Shown here: piece after piece, positions 1 to 64,000 of the stretch | Numbering within the stretch: the first letter of the stretch is position 1 | Layout of the letters: each line of letters starts with the position of its first letter | Origin: Acidobacteriota bacterium | Lineage (GTDB): Bacteria > Acidobacteriota > Vicinamibacteria > Vicinamibacterales > UBA2999 | Assembly: GCA_021730945.1 (NCBI GenBank) | Contig: JAKFYH010000005.1 | Coordinates: forward strand, 34-64,033 | Direction of reading: 5' to 3' | DNA length: 64,000 nt | Notes under the pieces: model-generated | Database searches by the model: none | What the model was told of the DNA's origin: nothing | Seen by the model: only the letters and a program-made list of their open reading frames with translations | Translations under genes and position numbers: made by a program

Positions 1-36
1 AGGGCACTGCTTGTCGGGAAGGCACTTCGCGTCGGG
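1..36. repeat. Two units of an 18-nt repeat, inverted relative to the 249-338 array; the array may continue left of the window
   Basis: nt 1-18 agggcactgcttgtcggg is the exact reverse complement of nt 303-320. nt 19-36 matches the same unit at about 14/18. Confidence 0.75.
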
Positions 37-122
37 ACCGTTCCTGCCGGAGGCTCCTCCCGACGGGGAGTGTCAGAGATGTTGTGTGCGAGGCGTCGTT
101 GACAGACGATCGGGATCCTTCA

Positions 123-248
123 GTGGCTCCGTTCTCTCAACACCGGAGGCACCCACTCGAGTGGACGCGCCTGCCACGCGCCAATCTCCGCCGTCACGGT
201 ATCGGTCACGGTGCTGATGAAATCGGCTGATACCTCGGTTGCGGACAT
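123..248 (-). pseudogene. IS256/Mutator-family transposase fragment (42 codons, no catalytic region)
   Basis: Minus-strand translation MSATEVSADFISTVTDTVTAEIGAWQARPLEWVPPVL resembles the conserved xVTDxVxxExxxWQxRPLxxVYPVV block of IS256-family transposases (from memory). It stops after 42 codons. Confidence 0.4.
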
Positions 249-338
249 CTCCGCGAGCAGCACCCTCCCGACAAGCAGCACCCTCCCGACAAGCAGCACC
301 CTCCCGACAAGCAGTGCCCTCCCGTCAAGAAGTCCCCC
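249..338. repeat. 18-bp tandem repeat, about 5 units (consensus cccgacaagcagcaccct)
   Basis: Units at 267-284 and 285-302 are identical, 303-320 has 2 changes, and 249-266 and 321-338 are degenerate (about 13-14/18). Confidence 0.9.
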
Positions 339-345
339 CGGCGGA

Positions 346-351
346 TATAAT
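346..351 (+). promoter_or_regulatory. -10-like TATAAT, 7 nt before the acd ATG (possible leaderless mRNA)
   Basis: Perfect TATAAT in a high-GC background. No Shine-Dalgarno sequence between it and ATG 359. Confidence 0.35.
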
Positions 352-358
352 CGAGCTA

Positions 359-1501
359 ATGAACTTCCGCCTGAGCGACGAGCAGGAGCTGCTTCGCAAG
401 TCTGTCCGTGAGTTTGCCGAGACCGAAATGGGCCCACATGTCATGGAGTGGGACAACGCACAGCACTTCCCTCATGAGTTGCTGCCCAAACTCGCCGAGC
501 TGGGGCTCATGGGCATCCAGTTTCCCGAGCAGCTCGGCGGCGCCGGCATGAGCGCGGTGGACTACTGCATTTGCATCGAGGAACTGGCCCGCGTCGACCC
601 CAGCTTGTCGCTGTCGGTGGCCGCGCACAACGGGCTTGGCGCCGCGCACATCTCCAAATTTGGCAACGACGCACAAAAACAGCGGTTTCTGGTGCCGCTG
701 GCGCAGGGCAAGACGCTCGCCGCCTGGGGGCTGACCGAGCCGGGCTCGGGCAGCGACGCGGCGGCCATGCGAACGACCGCGGTGGCCGACGCGGACGAGT
801 TCGTCCTGAACGGCTCGAAGGCGTTTATTACCCACGGGACTTCGGCCCACACGATGGTGGTCATGGCCGTCACCGACAAGGCCCGGGGCCCCAAGGGGAT
901 TTCGGCGTTCATCGTCGAACGGGGAGCGCCGGGACTGCTGGCCGGCAAGAAGGAAGACAAGCTTGGCATGCGCGCGAGCGAGACGGCGGAAGTGATTTTT
1001 CAAAATTGCCGGATTCCTTCCGCCAACCTGATCGGCGAGTTGCACCAGGGTTTCATCCAGACGCTGCAAGTCCTCGATGCCGGCCGCATCGGCATTGCGG
1101 CTCTCGCGGTGGGACTGGCCCAGGGCGCCCTTGAGGCCAGTGTCGCCTACACGGGCCAGCGCAAGCAGTTTGGCCGCGCGATCAGCGCGTTTCCCGCCAT
1201 CGCGGAACGGCTCTCAGCCCATGCCTCGCGGGTCGAGGCGGCGCGCCTGCTGACCTATCGCGCGGCCTGGCTCAAGGACCAGGGCCGCGGCATGACACTC
1301 GAGTCGGCCATGGCCAAGCTGTATGCCAGCGAGATTGCGGTTCGCGCGGCGGAGGACTGCGTCCAGATGCACGGCGGCTACGGATTCGTGAAGGATTACC
1401 CGGCCGAGAAGTTCTTCCGCGACGTCAAGCTGCTGACCATCGGTGAAGGCACCAGCGAGGTGCAGCGCCTGGTTATTGCCCGCCAGCTCCTGGCCGCCTG
1501 A
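359..1501 (+). CDS. Acyl-CoA dehydrogenase
   Basis: MNFRLSDEQELLRKSVREFAE... is a typical ACAD N-terminus, with C-terminal QMHGGYGF...EGTSEVQR. ATG 359 is preferred over TTG 239, whose extension only translates the 18-nt repeat. Confidence 0.9.
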   Translation: MNFRLSDEQELLRKSVREFAETEMGPHVMEWDNAQHFPHELLPKLAELGLMGIQFPEQLGGAGMSAVDYCICIEELARVDPSLSLSVAAHNGLGAAHISKFGNDAQKQRFLVPLAQGKTLAAWGLTEPGSGSDAAAMRTTAVADADEFVLNGSKAFITHGTSAHTMVVMAVTDKARGPKGISAFIVERGAPGLLAGKKEDKLGMRASETAEVIFQNCRIPSANLIGELHQGFIQTLQVLDAGRIGIAALAVGLAQGALEASVAYTGQRKQFGRAISAFPAIAERLSAHASRVEAARLLTYRAAWLKDQGRGMTLESAMAKLYASEIAVRAAEDCVQMHGGYGFVKDYPAEKFFRDVKLLTIGEGTSEVQRLVIARQLLAA

Positions 1502-1502
1502 G

Positions 1503-2462
1503 GTGACGGTGCTTCCTTCCCTGGCCGAGCGCGTTCGGGCCGGCGATGTCCGGGCCATCGCCCGCGCCATTTCGCTGATCGAAGACGAGGCCGAGTCGGC
1601 GGCCGGCCTGGTCCGCGACATCTTTCCCCACACCGGTCAGACCTACCTGGTCGGCGTCACCGGGCCGCCGGGGGCGGGGAAGAGTACGCTGGTGGACCGG
1701 CTGACCACCGTCACGCGCGCGGCCGACGAAACCGTCGGGGTCATCTGTGTCGATCCGACCAGTCCGTTCACGGGCGGCGCCATCCTCGGCGATCGCCTGC
1801 GCATGCAGGCGCACGCCCACGACGAACAGGTGTTCATCCGCAGCATGGCGACGCGTGGGCACATGGGTGGGCTGGCCCGGGCGACCAGCGATGCCGCGCT
1901 GGTGCTCGATGCCGCCGGCAAGTCGCTGGTGATCATCGAGACGGTCGGCGTCGGCCAGGATGAAGTGGATATTGTCCGCACGGCGGACATCTCGATCGTG
2001 GTCCTGGTGCCGGGGACCGGTGACGATGTGCAGGCGCTCAAGGCCGGGATCATGGAGATTGCCGACATCTTTGTGGTCAACAAGTGCGACCGCGACGGCG
2101 CCGACCGCATGGTGACATCGATCGAATCGAACCTGGCGTTGCAGGCCTACGGCGACGGCCAGTGGCGGCCGCCGATCGTCAAGACCGAGGCCACCACCGG
2201 CCACGGCGTCGCCGAGCTGTGGGCGACCGTGCAGCAGTTCCGGGCCCACTCGCAGAGCGCGCGGACGCGGCGCCTGAAGGCCCGCAACGAATTTCGCCTG
2301 CGCGACTTGCTGACCCATCGCTTCATGGAGATGGTCGAACGCGATTTGCTCGCCGCCGGCGAGTTCGACGCCCTGGTCGCGCGCATCGCCGCCAGGGAAG
2401 TCGACCCGTACACCGCCGCGTCGGAGATCCTGTCGCGCGCGCTCAAGTCCAGGACGAAATGA
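1503..2462 (+). CDS. meaB: Methylmalonyl-CoA mutase-associated GTPase (MeaB/ArgK family)
   Basis: P-loop GVTGPPGAGKSTL, ETVGVGQDE, NKCD. GTG 1503 lies just after the acd stop; start is approximate. Confidence 0.88.
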   Translation: MTVLPSLAERVRAGDVRAIARAISLIEDEAESAAGLVRDIFPHTGQTYLVGVTGPPGAGKSTLVDRLTTVTRAADETVGVICVDPTSPFTGGAILGDRLRMQAHAHDEQVFIRSMATRGHMGGLARATSDAALVLDAAGKSLVIIETVGVGQDEVDIVRTADISIVVLVPGTGDDVQALKAGIMEIADIFVVNKCDRDGADRMVTSIESNLALQAYGDGQWRPPIVKTEATTGHGVAELWATVQQFRAHSQSARTRRLKARNEFRLRDLLTHRFMEMVERDLLAAGEFDALVARIAAREVDPYTAASEILSRALKSRTK

Positions 2463-3724
2463 AAGCCATCCTCGATCACATCGGCATCGCGGTCAGCGAC
2501 CTGCCGGCATCACTCGCGTTCTTTCGCGACTCGCTGGGCCTGCACCTGGAGACCAGCGAGGAGATTGCCTCCCAGAAGGTGCGCGCCCATTTCCTGTCGA
2601 CCGGCCGTTCCTCGCTCGAGCTGCTCGAGGCCACGGCCAGCGATTCACCAATCGCCCGGTATCTCGACAAGCGCGGCCCAGGCATTCATCACCTGGCGCT
2701 TCGGGTGGACGACATCGAGGCGGCCCTGGCGCACCTCAAGGCCCGCGGCGTGCGCCTGATCGATGAGCGCCCCCGGCCGGGTGCCGAGGGCGCGCTGGTG
2801 GCCTTCATTCATCCGTCGGCGGCGCACGGCGTGCTGGTGGAACTCAAGCAGCCGGCGCCCGCCGTGCCGCTGTTTCGCACCGTGGCGCGCCATGGGCTCG
2901 GCGACCTGGAACTGGTCACGCTGTCGGATGGGTTCATCCATCTCGACGGTGGCGCCATGTTCGGCGTGGTGCCGCGTGCGTTGTGGGAGAAGCGCCTGCC
3001 GCCTGACGATGCCAACCGCATCCCGCTGGGGATGCGGCCGCTGATCGTGCGGGGCGCGCAGACGCTGCTGATCGATGCCGGCTGTGGCGACAAGATGGAC
3101 GCCCGCAGCGCGGCCATCTATGGCCTCGATCGCCGCTATCACCTCGACCACGCGCTGGCCGAGGCCGGGCTCGCCGTCGACGACATCGACATCGTCCTGG
3201 CCAGTCACCTGCACTTTGATCACGTTGGCGGATTCACGGCGAGGGCAGCCAATGGCGCGATCGTGCCGCGCTTCCCCAAGGCGCGTTACGTGGCGCACCG
3301 CGGGGAGTGGGAAGACGCCACGCATCCGCACGAGCGGAACCGGGCGAGTTACCTGCAGGAGAACTTCGTGCCGCTCCGGGAGGCCGGAGTCCTGACGCTG
3401 GTGGAAGAAGGCGCCGAGGTCATGCCCGGTGTGCGTTTCCGGTGGTCGGGCGGCCACACGCCGAATCACCAGGTGGTGATGATCGAGTCGGGAGGCAAGA
3501 CCGCCGTGTTCACGGCGGATATGTATCCGACCAGCGTGCACATCCCTGACGCATGGGGTATGGGCTACGATCTCTACCCGATGGATACCCTGGCCTTCAA
3601 GCGGGCGTTCGCCGCCGAAGCCATCGCGCGCGAGTACCTGCTGTTCTTCGAGCACGATCCCTCGATGGCGGCCGGTTACTTGCGCGAGTCGGCAGGCAAG
3701 CGGGTCGTCGAGCGGGTCATTTGA
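2459..3724 (+). CDS. Methylmalonyl-CoA epimerase (VOC/glyoxalase domain) fused in frame to an MBL-fold metallo-hydrolase
   Basis: The N-terminal ~132 aa ([12 protein letters not shown]...GIHHLAL...GVLVELKQ) are MCE-like. From about aa 150 ([23 protein letters not shown]...[12 protein letters not shown]) the sequence is beta-lactamase fold with HxHxDH. No stop between the two; ATGA overlap with meaB. Confidence 0.8.
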
Positions 3725-4596
3725 TGGAGAGCGCAATGCCGGTGCGGATTGGAATCATTGGTGGCAGCGGCCTGTACGACATGGCCGAGCTCACGGACCG
3801 CGAGGAGCGGGTGTTGACCACGCCGTTTGGCGAGCCGTCCGGGCCGTTTGTCCTGGCCACGCTGCGCGGCAAGCGGGTCGCGTTTCTCGCCCGCCATGGC
3901 GCTGGCCACCGGCTGACGCCGACCGAATTGAACTATCGCGCCAACATCTTCGGCATGAAGATGCTGGGTGTCGAGTGGATCGTGTCGGCGAGTGCGGTGG
4001 GAAGCCTGCAGGAGCAGTATCGGCCGATGGACCTGGTGTTTCCCGACCAGTTCATCGATCGCACGCGCAGCCGCATCAGCACGTTCTTCGGCGACGGCCT
4101 GGTCGCCCACGTCGGCTTCGCGCACCCGCTCAGCCATCACCTCTCCACGCTGGCGGCTGACTGCGCGGCGGCGGTGGGGGCGCGCGTGCATCGCGGCGGC
4201 ACCTACGTCTGCATGGAGGGTCCGCAGTTCTCCACCCTCGCCGAGTCGCGGCTGTACCGGACGTGGGGCGCCGACGTCATTGGCATGACCAACCTGCAGG
4301 AAGCCAAGCTGGCGCGCGAGGCCGAGATCGCCTACTCGACCATGGCGCTGGTGACCGACTACGACTGCTGGCACCCCGAGCACGACTCGGTGACGGTGGA
4401 GATGATCATCAACAACCTGACCGAGAACGCGCGGACGGCGCAGCAGGTCATTGCCCGGGTGGTCGAGACGCTCGACGCCGGCGTCCGCGATCCCGCGCAT
4501 AGCGCGCTGGCGACCGCCATCATCACCCGTCCCGACGCGATTCCCGAGACCACCCGGCGCGCTCTTGCGCCCATTATCGGCAAGTACATCAAATGA
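3724..4596 (+). CDS. mtnP: S-methyl-5'-thioadenosine phosphorylase (PNP family 2)
   Basis: [15 protein letters not shown]...FLARHG..H...P..NYRANI...GMT. ATG 3724 overlaps the upstream stop; ATG 3736 is an alternative. Confidence 0.88.
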
Positions 4597-5534
4597 AACT
4601 CATCGTGACCGGCTCGATCGCGTTCGACTACCTGATGTCGTTCCCTGGCAAGTTCACCGAGCACTTCCTGCCCGAGCATATGCACCGGGTGTCGCTCAGC
4701 TTCCTGGTCGACACCATGGACAAGCGTCGCGGCGGATGCGCTCCGAACATCGCCTACACCTTGGCCCTGCTCGGCGAGCGTCCGTGCCTGATGGCCACTG
4801 CCGGCCAGGACGTTGGTGACTACAAGATCTGGATGGAAGCGGCCAACATCGACACGTCGCTGCTGAAGGTGATCGACGGCAAGTTCTGCGCCTCTTTCTT
4901 CTGCAGCACAGACGAGGCCAGCAATCAGATCGCCTCGTTCTACACCGGGGCCATGGCCAATGCCGGCGAGTTGTCGTTCCGCGGGATCCCGGGGCTGGAG
5001 AGCGGCCTGGTGATCATCTCGCCGAACGATCCGGGCGCGATGGTCCAGTACGCGGAGGAGTGCGCCGCGATCGGCCTGCAGTACATCTGGGATCCGGGAC
5101 AGCAGTGCGCCCGCATGGAGGGCGACCAGTTGACCGACGGCGTCAAGGGCGCGTTCATGGTGATCTGCAACGACTACGAGTTGGAGCTGATCCGCCAAAA
5201 GACCGGGATGGGCGAAGCGGAGATCCTGGCCCACGTGCCGCTGCTGGTCGTCACCAAAGGCGAGAAGGGCTGCACCATTCACACCCGTGACGGCGTCACT
5301 GACGTCGCGGCGGTGGCGCCGAACCGCCTGGCCGATCCCACCGGCGTGGGCGACGCTTTCCGTGGCGGCTTCATGAAGGGGCTGGCCATGGGCGTGTCGT
5401 TCCAAGTGTGCGCCCAGCTGGGCAGTGTCGCCGCAACCTATGCGCTTGAGCACCTGGGCGGCACCTCCCATGCGTATACTTGGAAGGAATTTACCGAGCG
5501 CTACGAACAGCATTTCGGCGCGCTGAAGGCATAA
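4593..5534 (+). CDS. PfkB-family carbohydrate/adenosine kinase
   Basis: [15 protein letters not shown]...GGCAPNIAY and the PfkB signature [17 protein letters not shown] overlap with mtnP. Confidence 0.82.
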
Positions 5535-5538
5535 CACC

Positions 5539-5946
5539 ATGATGAACGCGATCACCGCCGTTGCCGCCGCCCTTGCCCTGACCGTTGGGCTTGCCGCCCT
5601 TCACGCGCAGGCGCCGCAGAAAACCACCAACAGCGCCGTCTTTACCGCGGCGCAGGCCGAACGGGGCAAGACGACCTTTGGCGAAAAGTGCAGCGCCTGC
5701 CATGACCCGGCCCGATTTACCGGGGCGCCGTTCTTTGACGCATTCGGCGACAAGGCGCTCAAGGAAGTCTGGGACATTGCCAGCGGCACCATGCCCGAAG
5801 ACAACCCGGGCAGCCTGAAGCCGCAGGAGTATGGCGACGTGATTGCCTACTTCCTGCACTTGAACGAGTTCCCGGCCGGCGACGCCGAGTTGCCGGGCAA
5901 TGCCGGCGCGATGGCCAACATCAAGATCGAGAAGCCGAAGAAATGA
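5539..5946 (+). CDS. Secreted mono-haem c-type cytochrome
   Basis: Signal peptide, CSACH haem motif, and a distal Met in TMPEDNPGSL. Confidence 0.8.
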   Translation: MMNAITAVAAALALTVGLAALHAQAPQKTTNSAVFTAAQAERGKTTFGEKCSACHDPARFTGAPFFDAFGDKALKEVWDIASGTMPEDNPGSLKPQEYGDVIAYFLHLNEFPAGDAELPGNAGAMANIKIEKPKK

Positions 5947-6368
5947 CCCGCCTTCGCGCCCGCGGTTCGTCGGTGGGACTGGCGCTTGGTGGTGCCCTGC
6001 TGGTAACGGTGCTGTCGCCGGCGATGAGCGGCCAGGGCCAGCGATCGGTGAAGGCCGGCGTGTACACCGCGGCGCAGGCCGATCGCGGGCAGGAACTGTT
6101 CCGCAGCAAGTGCGCCAGTTGCCACGCGCCCAATCGATTCACCGATGACTTCTTTTACATCAGCTTCGCGGGCAAGCCCATGTGGGAAATGTTCGACGTC
6201 ATCAGCGACACGATGCCGGAAGACAACCCGGGCAGCATGAAGCCGGAGGAGTATGTCGATGTGATGGCGTACCTGTTGAAGCTGAACGCGTTTCCGGCCG
6301 GCGAGAGCGAACTGCCGACCGGAAAAGACGGGCTGAGCGCGATCCTGATGGAGAAGCCCGGCTCCTAG
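5943..6368 (+). CDS. Secreted mono-haem c-type cytochrome (tandem paralog)
   Basis: CASCH motif and TMPEDNPGSM. Roughly half the residues are identical to the upstream gene. ATGA overlap. Confidence 0.8.
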   Translation: MTRLRARGSSVGLALGGALLVTVLSPAMSGQGQRSVKAGVYTAAQADRGQELFRSKCASCHAPNRFTDDFFYISFAGKPMWEMFDVISDTMPEDNPGSMKPEEYVDVMAYLLKLNAFPAGESELPTGKDGLSAILMEKPGS

Positions 6369-9300
6369 GACGAGACGCCGGCGGCGACCTTCGCGCGGGC
6401 GGCGGCGGTGATGCGCGCGTATTTCGCCTGCATCAGCAGCCACTCGGTCTGCAGCAGGCGGACCTGCGCGTCGTTGAGCTCCGCCGAGGTGATGACGCCG
6501 TTCTCGTACGACACCTGCGCGATCGACACACTCTCGCGCGCCAGTTCCAGCGCCTTCTCCTGCGTGGCCACTACTTCCGCCGACGATTCGAGCGCCGTCC
6601 AGGCCGACTCCAGTTCCAGCCGGGCATTCTCGGTGGCGTAGCGCAAGCCGTGATCGGCCTGCCGCGCCTGAGACTGCGCCACGCTGCGGCGGGCCGCCGC
6701 ACCAGGGGCGGCCAACAGCGGCACGCTCAGGCTCAGCCCGAAGGTGTAGCTCTGGTTGTCGCGGGAGAGGAAGTTGTTCAGCCCATCCTGCTGATATTGC
6801 ATGTTGCCGGTGAACCCCAGGCTGGGCTTCCACTCGCTGTGCGCCAGGTTCGACGCGTACTCGGCAGCCTGGCGCCTGGCGGCGAATGCCTGAAGGTCGG
6901 GCCGCCTGGGCAGCTCGCTGTCGAGCACCAGACGCGTCTGGTTAATCACGGGCTCATCCAGCGAGCCTTCCAACTTCAACGCCTGGGTCTGGGGCATGGA
7001 CAAGACGCCGCGCAACGCCTGTAGCGAAATATCCACCTGTGCCCGGGCCTGGATGCGCCGGGCCCGGGCGTTGGCCAGTTCGACCTCCGCCTGCAGCACG
7101 TCGAGCCGCGCCACGGTGCCGGCGTCGAAGCGGGTCTTGGCCAGTTCGAGTTGGCGCGCGGTCAGCCGCACCTGCTCGTCGGCAACCGATACGCCGCGTT
7201 CGTTCATCAGCGCCGCATAGAACGTCTCGACGACCCGGTACTCGATTTCCTGCCGCGTGCGGTCAAGCTCCAGCTTCGTGGCGTCGAGCGAGGCGGTGGT
7301 GATGCCGTAGGCATGGTTCAGCCGCCCGCCGGTGTAGATCGGCTGGTGGATGTTGATCTGCAGGCTGTTCTCACGGCTGAAGGCCGCCTGAAACGTCTGC
7401 TCTTCGGGGCCGAAGACGCCGGCCGGAATCCGGATCACCGGGAAGCGTTGCGATGGCAGATAGCTGAAGCCGAGGTTCACCTGCGGCAGGAAAGCCGTCT
7501 TGGCTTCCTGCACCCGTGCCTCGGTCTCCACCACCTTTTCGCCGGCGATCTTCAGGCCCTCGTTGGCCGTGAGCGCCCGCTCGCGCGCCTGGGTGAACGA
7601 CAGCGTGATCACGCCGGATGATGCCGGCGTGGCCTCCTGGGCGAACGCCGTCGTGGTGGACAGCAGCCAGCCCATGATGGCCACCATCAGCACCACACCG
7701 GCGACGCGAACCGCGTGCGGCACGCCGGTCGCCGGCTGGGTCCGCCACGCCTTCACCCGCTCAACGATTCGGGCCAGCAGCAGGTAGGCCACCGGTACGA
7801 CGACCAGCGTCAGCAGGGTTGAGGTGATCAGGCCGCCGATGGTCGCGATCGAGATCGGCGAACGGAAGTCGCTGCCTTCACCGCTGCCCATCGCCGACGG
7901 CAGCATGCCAAGAATCATCGCGATGGTCGTCATCAGGATCGGCCGCAGGCGAATGGGCCCGGCCTTCAGGATGGCGTCCTTCACGGCCATGCCCTCGCGC
8001 ACGTATTGGTTGGTCAGGTCCACCAGCAGAATGGCGTTCTTGGTGACCAGCCCCATCAGCATCACCACGCCAATCATCGCCGGCATGCCGAGGTTCTTGC
8101 CGGTCAGCAGGATCGCCAGCAGCGCGCCGACCAGCGCCAGCGGCAGAGAAATCATGATCAGGAACGGCTCGAGGAACGACTCGAACTGCGACGCCAGGAC
8201 AATGTAGATGAAGGCGATTGCCAGGAGCAGAGCCAGGCCCATCGCTTCGGCCGATTCCTGCATCATCTCGACATCGCCGGCGAAGCCCCACTCGAATCCC
8301 GGTGGCATCGGGATGCCGGCCATCACCTTCGCCACGTCGTTGGTGACGTCGCCGAGTGGACGATCGGCCAGCTCGATGCCGATCTTGGCCTGCCGCACCC
8401 GCTGCTCGCGGTCGATGCTGGTCGGGCCAATCTCCGGCTCGAGGCTGACGACATCACGGGTGCGAACCACGGCGCCGGTCGGTGCGTAGAGCGGGGTCCG
8501 GGCGATTGCCGCGAAATCGTTGCGGAACGCCGGTGCCAGTCGCACGCGGATGTCGTACTCCTTGTCGTCCTCGCGCAGGCGCGTCGGCACGACGCCCTCG
8601 ACCATCCCCCGCAACTGCATGGCGATGGAGGCGACGTCGAATCCCATGTCGGCGGCCAGTTCGCGATTGACGCGGGCCGCCATCTCGGGCTGCCCGCTTT
8701 CAAGCGAGCTGTCGACGTCGACCGCGCCGGGTACCGCCTTCACCTTGGCGACGATCTCTTCGTTCAGTCGCTGCAGTTCGGCCATGTCATCGCCACGCAC
8801 GAAGACGTTCAGCGGCGCCTCGGCCGGCGCCCCCTGCATGAACTCCGGATCCGCCACGGTCATCTTGAGCATGGGAATGGCGGCGAGCCGCGTCCGCATG
8901 TCGGCCTTGAGCGCCAGGAGACCGCGCTCGCGTTCGTGTTTCTTGCCGGCCTTCACTCGCAGCGCGGCCTTCAACGGGTTGCCCTCGACGCCGACGGTCG
9001 AGAAGATCTGGCGCACTTCCGGCATCGCCGCCACCGTGCGCTCAACGTCAGCGACGTAGTCCACCGTCCGCTCGAACGAGGTGCCGGGCGGCACTTCGAC
9101 ATTGACCATGAACTCGCCACGGTCTTCCACCGGGACGAACTCGGTGCCGATGATCGTCAGCGTCGACATGCTGGCGAAGAACACCACGGTCGCGGTGGCG
9201 ACAATCTTCCACGGGTGCTCGATCGCCCAGCCCAGCAACCGGTGATAGCGCTGGTCGATGCGATCGTAGAAGTGCCCCCAGCGCTCGAGGAACCGGCCGG

Positions 9301-10798
9301 TCGCGGTGCGCGTGCGCTCCTCGAGAGGGATGAACCGCACGAATCGCGACGACAGCATCGGATCAAGGGTGAACGCCACCAGGAGCGAGATCGACACGGC
9401 GAAGGCGATGGTCAGCGCGAACGACTTGAAGAACTGGCCGACCAGACCGGTCATGAAACCGACCGGCAGGAACACCGCCAGGATGGTGAACGTGGTGGCC
9501 ATCACCGCCAGGCCGATTTCCGACGTCCCGCGGCGCGCCGCCGTCATCGGGTCCTCACCCTGTTCCATGTGGCGGTAGATGTTCTCGCGCACCACCACCG
9601 CATCGTCGATCAGGATGCCGATGACCAGCGACAGCGCCATCAGCGTCATCATGTTGATGGTGAAGCCGACGATATACATGAAGAAGAACGTTGCGATCAC
9701 CGAGGTGGGCAGCGCCAGGGCGGTGATCAGCGTCGAGCGCCAGTCGCGCATGAACACGAAGATGACCAGCACCGCCATGATGCCGCCGAAGATGATGTGG
9801 CCGCGGACGTCGCTGACGTTCTCCCTGATCGCCTCGGCGTCGGTGTGGACCGCCTTGATTTCCAGAGCCGGGAAGCCGGGCGCCGCCTTGGCCAGGGCCG
9901 CGTCGATCTTGTCCTGCACGTCGACGGTGTTGGCGCCGGACTGCTTGCGCACCGAGAACGACACCGCGTCGGCGCCGTCCAGCCGGGTGGTGGACAGGCG
10001 ATCCTCATAGCCGTCGACGACGGTGCCGACGTCCTTCACGCGGACAGTGGAGCCGCCGGCGGAACGGAGGATGACGTTTTCGATTTCGGCGGCCGATTGA
10101 TATTGCCCCTGCGTCCTGAGCGACACGGCCTTGCCATCGCGCCTGATCTGGCCCCCCGGCACATCGAGGTTGTCGGCCGCCAGCTTGGCCGCGACCTCGC
10201 TGAGCGGCAGGTTCAAGGCCTCCAGCCGGCGCGGGTCGAGATCCACGTGCAGTTCGCGCACTTCGCCGCCGTTCACCTCGACGGCGGCGACGCCGTCGAT
10301 CTGCCCGAGCAGCGGCTTCAGGTCGTCCTCCACCATGCGGCGAGTGACGTCCGACGACAGGTGTGATCCAACCGCGTAGGTGGCAATCGGCAGCGCGGCG
10401 ACGTCAAATCGCTGAATCGTCGGATCCTTGATCTGCTCGGGCAGGCGCTCGCGGATGGCCGCCACCTTCTCGCGCACCTCGGCCGTCGCCGCCTGCGGAT
10501 CGACTTCGAGACGCAGTTCGACGCCGACCCGTGAGAAGCCCTCGGTCGAGGTCGAGATCACCCGTTTCACGCCGGCGATGCCGGCCACCGCATCCTCGAT
10601 CGGTCGGGTGACGAGCGTCTCGACTTCTTCCGGCCCGGCGCCGGGGTAGACGACCGAGACGTTGACGAACGGAAAGTTGACCTCGGGGAAGAGGTCGATG
10701 CCCAGGCGCGTCATCGAGACGGCGCCGAGCACCATGAAGCTCAGGATGACCATCGTCGCGAAGACGGGTCGTTTGATGGAGGTGTCAGATATCCACAT
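6365..10798 (-). CDS. RND (AcrB/HAE1-like) efflux transporter fused in frame to a TolC-family outer-membrane factor
   Basis: 1477 aa with no stop. Residues 1 to ~1020 are RND-like ([17 protein letters not shown]...). The seam encodes the signal-peptide-like [26 protein letters not shown] (nt ~7723-7640). The last ~420 aa are TolC-like. Confidence 0.85.
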
Positions 10799-10810
10799 TG
10801 GATTCAGCTC

Positions 10811-11962
10811 CTAGCGGCTCGCGACGGCGCGGACCTTCGCTCCCTCCGGGAGCGGACGCCGCGCGTCGGCCATGATCGTGTCGCCGGCGGCCAGGCCGCT
10901 GACAATCTGGATGCGGGTGCCGTCCGACAGGCCTTCGGTGACCGCGACAGCCGTCACCGTGTCGCCGAGGATCTTCCGGACGATGCGCTTGCCATCCCGG
11001 GTCATCACGGCTTCCCTGGGTACCAACACGGCGTCGGAGACAGTGGCCTCGATGATTCGCGCCGTCGCATACATTCCAGACAGCAGCGCGCGGTTGGGGT
11101 TGGGCACACGCACGTCTATCTGGAAGTGACGGTTGCGTTCGTCGACTTCAGGAGCGATGGCCGCCAGTTGCCCGGCAAACGCCTGCCCCGGCTTGGCTTG
11201 GACCGCGACCACGGCCTTGAGGCCCACGCGCATCCGCCCGGCCTCAAGTTCCGACACACCGGCTTCAAGCTTCATCTGCCGCATGTCGGCGACCACCACC
11301 ACCGGCAGGTCGCCGGGAATGGCGCCGGCGTCGTAGTTGCGTTCCACCACATAGCCGGTGACCGGGGAGGTGAGGGTGGCGTTGCGTTGGACTTCGCGGG
11401 CGCGGCGCAGCGCCGCATCGGCCTGCGCCAGGCTGGCCGCAGCCAGGTCGCGTTGGGCGACGGCCGATCGATGCGCCGTCTGCGCCCCCTCAAGGCGCTG
11501 GCGCGGCAGGGCGCCCTTGTCGAACAGGTTTCTGGCGCGGTCGAACTCGAGCACGGCGTTGGCCAGCCCGGCCTCCGCGGTCTCAAGACCGGCTTTGCCG
11601 ACCGCCACCATGGCGACAGCGGCGTCAGCTTGCGCATCGATCTCGCGGCGGTCGATGGTGGCAATGGGCTGGCCGATGGTGACGGCATCGCCGATGTCGA
11701 CCAGCATCCGGTCAATAGCCCCCGGCAGCTTGGGCTTGACGCCGACCCGGCTGAGCGGCGTCAGCGTGCCGGAGATCTCCAACGCCGACTCGATCGAACC
11801 GGTGGTGGCGACCACGGTGGTCACATCTACGACGGCCGGTGCCAGCGCCGTGGATTCGGGAGCCGCTTCGGTGGTGGTTGAGGCGCCGCAACCGGCGACC
11901 AATCCGGCGCCCAGCAAGACGACGGCAACAACGAGACGGGCGTGGGGCACACTACGATTCAT
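10811..11962 (-). CDS. RND efflux periplasmic adaptor (MFP/HlyD family) lipoprotein
   Basis: From ATG 11962: MNRSVPHARLVVAVVLLGAGLVAGCGAS with lipobox LVAGC, followed by barrel-sandwich/coiled-coil-like sequence. Lies directly upstream of the RND gene. Confidence 0.85.
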   Translation of the reverse strand: MNRSVPHARLVVAVVLLGAGLVAGCGASTTTEAAPESTALAPAVVDVTTVVATTGSIESALEISGTLTPLSRVGVKPKLPGAIDRMLVDIGDAVTIGQPIATIDRREIDAQADAAVAMVAVGKAGLETAEAGLANAVLEFDRARNLFDKGALPRQRLEGAQTAHRSAVAQRDLAAASLAQADAALRRAREVQRNATLTSPVTGYVVERNYDAGAIPGDLPVVVVADMRQMKLEAGVSELEAGRMRVGLKAVVAVQAKPGQAFAGQLAAIAPEVDERNRHFQIDVRVPNPNRALLSGMYATARIIEATVSDAVLVPREAVMTRDGKRIVRKILGDTVTAVAVTEGLSDGTRIQIVSGLAAGDTIMADARRPLPEGAKVRAVASR

Positions 11963-12647
11963 GGCGGGTCGCTCCAGCGGGCACCCGGGCGCCCGCGATT
12001 CCTTCTTCTGCACACTTGCACGACACAAAACTGGTCTCGACGCCGGACTGGAGTCCGGCGATGGTGACATTCAAGACGTCGCGCGCCAGCGCGTCGTAGT
12101 CTTCGCCCGAGGCCAGGCGGTGGCGGATGCCGACCACGGCCGGGCCGATCAGGCCCGCCCACAACATGTGCATGGCGGCGTCAGGGCTGAGAGACTTGGG
12201 AAACGCACCCGCATCGATGGCCCGCTGGATGGCGGCCACCGCATTGGCGAGCAGTTGCTGCAGGAACTCGAAGCCGTCCCACTGCTGGGTGATCCGGGGC
12301 ACCGAGCGGTCCACGAACATCAACAGGAAGTATTCCGGTTGCTCCTTGGAGAACTCGTAGAAAGCCCACCAGCACGCACGGACGTTCTCGAGCGCGTCGC
12401 CGGACTTCATGGCGGCGTGCACTTTGGCGTCGAGGCGATGGAAGCCCTCCTTCGCCAAGGCGAGGAAGATGTCGTCCTTGCTGGGGTAGTAGCTGTAGAT
12501 GGCCGCCGGGCTGTACTCGATGCGTTCAGCGATCTTGCGAATGGAAACGCTGGGGTAGCCCTCGGCGAGGAACAACTCGCGGGCGGCATCGAGAATGGAG
12601 TCGGTAACGGCCTGTCGTTCGCGGTCCTGGCGTTCTCTTGTACCCAT
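11952..12647 (-). CDS. TetR/AcrR-family transcriptional regulator
   Basis: N-terminal HTH: ILDAARELFLAEGYPSVSIRKIAERIEYSPAAIYSYYPSKDDIF. Overlaps the MFP start by 11 nt. Confidence 0.9.
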   Translation of the reverse strand: MGTRERQDRERQAVTDSILDAARELFLAEGYPSVSIRKIAERIEYSPAAIYSYYPSKDDIFLALAKEGFHRLDAKVHAAMKSGDALENVRACWWAFYEFSKEQPEYFLLMFVDRSVPRITQQWDGFEFLQQLLANAVAAIQRAIDAGAFPKSLSPDAAMHMLWAGLIGPAVVGIRHRLASGEDYDALARDVLNVTIAGLQSGVETSFVSCKCAEEGIAGARVPAGATRHES

Positions 12648-12651
12648 AAAT

Positions 12652-12677
12652 ATGTACAGTAATATGAACAGTGTTCA
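12652..12677. promoter_or_regulatory. Candidate TetR operator (TGTACA half-site plus perfect palindrome TGAACAgTGTTCA)
   Basis: 13-nt perfect palindrome at 12665-12677, 18 nt upstream of the tetR ATG, in the only AT-rich intergenic stretch of this locus. TGTACA at 12653-12658. Confidence 0.5.
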
Positions 12678-12756
12678 GTCTTCAAATGGTGTTAGACGTG
12701 GCGGGTCTTTGGCAAGTTCCAAATTTCACAAAAGTCCTGAAATCGTGTAGATTTCG

Positions 12757-13143
12757 ATGCAATTGGCCAGTTTTGCAGGATTTTTGACGGCTTTCGCCTA
12801 CACCGCCGGTGCGGTGGTCTGCCACCAGTTACCGGAACGGTCATTCGCCTTAGCAGGCAGGCAATGGCCCGTCTGTGCGCGGTGCTCGGGGTTGTACCTC
12901 GGAGCCATCGTGGGGCTGGCTGCCTGGCTCATGGTGCGGCGATCGCTCGGCCCGGTCGGACTCGCGCCGCGGCACGTGATGCGCGTGTTGGCGGTCATCA
13001 CCGCGCCGACTGCCATCTCGTGGGCCACCGGAGTCCTCGGCTGGTGGGACGGCACCAACGCGATTCGCGCGGTGCTTGCGTTGCCCCTCGGCATCACGGT
13101 TGGCGCCATCGTCGCGGCGGTCGCGACAAAAGACCTGAGGTAA
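12757..13143 (+). CDS. DUF2085-like membrane protein
   Basis: CHQLPERSF ... CARCSGLY motifs and 4 predicted TM segments. Confidence 0.7.
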   Translation: MQLASFAGFLTAFAYTAGAVVCHQLPERSFALAGRQWPVCARCSGLYLGAIVGLAAWLMVRRSLGPVGLAPRHVMRVLAVITAPTAISWATGVLGWWDGTNAIRAVLALPLGITVGAIVAAVATKDLR

Positions 13144-13153
13144 ACTCGCTGTC

Positions 13154-13513
13154 GTGCCGCCAGCTGTCCTGTGTGTCTTGTCGTGGCTGGTGCCCGGCGC
13201 CGGCCACCTTTTGCAGGGACGCCGGCAGAAGGGCCTGATCTTCCTGGTCGCCCTGCCGGCCATGTTCGCGGTTGGGCTGTCGCTTAGTGGCCGCCTGTTC
13301 CCGTTCATTCTTTCGGATCCGCTCGTCGGCCTGGCTGCGGTTGCCAACCTGGGCATGGGCTTGCCCTACGGGATTGCCTCGATGCTGGACCTCGGCCAGG
13401 GCGTGGTCACGGCCTCGTCCTATGAGTATGGCAACGCGTTCTTGATCGTGGCGGGTCTGCTCAACACGCTGGTGGTGATTGACGCCTACGACGTCCGATT
13501 GGGGCGCAAGTAA
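13154..13513 (+). CDS. Small multi-pass membrane protein, unknown function
   Basis: GTG start; LSWLVPGAGHLLQGRRQKG followed by hydrophobic helices. Confidence 0.6.
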   Translation: MPPAVLCVLSWLVPGAGHLLQGRRQKGLIFLVALPAMFAVGLSLSGRLFPFILSDPLVGLAAVANLGMGLPYGIASMLDLGQGVVTASSYEYGNAFLIVAGLLNTLVVIDAYDVRLGRK

Positions 13514-13686
13514 TGACGAGCCACTTCGGCCTGCTCATTCTGTTTGCGGCGTTCGTGTCGTTGATCTTCGCGACGATCGCCAAGGACACCCCGAAGGAGC
13601 AGGCCAAGCTCGGCTTCTCTCTGCTGGGAAGTTTTCTTGGGTCGGCCATCGTCCTGGGCTGGCTCATGCGCCTGCTGCCGCTTTGA
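13513..13686 (+). CDS. 57-aa two-TM membrane peptide (below the ORF-track length cutoff)
   Basis: ATG 13513 overlaps the upstream TAA (TAATG). Translation is MTSHFGLLILFAAFVSLIFATIAKDTPKEQAKLGFSLLGSFLGSAIVLGWLMRLLPL. Its TGA overlaps the TTG of the next gene (TTGA). Confidence 0.5.
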   Translation: MTSHFGLLILFAAFVSLIFATIAKDTPKEQAKLGFSLLGSFLGSAIVLGWLMRLLPL

Positions 13687-14057
13687 TCCAGCTCTGGGCG
13701 CCGGTCGCCCTCTACATGGCGGCCATTTTCTACGGCTCGCTTATGCCCACCGTCCCCCAACCGATCGAGTCGGTGTTCACCGACACCTGGCTGCATGCCG
13801 GCGGCTACTTTCTGCTCGGCCTGCTCACCTTGCGCGCGACGGCGGGCGCACGGTGGCTCGGCGTGACGGGTGGCGCGCTACTGGGCGCCTGGTGCGTGTC
13901 GGTCCTGCACGGGGCCGCCGTGGAGTGGATGCAGATGTATGTGCCGACCCGCATGGCCGAGTGGCGCGATTTGCGCAACGACGCCATCGGCGCCGGGCTG
14001 GCCCTGGTGGCGGCGTGGGCGTGGGGTATCATGAGGGGTACGTCGCGGGCCGGCTGA
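13683..14057 (+). CDS. VanZ-like membrane protein
   Basis: DTWLHAGGYFLLG ... EWMQMYVPTRMAEWRDLRNDAIGAGLA. TTG 13683 is chosen because the upstream part of the track ORF is non-hydrophobic and overlaps the 57-aa ORF. Confidence 0.65.
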   Translation: MIQLWAPVALYMAAIFYGSLMPTVPQPIESVFTDTWLHAGGYFLLGLLTLRATAGARWLGVTGGALLGAWCVSVLHGAAVEWMQMYVPTRMAEWRDLRNDAIGAGLALVAAWAWGIMRGTSRAG

Positions 14058-14078
14058 CGCCCGCGTACAGGGCCAGCC

Positions 14079-14861
14079 ATGACCTTTGACAACCTCCTGA
14101 TCGAACGTGACGGCGCCGTCGCCGTCGTAACCCTCAACCGGCCCAAAGTCCTCAACGCCCTGAACAACCAGACCCTGCTGGAACTGGCGGCGTGCATGGC
14201 CGGCCTCCAGGCCGATGCCGAGGTCCGGGCCATCATCCTGACCGGTGCGGGTGACAAATCCTTTGTGGCGGGTGCCGACATCAACGAACTGGCTGCGCTG
14301 TCGCCGGTCGAAGGCCAGGCACACGCGCGCCGTGGGCAACTGGTGTTCGACGCCATTGAGCAGCTCGGCAAGCCGGTGATCGCCGCCGTCAATGGCTTCG
14401 CGCTGGGCGGCGGTTGCGAGCTGGCCATGGCGTGCACCATGCGACTGGCAGCTGAGACCGCGCGCTTCGGCCAGCCCGAGATCAACCTGGGCTTGTTGCC
14501 GGGCTATGCCGGCAGCCAGCGCCTGCCGCGACTGGTGGGGAAGGGCGTGGCCCTGGAGATCCTGCTGACCGGCGATATGGTCAGCGCGCCGCGCGCCTAC
14601 GAGATTGGCCTGGTCAATCGCGTGGTGCCGGCGGCCGACCTGATGGCCGAAGCCATGAAGATGGCGCAGGCGCTGGCGGCCAAGGCGCCAATCGCCGTGC
14701 GATTCATCATCGAAGCGGTGAACCAGGGGCTCGATGCACCCTTTGCCGTTGGCGAGGTGCTCGAAACCAGTTTGTTCGGCACCATCGCTTCGTCGGACGA
14801 CATGCGCGAAGGCACCACGGCTTTCCTCCAGAAGCGCAAGGCCGTCTGGCAAGGCAAGTAA
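14079..14861 (+). CDS. Enoyl-CoA hydratase (crotonase family)
   Basis: VVTLNRPKVLNAL...FVAGADI...GFALGGGCELAMAC. Confidence 0.9.
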   Translation: MTFDNLLIERDGAVAVVTLNRPKVLNALNNQTLLELAACMAGLQADAEVRAIILTGAGDKSFVAGADINELAALSPVEGQAHARRGQLVFDAIEQLGKPVIAAVNGFALGGGCELAMACTMRLAAETARFGQPEINLGLLPGYAGSQRLPRLVGKGVALEILLTGDMVSAPRAYEIGLVNRVVPAADLMAEAMKMAQALAAKAPIAVRFIIEAVNQGLDAPFAVGEVLETSLFGTIASSDDMREGTTAFLQKRKAVWQGK

Positions 14862-15301
14862 TGCGCGTCGCCATCGTCGTCGCTCGCTTCAACGATTTCA
14901 TAACCGAGCGCCTGCTGGAAGGTGCGATGGCGGCGCTTGCCGACGAGGGTGTCGGCGCTGATGCGGTGGACGTGCTGCGGGTGCCTGGCGCCTTTGAGAT
15001 TCCGATGGCGGCGCAACGAGTGGCCGAGACCGGCCAGGTGGCGGCGGTGATCTGCCTGGGGTGCCTGATTCGCGGCGGCACGCCACATTTCGAATACATC
15101 GCCTCGGCCTGCGCGCACGGCATCACGGCGGCGGCTTCGGCCACCGGTGTGCCGATGGCGTTTGGCGTGCTGACCACCAACTCCGCGGAAGAGGCACTTG
15201 AGCGGGTGGCGCCCGGGCCGGCGCACAAGGGCCGCGAAGCCGCGGCGGCGGCGCTCGAAATGGCGCGGCTGTTTGCCGGCCTCGGGGACGGCCGTTCATG
15301 A
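14861..15301 (+). CDS. ribH: 6,7-dimethyl-8-ribityllumazine synthase
   Basis: MRVAIVVARFNDFITERLLEGA...VLRVPGAFEIP...HFEY. TAATG overlap with the upstream gene. Confidence 0.92.
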   Translation: MRVAIVVARFNDFITERLLEGAMAALADEGVGADAVDVLRVPGAFEIPMAAQRVAETGQVAAVICLGCLIRGGTPHFEYIASACAHGITAAASATGVPMAFGVLTTNSAEEALERVAPGPAHKGREAAAAALEMARLFAGLGDGRS

Positions 15302-15771
15302 GCCTCGAGGTACCCGACGCCGGGTCGCGCTGGACCGGCCGCCATCACGCCAGGGCGGCAGCACTCCAGGCTTTGTACCAGTGCGAGCTCGGCGGTCTCA
15401 CGCCGCAGCAGGCCCTGGGCGTGCTGCATCATGCCGGCCCGCCGGACGTGACCGATCCCGGCGAGTCGCAACATGGGTTTGTCGCGGCGCTGGTCAAGGG
15501 CGCCATGGCCAATCGCGACGGGCTCGACGAGCGCATCGGTGATGCGGCCAGGAACTGGCGCGTGGAGCGCATGGCGGTGCTCGATCGGCTGGTGATGCGG
15601 CTGGCCGTCGAAGAGATGATGCGCTTTCGCGAGAGCCCGCCGCGCGTCGTGATCAGTGAAGCCATCGAGCTGGCGCGCGCCTACAGCGGGGAAGAAGCGG
15701 CCAAGTTTGTCAACGGCGTGCTTGACGGCGTGTTTCGCAAGTTGCGGGATGAAGGGCTTGTGGCCGAGTAG
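15298..15771 (+). CDS. nusB: Transcription antitermination factor NusB
   Basis: ribH-nusB synteny; R..A.QALY ... ISEAIELAR..S.....KFVNGVLD. Confidence 0.9.
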   Translation: MSLEVPDAGSRWTGRHHARAAALQALYQCELGGLTPQQALGVLHHAGPPDVTDPGESQHGFVAALVKGAMANRDGLDERIGDAARNWRVERMAVLDRLVMRLAVEEMMRFRESPPRVVISEAIELARAYSGEEAAKFVNGVLDGVFRKLRDEGLVAE

Positions 15772-15776
15772 GGAAC

Positions 15777-17300
15777 ATGAGTAGCGAAGTAGTCCAGACC
15801 GATCAACGCAAGGCCAACCTCGAGGCGATCACCCGCCTTGGGTTTTCCGCCTATCCCAACAAGTTCGACACCACCCACACGGTCAGCCAGTTGGTCGACG
15901 GCTACACGGCATCTCCGGCCGAGGCGCTCGACAATCCCAAGATCGAGACCGTGGCCGCCGGCCGCGTCGTCGGCATTCGCAGTTTCGGCAAGGCGGCGTT
16001 CCTGGTGATCTCCGACGGCCGCTCGCGGCTGCAGGTCTACGTCCGCCAGGATGTCCTCAGCGAGCGCGACTACCAGCTGTCGAAGTTGCTCGACGTGGGC
16101 GATCAAGTCGGCGTCAGCGGCCATTTGTTCCGCACCAAGACCAACGAGCTGTCGATCTGGGCGGGCCACCTGGAGTTCTTGGCCAAGTGCTTCCTGCCGT
16201 TGCCAGAGAAGTGGCACGGCCTGCAGGACGTCGAGACGCGCTACCGGCAGCGCTACCTCGATTTGATCGTCAACCCTGACGTCCGGCGCGTGTTCGAGAT
16301 TCGCACCCGGGCGGTGTCGGCGATCCGTGACTTCCTGACGGCGAGCGGCTTCCTCGAAGTCGAGACGCCGATGATGCAGCCGATCGCGGGCGGCGCCCTG
16401 GCGCGGCCGTTCGTGACGCATCACAACACGCTCGACATGAAGCTCTACCTGCGCATTGCCCCGGAACTCTACCTCAAGCGGCTCACCGTCGGCGGCATCG
16501 AGCGGGTGTTCGAGATCAATCGCAACTTCCGCAACGAAGGCATCTCGACCCAGCACAACCCCGAGTTCACCATGCTCGAGTTCTACTGGGCCTACGTCGA
16601 CTACCTGCGGCTGATGGCGTTCACCGAGGAACTGTTGTCGACCGTGGCGCGTCAGGTGATCGGGACCACGGCATTCCCGTTTGGCGAGCACCAGATTGAC
16701 CTGGCGGCCCCGTTCCGCCGGCTGTCGCTGCGGCACGCGGCGGCCGAGAAGGCCAGTGAGCGGCTTGGCGAACCCGTCACCGTGGAGGATTTGCGGCAGG
16801 CCGAGCGGGCGCGGGCGATCGCGAAGCGGCTGGGCGTCGAGGCGCCGAAGGGTGCGGGCGCCGGCAAGATTGCCAGCAACATCTTCGAAGCGCTGTGGGA
16901 GAAGGACCTGATCCAGCCGACCTTCGTGCACGACTTTCCGACCGAGGTGTCGCCGCTGTCCAAGCAGCGCCCGGATGACCCGGAGACGGTCGAACGTTTC
17001 GAACTCTATATCGGCGGATTCGAAGTCGCCAACGCGTTCAGCGAGCTGAACGATCCCTACGAACAGCGCCGCCGATTCGAGGCCCAACTGGGCGACCGGG
17101 CGGCCGGCGACCAGGAGGCGCATGCCATGGACGACGACTATGTGCGGGCGCTTGAGTACGGCATGCCGCCGGCCGGCGGCGAGGGGATTGGCATCGACCG
17201 CCTGGTGATGCTGCTCTCGAACTCCTCGTCGATTCGCGACGTGATTCTGTTCCCGCTGATGCGGCCGCGCGCCGAAGAACCGGCGAAGGCCGAAGGCTGA
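15777..17300 (+). CDS. lysS: Lysine--tRNA ligase (class II)
   Basis: N-terminal OB fold ([21 protein letters not shown]), [33 protein letters not shown]. Confidence 0.95.
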
Positions 17301-17319
17301 AGGCTGTAGGCTAAGAGGC
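17284..17319. repeat. Five tandem 7-8-mers spanning the lysS stop and the spacer up to the lolC/E ATG
   Basis: cgaaggc cgaaggc tgaaggc tgtaggc taagaggc, then ATG at 17320. Confidence 0.8.
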
Positions 17320-18543
17320 ATGCCGTTTGAACTCCAGGTCGCGCTGCGCTACTTGCTGGCCAAGCGCCGCCAGGTGTTCATCTCCGTCATTTCACTGGTC
17401 TCCACCGTGGGCGTCACGGTCGGGGTGATGGCGCTGGTCATTGCCCTGGCGCTCATGACCGGGTTGCAGCAGGAACTGCAGGCGCGCATTCTCGGCTCGT
17501 CGGCGCACGTCTTCGTGTGGAAGCCGGCCGGCATTACCGACTACCACGCCGAGGTGGCGAAGCTTCGCGCGGTGCCCGGCGTGATCGGGGCTGCCCCGGC
17601 CGTCGAAGGCAAGGCGATGATCACCAGCGCAGGCGGCGAGGGCTTTGTCCAGGTCAAGGGCATCGATCCGCTGCTTGAAGGGTCGGTCACCGACATCGGC
17701 CGGGTCCTGACCGATGGCTCGCTCACCAACCTGACGCCGCCGACTGACGACGAGTTTCCGGGCATCGTGCTCGGGAAAGATCTGTCCGGCTCGATTGGCG
17801 CCATGGTGGGCGACACGGTCACCTTGCTGACGCCGCGCGGCACCCTGTCGCCGATGGGCGTGATGCCGCGGCAGCGGCGCTTCAAGGTGGTCGGCACGTT
17901 CCGCATGGGACTTTACGAGGTCGACAACGGCACCGGGCTGGTGTCGCTGGAGTCCGGGATGCGGCTGGCTGGTAGTGACCAGGTCGACCGGATCGAGCTG
18001 AAGGTGGCCGACGTCTATGCCGCGCCGCGGATCGCGGACCAGATTGCCGCCGACTTCGGCACTGAGTACGTGACGTCGGATTGGAGCGATCTGAACCAGC
18101 AGCTCTACTCAGCGCTGCTGCTCGAGAAGATCGGCATGGGCATTGGCATCGGCCTGATCGTCATGGTCGCGGCGCTGAACATCGTCGCGTCGTTAATCCT
18201 GCTGGTGATGGAGAAGACGCGCGACATTGCCATCCTCAAGACCATGGGCGCCTCGGCGCGCAGTATCACGGTGATCTTCCTGCTCCAGGGAACCATCATC
18301 GGCGTGGTCGGGACCCTGGTCGGCGCCACGCTCGGGACGCTGACCGCCTTGGTGCTCGACCGCTATCGCCTGATCACGATTCCGAGTGATGTCTACCAGG
18401 TCAGTTACCTGCCGTTCAAGCTGCTGCCTGGAGACCTGGTGGCCGTGGTGGCGGTGGCGATTGTGATTTGTTTTGTCGCTACCTTGTACCCGTCGCGCCA
18501 GGCGGCGCGCCTCGATCCGGCGCAGGCGTTGCGATATGAGTAG
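17320..18543 (+). CDS. Lipoprotein-releasing system permease (LolC/LolE, FtsX-like)
   Basis: MPFELQVALRYLLAKRRQ..., a periplasmic MacB-like domain, and a C-terminal FtsX 3-TM region ending YPSRQAARLDPAQALRYE. Confidence 0.88.
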   Translation: MPFELQVALRYLLAKRRQVFISVISLVSTVGVTVGVMALVIALALMTGLQQELQARILGSSAHVFVWKPAGITDYHAEVAKLRAVPGVIGAAPAVEGKAMITSAGGEGFVQVKGIDPLLEGSVTDIGRVLTDGSLTNLTPPTDDEFPGIVLGKDLSGSIGAMVGDTVTLLTPRGTLSPMGVMPRQRRFKVVGTFRMGLYEVDNGTGLVSLESGMRLAGSDQVDRIELKVADVYAAPRIADQIAADFGTEYVTSDWSDLNQQLYSALLLEKIGMGIGIGLIVMVAALNIVASLILLVMEKTRDIAILKTMGASARSITVIFLLQGTIIGVVGTLVGATLGTLTALVLDRYRLITIPSDVYQVSYLPFKLLPGDLVAVVAVAIVICFVATLYPSRQAARLDPAQALRYE

Positions 18544-18571
18544 GGCTCGCGCTGCGCGCTCGTAGGGGATC

Positions 18572-19246
18572 ATGGCGTTCATCACCGTTACGGGGCTCAA
18601 CAAGTACTACAGCGTCGCCGGTAATCGGTTGCACGTGTTGCGCGACCTCGATCTCACCGTCGAGAAGGGCGAGATGGTGGCCATCATGGGCGCCTCGGGG
18701 GTCGGCAAGAGCACGCTGCTGCACGTGATGGGCGGACTCGACACCTGTGACAGCGGCCGGGTCCAGGTGGGCGAGCACGACATCTCCGGCATGGCCGACG
18801 ATGCGCGGGTGGCCTTTCGTAATCGTCACATCGGATTCGTGTTCCAGTTCCACCACTTGCTGCCCGAGTTCACCGCGATCGAGAACGCGATGATGCCGAT
18901 GCGGATCGCCCGCGTCCCGGTGGCCGCCGCACGGCCGCGCGCCGAGACGCTGCTGACGCGGGTTGGCCTCGGCGAGCGGCTGGATCATCGGCCGGGCATG
19001 TTGTCGGGCGGCGAGCAGCAGCGGGTGGCGGTGTCGCGGGCGCTGGTCATGCAGCCCTCGTTGTTGCTGGCCGACGAACCGACCGGCGACCTGGATGAGA
19101 AGACCGCCGATGCCCTGCATCAACTGCTGCGCGCCATGCATGCCGAGTTCGGCCTGACAGCGGTAATTGCCACCCACAACCCCCGCCTCGCGGCGCAGTG
19201 TGACCGCACCCTGCGCCTCGAAGGCGGCCGGCTGATTCCAGCCTAG
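18572..19246 (+). CDS. lolD: Lipoprotein-releasing system ATP-binding protein
   Basis: Walker A GASGVGKST, signature LSGGEQQRV, Walker B LLLADEPTG. Confidence 0.9.
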   Translation: MAFITVTGLNKYYSVAGNRLHVLRDLDLTVEKGEMVAIMGASGVGKSTLLHVMGGLDTCDSGRVQVGEHDISGMADDARVAFRNRHIGFVFQFHHLLPEFTAIENAMMPMRIARVPVAAARPRAETLLTRVGLGERLDHRPGMLSGGEQQRVAVSRALVMQPSLLLADEPTGDLDEKTADALHQLLRAMHAEFGLTAVIATHNPRLAAQCDRTLRLEGGRLIPA

Positions 19247-20277
19247 CGGCCGCGCCGCAGGGTCTCGACTTCAATCGCCGCCAGCAGCGCCATGGCGCCG
19301 CCGCGATCGTCGGCGCCGTTCACCACGGGCCGGTTCAGGTAGTACTCCTTCGTGGGACCGGCCCCGGTGCCCGAGCACACGTCCCGCACGGTGCCATCCG
19401 GCATCACGCGCGCCGCGACGGCAGCCCAGCCGCGATCGATGATCGGCTGATAGGTCGCGCGGTCGATCCACCCGCGCCCGACCCCACGCGCCAGGGCGGC
19501 GACAATCATCGCCGTCGCGGTCAGTTCGCGATAGCTCGACGGTTCGTCGATCACCTGACGCCAACTGCCGTCGTCCGACTGGTGCTTCGCCAGCGCCGCG
19601 ACATGGGTGCGATAGATGGTAAGCAGGCTGGGCGAGTTATCCGGAAGTCGCGTGAGCGCCTCGGTCACGCCGAGCAGCGCGAAACCGTTGCCGCGGCCCC
19701 AGGCGTGTGGCCCGTCCTCGGCATGGATGTAGAGGCCATCCGGCCGCTGCAGCTTGTTGGCGTAGGTGGTCAGCATGGTGCCCAGGCGCGACACCCATTC
19801 CGGGTTGCCGGAGCGCGACAGGACCGAGGACGTCATGAACATGTCGTCGGTCCAGAATGTGGCAAAGCGATACGTGCCGATCGGCGTATCGGTGATGAAG
19901 GTGGCCACCTGCAATCCGAGCCCGTTGGCTTGCGGAGTCTGGGCGAAGGTGGCCGCATCAAAGAAGGCCAGCGCCCCGGCCAGGCTGGTGAGGCGATACG
20001 GCTCAGCGATGGCGGGCGTCTGGCCGGTGAGCAAGGCTTGCATGTCCTTCACCGCCTTGTCGCGCCACTGCGGCTCGCCCGTTAACACCGACAGGCGGAG
20101 GGCCCCCGACCACGACAGCGCCGGGATGTAGCTCATGATGGGTTGGGCGGGATAGCGCGCGGCCAGCACCCGGGCGATTTGCAGGGGACTAGCGGGATCC
20201 ATGCCCGGGCCCTGGGCCGGCGCCGGCGCAGCAAGCAGGGTGAGCGCCACGACGGTCGCGATGGTGAGATTTTGCAT
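19243..20277 (-). CDS. Secreted glycosyl hydrolase family 88/105-like protein (unsaturated glucuronyl/rhamnogalacturonyl hydrolase fold)
   Basis: Signal peptide, then FWTDDMFM and HAWGRGNGF motifs and DGSWRQV. Confidence 0.6.
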   Translation of the reverse strand: MQNLTIATVVALTLLAAPAPAQGPGMDPASPLQIARVLAARYPAQPIMSYIPALSWSGALRLSVLTGEPQWRDKAVKDMQALLTGQTPAIAEPYRLTSLAGALAFFDAATFAQTPQANGLGLQVATFITDTPIGTYRFATFWTDDMFMTSSVLSRSGNPEWVSRLGTMLTTYANKLQRPDGLYIHAEDGPHAWGRGNGFALLGVTEALTRLPDNSPSLLTIYRTHVAALAKHQSDDGSWRQVIDEPSSYRELTATAMIVAALARGVGRGWIDRATYQPIIDRGWAAVAARVMPDGTVRDVCSGTGAGPTKEYYLNRPVVNGADDRGGAMALLAAIEVETLRRGR

Positions 20278-20347
20278 TTGGCCTTCCGGTTTGGTGGCAT
20301 CCTACACCTGTGCTGTCGAGCTTGGAATAGGCAGCCAAGGAGCAAAC

Positions 20348-20731
20348 ATGGTTCGACGAGGCTTTTTGATCTTTGTGTGCGCGTTGATGATGGCGCCGGC
20401 GTTCGCTTGGGCGCAGGATGGCAAGGCGTTTGTGGGCGACTGGGTGCTGAGCATCGAAGGTCGCCGCGGGATGCAGGAGCGGCCCTTGAGCGTCAAGGAA
20501 GCCGGCGGCAAGATGACGGCGGAACTGGGCGGCGGGCGCGGCGGCCCGGTGACCATCACCGACGTCACCGCCAAGGGCGCCGATCTGATCCTGAAGTTCA
20601 ACCAGGAAGGCCCCCAGGGCGCGATCGACGTCGTCATGACGCTGACCTTGAAGGACGGCGCGCTGACCGTGAAGCAGGACATGGCCGGCGGCCAGTTCAG
20701 CCAGACCGGCACCGGCAAGAAGAAGGGCTAA
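20348..20731 (+). CDS. Secreted hypothetical protein (127 aa)
   Basis: AAGGAG 6 nt upstream of ATG 20348. Signal peptide MVRRGFLIFVCALMMAPAFAWA/QD. No recognisable family. Confidence 0.6.
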   Translation: MVRRGFLIFVCALMMAPAFAWAQDGKAFVGDWVLSIEGRRGMQERPLSVKEAGGKMTAELGGGRGGPVTITDVTAKGADLILKFNQEGPQGAIDVVMTLTLKDGALTVKQDMAGGQFSQTGTGKKKG

Positions 20732-20733
20732 GC

Positions 20734-23211
20734 CTACGGCGCGTACCAGCGCCGCAACTGCGCTTCGAGTTCGGCGGACGCTACGAACAGGTCCGCCGGA
20801 TATCGGCGATACGCCAGCATCGCCTGGAAGATCAGGAAGCGCTCCTCCACATTGGCCGCCAGTCCGGCCAGGTACTGCAATCGCAGATGCCGCTCGCGGT
20901 TAATCTCGGCGCCGGCCAGCCACGGCGCCAGGTCCTGACTGCGCCCGGCATAGGTGCTCAGCAGCGCGCCAGCCGACCGGATCGAGACGCCCGCCAGCGA
21001 CGCCCGCACCGCGGGACTCGCGGCCAGGCGCTGGTCGATTGCGGCTTCGCTGATCGGGGCCGCGGCGACGCGGCCGAGCGCCACCAGGTCGTAGCCTTCC
21101 TCGAGCATGTCGGGGTTCCACAGCGTCGTGTCGGGAAACACCTGCGCGAACGTCGCGATCTCGCTCTTCACCGAGCGCGCGTCGGTCTCGTAGAGCGGCA
21201 CCCACTGCGTCACCACGCCGCCGGGGTTGAGGTGGTCGCGTACCAACTGCAGATACTCGAGCGAGTAGAGTGTCGCCGCGCCCCGCACCCACGGGTGAAT
21301 CGGGTCCGACGTGATGATGTCGAAGGTCTCGGTCGTGGTCTGCAGGAAGTGCCGGGCGTCGTCGAGGATCAACTCGACTCGCGGGTCGTCAAAGACATGG
21401 TGGTTCTCGTCGCCAAAGTACGCCCGCGCGCTGGCCGGCACCATCGGCTCGATCTCGCAGACGACGATGCGTTCCACTTCGGGATGGATGGCAAGTGCGC
21501 CGGCCGTCACGCCGGCGCCGACGCCGACAATCAGGATGGACCGCGGGCGTGGGTGGACAAGCGCCGGGATGTGTCCGAGCATCCGCTCCAGCCGCATGTC
21601 GACGTCGAGGTCCGAGGCCTCCACCTTGCCGGCGATGTGGAACTGCCGGGTGCCGCCGACCCCTTCGGTGACGGCGACCGAGGAGGTGGACCCTTCGGCC
21701 AGGTAGAGGAAGCGTTGAATCGAGTCCCACGAGGGCACCGAGCGGCCGTAGGCGATCAAGCGGCCGGGCACCGGCGGCACGACGGCGACCGCGAGCGCGG
21801 CGGCGATCAAGGCGGTTCCGAGCGGCACGATGCGGCGCTGCGAGCGGACCGACCACAACAAGACAATGCCGGTGAGCGCGGCGACGACGACGAGCAATTG
21901 CTGCGCGGCATGGCTGCCGAGCCACGGAATGCCAAACAGCGTCAAGGCCAGCGTTCCGGCCAGCGCTCCCGTGGTGTTGATGGCGTTGACCCGCGACACG
22001 TGCCGCGCGAGGCTGCTCGCGGCCGGCCCAGGGGCAAACCCGGGGGCCGCCAGCGCCAAGGGAAAGCTGGCGCCCCAGATGAAGGTTGCCGGCAACATCG
22101 CCGCGGCGCACCGCATTGCATCGAAGGTGAAGGCATATGCCGGTGTCGCGCGCACCCACGGCAGGAACTCGCGAGTCGGTTGCCACAGCGGCAAGGCGTT
22201 GACGATCATCCAGGCGCCAAACCCGATAGCCACGGCGAGTGCCACCTGGAAACGGCCGAGCAGCAGCGCGGGATCGCTGGTCCGCCGGGCCAGTGAGGCA
22301 CCGGCCAGGCCACCGGCGCCAAGCCCGCCCAGAAACACCGCCAGGATCAGCGAGAAGGTGTAGACACTGGCTCCGAACAACAGCGACAGTTGCCGCGTCC
22401 ACACCACTTCGGCGCCGAGCGCGGTGAATCCGGAAAGGGCGGCGGCGACATACACGGGCACCAGCCCCGAAGGCATTAGTGCCCGAAGTGCTGGGGGCCC
22501 GCCATCGCGGCCGGAAGACGCTTCCGCCTTCGCTGAAGCTACGGCGGACAAGTCGACGAGGTCTCGCTGGAGCTCGCCTGCTGGTTCGCGAGCGGGGGCG
22601 GATGCCGGTGCCGGGGCGGCCATGCGGCTCGCCATCGCCCAGGCGGCAAGGGCGACCACCACGTTGATCGCGACCGCCACGCCGCCGGCCACCACCGTGT
22701 CGAACACACGCAGCAGGTAGAAGCCCGCCAGCACCGTGCCGACGGTGCCGCCGGCAATGTTCGCTGTGTAGATGACGCCGGTCCGTGCCGCGCCCTCACG
22801 CGTGCTGCCGAGCCAGCGGGCAATCACCGGGAGGGTCGCACCCATCAACATGGTGGGTGGTGTCAGTAGCAGCCCGCAGACCAGTCCACGCAGCAGGATC
22901 CCGCCGAACCCATAGCCGACCGCCGCCACGTAGGCCTGCTGGACCAGGGGCAAGGCCAAGGGAATGAGCAGGCCCATCACGGCGATGCCGGCTTCGAGCA
23001 CCGCGATGACGCGAAGGGGATGCGCGGTGACTGGCGCGAAGCGGGGCAGCCATGCGCTGCCGAGCGCCATGCCGCCCATGAAGCTGCACAGCAGCACCGC
23101 CACCGAGATCGACGAGGCGCCGACCACCAACTGGACGTGGTGAAACCAGACAGTTTCGTAGATCAGCGCGGCGCAGCCGCTGGCAAAGAAGAGGACGGAC
23201 AGAATACGCAC
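20734..23211 (-). CDS. Fused polytopic membrane domain / spermidine-synthase-like methyltransferase-fold protein
   Basis: MRILSVLFFASGCAALIYETVWF..., many TM helices, then ILIVGVGAGVTAGA...ITSDPIHPW (SpeE-like) and a C-terminal helical region. Confidence 0.75.
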   Translation of the reverse strand: MRILSVLFFASGCAALIYETVWFHHVQLVVGASSISVAVLLCSFMGGMALGSAWLPRFAPVTAHPLRVIAVLEAGIAVMGLLIPLALPLVQQAYVAAVGYGFGGILLRGLVCGLLLTPPTMLMGATLPVIARWLGSTREGAARTGVIYTANIAGGTVGTVLAGFYLLRVFDTVVAGGVAVAINVVVALAAWAMASRMAAPAPASAPAREPAGELQRDLVDLSAVASAKAEASSGRDGGPPALRALMPSGLVPVYVAAALSGFTALGAEVVWTRQLSLLFGASVYTFSLILAVFLGGLGAGGLAGASLARRTSDPALLLGRFQVALAVAIGFGAWMIVNALPLWQPTREFLPWVRATPAYAFTFDAMRCAAAMLPATFIWGASFPLALAAPGFAPGPAASSLARHVSRVNAINTTGALAGTLALTLFGIPWLGSHAAQQLLVVVAALTGIVLLWSVRSQRRIVPLGTALIAAALAVAVVPPVPGRLIAYGRSVPSWDSIQRFLYLAEGSTSSVAVTEGVGGTRQFHIAGKVEASDLDVDMRLERMLGHIPALVHPRPRSILIVGVGAGVTAGALAIHPEVERIVVCEIEPMVPASARAYFGDENHHVFDDPRVELILDDARHFLQTTTETFDIITSDPIHPWVRGAATLYSLEYLQLVRDHLNPGGVVTQWVPLYETDARSVKSEIATFAQVFPDTTLWNPDMLEEGYDLVALGRVAAAPISEAAIDQRLAASPAVRASLAGVSIRSAGALLSTYAGRSQDLAPWLAGAEINRERHLRLQYLAGLAANVEERFLIFQAMLAYRRYPADLFVASAELEAQLRRWYAP

Positions 23212-23220
23212 GGACAGCCC

Positions 23221-24108
23221 TTACGACAGGTTCGCCAGTTTAAAAATCGCCTTGGCCAGCCCGGAATAGTCTTCCTCGCCCTCGCCGGCCGTGATCTGCG
23301 CCTGCACCAGTTGCTGTACGACCGCGCTGGTGGTGGCCGGCACCCCATTCTCGGCCAGGGTATTGAGGGCGATGCCGAGATCCTTCTTGAAGAACTTCGC
23401 CTTGAAGCCCGGCTTCCAGTTGCCGGTGATCATGCGCTCGCCGTGCACGTCGAGTACGCGGCTCTGCGCGAAGCCGCCCATCAAGGCCGCGCGCACCTTC
23501 ATGGGATCGACGCCGGCCTTGCGCGAGAGCGCGATCGCCTCCGCCACCACCGCCATCGTCCCGCCGAGGACGATCTGGTTGCACGCCTTGCAGATCTGTC
23601 CCGCGCCGGAGTCGCCGACGTGAACGATCTTCTCGGGTGAACCCATGGCCTCGATCGCCGGACGCATCTGATCGATGGCGGCGGCGTCGCCGCCGATCAT
23701 GAACGCCAGCGTGCCGGCGATGGCGCCAATCTCGCCGCCGCTGACCGGCGCGTCGAGGAACTGGCCGCCACGCTGGGCCGTGGCCGCGGCCAGCCGCTTG
23801 GCCGTGGCCGGGGCAATGGTCGAGGAGTCGAGGATGATCGTGCCGGGTTGCATCGCGCTGAAGATGCCATTGGCACCCTCGAGCACGAGGGTAACGTCCG
23901 GGCCGTCGGGGAGCATGGTGACGATCTGCGCGGCGGCGCGCGCCACTTCGGCCGGGGAACCGGCGGCCGTCGCACCGGCGGCGACCAGCGCATCCACCGG
24001 TCCGCGACTGCGGCTGTGAACGACGACCGCGAAGCCCTTCTTGAGGAGGTTGAGGGCCATGGGCTTGCCCATGAGGCCCAATCCAATGAAACCGACGATG
24101 TTAGCCAT
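23221..24108 (-). CDS. NAD(P)-dependent 3-hydroxyisobutyrate / 2-hydroxy-3-oxopropionate dehydrogenase family oxidoreductase
   Basis: From ATG 24108: MANIVGFIGLGLMGKPMALNL (Rossmann fold), ...DAPVSGG... Confidence 0.85.
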   Translation of the reverse strand: MANIVGFIGLGLMGKPMALNLLKKGFAVVVHSRSRGPVDALVAAGATAAGSPAEVARAAAQIVTMLPDGPDVTLVLEGANGIFSAMQPGTIILDSSTIAPATAKRLAAATAQRGGQFLDAPVSGGEIGAIAGTLAFMIGGDAAAIDQMRPAIEAMGSPEKIVHVGDSGAGQICKACNQIVLGGTMAVVAEAIALSRKAGVDPMKVRAALMGGFAQSRVLDVHGERMITGNWKPGFKAKFFKKDLGIALNTLAENGVPATTSAVVQQLVQAQITAGEGEEDYSGLAKAIFKLANLS

Positions 24109-24196
24109 GGCGACAGGATAACGATCCAAATCTCCGAAGTCTCGCAATTTCTGCCACTTACAGCCGCCCCGCGGGCGAAACGGCGTCATCCTGCCG

Positions 24197-24202
24197 TATA
24201 AT
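24197..24202 (+). promoter_or_regulatory. -10-like TATAAT upstream of clpC
   Basis: Perfect TATAAT 58 nt upstream of ATG 24260, in a divergent intergenic region. Confidence 0.35.
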
Positions 24203-24259
24203 GTCGTGAAGGGGGCAACGGCGGCGGACGAGTCCCGCCGGAGCCGTTGGCGGAGCCGG

Positions 24260-26704
<2,445 letters not shown>

Positions 26705-26713
26705 GTTTTACTA

Positions 26714-26730
26714 GCCCGCCTCCGGCGGGC
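26714..26730 (+). terminator. Short GC hairpin after clpC (weak terminator candidate)
   Basis: gcccgcc-tcc-ggcgggc, 10 nt after the TAA. No clear U-tract. Confidence 0.25.
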
Positions 26731-26779
26731 GGGGTAGCATTAAGGGTTGATTAGCCAGCGTTCGGCAGGTGTGTACGAA

Positions 26780-29422
26780 TTGATTTCACGAATTCTGATT
26801 GTTTCGGCGCTCTTGGCGGCTTCCGCCGTCCCGGCTTCGGCGCAGGTGCCGGCCCCGGAGCAGGCCCCGGCGGTCCAGCGCGCGGCGCCCAGCCGTCTGC
26901 CGGCGGCGGGTTCGGGACCCGTCGTGTGGCCGACCGAGATCCGGTTCCACCCGATCAACGAGTCGATCATCGAGCCGCAGACTTACCTGTACTACATCCA
27001 GACGCCGCTCAGCCGTCCCTCCGAAGGCGTGTGGACGCCGTACAACGAGTCGACCGAGCAGTTGCTGCTCGATGACTTCAAGCGGTTGTGGGCCACCAGC
27101 TTCCTCGACAACCTGTGGATTGAGACCATCGACTACACGCTGGAAAACGGCGTGCCGGCCAAACATGTGATCTACCACATGGAGGAACGGCCGCGCGTCA
27201 AGATCGTCGACTACACCGGGTCGACCAAGGTCGAACGCACCAAGATCGACGAGAAGATGAAGGAGCTCGGCATCTCGCTCAGGCTCGATTCGTTCCTGGA
27301 CGAGGCGGTGGTGCGGCGTGTGCAGGGGCTGGTCAAGAGCTTCATGGCCCAGAAGGGCTACGAGTTCGCCGAAGTGACGTCGATCGTCGAGCCGCTGCCG
27401 ACCGGCCCCAAGCTGGTCAAGGTGGTGTTCGACGTGAAGGAGGGGCCGAAGGTCAAGATTCGGACCATCAACTTCAACGGCAACGTCGAGGTCAGCGACC
27501 GCGCCCTGGGCCGCCAGATGAAGTCGACCAAGGCGCACAACTGGCTGTCGTGGATCGGCGGCAAGGGCACTTATCAGGAAGCCAAGTTCGAGGAAGACGC
27601 CGAGAAGGTGATCGAGTACTACCGCAACAAGGGCTACATCACCGCCCGCGTTGGTACGCCCGAGATCAAAACGATCGAGGACAGCGCCGACAAGGAGACC
27701 CGCTGGGTCGAGCTGAACGTGCCGATTGATGAAGGCCCGCGCTACAAAGTCGGCGAGTTCAAGTTCGACGGCAACAAGATCGTCAAGACCGAGTTCCTGG
27801 AGCCGCTCTTCAAGTTGAAGACCGGCGACTGGTATAGCGACAAGCCGATTCGCAACGGCCTGGTGAAGTCACGCGAGGTCTACGGTGCCGGCGGCTACTT
27901 CGAGTTCACCGGATTTCCTGATCTCGAGCCGGTCGAGGCGGCAGCCGGCCCGATGGCGGGTTCGGTCGAGCCCACCGTCAACGTCACCCTGCGCATGCAG
28001 GAGGGCGAGCAGTACTTCGTCAATCGGCTGACCTTCGTCGGCAACTCGACCACTCGCGACAACGTGATTCGCCGCGAAGTGCGGCTGCTCGAAGGCGCGC
28101 CGTTCAACACGGAGTCGCTGAAGTACAGCATCAAGCGCCTCAATCAGCTCGGCTACTTCAAGCCGCTCGAAGAGGGCCAGGGCGTCGACGTGGCGAAGAC
28201 CCCCGGCGAGAAGAACCAGGTCGACGTCACGCTCAAGCTGGAAGAGCAGAACCGCAACCAGCTGACCTTCGGCGCCGGCGTCTCGCAGTTCGAGGGGTTC
28301 TTCGGCCAGCTCTCGTTCCAGACCTCGAACTTCCTCGGCCGCGGTGAGGCGCTCACCGTGTCGCTGCAGATGGGATCGCGGTCTGAGAACTACCAGGTGG
28401 CCTTCTCGGAGCCGTTCCTGTTCGACCGCAACATCACCGGCGGCGTGGACATCTACAAGCGGACCCTGCGCTACATCGACCAGTTCACGCAGGAGGCGAC
28501 CGGTGGCAACGTCACCATGGGCTTTCCGCTGGCCGGCTTCTCGCGCATGTTCATGGTCTACAGCTTCGAGGCCGTCAAGGTCGGCGACCTGAACCCACTG
28601 TTCTACTCGGACGAGCTGGTCCGCCGGAACCCTTATCTGGCCGATTCGCTGTTGATCGGCCAGGGCGGCCGCCGCACGATCAGCAAGGTCACGCCCAGCT
28701 TCGTTCACAACACCGTCGACAACCCGATCTTCCCGAACAGCGGCACCCGCCTCACCGGCTCGATCGATCTGGCCGGCGCCGGCGGCAATACCAATTTCCT
28801 GAAGCCGCGGTTCGAGTACGCGCGCTTTCAGCCGCTCAATCGCCGCACCTCGCTTGGGTTCCGCACCCAGTTCGAGTGGATCAAGCCCTACGGCAGCACG
28901 ACGACCATCCCGATTACCGAATCGCTTTACCTGGGCGGCGAATACACCATCCGCGGCTACGACATTCGCTCAATCGGCCCGCGCGACCCCCAGAACCCGT
29001 ATCTGGTGCTGGGCGGCAACAAGAGCATGCTCTTCAACGCCGAGTACCTGATCAACATTGCCGGCCCGGTCCGGCTGGTGTTGTTCTACGACACCGGCCA
29101 GGTGCGGACGATTGGCCAGAGCTTCGCGATGAAGGAAGACATCACCGAGACGGTCGATCCCAATATTCCCGTGATTGTCGATCCGTTCACGACGACCCAG
29201 TTTGTGAACCCCAATGCGCTGCCGACCTACCAGCGGGCGATCGGGCAGACCAGCGCGTTCAAGACCTCGACCGGCGCCGAAATTCGCTTCTTCATGCCGG
29301 TGCTGAACGTGCCATTCCGGCTGATCTTCGCCTACAACCCGCAGCGCTACGGCATTCTCGACAACAGCCTGCGGCCAGCCAAGAAGTTCACCTTCAAGTT
29401 CGCGGTGGGTTCGACGTTCTAG
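26780..29422 (+). CDS. bamA: Outer-membrane protein assembly factor BamA
   Basis: POTRA repeats, then a C-terminal beta-barrel ending ...FKFAVGSTF. TTG 26780 gives M-ISRILIVSALLAASAVPASA/Q with AGGTG 8 nt upstream. GTG 26771 and TTG 26747 are alternatives. Confidence 0.9.
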   Translation: MISRILIVSALLAASAVPASAQVPAPEQAPAVQRAAPSRLPAAGSGPVVWPTEIRFHPINESIIEPQTYLYYIQTPLSRPSEGVWTPYNESTEQLLLDDFKRLWATSFLDNLWIETIDYTLENGVPAKHVIYHMEERPRVKIVDYTGSTKVERTKIDEKMKELGISLRLDSFLDEAVVRRVQGLVKSFMAQKGYEFAEVTSIVEPLPTGPKLVKVVFDVKEGPKVKIRTINFNGNVEVSDRALGRQMKSTKAHNWLSWIGGKGTYQEAKFEEDAEKVIEYYRNKGYITARVGTPEIKTIEDSADKETRWVELNVPIDEGPRYKVGEFKFDGNKIVKTEFLEPLFKLKTGDWYSDKPIRNGLVKSREVYGAGGYFEFTGFPDLEPVEAAAGPMAGSVEPTVNVTLRMQEGEQYFVNRLTFVGNSTTRDNVIRREVRLLEGAPFNTESLKYSIKRLNQLGYFKPLEEGQGVDVAKTPGEKNQVDVTLKLEEQNRNQLTFGAGVSQFEGFFGQLSFQTSNFLGRGEALTVSLQMGSRSENYQVAFSEPFLFDRNITGGVDIYKRTLRYIDQFTQEATGGNVTMGFPLAGFSRMFMVYSFEAVKVGDLNPLFYSDELVRRNPYLADSLLIGQGGRRTISKVTPSFVHNTVDNPIFPNSGTRLTGSIDLAGAGGNTNFLKPRFEYARFQPLNRRTSLGFRTQFEWIKPYGSTTTIPITESLYLGGEYTIRGYDIRSIGPRDPQNPYLVLGGNKSMLFNAEYLINIAGPVRLVLFYDTGQVRTIGQSFAMKEDITETVDPNIPVIVDPFTTTQFVNPNALPTYQRAIGQTSAFKTSTGAEIRFFMPVLNVPFRLIFAYNPQRYGILDNSLRPAKKFTFKFAVGSTF

Positions 29423-29446
29423 CCCGATCCAGTGCCAAGGAATCTC

Positions 29447-29866
29447 ATGCGTGTATTCAAGCTCGTCGCGTTAGTACTGCCGCTGGCCATGTTGGCCGTG
29501 GCCTGCGAAGGCGACATCGCCAATATCCCCACGACTCCGGACCCGGTGGCCGTGACCGAGACGTTCTCGGGCACCTTGACCAGGAATGGCGCCGCCACCC
29601 ACACCTTCTACACCTCAGCCACCGGGACGGTCACGGCGACGTTGACCTCGCTTGGTGAGGAACCGCCGGAGATGGTTGGCATCAGCCTGGGCACCTTCAG
29701 TTCCACCCAGGTCTGTTCCACCATCCTGTCGCGAGACAATGCCGTCGTCACCACCGTGGTCGAGGGAACCGTGACTACCCTGGGTGGCAGCCTGTGCGTG
29801 AGAATCTACGATGTGGGCAGCCTGGCCGGGCCGGTGCCCTACGAGATCCGGGTCGATCACAAGTAG
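29447..29866 (+). CDS. Lipoprotein of unknown function between bamA and skp
   Basis: AAGGA 5 nt upstream of ATG 29447. MRVFKLVALVLPLAMLAVAC with lipobox LAVAC. Thr/Val-rich beta-type sequence. Confidence 0.6.
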   Translation: MRVFKLVALVLPLAMLAVACEGDIANIPTTPDPVAVTETFSGTLTRNGAATHTFYTSATGTVTATLTSLGEEPPEMVGISLGTFSSTQVCSTILSRDNAVVTTVVEGTVTTLGGSLCVRIYDVGSLAGPVPYEIRVDHK

Positions 29867-29911
29867 TGTAAAATCATCGGCTTAGCGTCACTGACCGAAA
29901 GGACCTTTGTA

Positions 29912-30574
29912 ATGAGAGCTGTTGCTGTCGTTGTTGTGCTCAGCGCGGTGCTGATCGCATCCCCTGCCTTCGCCCAGGCGCCCGCGGCCCCGGCTCCGGC
30001 TCCGGCCAAGCCCGCGGCTCCGGCCGCGGCTGAGCCCGCCCCGGCGCCTGCCCAGCCCGCCGCCCCTCGTGCGTTCCCACAGGGCGCCAAGGTCGCATAC
30101 GTGGTGCTGCAGCGGATTGCCAACGAATCGGCCGATGGCCGCGTCGCAACCACTCGCATCCAGGCCCTGCAGCAGAAAAAGGCGGCTGAGCTCACGTCAA
30201 AGCAGACGCAGCTGGCCGGCATGCAGGCCAAGCTCGAGAAGGAAGGCTCGGTCATGAGCGCGTCGGCCTCGGGCGACCTGCAGAAGCAGATCGAGAAGCT
30301 GAACGTGGAAGTCCAGCGCTTCACCCAGGACGCCCAGGCGGAAGTGACCGAACTGCAGCAGACCTTGCAGGGCGAGTTCCAGGAGCGCCTCGAACCGGTG
30401 CTGCAGCAGGTGGCGGTCGAAATGGGCCTCCAGTTCGTCTTCAACGGTCCGGACGCCGGACTGGTCTGGGCGGACGCCGCTCTGGACATCTCGGGCGAAG
30501 TCATCAAGAAGCTCGACATGGCCAAGCCCGCCACCGCCAAGCCGGCCGCGCCCACCAAGCCCCCCGGCCGGTGA
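29912..30574 (+). CDS. skp: OmpH/Skp-family periplasmic chaperone
   Basis: Signal peptide, Ala/Pro-rich linker, then a coiled-coil region (QALQQKKAAELTSKQTQLAGMQAKLEKE...). Position after bamA. Confidence 0.75.
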   Translation: MRAVAVVVVLSAVLIASPAFAQAPAAPAPAPAKPAAPAAAEPAPAPAQPAAPRAFPQGAKVAYVVLQRIANESADGRVATTRIQALQQKKAAELTSKQTQLAGMQAKLEKEGSVMSASASGDLQKQIEKLNVEVQRFTQDAQAEVTELQQTLQGEFQERLEPVLQQVAVEMGLQFVFNGPDAGLVWADAALDISGEVIKKLDMAKPATAKPAAPTKPPGR

Positions 30575-31821
30575 CCGCCGGCCTCTCCGCGGTTCTCGAT
30601 CGGCTGACTCATCGCTTCCCCTCGTTGCTCGTCGATACCATCGACGAGCACGAGCCGGGGAAGCGCATGGTGGCGATCAAGAACGTCACCGTCAACGAGG
30701 ACTTCTTCCAGGGGCACTTTCCGGGCAAGCCGCTGATGCCCGCCGTGCTGATGATTGAAGCCCTGACGCAAGTCGCGACGGCGCTGCTGCTCGATCGCGG
30801 CGGCGCATTTGCGACGTCGCGGGTGCATTTGCGCGGCGTGGACGGTGCCAAGTTTCGCCGCCAGGTCACCCCCGGCGATCGCCTCAGACTGACGGTGGTC
30901 CTCGCGAACGCGAAGGGATCGCTGGTACGGGCCGCGGCCTCGGCCGACGTCGACGGGCAGCCTGTGGCCGAGGCGGAGCTGGTGTTGATGCTCACGCCGG
31001 GAGCCGAGATCGATGCCTCGGCGCGGGTGCACGATGGCGCGGTGATTGGCGCGGGGACCCGGGTCGACGCCTTTGCCACGATTGGTCCGCAGGTTCGCAT
31101 TGGCCGCAATTGCAAGATTGGCGCGTCGGCGGTCATCGATGGCAACACCACGATTGGCGACGGCACCGAGGTCTACCCGTTCGCCTCGATTGGCTTGCCG
31201 CCGCAGGACCTAAAGTACCGCGGTGAAGACACCCGGCTGGTGATTGGCCAGCACAATATCTTCCGCGAGTTCGTGACGATTCACCGCGGCACCGCCGGCG
31301 GCGGCGGTGTGACCACGATCGGCGACCGTAACCTGTTCATGAACTACGTGCATGTCGCGCACGATTGCCACGTCGGCAACGAGACCATCTTCGGCCCCCA
31401 CGCCACGCTCGGCGGCCACGTGTCAGTCTCTGACTTTGTCAACGTATCTGCCGGCTCGGCGGTGCACCAGTTCTGCCGGGTCGGCCCCTACGCCTTCATC
31501 GGCGGCTATTCGGTGATCACCAAGGATGCGCTGCCGTACGGGCGCACCGTGGGCGGCCGGCCGGCGCGGATTTTCGGCTTGAACCTGATCGGCTTGAAGC
31601 GGCGGGGATTCACCGACGCGACACTCAAAAAGCTGCGCGCGGCCTATCGCTATCTGCTGCAGTCGAAGTTGAACACGACGCAAGCCCTGATACAGATTGA
31701 GAACGACCCGGCGCTCGCCGGTCCCGAAGTCGCCGGCCTGGTGGAGTTCATCCGCACGGCGTCGCGGGGCGTGATTCTGCGGCGCGGTGGCAAGAAGGCG
31801 GAAGAGTCCGCCGAAGACTGA
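30571..31821 (+). CDS. Fused 3-hydroxyacyl-ACP dehydratase FabZ / UDP-N-acetylglucosamine O-acyltransferase LpxA
   Basis: aa 1 to ~150: LPHRFP-like [12 protein letters not shown]...[21 protein letters not shown] (FabZ hot-dog fold). From aa ~155 onward, hexapeptide repeats plus [15 protein letters not shown]...TIHRGT...VAHDCHVG...GLKRRGF align with LpxA. No stop and no linker between them. Confidence 0.85.
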
Positions 31822-32669
31822 TGAAGATCGGCCTGATTGCGGGGAACGGCCGCTTTCCGTTCCTGGTGCTCGACGCCGCGCGCTCGCTCGGCTACGACGT
31901 CACCATCATCGCCCTCAAGGAGGAAGCCTCGCCCGAGATCGAGGCGGCGGCGGCTCGTCAGCCGGCGGCGGTAGTCCACTGGATCTCGATCGGCCAGTTG
32001 GGCGCCTTCCTCAAGATCCTGAAAGACGCCGGCTTGACCGAGGCCGTGATGGCCGGCCAGGTCAAGCACATCAAGATTTTCGGCGGGTTCGTGCCCGACC
32101 TGACCGCCATGTCGCTGCTGTCCCGCGTCAAGGCGATGAACACCGACGCGCTGATTGCGGCGGTGGCCGACCTCATGCGCGAGCACGGCGTCGAGCTGAT
32201 CAATTCCACCGCGTTCCTGCAGCCGCTGTTGGCGGGCACGGGGCAGTTGAGTGACCGGGCCCCAAGTGAAGCCGAGCGCAAGGACCTTGAGTTTGGCTAC
32301 CGGATGGCCGACGCGATTGCGGGCCTCGACATCGGACAGACCGTGGCGATCAAGCACCAGGCGGTCGTGGCGGTCGAGGCCATGGAAGGCACCGACGAAA
32401 CCATTGGCCGGGCCGGACACCTCGCCGGTGAGGGCGTCACCATCGTCAAGGTGGCCAAGCCGAACCAGGACATGCGCTTCGACGTGCCGATCGTGGGGCT
32501 CGCCACCATCCAGGCCATGCGCGTCGCCGGCGCGAAGGTACTGTCAGTGGACGGCGGGCACACCCTTATCTTCGATCGCGAGGCATTCTTCGCCTCGGCG
32601 AACGAGGCGGGCATTGCCATTGTCGGCAGGAGCCTGCCGCGACCAAGCGAGAGCGGGGGCGGGCAGTGA
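31821..32669 (+). CDS. lpxI: UDP-2,3-diacylglucosamine pyrophosphatase LpxI (DUF1009)
   Basis: [21 protein letters not shown]... and the position downstream of lpxA. Confidence 0.7.
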
Positions 32670-33592
32670 GGGCAATCGTCATCGGCGTGGGCCACCTGGG
32701 GAAGCACCATGCCCGCATCCTGGCCTCGCTGCCCGGCGTGACGCTGGCCGCGGTCGTCGACACCAACCGGGAACGCGCCACCCAGATTGCCGCCGAGCGC
32801 GGCACCGCGGCCTATGCGGACGTGCGCGACGTGCCAGGTCCCATCGATGTGGCCGTGGTCTCGGTGCCGACGGAAAGCCATGCGCGGATTGCCGGCGCGT
32901 TGATCGAGTCGGGCATCCATACGCTGGTCGAGAAGCCGGTGACCCAGACCGTGGCCGAAGCGGACGTCCTGATTGCGGCGGCCAAGGCCAAGGGCGTGGT
33001 GTTTGCCGTCGGCCACAGCGAGCGGTTCAATCCGGCCGTCGCCGCCGCGCGGCCCTACCTGAAGGACCCGCGCTTCATTGAGGTGCACCGGCTGGGCCAG
33101 TTTCCCGACCGCAGCCTCGATATCGACGTGGTGCTCGACCTGATGATTCACGACATCGACCTGATCCTGAGCCTGGTGCCCAGCGAGGTGGCCGATGTGG
33201 AAGCCGTCGGTGTCCCGGTGCTGACGCCGCGGATTGATATTGCCAATGCGCGGATTCGGTTCGCCAGTGGCTGCATCGCCAACCTGACGGCCAGCCGGAT
33301 CAGCAAGGAACCGGTGCGGAAGATCCGGTTCTTTCAGCAGGACGCCTACGTCTCGATCGACACCGCCGCGCGCGAAGTCGAAGTCTGGCGGCTGGTGCCG
33401 CAACCGGCGGGCCTGCCGAAGATCGGCGGCGGTAAGCTGGAGGTGGCTGGCGACGAGGCGCTCAAGGGCGAACTCGAGGATTTCCTTGGGGCGGTGCGCG
33501 ATGGCCGCGCGCCTGCCGTCACCGGCGAACAGGGACGGGCGGCGCTTGCGCTGGCGACCCGCATCGTCGAACTCATGGGGCACAAGCCGTGA
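32666..33592 (+). CDS. Gfo/Idh/MocA-family NAD-dependent oxidoreductase
   Basis: [19 protein letters not shown] Rossmann N-terminus and EKP motif (LVEKPV). Confidence 0.85.
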
Positions 33593-34437
33593 TCAACATC
33601 GCAATTGCCGATCGGGCCCGCGCCAATGAGGCGCTGACGGCGGCTGAACTGGACGAACTGGCATCGGCCGACATCCTGTCGCTGGGCATGCTGGCCGACG
33701 AGGTCCGGCGCGCGCGCGTCGGCGACGCCGTGACGTTTGTTCGCGTCATCGATCCCACGGAGGCGGCCGGCGCCACGGTGCCGGGTGAGATACGCCTGGC
33801 CGTGTTGCCCGCCACCCTGGTCGAGGCGATCACCGCGGTGGAGCAGGCGTCTGCGACGGCCGGCGGCAGGAGGCTCAGCGGGTTCTCGCTGGCCGCCATC
33901 ATCGATCGGAACTGGGGCGACCTGGCCGAGGTCCTCGGGCAACTCAAGCGCGCCGGGCTTGATGCCCTGACCGAGGCGCCCCTGGACCTGCTCACCGAGG
34001 CCGAGGCGGCGCTGCAAGCTTGTCAGAATGCCGGCCTGGCCGTGCAGTGTCTTTCGGTTCAGAAGCCCGACGCCGGCGTCCGCACGGACATGCTGATGCG
34101 CGCCCGCGCTCTGGCGGCGAAGTTTCCGTGGCTGACGACCATAGCGCCACTGTCGCGCGAGCAATCGGTGGCCGTGCCGACGACTGGCTATGACGATGTC
34201 CGGGCGGTGGCGTTGGCGCGGCTGGCGCTGCCGTCGTTGCCGACTGTGCAGGTGGATTGGGCCCAGTACGGTCCAAAACTCGCCCAGGTGGCGCTTACCT
34301 TTGGCGCCAACGATCTCGATCGCGTCTCGATCACGGACGATGAGAGCCTTGGCCGCCGCCGCACGTCGCTCGAAGACGTGACGCGCAATATCACGGCGGC
34401 GGGATTCCAGCCGCGTGAGCGGTCATCCCAGGCATGA
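33589..34437 (+). CDS. MqnC/MqnE (CofH)-like protein lacking the radical-SAM CxxxCxxC motif
   Basis: Paralogous to the CDS at 35235 in two blocks: ...ELASADILSLGMLADEVRR... and ...TTGYDDVRAVALARLALP...LTFGANDLD. Only 2 Cys residues, and no Cys cluster where the paralog has CVARCNFCAF. Confidence 0.65.
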   Translation: MINIAIADRARANEALTAAELDELASADILSLGMLADEVRRARVGDAVTFVRVIDPTEAAGATVPGEIRLAVLPATLVEAITAVEQASATAGGRRLSGFSLAAIIDRNWGDLAEVLGQLKRAGLDALTEAPLDLLTEAEAALQACQNAGLAVQCLSVQKPDAGVRTDMLMRARALAAKFPWLTTIAPLSREQSVAVPTTGYDDVRAVALARLALPSLPTVQVDWAQYGPKLAQVALTFGANDLDRVSITDDESLGRRRTSLEDVTRNITAAGFQPRERSSQA

Positions 34438-35231
34438 CGCCACTCCGTTTGGGCGCGGTGTCGTACCTCAATACCAAGCCGCTCGTGCATGGTCTCGATC
34501 GTCTGCCCGGACAATTCGCCTTGCGGTTCGACGTTCCGTCGCGGTGCGCGGCGTTGTTGCATGAGGGGCTGGTCGACCTGGGACTGATTCCGGCCATCGA
34601 GTACCTGCGGGGCGCCGAGGACTACTGGATTGTGCCTGGTGTCTCGATCGCCTCTGAGGGAGAGATTGCCTCGGTCGCGGTGTTTTCGAAGGTGCCGATC
34701 GAGCAGGTCAAGACCATGGCGCTTGACCTCAGCTCGCGCACCTCGGTGGCGCTGACCACCATCCTCTGCGCCAAGCGCTGGGGCATCCGCCCGGCGCTCA
34801 CCCCGGCGGCTCCCGATTTGACGGCGATGCTGCGCGGCGCCGACGCGGCCTTGGTCATCGGCGACCCGGCGCTCGACATCGATCCGGCGGCGCACGGGTT
34901 GCTGAAGTTTGACCTCGGTGCCGAGTGGCACGCGCTGACCGGCCTGCCGTTTGTCTACGCCATGTGGACCGGTCGCGAAGGTGCGGCGTCGGCCGAGCAC
35001 TGCCGGGCGCTGCAGGCGGCGCGCGACCGCGGGCTGGCCGATCTGCCGGCGATTGCCGCCGCCGCTGGCGGCGGCAATGCCGGCCGTGAGGCCCGGGCCC
35101 TGGTGTATCTGCGTGATAATCTCAAGTACGGGTTAGGTGAGCGGGAAGCCGCCGGCTTGCGCCGCTTTCACGAGCTGGGTGTCGAGATCGGATTGGCCGG
35201 CGCACCGAAGCCCCTGCGTTTCTATCAATAG
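34434..35231 (+). CDS. mqnA: Chorismate dehydratase (futalosine pathway)
   Basis: MTPLRLGAVSYLNTKPLVHGL... is a typical MqnA N-terminus, in periplasmic-binding-protein-like fold context. Confidence 0.8.
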   Translation: MTPLRLGAVSYLNTKPLVHGLDRLPGQFALRFDVPSRCAALLHEGLVDLGLIPAIEYLRGAEDYWIVPGVSIASEGEIASVAVFSKVPIEQVKTMALDLSSRTSVALTTILCAKRWGIRPALTPAAPDLTAMLRGADAALVIGDPALDIDPAAHGLLKFDLGAEWHALTGLPFVYAMWTGREGAASAEHCRALQAARDRGLADLPAIAAAAGGGNAGREARALVYLRDNLKYGLGEREAAGLRRFHELGVEIGLAGAPKPLRFYQ

Positions 35232-35234
35232 CCG

Positions 35235-36458
35235 ATGGACCTCAAGGCATTCGAGCAGCGAATCGAGTCGGGCGGACGGCTGAGCGCAGACGAGGCGTTG
35301 CAGTTGTATCGTCACGCGCCGACCTACTGGCTGGGCCGCATGGCGGATGGCGTCCGGCGTCGCAAGCATCCGGACGGCCTCGTCACCTACATCATCGACC
35401 GCAACGTCAACTACACGAACGTCTGCGTCGCCCGGTGCAATTTCTGCGCGTTCTATCGCGAGGTCGGCCACGGCGAAGGCTACGTACTCGGCTTCGATGA
35501 AATCTACAGAAAGATCGCCGAGACCCGGGCGCTCGGGGGCGAACAGTTGTTGTTGCAGGGCGGTCATAATCCCGACCTGCCGCTGGCCTGGTACGAAGAT
35601 CTCTTTCGCGGCGTGAAGCAGCGATTCCCGGACTTCAAGCTGCATGCGCTATCGCCGCCTGAAGTGCTGCACATTTCGCGCACCTCCAAGCTGCCGGTAC
35701 CCGAGGTGATCAGCCGGCTGATCGCCGCCGGCCTCGACAGCGTGCCTGGCGGCGGCGCCGAGATCCTGGTCGATCGCGTGCGCAAGTTGCTGAACTGCTA
35801 CGCCAAGGCGTCGGCCGACGAATGGCTGGATGTGATGCGCCATGCGCACCAGGCCGGCCTGAGGACGACGGCGACGATGATGTACGGGACGGTGGAGACC
35901 GACGAGGAGCGCCTGCAGCACATGCTGCGGCTGCGCGACCTGCAGGACGAGACCGGTGGGTTTACCGCGTTCATTACCTGGAGCTATCAACCCGAGCACA
36001 CCGAGCGCGGCGGCGTTGAAGCGACCGGCATCGACTACCTGCGCACGCTGGCCATCGCGCGTCTGGTGCTCGACAATTTCGACAACCTGCAGGCGTCGTG
36101 GGTGACGCAGGGCGGCAAGGTCGGCCAGTTGAGCCTGGCGTTTGGCGCCAACGACATGGGCAGCGTGATGATCGAGGAGAACGTCGTGCGGGCGGCCGGG
36201 GCCGTCTACTGCATGGACGAAGTCGAGATCGTGCGCAATGCCGAGGACGCCGGCTTCGTCGCCAAGCGCCGCAACATGCACTACGAGATCCTCGGCGACC
36301 CGTTCTTCCGCGAACACCAGGTGCCGCGCACCCTGGAGCTGTCCACGGCGCGCGAAGCCGGCGACACTTCGGTGCCGGCCGAACTGGTGAACTACCCTGC
36401 GCGCACCGCCGCCGGCAAGCGGCAGCGGTCGCAACCGCCGGCGTCGCCGGTCGCATGA
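35235..36458 (+). CDS. Radical-SAM menaquinone biosynthesis enzyme (MqnC or MqnE type)
   Basis: IIDRNVNYTNVCVARCNFCAFYR radical-SAM cluster motif; CofH/MqnC-like C-terminal region. Confidence 0.85.
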   Translation: MDLKAFEQRIESGGRLSADEALQLYRHAPTYWLGRMADGVRRRKHPDGLVTYIIDRNVNYTNVCVARCNFCAFYREVGHGEGYVLGFDEIYRKIAETRALGGEQLLLQGGHNPDLPLAWYEDLFRGVKQRFPDFKLHALSPPEVLHISRTSKLPVPEVISRLIAAGLDSVPGGGAEILVDRVRKLLNCYAKASADEWLDVMRHAHQAGLRTTATMMYGTVETDEERLQHMLRLRDLQDETGGFTAFITWSYQPEHTERGGVEATGIDYLRTLAIARLVLDNFDNLQASWVTQGGKVGQLSLAFGANDMGSVMIEENVVRAAGAVYCMDEVEIVRNAEDAGFVAKRRNMHYEILGDPFFREHQVPRTLELSTAREAGDTSVPAELVNYPARTAAGKRQRSQPPASPVA

Positions 36459-37660
36459 CCGCCTACCGGGCAGCCTGGGTCTGCCCGATCGATCAGGCTC
36501 CTATTCGCGGCGGCATCGTGTCGGTCGAAGGCGGCCGCATTCTCGGGATCCGGGACCCGGGAACCGGACCCCGGACCCCGGACCCCGGACCCCGGGATCT
36601 AGGCAACGTGGTCCTGATGCCCGGTCTCATCAACGCACACATTCATCTCGAGCTATCGTGGCTGCGCGGGCGCGTGCCACCGGCCGCCCGGTTCACCGAC
36701 TGGGTCAGGCAGCTGTTTGCCACTCGGCGCGGCATCGAGCGGCCGGACGATCCGGCGGTGGTGGCGCCCATGCGCGCGGCGATCGAAGAGTTGCACGCGA
36801 GCGGGACGGTGGCGGTGGGCGACATCAGCAACTCGCTGGCCTCGCCGGCGGCGTTACGCGAGGCGGGTATCGACGGCGTCGTGTTTCACGAGCTGTTGGG
36901 TTTCTCGGAGCGAGACGGGGCGCTGATTGAGCGGACGCGCGAGGCGCGGCGATCGGTGCCCGGACGCGTCTCGTTGGCGCCACACGCGCCGTACTCAACC
37001 TCCGCCGAGTTGTTTCAGGCCATTCGCGCGGCAGTCGATGGTTCGCAATGCCGCATCATGAGCGTGCACCTCGGCGAGTCGCCGGAGGAGACCGAGTTGC
37101 TGGCGACGGGCACCGGGCCCTGGCGCGCCATACTCCAGGGCATCGGCGCCTGGCGCGACGACTGGCAGGTGCCGCGGTGCGGCCCGGTCGAGTATCTCGA
37201 TGGCCTGGGTGTGATCGATCGGCACACCTTGGTGGTGCACGGCGTGCAATTGGGCGGTGCGGCGTTGGCGCGGCTGGCCGCCATTGGCGCGACCCTGGTG
37301 ACTTGTCCGCGCAGCAACCACTGGGTCGGCGTGGGGGTGCCGCCGATCGAGGCTTTCTACCAGTCAGGGGTGTCGGTTGCGGTCGGGACCGACAGCCTCG
37401 CCAGTGTCGATGACCTGAACCTGTTCAGCGAGCTGAAGGCGATGCGAAGGGTCGCGCCGGCGGTGCCGGCGGGGAAGCTGCTTGAAAGCGCCACCCTGGC
37501 CGGCGCCCGCGCGCTTGGTCTCGAACGCGACCTGGGTTCGCTGACCCCCGGCAAGCGAGCGGAGATTCTCGCCATCGCGCTGCCCAAAGCGGTGGATGAT
37601 ATTGAGGAGTACCTGGTCGGCGGCATCCACCCCGCACAGATCACGCACTTGAGCACCTGA
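36455..37660 (+). CDS. Amidohydrolase-superfamily deaminase (candidate aminodeoxyfutalosine deaminase)
   Basis: ATGA overlap with the upstream gene; LMPGLINAHIHLE (HxH); ...HLGES...; ...GTDSLAS. Specific function is inferred from context only. Confidence 0.75.
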   Translation: MTAYRAAWVCPIDQAPIRGGIVSVEGGRILGIRDPGTGPRTPDPGPRDLGNVVLMPGLINAHIHLELSWLRGRVPPAARFTDWVRQLFATRRGIERPDDPAVVAPMRAAIEELHASGTVAVGDISNSLASPAALREAGIDGVVFHELLGFSERDGALIERTREARRSVPGRVSLAPHAPYSTSAELFQAIRAAVDGSQCRIMSVHLGESPEETELLATGTGPWRAILQGIGAWRDDWQVPRCGPVEYLDGLGVIDRHTLVVHGVQLGGAALARLAAIGATLVTCPRSNHWVGVGVPPIEAFYQSGVSVAVGTDSLASVDDLNLFSELKAMRRVAPAVPAGKLLESATLAGARALGLERDLGSLTPGKRAEILAIALPKAVDDIEEYLVGGIHPAQITHLST

Positions 37661-37682
37661 GCACCCCAGCACCTGAGCACCT
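37651..37682. repeat. Four tandem 8-mers (gagcacct) spanning the stop of the amidohydrolase and the TTG start of the prenyltransferase
   Basis: gagcacct gagcaccc cagcacct gagcacct. TGA at 37658-60, TTG at 37682-84. Confidence 0.85.
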
Positions 37683-38530
37683 TGAAGATATCCACCTACT
37701 TTTCGTTCGTCCGCTTCAGCCATTCGGTGTTCGCGCTGCCATTTGCGCTCACCGGCGCGCTGCTTGCGTGGCGGCAGGCCCCGTTTCACTGGAGCCAGGT
37801 GCTGTGGGTGATGGTGGCCATGGTGGCGGCCCGAAGCGCGGCGATGGGGTTCAATCGGCTGGTCGATGCCCGGATGGATGCGCTCAATCCGCGCACCGCC
37901 ATGCGCGAGATTCCGCGCGGCGCCATGAGCCGCGGCGCCGCGACCATCTTCGTCGTGGTTTCGGCTTTCGTGTTTGTCGCCGCCTCGGCGATGCTGAGCC
38001 CGCTGTGCGGATGGCTGTCGCCGCTCGCGTTGGCCATTGTGTTTTGGTACTCGCTGGCCAAGCGCTATACCTCGTATACCCAGGCATTCCTCGGCCTGGC
38101 CATGGCGGTGGCGCCGGTGGGAGGCTGGCTGGCGGCCGGCGGGCGCGGCGGCTGGGAGCCGTGGCTGCTGGGACTGGCCATCGGCCTGTGGGTAGGCGGC
38201 TTCGATATTCTGTATGCCTGCCAGGATGTGGCCTTTGATCGCGCCCACGGGTTGCACTCCATTCCAGTGCGGTTCGGCGTGCCACGGTCGCTCGCGATTT
38301 CCCGGATCATGCACGTCGCCACGGTCGTGTGCATGGGCGCGCTGGCCTTGATCGTGCCGCTTGGCCCGATTTACCTCGGCGGCGTCGTGTTGGTGGCAGC
38401 CTTGCTCGGCTACGAGCAATCACTGGTGAGCGCCGACGATCTGTCGCAGGTCAAGCGCGCCTTCGACCTTAATGGCTGGGTCGGGATTCTGTATTTCATG
38501 ACCACCGGACTGGCGCTATATGTCGCATAA
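37682..38530 (+). CDS. UbiA-family polyprenyltransferase (menaquinone, MqnP-like by context)
   Basis: NRLVDARMDALNPRT (NxxxDxxxD motif) and 8-9 TM helices. Confidence 0.85.
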   Translation: MKISTYFSFVRFSHSVFALPFALTGALLAWRQAPFHWSQVLWVMVAMVAARSAAMGFNRLVDARMDALNPRTAMREIPRGAMSRGAATIFVVVSAFVFVAASAMLSPLCGWLSPLALAIVFWYSLAKRYTSYTQAFLGLAMAVAPVGGWLAAGGRGGWEPWLLGLAIGLWVGGFDILYACQDVAFDRAHGLHSIPVRFGVPRSLAISRIMHVATVVCMGALALIVPLGPIYLGGVVLVAALLGYEQSLVSADDLSQVKRAFDLNGWVGILYFMTTGLALYVA

Positions 38531-39299
38531 AGAGCTGGCCCCAGACGGGCCGGGCGCGAAAGAGGACCCGTCCGCCGAAGCGCGCAGCGCGAAGGTGGAT
38601 AAGTCGCCCGCCAAGATCGCCGGCATGTTTGACGCCATTGCCGGTCGCTACGACCTGTTGAACACCGTGCTGTCGGCCGGGCTCGACCGCTACTGGCGGC
38701 GCCGGGCCATTGCCACGCTCAAGCTGACCGGGCGCGAACGGCTCCTGGACGTCTGCACCGGGACGGCCGATGTCGCCCTCGGTGCGGCGCGCAGGGCCAC
38801 CGGGGCAGCCCGAGTCGTCGGCGTCGACTTCTCGGGCGCCATGCTCTGTCATGGCCTCGAGAAGGTGACGCAGGCGCGCCTGTCGGAGAGGGTTCAATTG
38901 ATTCGCGGCGATGCCATGGACCTGCCGGTGGCCAGCGCTTCGGTTGATGCGGTGACGATCGCGTTCGGCATTCGCAACGTGCAGCAGCCCGGGGTGGCCT
39001 GCCAGGAACTGTTCCGGGTGCTCAGGCCAAGCGGCCGGCTGGCCATCCTCGAGTTCGGCCTGCCGGTGGTGCCGGCCGTGCGTCCCTTGTATCTCTGGTA
39101 TTTCAACCACGTCCTGCCGCGGATTGGCCGCGCGGTGTCGCGCAATACCTCGGCCTATACCTACCTGCCCGAATCGGTGGGCACGTTCCAGTTCGGCGAT
39201 GAATTCGCGCGAATCCTGACTGACGCAGGATTTTCACATGTCAAGTCCCGCCCATTGGCGTTCGGGATCGTCTATCTGTATACGGGACAGAAGAGCTGA
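38520..39299 (+). CDS. ubiE: Demethylmenaquinone/ubiquinone C-methyltransferase
   Basis: FDAIAGRYDLLNTVLSAGLDRYWRR and SAM motif LLDVCTGTAD. Confidence 0.9.
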   Translation: MSHKELAPDGPGAKEDPSAEARSAKVDKSPAKIAGMFDAIAGRYDLLNTVLSAGLDRYWRRRAIATLKLTGRERLLDVCTGTADVALGAARRATGAARVVGVDFSGAMLCHGLEKVTQARLSERVQLIRGDAMDLPVASASVDAVTIAFGIRNVQQPGVACQELFRVLRPSGRLAILEFGLPVVPAVRPLYLWYFNHVLPRIGRAVSRNTSAYTYLPESVGTFQFGDEFARILTDAGFSHVKSRPLAFGIVYLYTGQKS

Positions 39300-39338
39300 A
39301 GGTCTGCGGGTCCTGAGGCTGGCGGGGTCCAAGACCTG

Positions 39339-39344
39339 TATAAT
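39339..39344 (+). promoter_or_regulatory. -10-like TATAAT upstream of the tonB-like gene
   Basis: Perfect TATAAT 14 nt before ATG 39359, preceded by the hairpin aggtct...agacct. Confidence 0.35.
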
Positions 39345-39358
39345 CGTGTAACTTACTG

Positions 39359-40282
39359 ATGCTCTTCGACTTCGACGATCGCTACAGCGACATAGAACCC
39401 GTTGGGTCGGCCATCAACCGGCGCGACGGCGTCGCCGTGTCGATCGGTTTCCACGTCGCACTCTTCGCCTTGTTGATGTTTCTGCCTGATTTACTGCCGC
39501 AGCGTCAGCCGCAGGAGATGCCGCCGCCCGACCAGCAGCGGGCGGAGAACCAGCCCACCTTCGTCTTCGTGCAGCCCAAGATGGATCTGCCGCCGACCCG
39601 CCAGCCGGAGCGAGCTGAGATGTCAGATGTCGACCGCAGCGCGCGGTCGCCCGATCGGGTACCGGAACTGACCAACCCCCTGCCCGCCGCCAGAGGCAAT
39701 TCGGCCGAACGAGCGGAAGCGACGCTGGAGGAGAAGATGCGCGGGGAAGGCCCGGCCCCGCAGCCGGCGCCACCCGCCCCTCAGGTCGAGACTCCGCCAG
39801 CGGTCGACCCGCGCACCGATCCCCAGATGGCCATGATGCGGCGGCCGGAAATGGTGCCGCCGGCCGGGGGTTCCCTGGGCGAGGCGCTCAAGAACCTCGA
39901 GAAGTACGTCCAGAACGAATCGTTCAACAACCAGAAGGGCCAGATGCAGGAGTTTGGCCCACTGCAGTTCGATACCAAGGGCGTCGAGTTTGGCCCCTGG
40001 ATTCGCCGTTTCGTGTCTCAGGTGCGTCGTAACTGGTTCGTGCCGATGGCGGCGCAAACCATGCGCGGCCGCGTGGTGATTACCTTCAACGTGCATCGCA
40101 GTGGCACGATCACCGACATCACCGTGGTTCGGCCCTCGGAGATCGAGTCGTTCAATATCTCGGCCGTCAACGCGCTGAAGGCCTCGAACCCGACGACCCC
40201 GCTGCCACCGGAGTACCCGGACGACCGGGCGTTCTTCACGGTCACCTTCTTTTACAACGAGAATCCGCCCGGTCAGGATTAG
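39359..40282 (+). CDS. TonB-family energy transducer
   Basis: N-terminal TM anchor, Pro-rich spacer, and a C-terminal TonB domain (RGRVVITFNVHRSGTITDITVVRPS...). Confidence 0.75.
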   Translation: MLFDFDDRYSDIEPVGSAINRRDGVAVSIGFHVALFALLMFLPDLLPQRQPQEMPPPDQQRAENQPTFVFVQPKMDLPPTRQPERAEMSDVDRSARSPDRVPELTNPLPAARGNSAERAEATLEEKMRGEGPAPQPAPPAPQVETPPAVDPRTDPQMAMMRRPEMVPPAGGSLGEALKNLEKYVQNESFNNQKGQMQEFGPLQFDTKGVEFGPWIRRFVSQVRRNWFVPMAAQTMRGRVVITFNVHRSGTITDITVVRPSEIESFNISAVNALKASNPTTPLPPEYPDDRAFFTVTFFYNENPPGQD

Positions 40283-40283
40283 A

Positions 40284-40320
40284 GTGCCCACGGTGCCCAG
40301 CGGTGCCTAATGGTGCCAAG
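40284..40320. repeat. Four tandem 8-10-mers (gtgccNNNN) between tonB-like and miaA
   Basis: gtgcccacg gtgcccagcg gtgcctaatg gtgccaag. Confidence 0.8.
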
Positions 40321-41274
40321 TTACTCATCGCGGTTCTCGGCCCCACAGCCACCGGCAAGAGTGCCCTGGGCATCGCGCTGGCCGAACGTTTTGGCGGCGA
40401 AATCATTAACTGCGATTCAACCGCCGTCTATCGCGGCTTTGACATCGGCACCGACAAGGTCTCGCTCGCCGAGCGGCGGGGCATCCCGCATCACCTGATC
40501 GACATCGCCGATCCGGCCGATGAGTACACCGCGGCGCAGTTTGCGCGCGACGCCGCGACGGCGGTTCGGGCCATCCAGTCGCGCGGCCGGCTACCCATCC
40601 TCGTGGGCGGCACCGGCTTCTATTATCGGGCCCTGACACGCGGCCTGTTTCCCGGTCCCGGCAAGGACGCGGCGGTGCGGGCGCGGCTCGAGGCGATTGC
40701 CAACCGGCAGGGCGTGGAGCGGCTCCATCGCCTGGTCGGGCGTGTCGATCCGGCATCGGCCGCCCGGATTCAGCCCCGCGACCTGAAGCGCCTGGTGCGG
40801 GCCCTTGAGGTGTACTTCCTGACCGGGCGAACGCTGACCGCACACTTCGACGAAACGGTGTCGCTGCTGGACCCGGAGGTCGTGGTGATTCCCATCGGCT
40901 TGCGGATGCCTTCGGAGTGGCTGGCAGAGCGGCTGGCAGTGCGGGTCGATGCACAGTTCGACGCAGGGTTGTTGGACGAGATCCGCGGGTTGTTGGCGGC
41001 CGGGGTGCCGCCCGAGGCGCGGCCGTTTGGCGGCCTGGTCTACCGCCAGGCGATGGAGTACTTACGAGGTGTCCGTGACCTTGCCGCCACACGCGCGCTG
41101 ATTGCGCAGGAGAACCGGAAATACGCGCGGCGGCAGTTGATCTGGTTCCGAAAAGAGCCTAACCTTGTCTGGTTTGATGGTCCCGGCACTCACGCCGAAG
41201 TGCAGGACAGCGTCGTTAGCATGCTGGCCGCGCGGGACCTGTTGAAGGACGGGAAAAATGTCGCCGATACCTGA
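40303..41274 (+). CDS. miaA: tRNA dimethylallyltransferase
   Basis: LIAVLGPTATGKSALGIALA P-loop; DS.AVYRGFDIGT.K. Start is uncertain because GTG 40303 lies inside the repeat array. Confidence 0.9.
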   Translation: MPNGAKLLIAVLGPTATGKSALGIALAERFGGEIINCDSTAVYRGFDIGTDKVSLAERRGIPHHLIDIADPADEYTAAQFARDAATAVRAIQSRGRLPILVGGTGFYYRALTRGLFPGPGKDAAVRARLEAIANRQGVERLHRLVGRVDPASAARIQPRDLKRLVRALEVYFLTGRTLTAHFDETVSLLDPEVVVIPIGLRMPSEWLAERLAVRVDAQFDAGLLDEIRGLLAAGVPPEARPFGGLVYRQAMEYLRGVRDLAATRALIAQENRKYARRQLIWFRKEPNLVWFDGPGTHAEVQDSVVSMLAARDLLKDGKNVADT

Positions 41275-41515
41275 AGCTAAGACCGGCGCTCCGAACATTC
41301 AGGATGTCTTCCTGAATTACGCACGTCGCGAGAAACTGCCCGTCACCGTCCACTTGCTCGACGGACGCGAGTTCGAAGCCCGCATCAAGAATTTTGATCG
41401 CTTCGCCCTGATCGTCGAACACGCGGGCATGGATCACCTGATCTTCAAGCACGCGATCGCCACCATCCGCACGCCGCGCAGCGTGCCGAACTATTTTTCC
41501 TCGCACCATCCCTGA
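41258..41515 (+). CDS. hfq: RNA chaperone Hfq
   Basis: IQDVFLNYARREKLPVTVHLLDGREFEARIKNFDRFALIVEH (Sm1/Sm2 motifs) and miaA-hfq synteny. Confidence 0.92.
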   Translation: MSPIPEAKTGAPNIQDVFLNYARREKLPVTVHLLDGREFEARIKNFDRFALIVEHAGMDHLIFKHAIATIRTPRSVPNYFSSHHP

Positions 41516-41518
41516 CGC

Positions 41519-42691
41519 GTGTTCGCGCGCGCCATTGTCATCGTCCTCGACAGCGTCGGCATCGGTGAGTTGCCCGATGCCGAGCTGTACGGGGACCAGG
41601 GCAGTAATACCCTCGGTCACATCGCCTCGCAGGTCCCCCTCAACGTCCCGACCCTTGCCCGGATGGGCCTCGGCAACATCGTGCCGCTCAACGGTGTGGC
41701 GCCCGAGGCCTCGGCCAGTGCCGCCTTCGGCCGCATGGCTGAACGGTCGGCCGGCAAGGATTCGGTCACCGGCCATTGGGAGTTGATGGGCGTCGTGCTC
41801 GACCGCGCCTTCCCGACCTTTCCGAGCGGGTTTCCCGCCGATCTCATCCAGGCCTTCGAGGCCCGCATCGGCCGGCCGTCGATTGGCAACACCGTCGCCT
41901 CGGGTACGGCGATCATCGATGACCTGGGGCCCCAGCACATGGAGACCGGGTTTCCGATTGTCTACACCTCGGCCGACAGCGTGTTCCAGATTGCGGCGCA
42001 CGAGGCCATCGTGCCGGTTCCGAAGCTGTATGAATGGTGTGAGGCGGCTTATGACCTCGCCGTCCGCGGTTTGGGCCTGGGCCGTGTGATCGCCCGCCCG
42101 TTCGTCGGACTGCCCGGCTCGTTCGTGCGCACGTCGAATCGCCACGACTACGCCATGCCACCGGTCGCGGAGACCCTGCTCGACCTGCTGGTCGCGTCGG
42201 GGCAGCAGGTGACCGCCGTCGGGAAGATCGCCGACCTGTTCGCGGGGCGTGGCATCTCGACCACCTACCCGACCCGAAGCGACGCCGACGGCATGGACCG
42301 GATCGAATTGCTGGTCGCCACCCAGGAGCGCGGCGTGACCTTCGCCAATCTCGTGGATTTCGACACTCTCTACGGCCATCGCAATGATGCGGCCGGGTAC
42401 GGCGCCAACCTTGATCGGTTCGATGCCCGGCTCGCCCGGTTGTTGCCGTTGCTGCGCCCCGACGACCTGTTGGTCATCACTGCCGACCACGGCAACGATC
42501 CGACGACGCCGAGCACCGATCACGCCCGGGAGTACGTGCCGGTGATGGTCCAGGGCGCCGGGGTGCGCCCAGGCGTCGACCTCGGGACCCGCGCGACCTT
42601 CGCTGACCTTGGCCAGACCCTGGCCGAGGTCTTCGCCGTCGGCCCGCTGGCACACGGCACCAGCTTCTTGTCGGAGATAATGAAGCCATGA
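41519..42691 (+). CDS. deoB: Phosphopentomutase
   Basis: IVLDSVGIGELPDA..YGD.GSNTLGH...; ...ADHGNDPT. Confidence 0.9.
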   Translation: MFARAIVIVLDSVGIGELPDAELYGDQGSNTLGHIASQVPLNVPTLARMGLGNIVPLNGVAPEASASAAFGRMAERSAGKDSVTGHWELMGVVLDRAFPTFPSGFPADLIQAFEARIGRPSIGNTVASGTAIIDDLGPQHMETGFPIVYTSADSVFQIAAHEAIVPVPKLYEWCEAAYDLAVRGLGLGRVIARPFVGLPGSFVRTSNRHDYAMPPVAETLLDLLVASGQQVTAVGKIADLFAGRGISTTYPTRSDADGMDRIELLVATQERGVTFANLVDFDTLYGHRNDAAGYGANLDRFDARLARLLPLLRPDDLLVITADHGNDPTTPSTDHAREYVPVMVQGAGVRPGVDLGTRATFADLGQTLAEVFAVGPLAHGTSFLSEIMKP

Positions 42692-43755
42692 CCAGCGCCG
42701 GACGGCCGTTGATTCGCGAACAACTCGAGGGCCGCGAGCGCGAAACGCTGGCGCCGCAAGCGGCGACGAGCAGTGCCAGCAAGGGCCGTGTCCGCCCCGA
42801 AGTCGAGGATCCGATTCGCCCGGCGTTCCAGCGCGATCGCGACCGGATCGTCCACACCAAGGCGTTTCGCCGGCTGAAGCACAAGACGCAGGTGTTCTTT
42901 TCGCCCACCGGCGATCACTATCGAACCCGTCTCACGCACACGCTCGAAGTCGCCCAGATCGCGCGTACCATCGCCAAGGTCCTGCATCTGCATGAGGAGC
43001 TGACCGAAGCCATTGCGCTTGGCCACGACCTTGGCCATACACCGTTTGGCCACGCCGGCGAGCGGGTGTTGAGCGCGCTCGTGCCCGGCGGGTTCAATCA
43101 CTACGAGCAGAGCTTGCGGATCGTCGACGTGCTCGAGAACAACCGCGAAGGCCTGAACCTCACCTGGGAAGTCCGCGACGGCATTGCCCGCCATTCCAAG
43201 GGCAAGCACGGCATGCCGGTGGGCGCCCCGCCAGAGCACCGTGCCAGCACCATCGAAGGCCAGGTGGCTCGCGTCGCCGACATCGTGGCCTACGTCAATC
43301 ACGACATAGACGATGCGGTGCGCGCCGGCATCATCTCCGAGGCCAGCCTGCCGCCGGAGGCGGTTGGCTTACTGGGCCACTCCTCGTCCGAGCGCATCGG
43401 CCGCCTGGTCACTGACGTGGTGCATCAGACCCTCGACGGCGGGATGACCGAGATCCGCATGAGCGATCCGGTTCTCACCGCCCTGATTGAGCTGCGCAGC
43501 TACCTGTTCGACGCCGTCTACGAGAACCAGATCGCAACAGCGGAGTTTGGCAAGGCCTCGGGCATCCTGGGCGGGCTGTGGGAGAAGGTCCAGCAACGGC
43601 CGGAGGAGTTCCTGGATGTCCGGACCATCGAGGCCGAGGGGGTGGATGTGGCGACCCAGGACTTCGTGGCCGGCATGACCGACCGCTATGCCGTCGACCT
43701 CTTCGAGCGCCTGTTCATCCCGAAACCGTGGGTCGGCCCCCGCGTGGTATACTGA
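42688..43755 (+). CDS. dGTP triphosphohydrolase-like HD-domain protein
   Basis: FQRDRDRIVHTKAFRRLKHKTQVF...RLTHTLEV...LGHDLGHTPFGH. Confidence 0.88.
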   Translation: MTSAGRPLIREQLEGRERETLAPQAATSSASKGRVRPEVEDPIRPAFQRDRDRIVHTKAFRRLKHKTQVFFSPTGDHYRTRLTHTLEVAQIARTIAKVLHLHEELTEAIALGHDLGHTPFGHAGERVLSALVPGGFNHYEQSLRIVDVLENNREGLNLTWEVRDGIARHSKGKHGMPVGAPPEHRASTIEGQVARVADIVAYVNHDIDDAVRAGIISEASLPPEAVGLLGHSSSERIGRLVTDVVHQTLDGGMTEIRMSDPVLTALIELRSYLFDAVYENQIATAEFGKASGILGGLWEKVQQRPEEFLDVRTIEAEGVDVATQDFVAGMTDRYAVDLFERLFIPKPWVGPRVVY

Positions 43756-43824
43756 AAAGTCTTGTACGCCGGAGAATTTCCCGGAAGTGCAAGTAGGGCC
43801 TGCCTTTAGGGGTGTGCCAGAAGC

Positions 43825-43842
43825 GCGGCACTTCGGTGCCGC
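43825..43842 (+). promoter_or_regulatory. 7-bp GC hairpin with TTCG loop in the yceD leader
   Basis: gcggcac-ttcg-gtgccgc, 18 nt upstream of ATG 43860. Confidence 0.3.
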
Positions 43843-43859
43843 CTGTCAGGTTTCAGAAG

Positions 43860-44408
43860 ATGCGCCTCGAACTTTCCCATATTCGACTGCCCGAGACCGA
43901 GGTTGCCAAGGTCTTTGCGCCGGCCGAGCTTCCGGGCGAGGGAGATGAGTATCGGGTGCTGACCCCGGTCGATCTTCGGTTGACGGTCCACAAGGACCAC
44001 GACCGGTTCCGGCTGGTGGGCAGCGTGAAGGCCGAGCTCGGGCTGGACTGCAGCCGATGTCTCGAGCCGTTTGTGTTGCCGGTCGATCGTAACTTCGACC
44101 TCCGGTTCCTGCCTGCCACGGCAGTCGACGCCGAGAAGGACGAAGACGCGGAGTCCGAGGTCGAAGACGACGACGTCTCGATTACGTACTATCGGGACGA
44201 GCAGATCGACTTGATCGAGTTGTTGCGTGAGCAGTTCTACCTGGCCTTGCCGATGAAGCCGCTGTGTTCACCGGGGTGCCAGGGGATTTGCCCGCAATGT
44301 GGGACCAACCGTAATCTCGCCTCCTGCGATTGCAGTCCACAGGTGGAAGATCCGCGGATGGCTGGTTTGAAGACGTTGATTACGAAGCGAAAGCACGACG
44401 ATGCCTAA
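43860..44408 (+). CDS. yceD: YceD/DUF177 protein (23S rRNA accumulation protein)
   Basis: Position upstream of rpmF; acidic middle region; C-terminal Cys cluster CSPGCQGICPQCGTN. Confidence 0.8.
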   Translation: MRLELSHIRLPETEVAKVFAPAELPGEGDEYRVLTPVDLRLTVHKDHDRFRLVGSVKAELGLDCSRCLEPFVLPVDRNFDLRFLPATAVDAEKDEDAESEVEDDDVSITYYRDEQIDLIELLREQFYLALPMKPLCSPGCQGICPQCGTNRNLASCDCSPQVEDPRMAGLKTLITKRKHDDA

Positions 44409-44583
44409 TCCAAAACGCAGACACTCCAAGACTCGCGGCCGTAAGCGCCGCACTCATGACGCCCTCAAGGCCACCACGCCTGGCCTGTGCCCGCAGTGCA
44501 GCGAGCCCAAGGCCGCCCACCGCGTCTGCGCGTATTGCGGTTTCTACCGCGCGCGCCAGGTGCGTCCGGTCAACACCGACTAA
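44401..44583 (+). CDS. rpmF: 50S ribosomal protein L32
   Basis: MPNPKRRHSKTRGRKRRTHDAL...CPQC......HRVC..CGFY. Confidence 0.95.
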   Translation: MPNPKRRHSKTRGRKRRTHDALKATTPGLCPQCSEPKAAHRVCAYCGFYRARQVRPVNTD

Positions 44584-44613
44584 CGCGGTGTCGGCGGGGC
44601 CCAGGCCTTGACC

Positions 44614-45621
44614 ATGCGCATCGCCGTTGACGCGATGGGCGGCGACCATGCGCCCGGGCGTCCGGTCGAGGGCGCCTTGGCGGCGGCCCGTTACCTGGGT
44701 CTCGGCATCGATCTGGTCGGCCGCGCCGCCGAGATTCGCGCCGAGCTCCACCGACATCCCGACGCCGGCGGTCTCGACGTGCGCGTGATTGATGCGCCCG
44801 ACGTGATCGACATGGCGGAGTCGCCGGCCCAGGCGCTGCGCCGCAAGCCTCGGGCCTCGATCCGCGTGGCCGCCGGCCTGGTGGCCTCGGGCGAGGCGGC
44901 GGCGCTCGTCAGCGCCGGCCACACCGGCGCCTCGGTGGTCGCCGCGCATGCCGCCTTCGGCATGTTGCCGGGCGTGGACCGACCGGCACTGGCGTCGACC
45001 GTGCCGACGCGGCAAGGCTCGGCGGTGCTGCTTGACGTCGGCGCGACCGTCGCCTGCCGTCCCTCCCACCTGTTGCAGTTCGCTCATATGGGGGCGGTCT
45101 ACGCGAAGGTGGGGCTGGGCGTCGAGGGGCCGCGAGTCGGCCTGCTGTCGATTGGCGAGGAAGCGACGAAAGGCAACGAACTGACGCGCGAGGCGCACCA
45201 GCTGCTGAAGGCATCGCCGCTCCAGTTCATCGGCAACGTCGAGGCGCGGGGGATTTTTGCCGGCGCCGCCGACGTCATTGTCTGTGACGGGTTCACCGGC
45301 AACGTGGCGCTGAAGCTCAGTGAGGGCCTGGTTGAAATGGTCGAGGAGTTGCTCGGTGAGGAACTGCAGAGCACGTTCTCGAGCCAGATGGGATACCTGC
45401 TCTCGCGGCGCGCGTTCCGGCGGTTTCGCAAGCGCGTCGACTACTCGGAGTTTGGCGGCGCGCCCCTCCTCGGTGTCGCCGGCCTGTGCATCGTCGGGCA
45501 CGGCCGGTCGTCGGTGAAAGCGGTTCGCAACGCCGTGGCGATGGCGTCACGCATGGCAGGCAGTCATATGGTGGAGCGGCTTCGACACGAAATGGCAACC
45601 TTCGGGGTGACGCAGTCGTGA
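44614..45621 (+). CDS. plsX: Phosphate acyltransferase PlsX
   Basis: MRIAVDAMGGDHAP...; TTG 44608 is an alternative start. Confidence 0.92.
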   Translation: MRIAVDAMGGDHAPGRPVEGALAAARYLGLGIDLVGRAAEIRAELHRHPDAGGLDVRVIDAPDVIDMAESPAQALRRKPRASIRVAAGLVASGEAAALVSAGHTGASVVAAHAAFGMLPGVDRPALASTVPTRQGSAVLLDVGATVACRPSHLLQFAHMGAVYAKVGLGVEGPRVGLLSIGEEATKGNELTREAHQLLKASPLQFIGNVEARGIFAGAADVIVCDGFTGNVALKLSEGLVEMVEELLGEELQSTFSSQMGYLLSRRAFRRFRKRVDYSEFGGAPLLGVAGLCIVGHGRSSVKAVRNAVAMASRMAGSHMVERLRHEMATFGVTQS

Positions 45622-46541
45622 TTGCCTGCCTCTTTCCCGGACAGGGGTCCCAGGCCGTGGGCATGGGCCGGGCGCTGGCTGACCAGTTCCCGGTGTGTGC
45701 CGCCACGTTCGCCGAAGCCGACGCGGCGCTCGGCGAGCCGCTGAGCGATCTCATCTTCAACGGTCCGGCCGAGCGATTGACGCTGACGGCCAACACCCAG
45801 CCGGCCATCCTGACCATGAGCGTCGCGGTGTGGCGCCTGCTCAGTGATCGCGGGTTGTCGCCCTCGTTTGTGGCGGGTCACAGCCTGGGGGAGTACTCGG
45901 CGCACGTCGCGGCCGGGACGCTGGCGTTTGCCGACGCCGTCCGCCTGGTCCGCAATCGCGGGCGCTACATGCAGGAAGCCGTGCCGGTGGGGCAGGGGGC
46001 GATGGCCGCCATCCTTGGGCTGGATGAGGCCGGCGTGAACCAGGCGTGCCTCGACGCCGCGCAGGGCGAGGTCGTGAGTGCCGCGAACCTGAATAGTCCC
46101 GGTCAGATCGTGATTGCCGGGACGGCCGCCGCGGTCGCCCGGGCCAGCGAGCGGGCCAAGGCGCTGGGGGCGAAGCGGGCGATTAGGCTGCCGGTCAGCG
46201 CGCCGTTTCACTGCGCGCTGATGAAGCCCGCGGAAGAGCGGCTGGCGCCGGAACTGCGTGCCGCGACATCGCACGATCCGCGGGTCCCGGTGATCGCCAA
46301 TGTCGACGCCCTGCCCAAGCGGTCGGCGGCAGCGGCGATCGATGCGTTGATCCAGCAGGTGTCGTCGCCGGTCCGGTGGGAAAACGTGATCCAACGCCTT
46401 GCGTCGGAGGGCGTCACCCGATATGTTGAAGTAGGCCCGGGTAAAGTGCTGAGCGGTTTGGTGAAAAAGATCGTTCCGGGCGCCGCGGTGTTCAACGTCG
46501 AAGGTCCCGATGACCTGGCGGCGATCGAGGGATTATTCTGA
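45618..46541 (+). CDS. fabD: Malonyl CoA-ACP transacylase
   Basis: GTGA overlap with plsX; IACLFPGQGSQAVGMG; active-site GHSLGEYSA. Confidence 0.92.
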   Translation: MIACLFPGQGSQAVGMGRALADQFPVCAATFAEADAALGEPLSDLIFNGPAERLTLTANTQPAILTMSVAVWRLLSDRGLSPSFVAGHSLGEYSAHVAAGTLAFADAVRLVRNRGRYMQEAVPVGQGAMAAILGLDEAGVNQACLDAAQGEVVSAANLNSPGQIVIAGTAAAVARASERAKALGAKRAIRLPVSAPFHCALMKPAEERLAPELRAATSHDPRVPVIANVDALPKRSAAAAIDALIQQVSSPVRWENVIQRLASEGVTRYVEVGPGKVLSGLVKKIVPGAAVFNVEGPDDLAAIEGLF

Positions 46542-47278
46542 GACCGTACGACGGCAAGATCGCGATTGTGACGGGCGCGTCGCGTGGCATTGGACGCGCG
46601 ATCGCGATGCGTCTGGCCACCGGCGGCGCCACCGTCGTGTGCGTCGCGCGGGGCACCAATGCCGAGGCCACGGTGGCAGCCATCGTGGCGGCCGGCGGGC
46701 GGGCGGAAGCCCAGGGGGTCGACGTGACCGATGGGGCCGCGGTCGAGGCCTTGATCAAGGGCACGGTCGAGCGGCACAGCCGCCTCGACATCCTGGTGAG
46801 CAATGCCGGCATCACCCGCGACCAGTTGATGCTGCGCATGAAGCGCGCCGACTGGGACGAAGTGCTGGCGACCAACCTGACCGCGGCGTTCACGCTGTGC
46901 CAGGCGGCGCTCAAGCCGATGATCAAGCAGCGGGCGGGACGGATTGTCGCCATTAGTTCGGTCGTCGGCCAGATGGGTAACGCCGGCCAGGCCAACTACG
47001 CGGCGTCGAAGGCGGGCTTGATAGGGTTCTGCAAGGCCCTGGCGCGTGAAGTCGCGTCGCGCCAGGTAACGGTGAATGTGGTGGCGCCAGGGTTGGTCGA
47101 GACCGACATGACGCGCGCGATCACCGAGGGTGCCAAGAACGACTGGTCGTCGCAGATCCCGCTGGCCCGCCTGGGCACGCCGGAAGACATTGCGGCGGCG
47201 GTCGGCTTCCTGGCATCCGACGATGCGGCGTATATTACTGGTCAAGTTCTCGCCGTCAACGGCGGGATGTACATGTAG
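46538..47278 (+). CDS. fabG: 3-oxoacyl-ACP reductase (start codon uncertain, apparently non-canonical)
   Basis: TGASRGIGRAIA, NAG, YAASKAG. The first ATG/GTG/TTG (GTG 46568) would delete strand beta-1 (GKIAIVTG). CTG 46538 overlaps the fabD TGA. Confidence 0.85.
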   Translation: MRPYDGKIAIVTGASRGIGRAIAMRLATGGATVVCVARGTNAEATVAAIVAAGGRAEAQGVDVTDGAAVEALIKGTVERHSRLDILVSNAGITRDQLMLRMKRADWDEVLATNLTAAFTLCQAALKPMIKQRAGRIVAISSVVGQMGNAGQANYAASKAGLIGFCKALAREVASRQVTVNVVAPGLVETDMTRAITEGAKNDWSSQIPLARLGTPEDIAAAVGFLASDDAAYITGQVLAVNGGMYM

Positions 47279-47287
47279 GAGGGACTC

Positions 47288-47527
47288 GTGGCCGTTGCCG
47301 ACAAGGTGAAGAGCATTATCGTGGAGCAGTTGGGTGTGGACGAGGAAGAAGTCACGCCGGATGCTTCGTTTGTGGACGACCTGGGCGCCGACTCGCTCGA
47401 CACCGTCGAGCTGGTGATGGCGTTCGAAGAGGAGTTCGGCATCGAGATTCCTGACGACGAAGCGGAGAAGATCACGCGCGTCAAGGAAGCGGTCGACTAC
47501 ATCGAGTCGCACGCCAAGAAGAAGTAA
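47288..47527 (+). CDS. acpP: Acyl carrier protein
   Basis: [25 protein letters not shown]. Confidence 0.95.
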
Positions 47528-47543
47528 CGGGCGCGACTGGTAG

Positions 47544-47564
47544 GGCACCCCATCGTGGGGTGCC
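47544..47564 (+). terminator. Hairpin between acpP and fabF (partial terminator/attenuator candidate)
   Basis: ggcacccca-tcg-tggggtgcc is a perfect 9-bp stem, followed by attgcttcc. GGAGG lies 5 nt before GTG 47583. Confidence 0.45.
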
Positions 47565-47582
47565 ATTGCTTCCGGAGGTCAA

Positions 47583-48824
<1,242 letters not shown>

Positions 48825-48918
48825 CGGTGTCAGACACCGTTCCAGAATTTGCGTACTTCGCAAGCTGGGATAGTCACGACGCCGAAGTACGCAAATTCTG
48901 GAAGGGTGTCTGACACCG
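48825..48918. mobile_element. 94-nt inverted-repeat element (MITE-like) or giant regulatory hairpin in the fabF/etfB junction
   Basis: 36-nt arms (48825-48860 and 48883-48918) are complementary at 35/36, with a 22-nt loop. TGA on both flanks. AT-richer than the surroundings. Confidence 0.55.
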
Positions 48919-49679
48919 TGAAGATCGCAGTCTGTATCAAGCAAGTGCCGACCCGGGAGTGGCAGCCGCGCCTGAACGACGATCAGACGTGGGTCCGCGA
49001 CCAGGATGTCAGCTACGAAATGAACGAGCCCGACGCCTATGCGCTCGAAGAGAGCCTGCGGCTCCGTGAGAAGCATGGCGGCGAGGTGGTCGTATGCTCG
49101 GCCGGACCGGCGAGGGTGCAACAGGTGATTCGCGAGGCCCTGGCCCGCGGCGCCGACCGCGCGCTGCACGTCGAGGACGATGCCCTGGGGGCGGCTGACG
49201 CGTTTACCGCGGCGTCGGCGCTGGCGCCGGCGATGGCCGAGCAGCAGTTCGATCTGATTCTCACGGGCCTGCAGTCGGACGACCAGGGCCACGCGCAGTT
49301 CGGGCCGGTACTGGCCGAGAAGCTGGGCATGCCGCACTCCACCATCATCATGGAAGTGCTCGTCGATGGCGCGAACCTCAAGGTGAAGCGCGAGCTCGAA
49401 GGCGGCTGGTTCCAGCACGTGGCCATGCCGCTGCCGGCGCTGCTGACCATCCAGAGCGGCATCAACCAGCTGCGCTATGCCACGCTCAAAGGCATCATGG
49501 CGGCGAAGAAGAAGGAGATCGCCAGGGCGGCGGCGCCGGGTGGGTTGACGCCGCGCCTGAAGATCGTGGCGCTCAGCGCGCCGCAGAAGTCGAAGCAGAC
49601 GGTCATGATTGGCGGATCGCCGGCCGATGCCGCGAAGGAACTGGTCAAGCGGCTGCGCGAAGAAGCGAGGGTCCTGTGA
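48918..49679 (+). CDS. etfB: Electron transfer flavoprotein beta subunit
   Basis: V(M)KIAVCIKQVP... is a canonical EtfB N-terminus. The upstream part of the track ORF (from 48849) lies within the hairpin element. Confidence 0.9.
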   Translation: MKIAVCIKQVPTREWQPRLNDDQTWVRDQDVSYEMNEPDAYALEESLRLREKHGGEVVVCSAGPARVQQVIREALARGADRALHVEDDALGAADAFTAASALAPAMAEQQFDLILTGLQSDDQGHAQFGPVLAEKLGMPHSTIIMEVLVDGANLKVKRELEGGWFQHVAMPLPALLTIQSGINQLRYATLKGIMAAKKKEIARAAAPGGLTPRLKIVALSAPQKSKQTVMIGGSPADAAKELVKRLREEARVL

Positions 49680-50647
49680 TTCTCGTCATCGCGGAACAAC
49701 AACAGGGCAAGCTGAATCGAGCCAGTTGGGAAGCCATTGCGGCCGCCCAACAGCTTTCTGGCGGCGCCATGCCGATCAAGGTGGCCGTGGCTGGGAGCGG
49801 CGTCGCGGCCGTGGCGGCAGAACTCGCCCAGGCGGACGTCGCCGAGGTGTTGACGCTCGACAGCCCGGCGCTGGCCGTCTACACGCCCGACGGCTTCGTA
49901 CAAGCCTTTCAGCAGGTGATTGCGCAGGTCGCACCGGCGTACGTGTTCTTCTCGCACACCTACCAGACGCGCGACTTCTCGCCGACACTGGCGACGCGCA
50001 TGGATCGCGCGCTGGTGACCGACGTGATCGCCATCCGGCCGGTGGGCGGCGCCACCGCGTTCGCGCGGCCGATGTTCCAGGGCAAGCTCGTGGCCGATGT
50101 CGTGCCGCAGGGCGAGGGCCCGTTCCTGATCAGTATCCAGATCGGTGCTTATCGCGCCGATGCGGCGACGAAGGGTAGCGCGGCGGCGCCGATTGCGGCG
50201 GCCAGCGTCACGATCGACGAAGCGAAGATTCGCCAGAAGCCCGAGGCGCCGTTCCAGGAGGCCAAGCAGGCCGTCGACCTGTCGCAGGCCGAGCGGATTG
50301 TTTCGGTCGGCCGCGGCATCAAGGCGGTGGAGAACATCGCCATCGCCGAACAGCTGGCCAAGGCCTTCGGCGCTGAGCTGGCGGCTTCGCGGCCAATCTG
50401 TGACAACGGCTGGCTGCCCATGGAGCGGCAGATCGGCAGCTCGGGCCAGACCGTGGCGCCGAAGCTGTATGTCGCGCTCGGTATCTCGGGCGCCATCCAG
50501 CACCTGGTTGGCATGAAAGGCTCGCGCGTGATCGTCGCCATCAACAAGGATGCCGACGCCCCGATCTTCGAGGTGGCCGACTACGGCATCCAGGGCGACC
50601 TGTTCGAGCTGGCGCCGGCAATTATCGCGGAACTCCAGAAGGCTTGA
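49676..50647 (+). CDS. etfA: Electron transfer flavoprotein alpha subunit
   Basis: GTGA overlap; C-terminal FAD-binding region ...VSVGRG...PKLYVALGISGAIQHLVGM.... Confidence 0.9.
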   Translation: MILVIAEQQQGKLNRASWEAIAAAQQLSGGAMPIKVAVAGSGVAAVAAELAQADVAEVLTLDSPALAVYTPDGFVQAFQQVIAQVAPAYVFFSHTYQTRDFSPTLATRMDRALVTDVIAIRPVGGATAFARPMFQGKLVADVVPQGEGPFLISIQIGAYRADAATKGSAAAPIAAASVTIDEAKIRQKPEAPFQEAKQAVDLSQAERIVSVGRGIKAVENIAIAEQLAKAFGAELAASRPICDNGWLPMERQIGSSGQTVAPKLYVALGISGAIQHLVGMKGSRVIVAINKDADAPIFEVADYGIQGDLFELAPAIIAELQKA

Positions 50648-50670
50648 GGCTTGGGACGTGAGCAGAGCTG

Positions 50671-52332
50671 ATGGCCGAGCGTGAAACTCTTGAAGTCGAT
50701 GTCCTGATTGTCGGTGGCGGCCCGGCCGGGTTGTCGGCGGCGCTGCGCCTGGCGCAGATCCAGAAGCAGAAGGGCGGCGAGCCGCTCGCGATCGCGGTGA
50801 TTGAAAAGGCCGCCAACGCCGGGCAGCACCAGTTGTCGGGCGCCCTGCTCGATCCGTCGACGCTGCGCGACCTGATTCCCGACTTCCTGGCCAAAGGCGC
50901 CCCGCTCGCCCAGGAAGTGCTGCAGGACAACATCTACTTCCTGACGGCAGACGGCAAGGTCCGGCTGCCGATCACGCCGCCGCCGTTTCAGAACCACGGC
51001 AACTACATCATCTCCCTCAACCAGTTCGCGAAATGGCTGGCGGGGCAGGTGGAGGCCGAGGGCATCGACCTGTTCATGGGGTTCCCCGGGCAGACGGTGT
51101 TATTCGATGGCGATCGGGTCATTGGCGTGCGCACCGGCGACCGCGGACTGGGCAAAGACGGCCAGCCCAAAGGGGCGTTCGAGCCGGGGGCCGACATCCA
51201 CGCCAAGGTCACAATCTTCGCCGACGGCCCGCGCGGGCACCTCACCAAGCAACTGATCCAGACGCTCCACCTGTCGGCCGAGTCGGAACCAGCGCAGTTT
51301 GCGATCGGCATCAAGGAACTGTGGGACATCCCGAAGCATCGGCTCGCACCCGGCACGGTGATTCATACGCTGGGCTATCCGCTGCGCGATGAGGAATTTG
51401 GCGGCAGCTGGCTCTATGCGCTGCCCGACGGTCGCATTTCGATCGGCTTCGTCGTCGGGCTCGACTACAAGGATCCGCTGTTCGATCCGCATGCGGCGTT
51501 CCAGCACTTCAAGCGTCACCCGTTCATCAGCGGCATCCTCGACGGCGGCACCGTGGTGCGCTACGGCGCCAAGGCGCTGCCCGAAGGCGGCTGGAACACG
51601 CAGCCGCGCCTGCATTTCGACGGGGGCGTAATTGTCGGCGACGCCGCCAACTTCGTGAACTCGACGCGGCTGAAGGGCATTCACCTGGCCATGCGCAGCG
51701 GCATGCTGGCTGCCGAGGCGGCCTTCGACGCCGTCAGGTCGGGTGACACGAGTGCCGCGTCACTCGGCCGCTACAAGACCCTGGTCGACGCCAGCGCGAT
51801 TAAGGCCGAGCTGTATCCGGTTCGCAACGTGCACCAGGCGTTCGGTGCCGGCACCATGTTCGGCGGCGCCTACGCCGGGATTGCCATGTTCACCAACGGC
51901 AGGGGCCTGCCCGATATTGCCGGGCATGCCGGTCACCTGGCCATGCGGACGATTGCCGACTATTACGGCATGAGCAAGCGCGACATCCTGGTGCCGTCGA
52001 ATGCCGCGCCGATCGATCGCAAGATCACGTTCGACAAGGTCACCGGCGCGCACTATTCCGGCACGCACCATGACGAGAATCAGCCGGTGCACCTGCTGGT
52101 GCAGACCGACGTCTGTCACAGCATCTGCGGACCGGAGTACGGCCACCCCTGCGTGCGGTTCTGCCCGGCCAATGTCTACGAGATGGTCGACAACGGTGCC
52201 GGTGGACTGAAGCTGCAGATCAACGCGTCGAACTGCGTCCACTGCAAGACGTGCGACATCATGGATCCCTACGGCGTTATTACGTGGGTGGCGCCCGAAG
52301 GGGGCGAGGGGCCGTCTTACGACGGGATGTAG
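50671..52332 (+). CDS. Electron transfer flavoprotein-ubiquinone oxidoreductase (ETF-QO)
   Basis: DVLIVGGGPAGLSAA FAD motif; C-terminal 4Fe-4S region ...CPANVYE...NCVHCKTCDI. Confidence 0.9.
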   Translation: MAERETLEVDVLIVGGGPAGLSAALRLAQIQKQKGGEPLAIAVIEKAANAGQHQLSGALLDPSTLRDLIPDFLAKGAPLAQEVLQDNIYFLTADGKVRLPITPPPFQNHGNYIISLNQFAKWLAGQVEAEGIDLFMGFPGQTVLFDGDRVIGVRTGDRGLGKDGQPKGAFEPGADIHAKVTIFADGPRGHLTKQLIQTLHLSAESEPAQFAIGIKELWDIPKHRLAPGTVIHTLGYPLRDEEFGGSWLYALPDGRISIGFVVGLDYKDPLFDPHAAFQHFKRHPFISGILDGGTVVRYGAKALPEGGWNTQPRLHFDGGVIVGDAANFVNSTRLKGIHLAMRSGMLAAEAAFDAVRSGDTSAASLGRYKTLVDASAIKAELYPVRNVHQAFGAGTMFGGAYAGIAMFTNGRGLPDIAGHAGHLAMRTIADYYGMSKRDILVPSNAAPIDRKITFDKVTGAHYSGTHHDENQPVHLLVQTDVCHSICGPEYGHPCVRFCPANVYEMVDNGAGGLKLQINASNCVHCKTCDIMDPYGVITWVAPEGGEGPSYDGM

Positions 52333-52360
52333 CCGGCCCGGCGGCCCGGCACTCGCACTG

Positions 52361-52429
52361 GTGCCTACCGGTGCGTACGGTGCCTAGCGGTGCCTAAGGG
52401 GTTGGTGCCATAGTGCCATCGTGCCAAGG
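52361..52429. repeat. Seven tandem 8-15-mers (gtgcc/gtgcg-NNNN) upstream of the DUF374 gene
   Basis: gtgcctaccg gtgcgtacg gtgcctagcg gtgcctaaggggttg gtgccata gtgccatc gtgccaagg. Confidence 0.8.
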
Positions 52430-53104
52430 ATGAGCGAGACTTCCGATTGGCGGCAGTCGCTGCGCAAGCGCGTTGAAGTGGCTGCCATCGCCACTCTGGG
52501 CTATCCCGTCGTTCGCGCGTTGACCTCAACCTGGACCTGGAAGGTGAGTGGCGCCGAGCACGTCGATGCCATCACCGCCGCCGGGCATCACCCCATCCTC
52601 GCCCTCTGGCACGGCCGCATTCTGGCCGCCACCCCCTATTTTGCCAATCGCGGCATCGTCGCCATGGCCAGCGAGAACTTCGATGGCGAGTGGATTGCCA
52701 GGCTGCTCGGGAAGTTCGGCTACGGTGCGGCCCGCGGATCCACCTCCAGGGGCGGTTCGGCGGCCCTGAGGCAGCTTGTGAGAGACGTCAAGGCCCACGG
52801 GGTGGCCTTCACCCTGGATGGCCCACGCGGCCCCGCAGAGGTCGCGCAGCCCGGCGCGGTGTGGCTGGCCAGGGCCACCGGGCAGCCGCTGCTGCCGTTC
52901 CACTCCGAGGCGGCGTCCAGCTGGACGCTGAAAAGCTGGGACCGCACACAGATTCCAAAGCCGTTCACGACGGTGGCCATGGCCGTTCGCCAGCCGATCT
53001 ACGTGTCCCGGGACGCAGACGCAAACGCCCTGGAAGCGTGTCGGCTCGAATTGGAAGCGTCCCTCCGGGCAGCGCAGTTGGAGTGCCGCAAGCTGCTTTC
53101 CTAG
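52421..53104 (+). CDS. DUF374-family (lysophospholipid acyltransferase-like) protein
   Basis: LALWHGRIL...ASENFDGEWIARLL..FGYGAARGSTSRGG..AL...V......FTLDGPRGP. Start may be GTG 52421 or ATG 52430. Confidence 0.75.
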   Translation: MPRMSETSDWRQSLRKRVEVAAIATLGYPVVRALTSTWTWKVSGAEHVDAITAAGHHPILALWHGRILAATPYFANRGIVAMASENFDGEWIARLLGKFGYGAARGSTSRGGSAALRQLVRDVKAHGVAFTLDGPRGPAEVAQPGAVWLARATGQPLLPFHSEAASSWTLKSWDRTQIPKPFTTVAMAVRQPIYVSRDADANALEACRLELEASLRAAQLECRKLLS

Positions 53105-53191
53105 CGACCGCAGGTTGGTGTCCTTACGGGCCACAGATTTCACAGATTCACACAGATGTAAGGCGGCCCGACGCGGAGCTTCGCTCCCGCG

Positions 53192-53299
53192 GACCGAGCA
53201 GGCAGAACCCGAAAACGAGAGTGCCCATTAACGATCGTCACTCTCGTTTCCGGGTTCTACCTGCTCGGTCAGGCCGGTTGGGAGAACACCAACCGGCCT
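53192..53299 (-). ncRNA. Candidate structured RNA or REP-like element: 32-bp helix plus an adjacent perfect 11-bp hairpin
   Basis: Arms 53192-53223 and 53239-53270 are complementary at 30/32, and both mismatches are G-U pairs only if transcribed from the minus strand. Second hairpin: 53271-53281 with 53289-53299. Confidence 0.35.
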
Positions 53300-53414
53300 G
53301 CGCCGGGCCGCCGTGTCTTGTGTCGCTGCGGCGGTCGCCACGTTGCTGAATCGGCGTCCAATCTGCGGCTGTCTTCGACGGCCAGATGCGGTGACGCTCG
53401 CTTGGGATCGCGCC

Positions 53415-53420
53415 TATAAT
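53415..53420 (+). promoter_or_regulatory. -10-like TATAAT upstream of the kinase locus
   Basis: Perfect TATAAT 11 nt before ATG 53432. Confidence 0.35.
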
Positions 53421-53431
53421 CCGGCCTGCGC

Positions 53432-53572
53432 ATGAGCTTGACGCCCGGCACCCGTCTCGGTCCCTACGAAGTGATCGCCAAGGTCGGAGAAGGGGGCCCG
53501 CCTTCGCTCGTGGGTGATGAGCGCGAGCTTCGGCGAGATCTCGCCGTAGCCCAACGGGGCTCGACATGGTGA
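53432..53572 (+). other. 46-codon upstream ORF whose first 22 codons duplicate a Ser/Thr-kinase N-terminus (relic or uORF)
   Basis: MSLTPGTRLGPYEVIAKVGEGG then unrelated sequence. Stops at TGA 53570-72, overlapping the kinase ATG 53566 in another frame. Confidence 0.5.
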
Positions 53573-56241
53573 TCGGCGACCGAGTCGGGCCGTACACCGT
53601 CGTCGGGATGTTGGGCGCAGGCGGAATGGGCGAGGTGTATCGCGCCACCGACACCAAGCTCAATCGCGACGCGGCGCTGAAGATTCTGCCCGAGAGCCTC
53701 ACGGCCGATCCCGATCGGCGCGCCCGTTTCACGCGCGAAGCGCAGGTGCTGGCGTCACTGAGCCACCCGAATATCGCCGGTATCTACGGGTTCGAAGACG
53801 CATCGGGCGTTCCTGTCTTGGCGATGGAGTTTGTCGAGGGCGAAGACCTCTCGACGATCATCGCGCGCGGAGCCATTCCACTGGCCGACGCGCTGCCGCT
53901 GGCCCGCCAGATTGCCGAGGCCCTGGAAGCCGCGCACGAGCAGGGCATCGTCCATCGCGATCTGAAACCAGCCAACGTGAAGGTTCGGCCAGACGGCACG
54001 GTGAAGGTGCTGGACTTCGGGCTCGCCAAGGCGCTTGATCAGGGATCGGGGATCGGGGATCAGGGATCGGGGGGAGCGGCGAACTCGCCGACCATCACCA
54101 CGCCCGCGATGACCATGCGCGGCATGATCCTTGGCACCGCCGCCTACATGTCGCCGGAGCAGGCGAAGGGTAAGCCGGTCGACAAGCGCGCCGACATCTG
54201 GGCGTTTGGCGCGGTGTTGTACGAGATGCTCTCGGGCCGGCGCGCCTTCCAGGGGGAAGGGGTGAGCGAGACGCTGGCCGCGGTGATCAAGGACGCGCCG
54301 GAACTCACCTTGCTGCCGACGACAACGCCCCTTCGGATTCGGGCGCTGATCGAGCGGTGTCTCGAGCGTGATGTGAAACGGCGGCTGCGTGACATCGGCG
54401 AGGCGCGCATCACGCTGACGGGCTCCGTCGAGCCGGCACCACCGTCGCGTGAGGTGCAGCCCGTCCGACGCGCATTGATGGGGTGGATGGCCGCCGGTAT
54501 CGCCGTGCTCGTCGCCGGCGCGCTGGCCGTGCCCGCCTGGCGCTACGTCACCGCTGTTACCGGCACGGTACCCCCGGCCCAGTTCGCTTTGTCCGCACCC
54601 GATGGAAGCGATCTGCAATCCATGGTGTCGGTGTTACCGGATGGCCGATCGGTAGTTTTCGTGAGCGGCTCTGCGGGATCCCAGCGCCTGTGGCGCCGTC
54701 GTCTGGATTCAATGGACACGACCGAGCTGGTGGCGGCACAAGGTGGGAATTATCCGTTCTGGTCCCCCGACAGCACGCAGCTCGCGTACTTCGCCGCGGG
54801 CCAGTTGAAGGTTGTCGATATGGCGACCGGTTCGGCCAGAGTGGTGTGCGCCGACGCCAGGGGCGACTTCGGAGGCTCGTGGAACCGTGATGGCACCATC
54901 CTGTTTGGCGGTTCCGCCGGACTGCTGCGCGTGCCGGGCGCGGGCGGGACGCCCGTGCCCGTCGCCATGAACGACGGGGCCGCTCCAACGGCTGTCCGCC
55001 TGCGGCCCGACTTCCTGCCAGATGGGCGCCATTTTCTCTATTCCGTCAGGGCGGCCTCGTTTGCGGAAGGCAACACGATGGACATTTACATCGGCGACCT
55101 CCAATCCGGTGGTGGCACGCGCCTGCTGACGGCGGAGTCTCATGCCGTGGCCACTCCAGGCTTCGTCCTGTTCGCCCGCGCAGGCACCCTGTTCGCCCAG
55201 CCGTTTGACGCCGACTCGCTTGAGTTGTCAGGCACCGCTCAGCCGTTGCAGCGGGTGGGGCCGCGCCTGCAACCTTTTGCCGTGTCGCAGAACGGCGTCC
55301 TGGCCCTGCGCCCGGGCGACACCGGGCGCCCGCCAAGTGACCTGGTGTGGATCGATCGGCGCGGGGTCGAGATCGGAAAACTGAAGAAGCCACCAACCGG
55401 CGACTACGCGCATCCGGCTCTCTCGCCAGACGGGCAACAAGTGGCCGTCAACAGCCTCGACCCACGATCCGGCCGAAACGGCATCTGGATTATCGACACC
55501 GCCCGCGACGTGGCGGAACGGTTCACCGTCGGCGACGGTTGGAGCGCCGATCCCGTCTGGTCTCCGGACGGACGCCGCCTGGCTTTCGTAACCGAACACG
55601 ATGGTCGTCTGCAGATCGTGTCTAAGGCGCTCGATGGCTCCGGCGAAGACGTGCTCGAGGATCTGGGGCCGGGCAGGGCCTCGGATGTGCTGCGGGTGAC
55701 CACGACGGATTGGTCACCTGACGGGAAGTTGATCGTATATTCCATCGACGCCGGCCGTACCAACCAGGGCCTCCGCGTGCTCTCGGTTGCGGATCGGACG
55801 TCCAGTCCACTTGGCATGACTTCCGTGAGGCCATATGGCGCAAGGTTCTCTCGAGACGGACGATGGATCGCCTATAGCGCACGGGACTCGGGGACATCCG
55901 AGGTCTACATCGCCGCGTTCCCTGGACTCGATCGCAGACGCCAGGTATCGAACGACGGAGCCGTCCATCCGCGATGGGGCAAGAACGATCGTGAGGTGTT
56001 CTACACGCCTCTCAATTCGGCTGGCATCAGCGTGGTGCCCTTGACGGAGTCGGGCGCCGACCTTCGCCCGGGCGTCTCGCGCGTCGTCTACGACCGCGAT
56101 TTGAGGTCGCTCCTCGACAACCGGAACCACTACACGGCGACGGCCGATGGCGACCGCCTGCTCGTGCGGCAGCCGATTGGCGGCGCCGCCCTGTCGACGG
56201 TGCGCGTTCTGGTGAACTGGCCGGCGATGCTGCAGAAATAG
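53566..56241 (+). CDS. Ser/Thr protein kinase with one TM segment and C-terminal TolB-like (PD40/WD40-like) beta-propeller repeats
   Basis: GAGGMGEVYRA, HRDLKPANV, DFGLAK, SPEQ. TM segment WMAAGIAVLVAGALAVPAW. Repeated WSPDG/LSPDG/FSRDG motifs. Confidence 0.9.
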   Translation: MVIGDRVGPYTVVGMLGAGGMGEVYRATDTKLNRDAALKILPESLTADPDRRARFTREAQVLASLSHPNIAGIYGFEDASGVPVLAMEFVEGEDLSTIIARGAIPLADALPLARQIAEALEAAHEQGIVHRDLKPANVKVRPDGTVKVLDFGLAKALDQGSGIGDQGSGGAANSPTITTPAMTMRGMILGTAAYMSPEQAKGKPVDKRADIWAFGAVLYEMLSGRRAFQGEGVSETLAAVIKDAPELTLLPTTTPLRIRALIERCLERDVKRRLRDIGEARITLTGSVEPAPPSREVQPVRRALMGWMAAGIAVLVAGALAVPAWRYVTAVTGTVPPAQFALSAPDGSDLQSMVSVLPDGRSVVFVSGSAGSQRLWRRRLDSMDTTELVAAQGGNYPFWSPDSTQLAYFAAGQLKVVDMATGSARVVCADARGDFGGSWNRDGTILFGGSAGLLRVPGAGGTPVPVAMNDGAAPTAVRLRPDFLPDGRHFLYSVRAASFAEGNTMDIYIGDLQSGGGTRLLTAESHAVATPGFVLFARAGTLFAQPFDADSLELSGTAQPLQRVGPRLQPFAVSQNGVLALRPGDTGRPPSDLVWIDRRGVEIGKLKKPPTGDYAHPALSPDGQQVAVNSLDPRSGRNGIWIIDTARDVAERFTVGDGWSADPVWSPDGRRLAFVTEHDGRLQIVSKALDGSGEDVLEDLGPGRASDVLRVTTTDWSPDGKLIVYSIDAGRTNQGLRVLSVADRTSSPLGMTSVRPYGARFSRDGRWIAYSARDSGTSEVYIAAFPGLDRRRQVSNDGAVHPRWGKNDREVFYTPLNSAGISVVPLTESGADLRPGVSRVVYDRDLRSLLDNRNHYTATADGDRLLVRQPIGGAALSTVRVLVNWPAMLQK

Positions 56242-56312
56242 CTGCGCCGTTGCCAGCCTGAGTGTTCAACGTGTTCCTGATCCGGACGTCCGCTGCTCCG
56301 AAGTGGCGCGGC

Positions 56313-56350
56313 TTGACGTCGTTGGCAGGTGGGCATATGCTGGCATATGT
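56313..56350 (+). promoter_or_regulatory. Candidate vapBC promoter with overlapping operator
   Basis: TTGACG (56313-18), a 17-nt spacer, then TATGCT (56336-41). The palindrome GCATATGC (56333-40) and near-repeat GCATATGT (56343-50) overlap the -10. Confidence 0.45.
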
Positions 56351-56605
56351 ATGGGGAATCAAGCGGCGATCGTGCCTGCCGAACGGCGCGTAAAGGTGTT
56401 TCGCAACGGTCGCAATCTGGCCGTGCGCATCCCCAGGGAGTTTGAGTTCCCTGGCGACGAAGCCGTGATGCGAAAGGAGGGCGGGCGGCTGGTGATCGAG
56501 CCGACGCCGTCGCGGTCGCTGCTCGGGGTGTTGTCGCGATTGAAGCCCCTGAAGGAGACGTTCCCGGACATCACCGACGAGCCGCCCACGCCCGTGACGT
56601 TCTGA
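56351..56605 (+). CDS. vapB: Type II antitoxin, AbrB/MazE/SpoVT-fold (VapB-like)
   Basis: RRVKVFRNGRNLAVRIPREFEFPGDEAVMRKEGGRLVIEP. Lies 1 nt upstream of the PIN gene. Confidence 0.8.
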   Translation: MGNQAAIVPAERRVKVFRNGRNLAVRIPREFEFPGDEAVMRKEGGRLVIEPTPSRSLLGVLSRLKPLKETFPDITDEPPTPVTF

Positions 56606-56606
56606 C

Positions 56607-57005
56607 ATGCGGTTCCTGCTCGATACCAACGCCGTTTCAGATCTGGTTCGCAACCCCCAAGGACAGTGTGCCTCCCGAATCGCCGGCGTCGGCGAACGCA
56701 ACGTCTGCACCAGCATAATCGTCGCGTCCGAACTTCGGTATGGCGCGCTGAAGCGGAACTCAACCCGCCTGACGCGCCAGGTCGAAGCCGTTCTCGGCGC
56801 CATTGAGATTGCGGCCTACGAGTCGCCTGCCGATAGGATCTACGCGCGAGTCCGCACCAGGCTGGAGAAGGCCGGCACACCGATTGGCGGCAACGACCTG
56901 CTGATTGCCAGCCATGCCATGGCCCTGGACCTGACACTGGTCACCGCCAACGAGCGCGAGTCCGCCCGGGTCAAGGGGCTTCGGATTGAAAACTGGTTGG
57001 CATAA
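56607..57005 (+). CDS. vapC: Type II toxin, PIN-domain ribonuclease VapC
   Basis: MRFLLDTNAVSDL... with a conserved Asp at position 6, ...SELRYG..., ...GGNDLLIASHA... Confidence 0.88.
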   Translation: MRFLLDTNAVSDLVRNPQGQCASRIAGVGERNVCTSIIVASELRYGALKRNSTRLTRQVEAVLGAIEIAAYESPADRIYARVRTRLEKAGTPIGGNDLLIASHAMALDLTLVTANERESARVKGLRIENWLA

Positions 57006-57013
57006 CCTAAGAC

Positions 57014-57943
57014 ATGCCGTTAGTTCTCGTCAGCTCACCCCGATTTGTCGATCACGTCACGCCTGCTGGACACCCGGAGCGGCCGGAGCGCGCCGAGACG
57101 CTTGAGGCGGTCGCCGCTCGGTTCCGAGAGACCGGCGGCATGGTGTTGGAGCCGCGATCGGCCACCGACGACGACCTCGCCCGGATCCATACGCGGGAGC
57201 ACATCGCCGGCATCGCGGCGAGGCGGGGCCGGGCCTCGATGATCGACGAGGACACGTTCACATCGCCCGAGTCCGACGACATCGCCAGGCTGGCGGCGGG
57301 CGCCGTCCTCACCGCCGTGGACCAAGTGCTCGACGGCCCGGCCGGCTCCCGGGCCCTCGCGTTGGTGCGGCCGCCCGGCCACCACGCCGAGGCCGACAAG
57401 GCGATGGGCTTTTGCCTCTACAACAACATCGCCGTCGGCGCGGCCTACGCGCGTTCGCGCGGCCTGTCGCGGGTCGCCATCGTCGACTACGACGTGCACC
57501 ACGGCAATGGCACGCAGTGGAGCTTCTATGATGACCCGGCGGTGCTGTTTGTCTCGTCGCATCAGTTCCCGTTCTACCCGGGCACCGGCGCGGCGTCAGA
57601 AACCGGACGAGGCGCCGGACTGGGCTTCACGCTGAACGTGCCTCTCACCATGGGCGATCGAGACGAGGTGGTGGAGCGGACCTACGCAGAGGTGGTGTTG
57701 CCTCGTCTCCGCGAGTTCAAGCCCGAACTGCTGATGATCTCCGCCGGGTTCGACGCCCACGAGATGGACCCGCTGGGGCAACTGCGCATGACCACCGCCG
57801 GCTTTGCCCGCCTCACCAAGGCGCTGCTCGGCGTCGCCGACCAGGTATGCCAGGGCAAGGTGGTGTTGGTCACCGAAGGCGGTTACGACCTGCAGGCCCT
57901 CTCAGACAGCCTGGATGCGGTGATCGAGGTCTTGAGGGCTTGA
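57014..57943 (+). CDS. Histone deacetylase-family (acetoin utilisation/acetylpolyamine amidohydrolase-like) protein
   Basis: RPPGHHAE...GFCLYNNIAV...DYDVHHGNGTQ...EGGY. Confidence 0.9.
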   Translation: MPLVLVSSPRFVDHVTPAGHPERPERAETLEAVAARFRETGGMVLEPRSATDDDLARIHTREHIAGIAARRGRASMIDEDTFTSPESDDIARLAAGAVLTAVDQVLDGPAGSRALALVRPPGHHAEADKAMGFCLYNNIAVGAAYARSRGLSRVAIVDYDVHHGNGTQWSFYDDPAVLFVSSHQFPFYPGTGAASETGRGAGLGFTLNVPLTMGDRDEVVERTYAEVVLPRLREFKPELLMISAGFDAHEMDPLGQLRMTTAGFARLTKALLGVADQVCQGKVVLVTEGGYDLQALSDSLDAVIEVLRA

Positions 57944-58001
57944 GGGCTTGGAGGCTTGGAAGTCAGCGTCCCAAGTCCCCAGGTCCCCAAGTCTCCAAGC
58001 C
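57931..58001. repeat. Two opposed arrays of four 8-mers (cttgRRgg x4, 7-nt spacer, cccaRgtc x4) forming an imperfect hairpin
   Basis: cttgaggg cttgaggg cttggagg cttggaag tcagcgt cccaagtc cccaggtc cccaagtc tccaagcc. The deacetylase TGA (57941-43) lies inside it. Confidence 0.8.
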
Positions 58002-58027
58002 CCGTACGGTATTCTTAAAGAATCACC

Positions 58028-60466
58028 GTGGCTGACTATCATCCCCAAGAGCTCGACAAGAAATGGCAGAAGCACTGGGACGACACCCAGGCGTTTGAAG
58101 TCACCGAAGACCCCTCGAAGCCGAAGTTCTACTGTCTCGAGATGTTCGCGTACCCCTCGGGTCACGCGCACGTCGGGCATGTCCGCAACTACATCATCGG
58201 CGACGTCGTCTCGCGGCTGAAGCGGCTGCAGGGCTTCAACGTGCTGCACCCGTTCGGGTGGGACGCCTTCGGCCTGCCGGCCGAGAACGCCGCGATCAAG
58301 AGCGGCATTCATCCCGAAACGTCTACGCTCGGCAACATCAGCCACATGAAGGGGCAGTTGCAGCGGCTGGGCATCAGCTATGCCTGGGGCCGGGAACTGG
58401 CCACCTGTCTGCCGGACTACTACCGCTGGAACCAATGGCTGTTCACGCGCATGTTCGAGAAGGGCCTGGCCTATCGCCGCCGCTCGACCGTGAACTGGTG
58501 CCCGGTGGATGCCACCGTTCTGGCCAACGAACAAGTGGTCGACGGCGCCTGCTGGCGGTGCGGCACCGCCGTCATCCAGAAGGACCTGGAGCAGTGGTTC
58601 TTCAAGATCACGCACTACGCCGACGACCTGCTCCATGCCGCCGAGGGCCTGTCGAAGTGGCCTGAGAAGGTCCTGACGATGCAGCGAAACTGGATCGGGC
58701 GTTCGGAAGGCGCCAAGGTCCGGTTCCCGATCGAGGGCGCCGAGGGGACCATCGAGGTCTTCACCACACGCATCGACACCATCTACGGCGCCACCTTCAT
58801 GATGCTGGCGCCCGAGCACGCCCTGGTCGCGTCGCTCGCGAAAGAGTCTGAGGACGAGACGGCGTTCATGGCGAACGTGCAGCGGTTCCGGTCGCAGGAT
58901 CGCGCCGGCCGCCTGACCGGGGAGGTTGAGAAGGAAGGCTTCTTCACCGGCCGCTTCGTCATCAACCCGTTCACGAACACGCCCATTCCGATTTGGGTCG
59001 CCAACTACGTGCTTGCCGAATACGGCACCGGCGCGGTGATGGGTGTCGCGGCTCACGACGACCGCGATCGCGAGTTCGCGACCAAGTACGACCTGCCGAT
59101 TGTTCCGGTCGTGAACGACCAGGACGTGCTGATCGATTCAGGGAAGTACACCGGCATGCCCTCGGCCGAGGCGATGAGGGCCATCACCGAGGAAGCGGAG
59201 GAGCGCGGCATCGGCGAGGGCACGGTGCAGTTTCGCCTCAAGGACTGGGGCATCTCGCGCCAGCGCTACTGGGGCACGCCGATCCCGATGATTCATTGCC
59301 CGGTCGACGGCGTGGTGCCGGTGCCGGACGATCAGCTGCCGGTCACGCTGCCGGCGATCACCGAGTTCACCGGCCGCGGCGATTCACCGCTGGCCAGCGT
59401 GCCGGAGTTTGTCAACGTGGCGTGCCCGAAGTGCGGCGGCCCGGCCCGGCGCGAGACCGACACCATGGACACGTTCGTCGACTCGTCCTGGTATTTCTAC
59501 CGCTTCGCCGACGCGCACAACGACCAGATGCCGTTCGATCCGAAAAAGGTCGCCTACTGGTGTCCGGTGGATTTCTACAGTGGCGGCGTCGAGCACGCCA
59601 TCCTGCACCTGATCTACTCGCGCTTCTTCGCCCGCGTCTTCCATGACCTGGGCATGACCGAACACACCGAGCCGTTCACCCACTTGCTGACCCAGGGCAT
59701 GGTGCTCAAAGACGGCGCCGTGATGTCGAAGTCGAAGGGCAATGTCGTCGATCCCGACTCGATGATCGAGAAGTACGGGTCGGACGCGCTGCGCCTCTAC
59801 GTCATGTTTGTGGCGCCGCCGGAGAAGGAAGTCGAGTGGTCCGACTCGGGCCTCGATGGCAGCTTCCGTTTCCTGGCCCGCGTGTGGCGCGCCGCCGACC
59901 AGTGGCGCGACCAGGTGCTGGCCAGTGGCGGTGGCGCGATCGACCAGGCCAGCCTGACCGCCGCCGAGCGCGGCCTCCGGCGCAAGACCCACGACACCAT
60001 TCGCCGCGTCACCCAGGACATCGACGTCCGCCAGCAGATGAACACGGCGGTGTCGGCAATGATGGAGCTGGTCAACGAGCTGTACGCCTTTACCGACAAG
60101 GGTGAGCGGTCGGCGCAGGCGCCGAAGGTGGCGCGCGAGGCGATCGAGTCGCTGATTGTCATGTTGTCGCCGTTCTCGCCGCACACCATGGAGGAGCTGT
60201 GGCAGATGTACGGGCACGCCGGGGACCTGGCCACGGCGGCCTGGCCGGTGTTCGACGCCGTGGTCGCCAAGGCCGAGGAACTGGAGATCCCGGTCCAGGT
60301 GAACGGCAAGCTGCGGGGCCGGGTGACCGCGCCGCCCGAGATCGACGACCGGGCGCTCGAGGCCCTGGCGCTGGCCGACCCGCACGTGCAGGCGCACGTG
60401 GCCGGCAAGACCATCAAGAAGGTCGTGATTGCCAAGGGTCGCCTGGTTTCGATTGTTGTGGCCTAA
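58028..60466 (+). CDS. leuS: Leucine--tRNA ligase
   Basis: HIGH-type motif (PSGHAHVGH), KMSKS-type motif (VMSKSKGN), and a CP1 editing domain. Confidence 0.95.
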
Positions 60467-60475
60467 TGGTCGGCG

Positions 60476-61021
60476 ATGAATAGACGCCAGATGCTACGCG
60501 CGTTACCGGTGCTGGCGGCCTCTGCCGGGGCCGCGTCGTGTGGCTACGCGCTGGCGGGGCGCGGCTCGTTCTTGCCGTCCTACATAAGGACGCTGGGCAT
60601 CCCCATGTTCGGCAATACCACGCCGAATCCGACCATTGAGCAGATCTTCACGCAGAAGGTGCGCGAGGAGTTCCAGGCCAGTGGCCGCTACACCGTTATT
60701 CCCTCGGACTCGGGCGCCGACGGCATCGTCCGCGGCGAGATCCAGTCGGTGTCGAGCCAGCCGGCCGGCCTCAACGATGCGCAACTGGCCTCTCGCTATC
60801 GCTTCACGGTGGTCGTGAAGGTAGCGTTCGAGGACGTGAAACAGCAGAAGACGCTCTGGGAGAACGCGGCGCTGTCGTTCTCCGAGGAATACGACCTGGG
60901 CACGCCGACCTCGGGCGCCCAGGACTTCACGGCGTTCGCCGGCAGCAATCGCGCCGCGTTCGACCGCATTGCCACCGACTTCGCCAAGTCCGTCGTCAGC
61001 GCGATTCTCGAGGCCTTCTGA
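60476..61021 (+). CDS. lptE: LPS-assembly lipoprotein LptE-like
   Basis: Lipobox AASC; leuS-lptE-holA synteny as in Proteobacteria; size about 180 aa. Confidence 0.6.
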   Translation: MNRRQMLRALPVLAASAGAASCGYALAGRGSFLPSYIRTLGIPMFGNTTPNPTIEQIFTQKVREEFQASGRYTVIPSDSGADGIVRGEIQSVSSQPAGLNDAQLASRYRFTVVVKVAFEDVKQQKTLWENAALSFSEEYDLGTPTSGAQDFTAFAGSNRAAFDRIATDFAKSVVSAILEAF

Positions 61022-61022
61022 C

Positions 61023-62015
61023 GTGAACGCCACCGTGGCCGACGTCCGCAAGCAGATCAAGTCGGGCAAGACCGCGCCCCTGTATCTGCTCGAGGGCGAC
61101 GACCTGCAGTCGCGGCACGACCTGGCACTGGAGTTCGCCGCCGTGGTGGACGAGGGACTGCACGCCTTCAACGTCGAGAGCCTCTACGCCAACGAGGCGA
61201 GTAACGCCGCCGGCCGCGACGGCCTGATTGGCGCGATTCTATCGACCGCGCGCACCCTGCCGATGATGTCGCCACGCCGCGTGATCCTGGTCCACGAGGC
61301 CGAGACGCTGCTCTCACCCAAGCGGGGCGGCAAGGACGAAGACGACGCGCAGGGCACACTGGATGTCGTCAAGAAGGCCAAGCGGGGGTCGACGCCGGTC
61401 GAGGAACTCGAGGCCTACTTTGACAAGCCCGAGCCCATGACGACCCTGGTGTTCGTGGCCGGGGGGCTCGATGGTAATCGCCGGCTGGTGAAGCTGCTGC
61501 GCAAGCAGGCCACCTCGGTCGATTGCGGGTCGCTTGAGTCGCCCCGTGATGCCGCCCTGTGGATTCAAAAACGTCTCGACAAAGACGAGCTGACGATCGA
61601 CCCCAAGGCGCTCTCGCTGCTGCTCGGCACGACCGGCTTGAGCCTGGGACGCATTCGCGCCGAGATCGAGAAGCTGGTGCTCTACGCGGCGGGGGAGTCG
61701 GCCATCACGGCAAACCACGTGCGCGACCTGGTGATGCCGCAGAACGAGCCGGGCGAGGACTTTGCCCTGGGCAAAGCGATCTGGAATGCCGACGCCGCCG
61801 GCGCCCTGCGCGAGATTGCTGCCCAGATCGACGCCGGGGCCCAGCCGCCGATGATTCTCGGGCAGATCCGCGCCGCGGCCATCCGCTTGCGGCCAGACAC
61901 CCGGGTGAAGAACAGCCTCGACGCGGTGTTCCGCACCGACCTGGCGATCAAGTCGTCGGTCGGCGCGCCACGATTTCTCCTGGAGCGCCTGGTCGTCGAG
62001 ATCTGCGGACGATAA
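61023..62015 (+). CDS. holA: DNA polymerase III delta subunit
   Basis: GTG 61023 lies just after the lptE stop. ...APLYLLEGDDLQSR... and a C-terminal helical domain. Synteny supports the call. Confidence 0.8.
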   Translation: MNATVADVRKQIKSGKTAPLYLLEGDDLQSRHDLALEFAAVVDEGLHAFNVESLYANEASNAAGRDGLIGAILSTARTLPMMSPRRVILVHEAETLLSPKRGGKDEDDAQGTLDVVKKAKRGSTPVEELEAYFDKPEPMTTLVFVAGGLDGNRRLVKLLRKQATSVDCGSLESPRDAALWIQKRLDKDELTIDPKALSLLLGTTGLSLGRIRAEIEKLVLYAAGESAITANHVRDLVMPQNEPGEDFALGKAIWNADAAGALREIAAQIDAGAQPPMILGQIRAAAIRLRPDTRVKNSLDAVFRTDLAIKSSVGAPRFLLERLVVEICGR

Positions 62016-62017
62016 CA

Positions 62018-62079
62018 GGCTTGGGACTTGGGACCTTGGGGCACTGACTCCCGGAGTTTCAACCCCCAAGCCCGAAGTC
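62018..62079. terminator. cttggg-repeat hairpin between convergent holA and the permease gene (candidate bidirectional terminator)
   Basis: ggcttggga cttggga ccttgggg on the left. cccccaagcccgaagtc on the right is about 14/17 complementary. 22-nt loop. Confidence 0.4.
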
Positions 62080-64000
62080 AGTCCAGTCGTAGCGCCTCAC
62101 ACGGATCAGCATTCGCCGCGCGCCGGGCCGGCACGTAACAGGCAACTGCCGCGACGGCAAGCATCAACAGGGCCGCGCCGCCAATGGTCAGCGGATCGGT
62201 CGGGGCCACGCTGAACAGGTAGCCGCTCAGAACCCGTGCGCCCCCAAACACCCCTAGCAGGCCTGCCGCGACTCCCACGGCCGCCACGCCCAGACCGCGC
62301 ACCACGACCAGCCGGAGGATGTCGGTCCACCTAGCGCCCAGGGCCATTCGCACGCCAATCTCGCGGCGGTACTGGGACACGATGGTGCTGAGCACGCCGT
62401 AAAGGCCGGCTGCGGCCAGCAGCAGCGCCAGCGCCGCGAAACCGGTCAGCACGATCAGCGCGAACCGCCGGGTCGTAAGCGTGCGCTCGACCAGCTCGTC
62501 GAGGGTGGCCGTGCGATAGAACGTCTGCAGCGGATCGATCGCCCAGATTTCGGTCTTGATCGACTCGATCAGGGGCGCCGGGTCGACGAACGCGCGGGCG
62601 ACCAGCGTCATCGATCCCGACGGCGCCTGCGCGTGCGGCAGGAACAACTCCACGCGCGGCGCCTCGTCCAGGCGTTCGTGGCGCGTGGCGCCGACGACGC
62701 CAACGATCTCCACCTGCATCACCTGCCCGCTGTAGCGGAAGGCCATTCGCTGACCGATCGGGTTGAGGTCCCGGAAGTGGCGGCCCGCCATCGCGGCGCT
62801 GATGACGGCGACGCGTGGCGCGTCTGGCCCATCGGCGGCACCGAGATGACGGCCGCGAACGAGCGGGATGCGCATGACGTCGAAGTAGCCGGGGGATGCG
62901 ACGTTGAGCGAGACCCTCGGCTCCTCCCCTGGCGCCGGCGCGGGGCGGTCGAGAAACTGCACCACCCCCCGGATGTCGATGTTCGATTCGATGAACGGCA
63001 TGGCGCCCACCAGTCCGACGCGCTCGATCCCGGGCAACGCCGCGGCCCGGGTCGTGACCTGCTCGAAGTACAGGCGCCTGGCGGCCGGGGTTGGGTTGCG
63101 GTCCCACGAGAACATCTGGACCACCAGCACACCGTCCTGTTGGAATCCGGTATCCACCTGCACCAGGTTGACGAAGCTCTTCAGCAGCAGGCCCGTGCCC
63201 GAGACCAGCATCAGGGCCAGCGCCACTTCCACCGCCACCAGCGTCGACCTCAGGCGCCGTTGGCCGCGGTCGCCGGTCATGGTACGGTGGCCCGGCGCCT
63301 GCAGCCCGAACGCCGACAGCCGAAGGGCCGGCACCAGGCCCGCCGCCACGGTCACCGCCGCCGCCAGCGCGGCCGCAAACAACAGCGCGTCGCGGTCCAC
63401 GTGCAGCGTCTCAATCCACAGCACCTCGCGCGGCCCCAGGCGCGCCAGCAGCCGCATGGCTCCCTGGGCCAGCAGCACGGCGAAGGCTGATGACACCGCT
63501 GCCAGCAGCAGGGTTTCCGCAAGCAGCTGGCCGACCAGCCGCCCGCGATGGGCGCCGAGCGCCGTCCGCACCGCCAATTCCTGCTGCCGCGTGGCGCCGC
63601 GTGCCAGCAGCAGGTTGGTCACGTTGACGCAGGCGATCAGCAGTACCGCGAAGACCGCGGCGGTGAACAGGTTGACCGCCGGCCGGACGTCGCCGACCAG
63701 GTGGTCGCGCAGCGTGATCACTTCCGCACCGGCATCCTTGTTCGTGCGCGGGTTCTCGGCGGTGAGCTGCGTCGCAATCGCGTTCATCTCGGCCTGGGCC
63801 GAGGCGAGCGTCGCGCCGTCCTTCAGCCGGCCCGCCACCTGCCAGTAGCCGCCGGTGCGAATGCGCGGTTCGAAGTCTTCAATGGCCTTGGCCGCCCACA
63901 GCCGCGTCTCGCCAACGAAGTCCTCGAGCAGGTACGGCTGGAAGTCGTCGGGCGCCACGCCCACCACGACGTACGGCTTGGCGTCGATGCTGATGGCGCG
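62078..64000 (-). CDS. ADOP-type duplicated FtsX/MacB-like permease (N-terminus lies beyond the window end)
   Basis: Two FtsX-like 3-4 TM blocks with MacB-like periplasmic domains. ...LLIACVNVTNLLLARG..RQQELAVRTALGA... and ...REIGVRMALGA.... The reading frame is open to nt 64000. Confidence 0.8.
   Translation of the reverse strand, partial: RAISIDAKPYVVVGVAPDDFQPYLLEDFVGETRLWAAKAIEDFEPRIRTGGYWQVAGRLKDGATLASAQAEMNAIATQLTAENPRTNKDAGAEVITLRDHLVGDVRPAVNLFTAAVFAVLLIACVNVTNLLLARGATRQQELAVRTALGAHRGRLVGQLLAETLLLAAVSSAFAVLLAQGAMRLLARLGPREVLWIETLHVDRDALLFAAALAAAVTVAAGLVPALRLSAFGLQAPGHRTMTGDRGQRRLRSTLVAVEVALALMLVSGTGLLLKSFVNLVQVDTGFQQDGVLVVQMFSWDRNPTPAARRLYFEQVTTRAAALPGIERVGLVGAMPFIESNIDIRGVVQFLDRPAPAPGEEPRVSLNVASPGYFDVMRIPLVRGRHLGAADGPDAPRVAVISAAMAGRHFRDLNPIGQRMAFRYSGQVMQVEIVGVVGATRHERLDEAPRVELFLPHAQAPSGSMTLVARAFVDPAPLIESIKTEIWAIDPLQTFYRTATLDELVERTLTTRRFALIVLTGFAALALLLAAAGLYGVLSTIVSQYRREIGVRMALGARWTDILRLVVVRGLGVAAVGVAAGLLGVFGGARVLSGYLFSVAPTDPLTIGGAALLMLAVAAVACYVPARRAANADPCEALRLD

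Follow-up and report, generated by a model that had tools for sequence, protein, structure and literature searches.

A soil acidobacterium encodes an efflux pump and its matching exit channel as one 1477-residue protein. We analysed a window of 64,000 nt from an Acidobacteriota bacterium (UBA2999; assembly GCA_021730945.1, contig JAKFYH010000005.1, positions 34 to 64,033 of the forward strand), in which a single ORF on the minus strand (6365..10798; the features below lie on this strand unless stated otherwise) spans an RND permease, a predicted internal signal peptide and a TolC-type outer-membrane factor (OMF). We consider it probable that the product is a natural membrane polyprotein, in which the signal peptide of the OMF adds a 13th span to the 12 of the permease and a normal OMF is set free by signal peptidase; we infer this cleavage from the conservation patterns described below.

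Domain composition of the fusion ORF

The ORF starts with ATG, preceded at a distance of 8 nt by the Shine-Dalgarno motif AGGAG, and the ORF list and translation show it to be free of stops over 1477 codons. Translation and both domain matches thus bear out the uninterrupted RND-OMF frame described in the first-pass annotation. The ORF is real coding sequence, given two full-length domain matches and an open frame that is conserved in relatives, among them full-length fused homologues. Long spurious ORFs are found in other frames of the window, e.g. 8006..10366 on the plus strand (786 aa).

The first 1010 residues (7769..10798) form a HAE1-type RND permease that ends with TM12. Residues 3-1008 match positions 1-1020 of the 1021 positions of the Pfam profile ACR_tran (PF00873; E 2.4e-269, 896.7 bits versus a cut-off of 28), and residues 4-1010 match the NCBIfam profile RND_permease_2 (NF033617) with 826.9 bits, below its cut-off of 1250. 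The RND domain is thus full-length, as first read, while its end lies at about residue 1010 according to the profile matches and not near 1020. None of the named NCBIfam subfamily or equivalog cut-offs tested (MdtB/C, AcrB and others) was reached, e.g. MdtC with 538 bits versus 1774 and MdtB with 528 versus 1584. By its profile matches this half is an RND permease, yet no orthologue of any named pump. The translation contains both the paired-Asp motif LIDDAVVV and a Lys-containing motif, which we take to be the proton-relay motifs of TM4 and TM10, respectively, by homology with D407/D408/K940 of AcrB. From an AcrB-type topology with 12 TM segments we infer a cytoplasmic C-terminus for the RND half.

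The structured core of the TolC-type OMF covers residues 1064-1477 (6368..7609). It contains two OEP stretches (PF02321; Pfam) from residue 1069 on (E 5e-54), and residues 1066-1474 match positions 3-398 of the 414 positions of the TolC family profile TIGR01844 (E 7e-48; the score does not reach the curated cut-off of 225 bits). By sequence, this half matches OprM, TolC, CmeC and CusC in the PDB. Its AlphaFold model has TolC topology with a mean pLDDT of 70.6, the helices reaching 80-93 and the strands lower values, as expected for a monomer; in a Foldseek comparison, OMFs take all of the 44 top ranks, with a probability of 1.00 and E-values as low as 5e-16. Profiles, model and structural matches all agree that the C-terminal part is TolC-like, and only its extent had to be adjusted, from some 420 residues to a core of about 414. 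The profile for the NodT/OprM type (TIGR01845) scores below TIGR01844, and the lipobox of such lipoprotein OMFs was not found: a Cys within 40 residues past the predicted cut site occurs in 0 of 120 homologues.

Upstream of the fusion lie the genes for a membrane-fusion (periplasmic adaptor) protein (MFP; 10811..11965; HlyD_D23 and HlyD_3 matches) and, at the head of the operon, for a TetR-family regulator (11952..12647; TetR_N, E 2.6e-16). The MFP probably starts at M36 of the maximal ORF (10811..12070), and a lipobox (LVAGC) comes after this start. The tetR-MFP-RND(-OMF) order is confirmed and is shared by relatives: TetR, MFP and fusion are found in the same arrangement at five further loci (L001-L005), where the identity of the OMF core drops to 54% and that of TetR likewise to 54%.

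Conservation of the fusion

The fused protein is represented by at least 120 protein clusters including that of the window, with 82-90% identity, from MAGs of Vicinamibacterales/Acidobacteriota. The 119 other clusters among the matches listed are all 1456-1508 aa long and contain both domains. The clusters were drawn from independent NCBI, JGI, ENA and Logan assemblies. The tryptophan codon at W1018 (TGG, 7747-7745) had been singled out as a position where orthologous loci might carry a stop; in all 23 homologous DNA loci that we read across, the seam is open in frame. This conservation indicates that the fusion is expressed as such.

The seam between the two halves

Behind the RND domain, residues 1011-1031 (7706..7768) form a predicted cytoplasmic connector and n-region, which is net positive (4 Arg and 1 Lys versus 1 Glu). 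It is followed by the putative h- and c-region (residues 1032-1053, 7640..7705), with a hydrophobic stretch of 15 residues and the c-region STTTAFA; together, the two regions comprise 22 residues, a length usual for cleavable signal peptides, and AlphaFold places a helix at residues 1028-1052. The AFA motif (residues 1051-1053) ends at 7640, which places the predicted cut A1053/Q1054 between nt 7640 and 7639, directly before QEAT. Residues 1054-1063 (7610..7639, pLDDT <50) would then be a variable linker at the N-terminus of the mature OMF. A cytochrome c in the same genome has a signal peptide that ends in LHA/Q.

Among the 120 homologues, Ala occupies position -1 in every case and position -3 in 119, the remaining one having Val there (V-S-A), although these are close homologues related by descent and thus do not amount to 120 independent observations. 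At position +1, 114 of the 120 have Q or S and the others A, G or R, but never Pro. The frequency of the majority residue is 0.98 in TM12, 0.74 in the n-region, 0.81 in the h-region and 0.87 in the c-region; it falls to 0.46 over the approximately 12 residues past the cut site, compared to 0.92 for the RND half and 0.89 for the OMF half. The linker past the cut site is hypervariable in sequence, has a length of 6-47 residues and accommodates inserts that keep the frame. The basic n-region, hydrophobic core and AFA-Q site that had been read as a Sec-type signal peptide are present as described. The seam behaves like a substrate of signal peptidase I, a call that is based on the rules for this enzyme, to which it conforms, and on conservation, with the difference that it sits internally, at residues 1011-1053 behind 12 TM segments, and not at the N-terminus of the precursor. 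The fair conservation of the h-region, with its frequency of 0.81 and a (nearly) invariant G-W pair, is also consistent with a permanent TM helix that has its own function, and it is compatible with cleavage.

Distant fusions and recurrence

We further examined 26 fusions, i.e. that of the window and 25 distant ones with 24-52% identity over residues 800-1477; the relative with 52% identity (P0122) is fused as well. The distant seams consist of a K/R-rich stretch, a hydrophobic run and a small-x-small site 14-25 residues past the last charge. The n-region is positive in 22 of the 26 fusions and a canonical cut site is present in 24, the other two being one without a clear small-x-small site (P0181) and one with the lipobox FSGC in its place (P0185). 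This lipobox only makes sense if the lipoprotein pathway processes the seam. The locus of P0185 has the order MarR-MFP-fusion, and among the genes called in 14.5 kb around it no second OEP-bearing gene was found.

RND trees show at least 8 changes between fused and unfused (9 on the full data; 8-11 in 100 bootstraps). The fused state is thus recurrent, which suggests that the design works whenever it arises. An unfused counterpart was found in an Anaeromyxobacter MAG (L035), in which tblastn with a seam probe matched query residues 1-188 with 37% identity and the RND gene is directly followed by a homologous OMF gene. The latter starts with MSRIVAALVLALPLVARA and, past the predicted cut site, AEP..., i.e. 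with a signal peptide of the same type as the seam of the window. Unlike the window, this locus has a stop (TGA) and a new start (GGAGG-ATG) between RND and OMF; as both genes are in the same frame and only 22 codons apart, one substitution of the stop codon would yield a fusion like that of the window. Loss of a stop is a plausible ancient origin of the fusion.

Proposed processing and alternative explanations

In the model that we propose, the RND permease, with 12 TM segments and its C-terminus in the cytoplasm, would be translated and inserted first, and the basic stretch behind it would stay cytoplasmic. Segment 1032-1053, presumably the former N-terminal signal peptide of a downstream OMF gene, would insert as TM13 with its N-terminus inside and its C-terminus outside, while the OMF part crosses the inner membrane via Sec/YidC. 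Signal peptidase I would then cut after A-F-A1053. The expected products are an RND permease of ~112 kDa, in which the signal peptide would remain as an additional TM helix at the C-terminus, and a normal, non-lipidated TolC-type OMF of ~45 kDa, which would reach the outer membrane, trimerise and dock on the MFP-RND complex of the same operon. Fusion would thereby ensure that the two trimeric partners are made in a strict 1:1 ratio, and no separate OMF gene would be needed in the operon. That the segment could act as an internal signal or 13th TM helix and then be cleaved had already been proposed from the window alone, and the conserved -3/-1 positions, the hypervariable linker, the distant seams and the short tether discussed below all lend support to it.

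One could also imagine that the protein stays uncleaved, with residues 1032-1053 as a permanent TM13 and the OMF working while tethered to the RND permease. The hydrophobic segment is indeed kept better than a typical disposable signal peptide, with its G and W nearly invariant, and a covalent fusion would suit the stoichiometry since RND and OMF are both trimers. However, the first conserved element of the OMF is helix H1 of the equatorial domain. This domain is found half-way along an alpha-barrel of 100 Angstrom, and the barrel itself is positioned above the periplasmic portion of the RND protein (PMC8277102); in most homologues only 6-16 residues connect the segment to H1. As such a tether cannot span the distance from the inner membrane to H1, an uncleaved protein could hardly build the canonical assembly. 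Neither the strictly small residues at -3/-1, nor the lipobox of P0185, nor the free variation right past the cut site is explained by a permanent tether, and we regard it as improbable. Equally doubtful, in our view, is that most of the OMF stems from internal initiation at GTG 7723-7721 (V1026) or ATG 7687-7685 (M1038), as considered in the first-pass annotation, with the full-length fusion as a by-product. The product would begin with a perfect N-terminal signal peptide ending in AFA/Q, the majority of homologues have V, I, M or L at the position of V1026, and GTG accounts for 15 of 19 Val codons at this position versus 53% elsewhere in the same genes. Nevertheless, in 6 of 24 sequences including the window the codon at V1026 is not a usual bacterial start (GTA twice, GTT, GTC, CTC and TTC), Met1038 is not conserved but L in most homologues, and no conserved Shine-Dalgarno motif lies upstream, whereas the RND start has AGGAG and the unfused Anaeromyxobacter OMF has GGAGG. 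Moreover, ribosomes on the RND part would read through, so that the fusion product is made anyway and must be dealt with. Internal starts are therefore not supported as a conserved feature, though some initiation of this kind may take place in this particular genome.

An error in sequencing or assembly, or a recent stop loss resulting in non-functional read-through in a decaying gene, was suggested by W1018, whose TGG codon is one substitution away from a stop and lies roughly where RND genes end. This explanation is rejected by the at least 120 fused clusters, the 23 of 23 open loci and the fused state of P0122, and it also fails to account for syntenic fused loci with OMF cores of down to 54% identity, for the similar constraint on both halves (0.92 and 0.89) and for the fact that every change in linker length keeps the frame; we consider it extremely unlikely. 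Going beyond the cleaved polyprotein as such, RND-OMF polyproteins might represent a recurrent, selected design in which the retained signal peptide is a functional 13th helix and OMF biogenesis is coupled to the pump in stoichiometry and space, through co-translational export of the OMF beside the pump that it serves, an idea that we put forward only tentatively. AcrZ and YajC, small proteins that pack on AcrB, provide models for an accessory 13th helix on the TM domain.

Relation to known systems

In canonical tripartite operons like mexR-mexAB-oprM, and in AcrAB-TolC, RND and OMF are partners in one pump (PMC8277102). The window matches them in components and gene order: it encodes a TetR-type regulator, a lipoprotein MFP, a complete RND permease (DD in TM4, K in TM10) and a complete OMF with the TolC fold. 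It differs in that no stop separates RND and OMF and that the predicted OMF signal peptide is internal, behind 12 TM segments; the proposed processing would leave TM13 on the RND product. Unlike OprM, the OMF of the window is of the TolC type without a lipobox. The RND superfamily also includes SecDF fusions, e.g. in Thermus thermophilus, in which usually separate partners form one polypeptide (PMC8277102), as they do in the window. SecD and SecF, however, each form one half of a 12-TM unit in the inner membrane and remain joined, without the internal signal peptide, cleavage or change of compartment that our reading implies for the window.

Our literature search found no paper on an RND-OMF fusion architecture. 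To our knowledge, there are very few natural bacterial polyproteins in which signal peptidase cuts at an internal signal peptide. The closest parallel is the cytochrome b-c1 polyprotein FbcH of Bradyrhizobium japonicum, in which, as Thony-Meyer et al. reportedly showed experimentally, signal peptidase cuts an internal signal peptide between two subunits of one complex. Both cases combine, in one ORF and for one complex, a polytopic inner-membrane protein and a partner with its own signal peptide. The proteins themselves are different, though, and the partner in FbcH stays at the inner membrane whereas the OMF of the window must reach the outer membrane; for the latter, cleavage is deduced from sequence features. 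If it is cleaved, the fusion would represent a widespread, repeatedly evolved polyprotein with one product in the inner membrane and the other bound for the outer membrane. It would offer a tractable natural system for the recognition of internal signal peptides, for the coupling of OMF export to pump assembly and for the effect of TM13 on the RND trimer. The unfused same-frame comparator and the at least 8 state changes suggest that neighbours in an operon merge easily when the downstream gene brings a targeting signal. In databases, the only names given to the fused proteins are 'efflux RND transporter permease subunit' and 'HAE1 family exporter', so that a survey by name misses the OMF half. 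For Acidobacteriota and other soil phyla, the numbers of OMFs, complete tripartite pumps and resistance-related efflux systems are thus likely to be underestimated.

A single reading frame for pump and outer-membrane factor

The minus-strand ORF at 6365..10798 comprises 1477 codons from an ATG start without a single internal stop, in both the ORF listing and the translation, and the ATG is preceded by an AGGAG Shine-Dalgarno sequence whose end lies 8 nt upstream. According to Pfam its first part is a complete AcrB-type RND permease (residues 3-1008, profile positions 1-1020 of 1021, E 2.4e-269), which NCBIfam places at residues 4-1010 (RND_permease_2). Two Pfam OEP repeats start at residue 1069 (E 5e-54), and the NCBIfam TolC family model matches residues 1066-1474 over nearly its whole profile. 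The ORF is real, and the first-pass annotation was right in describing one uninterrupted frame for an RND permease and an outer-membrane factor (OMF), both with complete domains. The codons that it had singled out at the seam between the two halves are also placed correctly: by exact numbering of the translation on the minus strand, TGG 7747-7745 is W1018, GTG 7723-7721 is V1026 and ATG 7687-7685 is M1038. The A-F-A motif occupies residues 1051-1053, with the predicted cut between nt 7640 and 7639.

In an AlphaFold model of residues 985-1477 (mean pLDDT 70.6), TM12 is followed by a second helix (1028-1052) and a low-confidence linker (about 1049-1060), after which the elements come in TolC order, i.e. 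a short strand, H1, H2, two strands and a long helical hairpin, and then the repeat. The long helices reach pLDDT values of 80-93; the strands score lower, as would be expected for the monomer of a trimeric barrel. In a Foldseek comparison with the PDB the best 44 matches were all OMFs (TolC, OprM, OprJ, OprN, CusC, SilC, CmeC, MtrE and VceC; probability 1.00, E down to 5e-16), and a PDB sequence search returned the same families. Domain profiles, modelled topology and fold comparison thus confirm that the C-terminal part is a full-length TolC-family factor, as had been proposed.

Upstream on the same strand lie the ORF of the membrane-fusion protein (MFP; 10811..12070 at its maximal length) and a TetR regulator gene (11952..12647). 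Translation of the MFP probably begins at M36 (nt 11965), and the residues after this Met form a lipoprotein signal peptide (…LLGAGLVAGC) with the lipobox LVAGC. At maximal length the MFP ORF overlaps tetR by about 120 nt; a start at M36 reduces this to about 14 nt. Downstream, two small tandem cytochrome c genes on the plus strand, each with a Cytochrome_CBB3 domain (5539-5946 and 5943-6368, with a mutual overlap of 4 nt), converge on the fusion gene, which leaves the operon without a separate OMF gene. The ends of the second cytochrome gene and the fusion ORF share 4 nt (6365-6368), so that there is no room for a terminator between them. Scans for tRNAs and Rfam families across the whole window gave no matches.

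Conservation of the fused frame

With W1018 one substitution away from a stop codon, the fusion might reflect a sequencing error or a recent stop-codon loss, the latter an alternative raised in the first-pass annotation. Among 5.8 billion proteins searched, at least 119 clusters other than the window's own protein match at 82-90% identity (1456-1508 aa) and have both Pfam domains; these stem from independent NCBI, JGI, ENA and Logan assemblies and, where named, from Vicinamibacterales or Acidobacteriota MAGs. We also read homologous loci across the seam, in line with a check suggested beforehand, using DNA of relatives from species-representative genomes and metagenomes: none of the 23 loci with a readable seam interrupts the frame between TM12 and the OMF, and the TetR-MFP-fusion order is kept in five genome loci, in which identity falls to 54% for the OMF core and also to 54% for TetR. 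The mean majority-residue frequency is 0.92 in the RND part and 0.89 in the OMF part. Sequencing error and recent stop-codon loss are ruled out by the conserved clusters, open loci and syntenic genomes; the same conservation indicates that the fusion is old within this lineage, with both halves under purifying selection.

It had further been suggested that translation of the OMF might begin internally, at GTG 7723 or ATG 7687. Most homologues indeed have V, I, M or L at position 1026, whose codon among 24 sequences (the window and 23 loci) is GTG in 15, CTG in two and TTG in one. The other six sequences carry codons that are not usual bacterial starts (GTA in two; GTT, GTC, CTC and TTC in one each), GTG accounts for 53% of the Val codons elsewhere in the same genes, so that the excess at V1026 is only modest, and no conserved Shine-Dalgarno motif precedes V1026 in the 24 sequences. 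M1038 is not conserved among homologues. Codon usage, the missing conserved Shine-Dalgarno motif and the variability of M1038 therefore do not support internal initiation as a conserved feature. It may still occur occasionally in this one genome, but read-through from the RND part would yield the fusion all the same.

The closest genome loci, L001 (CAWARO010000006.1) and L002 (JAIEMQ010000015.1), with 78% and 72% identity over a 201-residue seam probe, lie on large contigs with TetR-MFP-fusion synteny in MAGs labelled 'Acidimicrobiia' and 'Cyanobacteriota', respectively. All other relatives are Vicinamibacteria/Acidobacteriota, and wrong labels or chimeric bins are a likelier explanation than transfer. 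A Vicinamibacteria MAG (L005, CAWHFZ010000006.1) has one frame change in the RND part (~5400-5620), far upstream of an intact seam and OMF part; this change is due either to an indel in the assembly or to pseudogene formation.

The seam as a putative internal signal peptide

The earlier reading of the seam as a cleavable, internal Sec-type signal peptide is supported by comparative evidence, namely a retained A-x-A motif, a variable linker and the seams of distant fusions. Position -1 is Ala in 120 of 120 close homologues and position -3 in 119, with Val in one; 114 have Q or S at position +1. None of the 120 has a Cys within 40 residues after the site, and hence none has a lipobox. By majority-residue frequency TM12 stands at 0.98, the basic connector at 0.74, the hydrophobic core at 0.81 and the c-region at 0.87; the dozen residues past the site reach only 0.46, and with the first OMF helix the value is again about 0.9. 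Between the predicted cleavage site and the conserved L-x-F-x-x-A-x-x-R-A motif, close homologues have 6-47 residues (median 16). Such a constrained cleavage motif with free variation directly behind it is the classic signature of a signal peptide that precedes a mature protein with an unconstrained N-terminal tail. In the window the hydrophobic core of 15 residues and the polar c-region of 7 are closer to a cleavable signal than to a signal anchor (at least 20 residues). The seam (AFA|Q) is in the same local style as the end of the N-terminal signal peptide of one neighbouring cytochrome c (LHA|Q).

OMFs are 140 Å long, with a 40-Å barrel and a 100-Å alpha-barrel, around whose middle the equatorial domain forms a belt that holds H1 and the exit point of the N-terminus (PMC8277102). 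In the assembled pump this belt would lie far above the inner membrane, past the RND periplasmic part and the adaptor hairpins. With only 6-16 residues between it and a membrane helix, the tether would be too short to span this distance, so that an uncleaved fusion presumably could not form the canonical tripartite assembly; cleavage at the seam would be needed for the OMF part to reach its place in the pump. We consider it likely that the product is a polyprotein split at its internal signal peptide.

Ordinary tripartite RND pumps have the same components and operon; the window differs from them in its single ORF, its internal OMF signal peptide and a predicted RND product with 13 TM segments. 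The FbcH cytochrome b-c1 polyprotein of Bradyrhizobium is split at an internal signal peptide, and is the closest mechanistic precedent known to us for such a model. Fusions are found inside the RND superfamily in SecDF, but these are uncleaved (PMC8277102). Full-text literature searches, and term look-ups in a 2025 paper and in part of a 2021 Chem Rev review of tripartite pumps, turned up no account of a natural RND-OMF fusion. Databases record both Pfam domains on fused proteins under names that refer to the RND permease only. The component parts are thus known, and databases already show them combined, but we found no account of the biology of such a fusion.

Distant fusions and unfused comparators

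An exhaustive HMMER search with residues 800-1477 against 1.84 billion cluster representatives yielded, among the best 150 hits, 25 full-length fusions (1447-1556 aa, 24-52% identity) matched in both halves. After TM12 all 25 have a K/R-rich stretch and then a hydrophobic run, with a small-x-small site 14-25 residues past the last charged residue in 23, often with Q or E next. Of the other two, P0181 is unclear at this position and P0185 carries a lipobox (FSGC). P0185 is encoded at 5001-9539 of locus L105 (GCA_964477075.1) in the order MarR-MFP-fusion and carries FFSGC|TQG in place of the AXA site; none of the other genes called in this 14.5-kb locus has an OEP hit. It is a NodT/OprM-type lipoprotein OMF fused to its own pump, and a lipobox there has no meaning unless the seam is a substrate of the lipoprotein pathway.

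On neighbour-joining trees built from the RND portions of these fusions together with 54 unfused representatives, the fused state requires 9 changes (8-11 in 100 bootstraps), the trees being rough in that they use a distance method and representatives only and take 'unfused' from called length. Its polyphyly is robust to resampling. The RND part of the window is 47-49% identical to unfused pumps compared with only 26-37% to most fused ones, and those of P0136 (fused) and P0174 (unfused) are 66% identical. The fusion architecture is thus widespread and recurrent.

In an Anaeromyxobacter MAG (L035, about 6030-6110) the RND gene ends in ...PQPTGT-TGA, and 22 codons past this stop, in the same frame, come GGAGG and an ATG; the OMF that starts there is homologous and has a conventional N-terminal signal peptide (MSRIVAALVLALPLVARA|AEPLTLDAALEEAE). 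As stop and start share a frame, one stop-codon substitution would give an architecture like that of the window, internal signal peptide included.

Five apparent stand-alone OMF orthologues from the representative hits were set aside: P0125 and P0184 start at a residue other than Met within the OMF, and P0135, P0193 and P0264 start at a Met within the OMF or TM12 and have no normal N-terminus. We read all five as truncated calls and not as evidence for unfused genes. Loci L006-L080 (Bacteroidota, Helicobacter, Myxococcus and cyanobacterial) reach a stop 79-151 codons past the match start and are ordinary unfused RND genes.

Palindromic inserts in the linker

Just after the AXA site, 15 of the 120 close homologues (P0008, P0011 and P0017 among them) carry the peptide GTNLQVRP, encoded by a perfect DNA palindrome, GGACGAACC-TTCA-GGTTCGTCC, which we located in L083 (1758-1777), L084 (687-706), L088 (1683-1702) and L089 (1408-1427), with a variant in L092. 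Another 18 of the 120 have a linker of the type 'SDSAREQT.ELRRDLAVAA...', likewise made of stem-forming DNA; neither insert is present in the window. Both kinds of insert look like small palindromic (REP/MITE-like) elements that landed, without a shift of frame, at the only position in the gene where any sequence is tolerated; an alternative is that they serve a separate function as RNA hairpins.

Follow-up and report, generated by a model that had tools for sequence, protein, structure and literature searches.

A REPIN-type inverted-repeat doublet of Acidobacteriota that probably landed once in the fabF/etfB stop/start overlap

The case has been made that REPIN-RAYT systems are inherited vertically and accompany bacterial genomes over long times as partners, and to our knowledge nearly all work on them has been done in Proteobacteria. 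Enzymes of the IS200/IS605 class work on single-stranded hairpins and make no target duplication. The Correia elements of Neisseria and the enterobacterial ERIC/IRU sequences are long, near-perfect hairpins that are co-transcribed with flanking genes and are associated with RNase III processing or effects on mRNA stability, and their features are of the DDE type (for Correia, a TA duplication). The RAYT groups that form REPINs, groups 2 and 3, have been described mainly from Enterobacteria and Pseudomonas, and RAREFAN recognizes such a system when inverted REPs are no more than 130 bp apart and a RAYT lies no more than 200 bp from a REP (10.1101/2022.05.22.493013). The GI REPIN of Pseudomonas fluorescens SBW25 is 89 bp long (PMC3337134), and residence at a conserved chromosomal site is typical of RAYTs (PMC5581495). 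Di Nocera et al. (2013) described TIRtrons and their TIR-associated tyrosine transposases (TIRYTs), which include a sharply defined acidobacterial group in Koribacter versatilis, Terriglobus saanensis, Acidobacterium capsulatum and Granulicella mallensis, and the same source describes Rickettsia palindromic elements (RPEs) as having a CGTC head and no known transposase (PMC3733652).

Here we describe an inverted-repeat element at the fabF/etfB junction of an Acidobacteriota bacterium, found in the 64-kb stretch of DNA that was analysed (the window). With a probability of roughly 0.78, we read it as a REPIN-type doublet of inverted ~36-nt REP-like units, from an Acidobacteriota family whose units flank a Y1/HUH transposase of the RAYT/TIRYT kind; the doublet would have landed once in an (A/G)TGA overlap, where it most likely uncouples etfB. 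The upstream gene, fabF (beta-ketoacyl-ACP synthase II; 47583-48824, plus strand, from the ORF list), had been named as such in the earlier note, an assignment upheld by TIGR03150 (650 bits, E 7e-196), and its TGA stop at 48822-48824 adjoins the element. As that note had also described, two 36-nt arms (48825-48860 and 48883-48918) are complementary at 35/36 positions on direct reading and enclose a 22-nt spacer (48861-48882, plus strand) that would form the hairpin loop, and the resulting 94-nt core is AT-richer than its flanks (G+C 0.48-0.54 vs 0.63-0.72) and has TGA at both sides (48822-48824 and 48919-48921). An inverted-repeat finder agrees with this pairing and adds one A/T pair, for arms of 37 nt (48824-48860 and 48883-48919, 97%). 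In 100 shuffles of the window, 36-mer matches with three or fewer mismatches never arose, so the arm pairing is not random. With an nhmmer arm profile the left arm is recovered on the plus strand (E 4.8e-13), as one REP unit running from its outer palindrome inward, and the right arm on the minus strand (E 1.1e-12), as a second, inverted unit.

Each ~36-nt unit is made up of a terminal palindrome, ACGGTGTCAGACACCGT, and a conserved tail, TTCCAGAAT(C/T)TGCGTAC, and the 21-mer of the REP-like arm is GGTGTCAGACACCNTTCCAGAA. The outermost 15-17 nt of each arm form a palindrome by themselves, (A)CGGTGTC-A-GACACCG(T), which in its 17-bp form is a perfect 8-1-8 (ACGGTGTC-A-GACACCGT). Read directly from the left arm, the REP core CGGTGTC-A-GACACCG (48825-48839, unstranded) is the best-conserved part across 39 arms. 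Neither a 36-mer search with mismatches nor the nhmmer arm profile found a second copy of the element within the 64-kb window.

The downstream gene, etfB (electron transfer flavoprotein beta subunit; 48918-49679, plus strand, from the ORF list), matches EtfB-type NCBIfam models with scores under the model cut-offs. Relatives carry Pfam ETF (PF01012), the closest match in the protein collection is 94% identical, the N-terminus (M/V)KIAVCIKQVPT is kept in all relatives, and the gene is followed on its 3' side by etfA and then ETF-QO. Its GTG start at 48918 consists, just as had been claimed, of the last G of the element and the TG of the second TGA (48919-48921, plus strand), which may be the fabF stop repeated directly (3 nt) or else an extension of the element at its right end, CACCG-TGA. 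The fabF stop and the etfB start lie in an identical frame at a distance of 96 nt, and the intervening codons are stop-free. Four codons of the right-hand palindrome, GTG TCT GAC ACC (48906-48917, plus strand), are in the etfB frame and would encode V/M-S-D-T. The gene calls of some relatives begin inside the repeat, as in P0014 (VSDTVKIAV). This is an annotation issue, as gene callers set some starts within the repeat (VSDT... N-termini) or read across it.

Deleting 48825-48921 in silico yields GAAGAATGAAGATCGCAGTC, as the earlier note had stated, and a relative (L026) provides an empty site in which fabF and etfB overlap by the 4-nt GTGA and the junction reads ...CAAGAGTGAAGATAGC. Comparison of the two shows that the filled site equals the empty one plus exactly 97 nt, which is the 94-nt core and one TGA. 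The expectation of a relative with an empty ATGA junction was thus borne out as to the empty 4-nt stop/start overlap, although the overlap is GTGA, not ATGA. The same insertion is present in the window and in L010, L009 and L018, three relatives with 83-89% identity to the window in coding DNA, and in L009 and L018 the element stands between TAA and TGA. A single-copy element conserved at this junction was to have spoken against mobility; the element is indeed kept at the junction in four species, but the family is not single-copy. Seven relatives without the element were sampled, and six of them (L020-L025) hold some other hairpin-forming filler at the fabF/etfB junction. Two NJ trees, one of etfB alone and one of the 3' part of fabF, etfB and the 5' part of etfA, both cluster the window with L009 and L018 and place L026 outside that group. 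Both trees leave the placement of L010, L024 and L023 unsettled, the latter two carrying other fillers at the junction, so a single insertion followed by replacement is inseparable from monophyly of the carriers.

The arms have changed far less than the DNA around them. In the three orthologous copies they differ from the window at 1, 1 and 6 of 72 positions, where the third-codon-position rate predicts ~19-22 (P 9e-9, 7e-11 and 9e-6); that is, 66-71 of 72 arm positions are shared, compared with 14-18 of 22 in the fast-evolving spacer. Since the arms are 92-99% identical among the four species and synonymous sites ~70%, the arms are under constraint and the spacer is not. The right arm is identical to that of the window at 36/36 positions in L009 and L018 and at 33/36 in L010, and its outer 21 nt are invariant across the four species. 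As these alignments show, the insertion has evidently been passed vertically to at least four species, with its arms near-constant and its spacer drifting at about the synonymous rate.

Two scans of genomes and metagenomes for an exact 22-mer, which is a strict filter, gave 19 loci (8 genome and 11 metagenome), Acidobacteriota wherever named. The hosts are mostly Vicinamibacterales, with one copy in a Bryobacterales MAG, and two MAGs hold at least 3-5 loci each by the exact 22-mer (at least four in JBOGIV01 and at least three in JBDTMB01). The small TIR element proposed in the earlier note is therefore a non-autonomous member of a dispersed family, and the copies with different flanks that it had suggested looking for do exist. 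There are two-arm copies (L001, L003, L014 and L015), single arms (L002, L006, L007, L008 and L013) and short forms (L011 and L016), and their neighbouring genes are unrelated, ABC transporters, RidA and GNAT among them. Of ~14 independent loci, two are intragenic: independent 84-nt copies, in frame and stop-free, lie in apparently intact genes, one in the middle domain of GH127 (L003) and one in a loop of a PF01943 flippase (L015). A reading of L003 as a stop codon, the element and a new gene was rejected, as Pfam shows one GH127 gene with the element in frame.

A transposase of the Y1/HUH class (IS200-like, RAYT-type) is the sole gene found to lie between such arms, and in four genomes (L004/L012, L027/L028, L029/L030 and L031) it has inverted arms on both sides, ~70-110 nt upstream and 30-90 nt downstream of the gene (nhmmer E 1e-7 to 1e-12). 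The arm-flanked transposases are 63-77% identical to the L004 protein, and one MAG, JBOGIV01, has a flanked transposase (L027) together with the dispersed copies L003, L005 and L008. The protein (P0121-type) matches Pfam Y1_Tnp above cut-off (E 3e-16), and its best NCBIfam match, the REP-associated tyrosine transposase NF047646, falls below the curated cut-off (60.7 vs 80). Across 27 homologues, neither histidine of the HWH motif varies, nor does Y122, the putative catalytic tyrosine. A sequence search of the PDB gave weak matches to both RAYT and IS200-type TnpA with no separation, and fold comparison separated them: the AlphaFold model (pLDDT 91.8) places the predicted fold nearest to 4ER8, the E. 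coli TnpA-REP bound to its REP hairpin (E 6.8e-9, TM 0.64), with a TM of 0.50 for ISDra2/IS608 TnpA. Because the arms bracket a Y1/HUH gene in four genomes and the predicted fold is nearest to 4ER8, the element can be taken to derive from a RAYT/TIRYT unit and to be REPIN-like (a TIR dimer). In three genomes (L004, L029 and L031) the gene order around the transposase is M14 peptidase, ABA4-like, RAYT, membrane protein, DinB and PfkB, and in L027 the transposase unit is shifted by ~1.5 kb with a REP-like remnant at the former junction. Longer arm variants contain a Shine-Dalgarno sequence and start codon (GGAGAAATTC(G/A)TGCC), which was rejected as the transposase start as the RAYT ORF begins ~80-110 nt further in. 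A RAYT relative at L013 (39% identity) is bracketed by a different inverted repeat and is therefore uninformative on the family of the window element.

How might the doublet have reached the junction? The transposase is presumed to have moved the hairpin-forming doublet as single-stranded DNA, and the comparison of junctions suggests a single landing in the (A/G)TGA through which the fabF stop and the etfB start overlapped by 4 nt and the two genes were coupled. The end of the element, ...CACC G|TGA, would have recreated a GTG start in frame, and etfB would thereby have survived. The locus would thus offer a concrete case in which a hairpin element splits a translationally coupled gene pair, yet the downstream gene keeps a start codon.

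In the fab-etf transcript, a hairpin of about -68 to -78 kcal/mol would begin right after the fabF stop and hide both GGAAGGG and the etfB GTG. The earlier note had recommended folding the region, and the fold of 48800-48945 is indeed a strong hairpin (-78.1 kcal/mol vs -37.7 +/- 3.6 for shuffles, z = -11.2), the 94-nt core alone having an MFE of -67.7 kcal/mol. The right arm is wholly paired in this predicted fold, including the SD-like GGAAGGG within it (48899-48905, plus strand), a putative ribosome-binding motif, and the GTG at 48918, in agreement with the proposal that the hairpin buries the two. Other two-arm copies of the family fold at -50 to -72 kcal/mol with differing spacers. Given the predicted fold, the hairpin most likely breaks the translational coupling of fabF and etfB. 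As a barrier at the 3' end or a site of processing, it may in addition allow the anabolic fab and catabolic etf genes to be expressed at separate levels, and protection of the 3' end of the fab mRNA and occlusion of the etfB start are candidate roles at the RNA level. The inner arm halves of L010 have lost six pairings, and the full-length hairpin is therefore not strictly required. Scans of 48500-49200 found no intrinsic terminator, the hairpin being followed by GTGAAGATCGC with no T-tract, and no sigma-70 promoter. A sigma-54 promoter reading of CTGGAA(G/C)GGTGTCTGAC was dropped by eye, the -12 GC being missing. In Rfam 15 (48000-49800, E up to 10) the best match was a plant miRNA model at 22 bits against a threshold of 57 (E 0.27), and such sub-threshold miRNA-like matches do not exceed what is expected of any long hairpin.

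The 3-bp target duplication that the earlier note had attributed to a small TIR element would suit a classical MITE, that is, an internally deleted derivative of a DDE-type IS that moves by cut-and-paste and duplicates a 3-bp target (TNA/TGA). The long terminal inverted repeats around a short AT-richer body fit such an origin, as do the flanking TGA pair of the window and L010, the difference of exactly 3 nt plus 94 nt between filled and empty sites, and a transposase unit (L031) that likewise lies between TGA and TGA. The duplication is not a hallmark of the family, however, as the 3-nt direct repeat occurs only at the fabF/etfB locus (window and L010) and in one of the three orthologous transposase units (L031) and is absent from eight independent two-arm units (L001, L003, L014, L015, L016, L027, L029 and L004). 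Moreover, the A...T pair outside CGG...CCG is part of the inverted repeat in 38/39 arms, which explains two of the six duplicated bases, and in several copies the left TGA does no more than end the upstream gene, the stop at that place being TAA in L001, L009, L016 and L018. We saw no DDE transposase; in four genomes the arms enclose the gene of a Y1/HUH enzyme. We consider a DDE-type MITE very improbable. The terminal palindrome, a perfect 8-1-8 of 17 bp between fatty-acid genes, might instead be an operator for a dimeric transcription factor (e.g., a FadR-like regulator of lipid metabolism), with the other copies as its regulon. We rejected this idea as scarcely credible, since the other copies have neighbours of unrelated function and the oriented arms are inverted around a transposase; in addition, the conserved unit runs ~20 nt past the palindrome and some copies are inside coding regions.

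Another account is that the hairpin arose at the junction itself as a dedicated cis-regulatory RNA of the fab-etf operon, be it an attenuator, a translational operator or a processing site, and that the copies elsewhere are secondary. Its retention at the junction in four species with arms far above synonymous-site conservation would fit, as would the predicted covering of the SD-like motif and start codon, and the other hairpin fillers in six of the seven element-free relatives hint at usefulness. Such an origin is clearly improbable, though, given that the same 32-36-nt sequence is found beside unrelated genes, inside the GH127 and flippase genes and around a transposase, that conservation is of sequence, beyond pairing alone, that Rfam gave no match, and that L026 manages without any spacer. 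We give more weight, while still deeming it unlikely, to a selfish or neutral insertion with no local function, the arms being kept alike by gene conversion with family copies or by transposase-dependent maintenance. A stable hairpin placed 0 nt past a stop codon and over the next start would probably not be expression-neutral, an expectation that draws on E. coli REP work reportedly by Newbury (1987), Espeli (2001), and Liang, Rudd and Deutscher (2015). Neutrality would nonetheless accord with the lost inner-arm pairing of L010 and with a further orthologous locus (L006, L017 and L019), whose single arms are almost invariant amid diverging flanks and so point to family-wide over locus-specific constraint; most REP functions, besides, are regarded as incidental co-option (PMC3337134). 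More speculative still, and doubtful in our judgement, is the idea that the family is pre-adapted to or strongly filtered for coding-dense DNA, with the fabF/etfB copy perhaps co-opted as a maintained intercistronic insulator and the hairpin fillers of sister lineages reflecting convergent selection. The terminal palindrome reads GTG-TC(A/T)-GAC-ACC(-GTG-A) on both strands with stop-free frames, and it could therefore enter overlapping stop/start junctions and provide a new in-frame start or N-terminus (VSDT...). At L001 and L004/L029/L031 the downstream gene shares the frame of these codons, which must give the start at L006/L019, and L016 has TTG TCT GAC ACC behind a GGAGGA. If the pre-adaptation idea is true, the family could also be translated as a 28-codon insert within proteins, and the insulator would uncouple genes of fatty-acid synthesis from those of the electron-transfer flavoprotein. 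The repeated filling of the junction fits permissiveness or benefit alike. Since unrelated palindromic repeats of several kinds fill this junction in sister lineages, it is a handy site for asking whether intercistronic hairpins are selected or merely tolerated.

The element agrees with the RAREFAN criteria: its arms are 22 nt apart, and arms of its family flank a RAYT gene in four genomes. Every arm ends, on its outer side, in a short palindromic REP core. As in the REPIN-RAYT systems of P. fluorescens SBW25 (GI-GIII) and the REP/BIME sequences of E. coli with TnpA-REP/YafM, two inverted palindromic units form a hairpin of ~90 nt, spacers vary as folding is kept, both singlets and doublets occur, a Y1/HUH transposase with a predicted fold nearest to 4ER8 lies between such units at a chromosomal position that three genomes share, target duplication is not consistent, and copies last at orthologous sites across species. 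Unlike those systems, the family has neither GTAG nor CTAC as a head next to the palindrome on either flank (its conserved GTAC is 13 nt away from the foot of the hairpin), has a longer conserved unit (~32-36 nt) and has a transposase with an NCBIfam RAYT score under the cut-off. It numbers at least 3-5 loci per MAG by the strict exact 22-mer, in contrast to the tens to hundreds of copies of classical REPINs, and its hosts are Acidobacteriota, unlike those of groups 2 and 3.

Because there is no GTAG head, the family fits the TIR/TIRYT class, in the terms of PMC3733652, better than the GTAG REPs. A RAYT-like gene lies between long non-GTAG TIRs that also occur as singles and dimers, and the window element resembles a TIR dimer. 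Judged by their description, TIRtrons likewise have a RAYT-like gene between long TIRs instead of GTAG REPs, some of them self-complementary, and moderately abundant TIR families that occur as singles, dimers or groups in Acidobacteria. The described acidobacterial TIRYTs are from Terriglobia, whereas the present family is mainly from Vicinamibacteria, with one copy in a Bryobacterales MAG, and its arms lack the GGGGWSAS motif of several TIRtron TIRs (PMC3733652). The in-frame, stop-free copies in L003 and L015 recall RPEs and intragenic REPs; unlike RPEs, the window copy is intergenic. Like Correia and ERIC sequences, the element is a long, near-perfect hairpin that would be co-transcribed with its neighbours and might then be processed by RNase III, as the earlier note had proposed, but those sequences have DDE-type features. 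This example widens the host range with a clean REPIN-type case from uncultured soil Acidobacteriota that comes with a transposase partner and an orthologous empty site, and because several species share the one insertion, it provides a natural time series for the persistence of such elements.

The inverted repeat lies in the window where the earlier note placed it, downstream of fabF (TIGR03150) and upstream of the ETF beta-subunit gene (etfB), which is followed by etfA and ETF-QO. Its left arm (48825-48860) pairs with the right arm (48883-48918) at 35 of 36 positions across a 22-nt spacer, and one extra A/T pair extends them to 48824-48860 and 48883-48919 (37 nt, 97% by the repeat finder); in 100 dinucleotide-preserving shuffles of the window, no match to the 36-mer turned up. 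As that note also described, TGA borders both ends, the element is AT-richer than its surroundings (G+C of 0.48-0.54 versus 0.63-0.72), and in-silico excision yields the same product. The SD-like GGAAGGG and the etfB start (GTG at 48918), which it held to be buried, both fall within the stem of the predicted RNA hairpin (-78.1 kcal/mol, z = -11.2 versus shuffles). Two details had escaped it: the outer 15-17 nt of each arm are self-palindromic, (A)CGGTGTC-A-GACACCG(T), and the 96 nt from the fabF stop to the etfB start keep the same frame with no intervening stop. Neither a mismatch search nor an arm profile found a second copy within the 64-kb window. A long near-perfect hairpin at 53192-53270 (37-nt arms, 89% complementary, 5-nt loop), apparently intergenic, is unrelated in sequence.

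A scan with the exact 22-mer of the outer arm, leaving its single mismatched position free, recovered 8 loci in a species-representative genome collection and 11 in metagenomes. The hosts, where named, are all Acidobacteriota: among them are three MAGs of Vicinamibacterales type, of which two have three matches each on different contigs, and a Ca. Sulfopaludibacter MAG (one match), which belongs to a different class. Copies occur as two-arm hairpins of 84-100 nt (L001, L003, L014, L015), a decayed doublet (L005), single arms (L002, L006/L017/L019, L007, L008, L013) and short forms (L011, L016). Since they adjoin unrelated genes (ABC-2 permease/Wzt ATPase, oligopeptide ABC ATPase, RidA, HAD, GNAT and others), the element belongs to a dispersed family, with copies in different flanks, which the earlier note named as a sign of mobility, and is not a locus-specific hairpin. 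A -10-like hexamer directly follows the outer end of the arm (slash) at four loci, in three of them 6-7 nt before an ATG: CACCG/TACAAT-ATTCGCA-ATG (L002, 1678-1700), CACCG/TACAAT-AGACAC-ATG (L014, 1270-1290, minus strand), CACCC/TATAAT-CGACAG-ATG (L011, 8662-8680) and CACCG/TATACT (L013, 6915-6927). These may be promoters of leaderless mRNAs beside the repeat, or may reflect an insertion preference.

The family has a transposase partner. In L004 (identical to L012), two inverted arms about 700 bp apart enclose a 181-aa ORF that matches Pfam Y1_Tnp above cut-off (E 3e-16); among NCBIfam models 'REP-associated tyrosine transposase' scores best, with 60.7 bits, under the cut-off of 80. Homologues 63-77% identical to this protein are similarly bracketed by arms in L027/L028, L029/L030 and L031 (arm matches E 1e-7 to 1e-12), and the MAG that holds the L027 transposase also contains the dispersed copies L003, L005 and L008. 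Aligning 27 homologues shows no variation at either histidine of the HWH motif or at Tyr122. The structural model (pLDDT 91.8) is nearest to 4ER8 (E 6.8e-9, TM 0.64), the E. coli REP-associated tyrosine transposase bound to its own REP hairpin, followed by the ISDra2 and IS608 TnpA proteins (TM 0.50). The neighbours of the gene (M14 peptidase, ABA4-like, membrane protein, DinB, PfkB) are constant in three genomes, and such a fixed chromosomal position is typical of RAYTs, unlike ordinary IS copies (PMC5581495). In L027 the unit lies after DinB and not between the ABA4-like and membrane-protein genes, as it does in L004, L029 and L031; the vacated junction (960-1020), an ATGA overlap, keeps a degenerate palindrome, ACCGTATCAGACACG, coding for TVSDT within the membrane protein's N-terminus, which is either a relocation footprint or an old solo unit. 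The L013 contig carries a second gene of RAYT type, whose product shares 39% identity with the L004 protein, between different inverted repeats (GGGGCCTGGCACGGTTAC...) at 472-502 and 1228-1258; a single arm of the present family shares that contig, and thus more than one transposase/repeat pair coexists.

Tracing EtfB relatives to their contigs allowed the junction to be compared. In L026, fabF and etfB overlap by four bases (...CAA GAG TGA AGA TAG...), so that the empty site foreseen in the earlier note exists, with GTGA in place of the ATGA it had specified. Three orthologous junctions found by DNA scans (L010, L009 and L018) carry the element, and their coding DNA, 83-89% identical to the window, marks them as different species. 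An etfB tree unites the four carriers and L024 in one clade with 100% bootstrap; in a longer concatenate tree the window groups firmly with L009 and L018, while L010, L024 and L023 attach, without resolution, at similar depth, and L026 is outside them. Between the window and L010, 18 of 22 spacer bases agree, and the spacers of L009 and L018 are alike; this favours a single ancestral insertion.

The other sampled relatives have neither overlap nor element. Their spacers, 70-170 nt long, each consist of a different hairpin-forming repeat: the CACGGAAACACGG-type (L020), the CGCGGAGACGCGGAGAC-type (L022) and, in L021, L023, L024 and L025, runs of GGGCTTGAGG-like octamers with the complement after them, the L024 filler being a long array of GGGCTTAAGGGCCTAA units and then its complement. 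At least three unrelated hairpin-forming repeats thus occupy the junction across L020-L025, and the bare GTGA overlap occurs only in L026 among the sampled junctions. This makes the junction either a hot spot for palindromic repeats or a site that tolerates or favours them. In the window, a GGGCTTGGAGG-type hairpin of the same kind as the L021/L023/L025 filler occupies 57944-58002, directly past the TGA of the ORF at 57014-57943 and before a gene at 58028 that we take, from its N-terminus, to be leucyl-tRNA synthetase; the source genome therefore holds a second family of stop-codon-adjacent hairpin repeats. Several EtfB relatives (P0004, P0013, P0017, P0078, P0082, P0117; e.g. L024 1501-2283) have a 7-15-residue in-frame insert past MEV.V, DPSTSSGQVAG and variants, which the window EtfB lacks and which looks like a translated G+C-rich repeat.

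The 3-bp target duplication proposed in the earlier note, and a DDE-like element with it, are not borne out by the comparison. A precedes CGG in 38 of 39 arms, so the true termini are ACGGTG...CACCGT, and the inverted repeat itself supplies two of the six 'duplicated' bases. The window and L010 show a 3-nt direct repeat (TGA/TGA), as does L031, one of three orthologous transposase units. Such a repeat is missing at eight loci: L001 (TAA/TGC), L003 (GGA/TCA), L004 (GTA/TGA), L014 (GTA/TCA), L015 (CGA/TGA), L016 (TAA/TCA), L027 (GAA/TCA) and L029 (GGA/TGC); the orthologous copies L009 and L018 are flanked by TAA/TGA. A fixed 3-bp duplication is thus not a family property, as would be expected of a Y1-type mechanism (IS200/IS605). 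At this junction the filled site is nevertheless exactly 97 nt longer than the empty one, and since the boundaries are ambiguous within TGA, a 3-nt repeat and an element ending in ...CACCGTGA both fit; the latter form occurs in the window clade, L004, L031 and L015.

The arms are held constant while the spacer drifts. Taking the third-codon-position rate as expectation and P as the probability of the observed number of differences or fewer, L009 differs from the window at 1 of 72 arm positions (about 19 expected; etfB third-position identity 0.74; P 9e-9), L018 at 1 of 72 (about 22; 0.69; P 7e-11) and L010 at 6 of 72 (about 22; 0.70; P 9e-6), with spacer matches of 14/22, 15/23 and 18/22, respectively. 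Six inner-arm pairings are lost in L010; the arm sequence itself is conserved, beyond pairing. At another orthologous locus (L006, L017, L019), single arms are equally invariant between diverged flanks. These observations point to a family-wide constraint, for instance transposase recognition or inter-copy conversion, and not to selection on this RNA helix alone.

The palindrome reads GTG TC(A/T) GAC ACC on each strand, and these codons share their frame with a co-directional downstream gene at five independent loci: etfB in the window, the Wzt ATPase in L001, the membrane protein past the transposase unit in L004, L029 and L031, the oligopeptide ATPase in L006/L017/L019, whose N-terminus MSDTLL(R/T)VENL must begin within the repeat, and the gene after HAD in L016, with GGAGGA 5 nt before TTG TCT GAC ACC. 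The agreement is partly arithmetic, because the boundary GTG lies 12 nt past the internal GTG, and probably partly survivorship. At four independent loci (window clade, L001, L016, L031) the CGG of the arm directly abuts the upstream stop codon. Two independent copies lie within apparently intact genes. An in-frame 84-nt doublet (L003, 2412-2497) lies in a GH127 beta-L-arabinofuranosidase gene (873-aa ORF, 1505-4126, minus strand), where 95 profile positions of the Pfam middle domain spread over 135 residues; a complete, in-frame and stop-free 84-nt doublet (L015, 947-1030, protein P0241) sits in a hypervariable loop of a PF01943 polysaccharide flippase. These copies recall the Rickettsia RPEs. 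In relatives, the same flippase loop holds peptides resembling translated palindromic repeats, GFSRSSSA.IRL.AD (P0244/P0251) and RDPGSEVRGSRIPDPGS (P0243). Public EtfB gene calls of the relatives P0014 and P0019 begin within or upstream of the repeat (VSDTVKIAV..., MTPKYAISGRVSDTVKIAV...), and the element at the start region accounts for inconsistent start-codon annotation.

What does the element do at this junction? Beyond what the comparisons establish (its anatomy, family membership, association with a transposase, empty site, shared orthologous insertion and constrained arms), we propose that the hairpin-forming doublet was brought into the (A/G)TGA overlap by an enzyme of RAYT/TIRYT type, and that the element end ...CACC G together with the following TGA recreated an in-frame GTG start, by which etfB would have stayed functional; the N-terminus (M/V)KIAVCIKQVPT is common to all EtfB relatives. 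E. coli REPs protect mRNA 3' ends, act in attenuation, and lower translation when located no more than about 15 nt from a stop codon. The present hairpin begins 0 nt past the fabF stop and covers the etfB start, and by analogy it should abolish fabF-etfB translational coupling and lower or gate etfB initiation; possibly it also defines a stable 3' end for the fab message. A terminator scan of the junction found no T-run after the hairpin, which rules out a canonical intrinsic terminator. A serious alternative is that the element is a neutral passenger. The interpretation in the earlier note is thus supported in part: it was right to see a miniature mobile element with TIRs, set in a coupled junction for which an empty counterpart exists, but the 3-bp duplication, and a DDE-like element with it, do not hold.

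Our reading of the element as a transposase-mobilized doublet places it in a known class, and its mechanism is not unexpected. REP/REPIN-RAYT systems are recognized by inverted REPs that lie no more than about 130 bp apart, together with a RAYT not farther than about 200 bp from a REP (10.1101/2022.05.22.493013; PMC3116915; PMC3337134), and both features recur in this family, whereas the GTAG head that canonical REPs carry beside the palindrome does not. The locus is of value as a tidy example from nature, for which the partner enzyme is identified, an empty site is at hand and several species form a series, and it adds a new case of the REPIN/TIR-dimer class in an under-studied phylum. Di Nocera et al. 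described 'TIRtrons', in which RAYT-like 'TIRYT' genes lie between long TIRs that are also moderately abundant as single or dimeric repeats, with a sharply defined TIRYT group in Acidobacteria (PMC3733652). The situation here is the same, a RAYT-like gene with repeats that have no GTAG head, and the window element corresponds to the TIR dimer, or REPIN, of such a RAYT/TIRYT unit.
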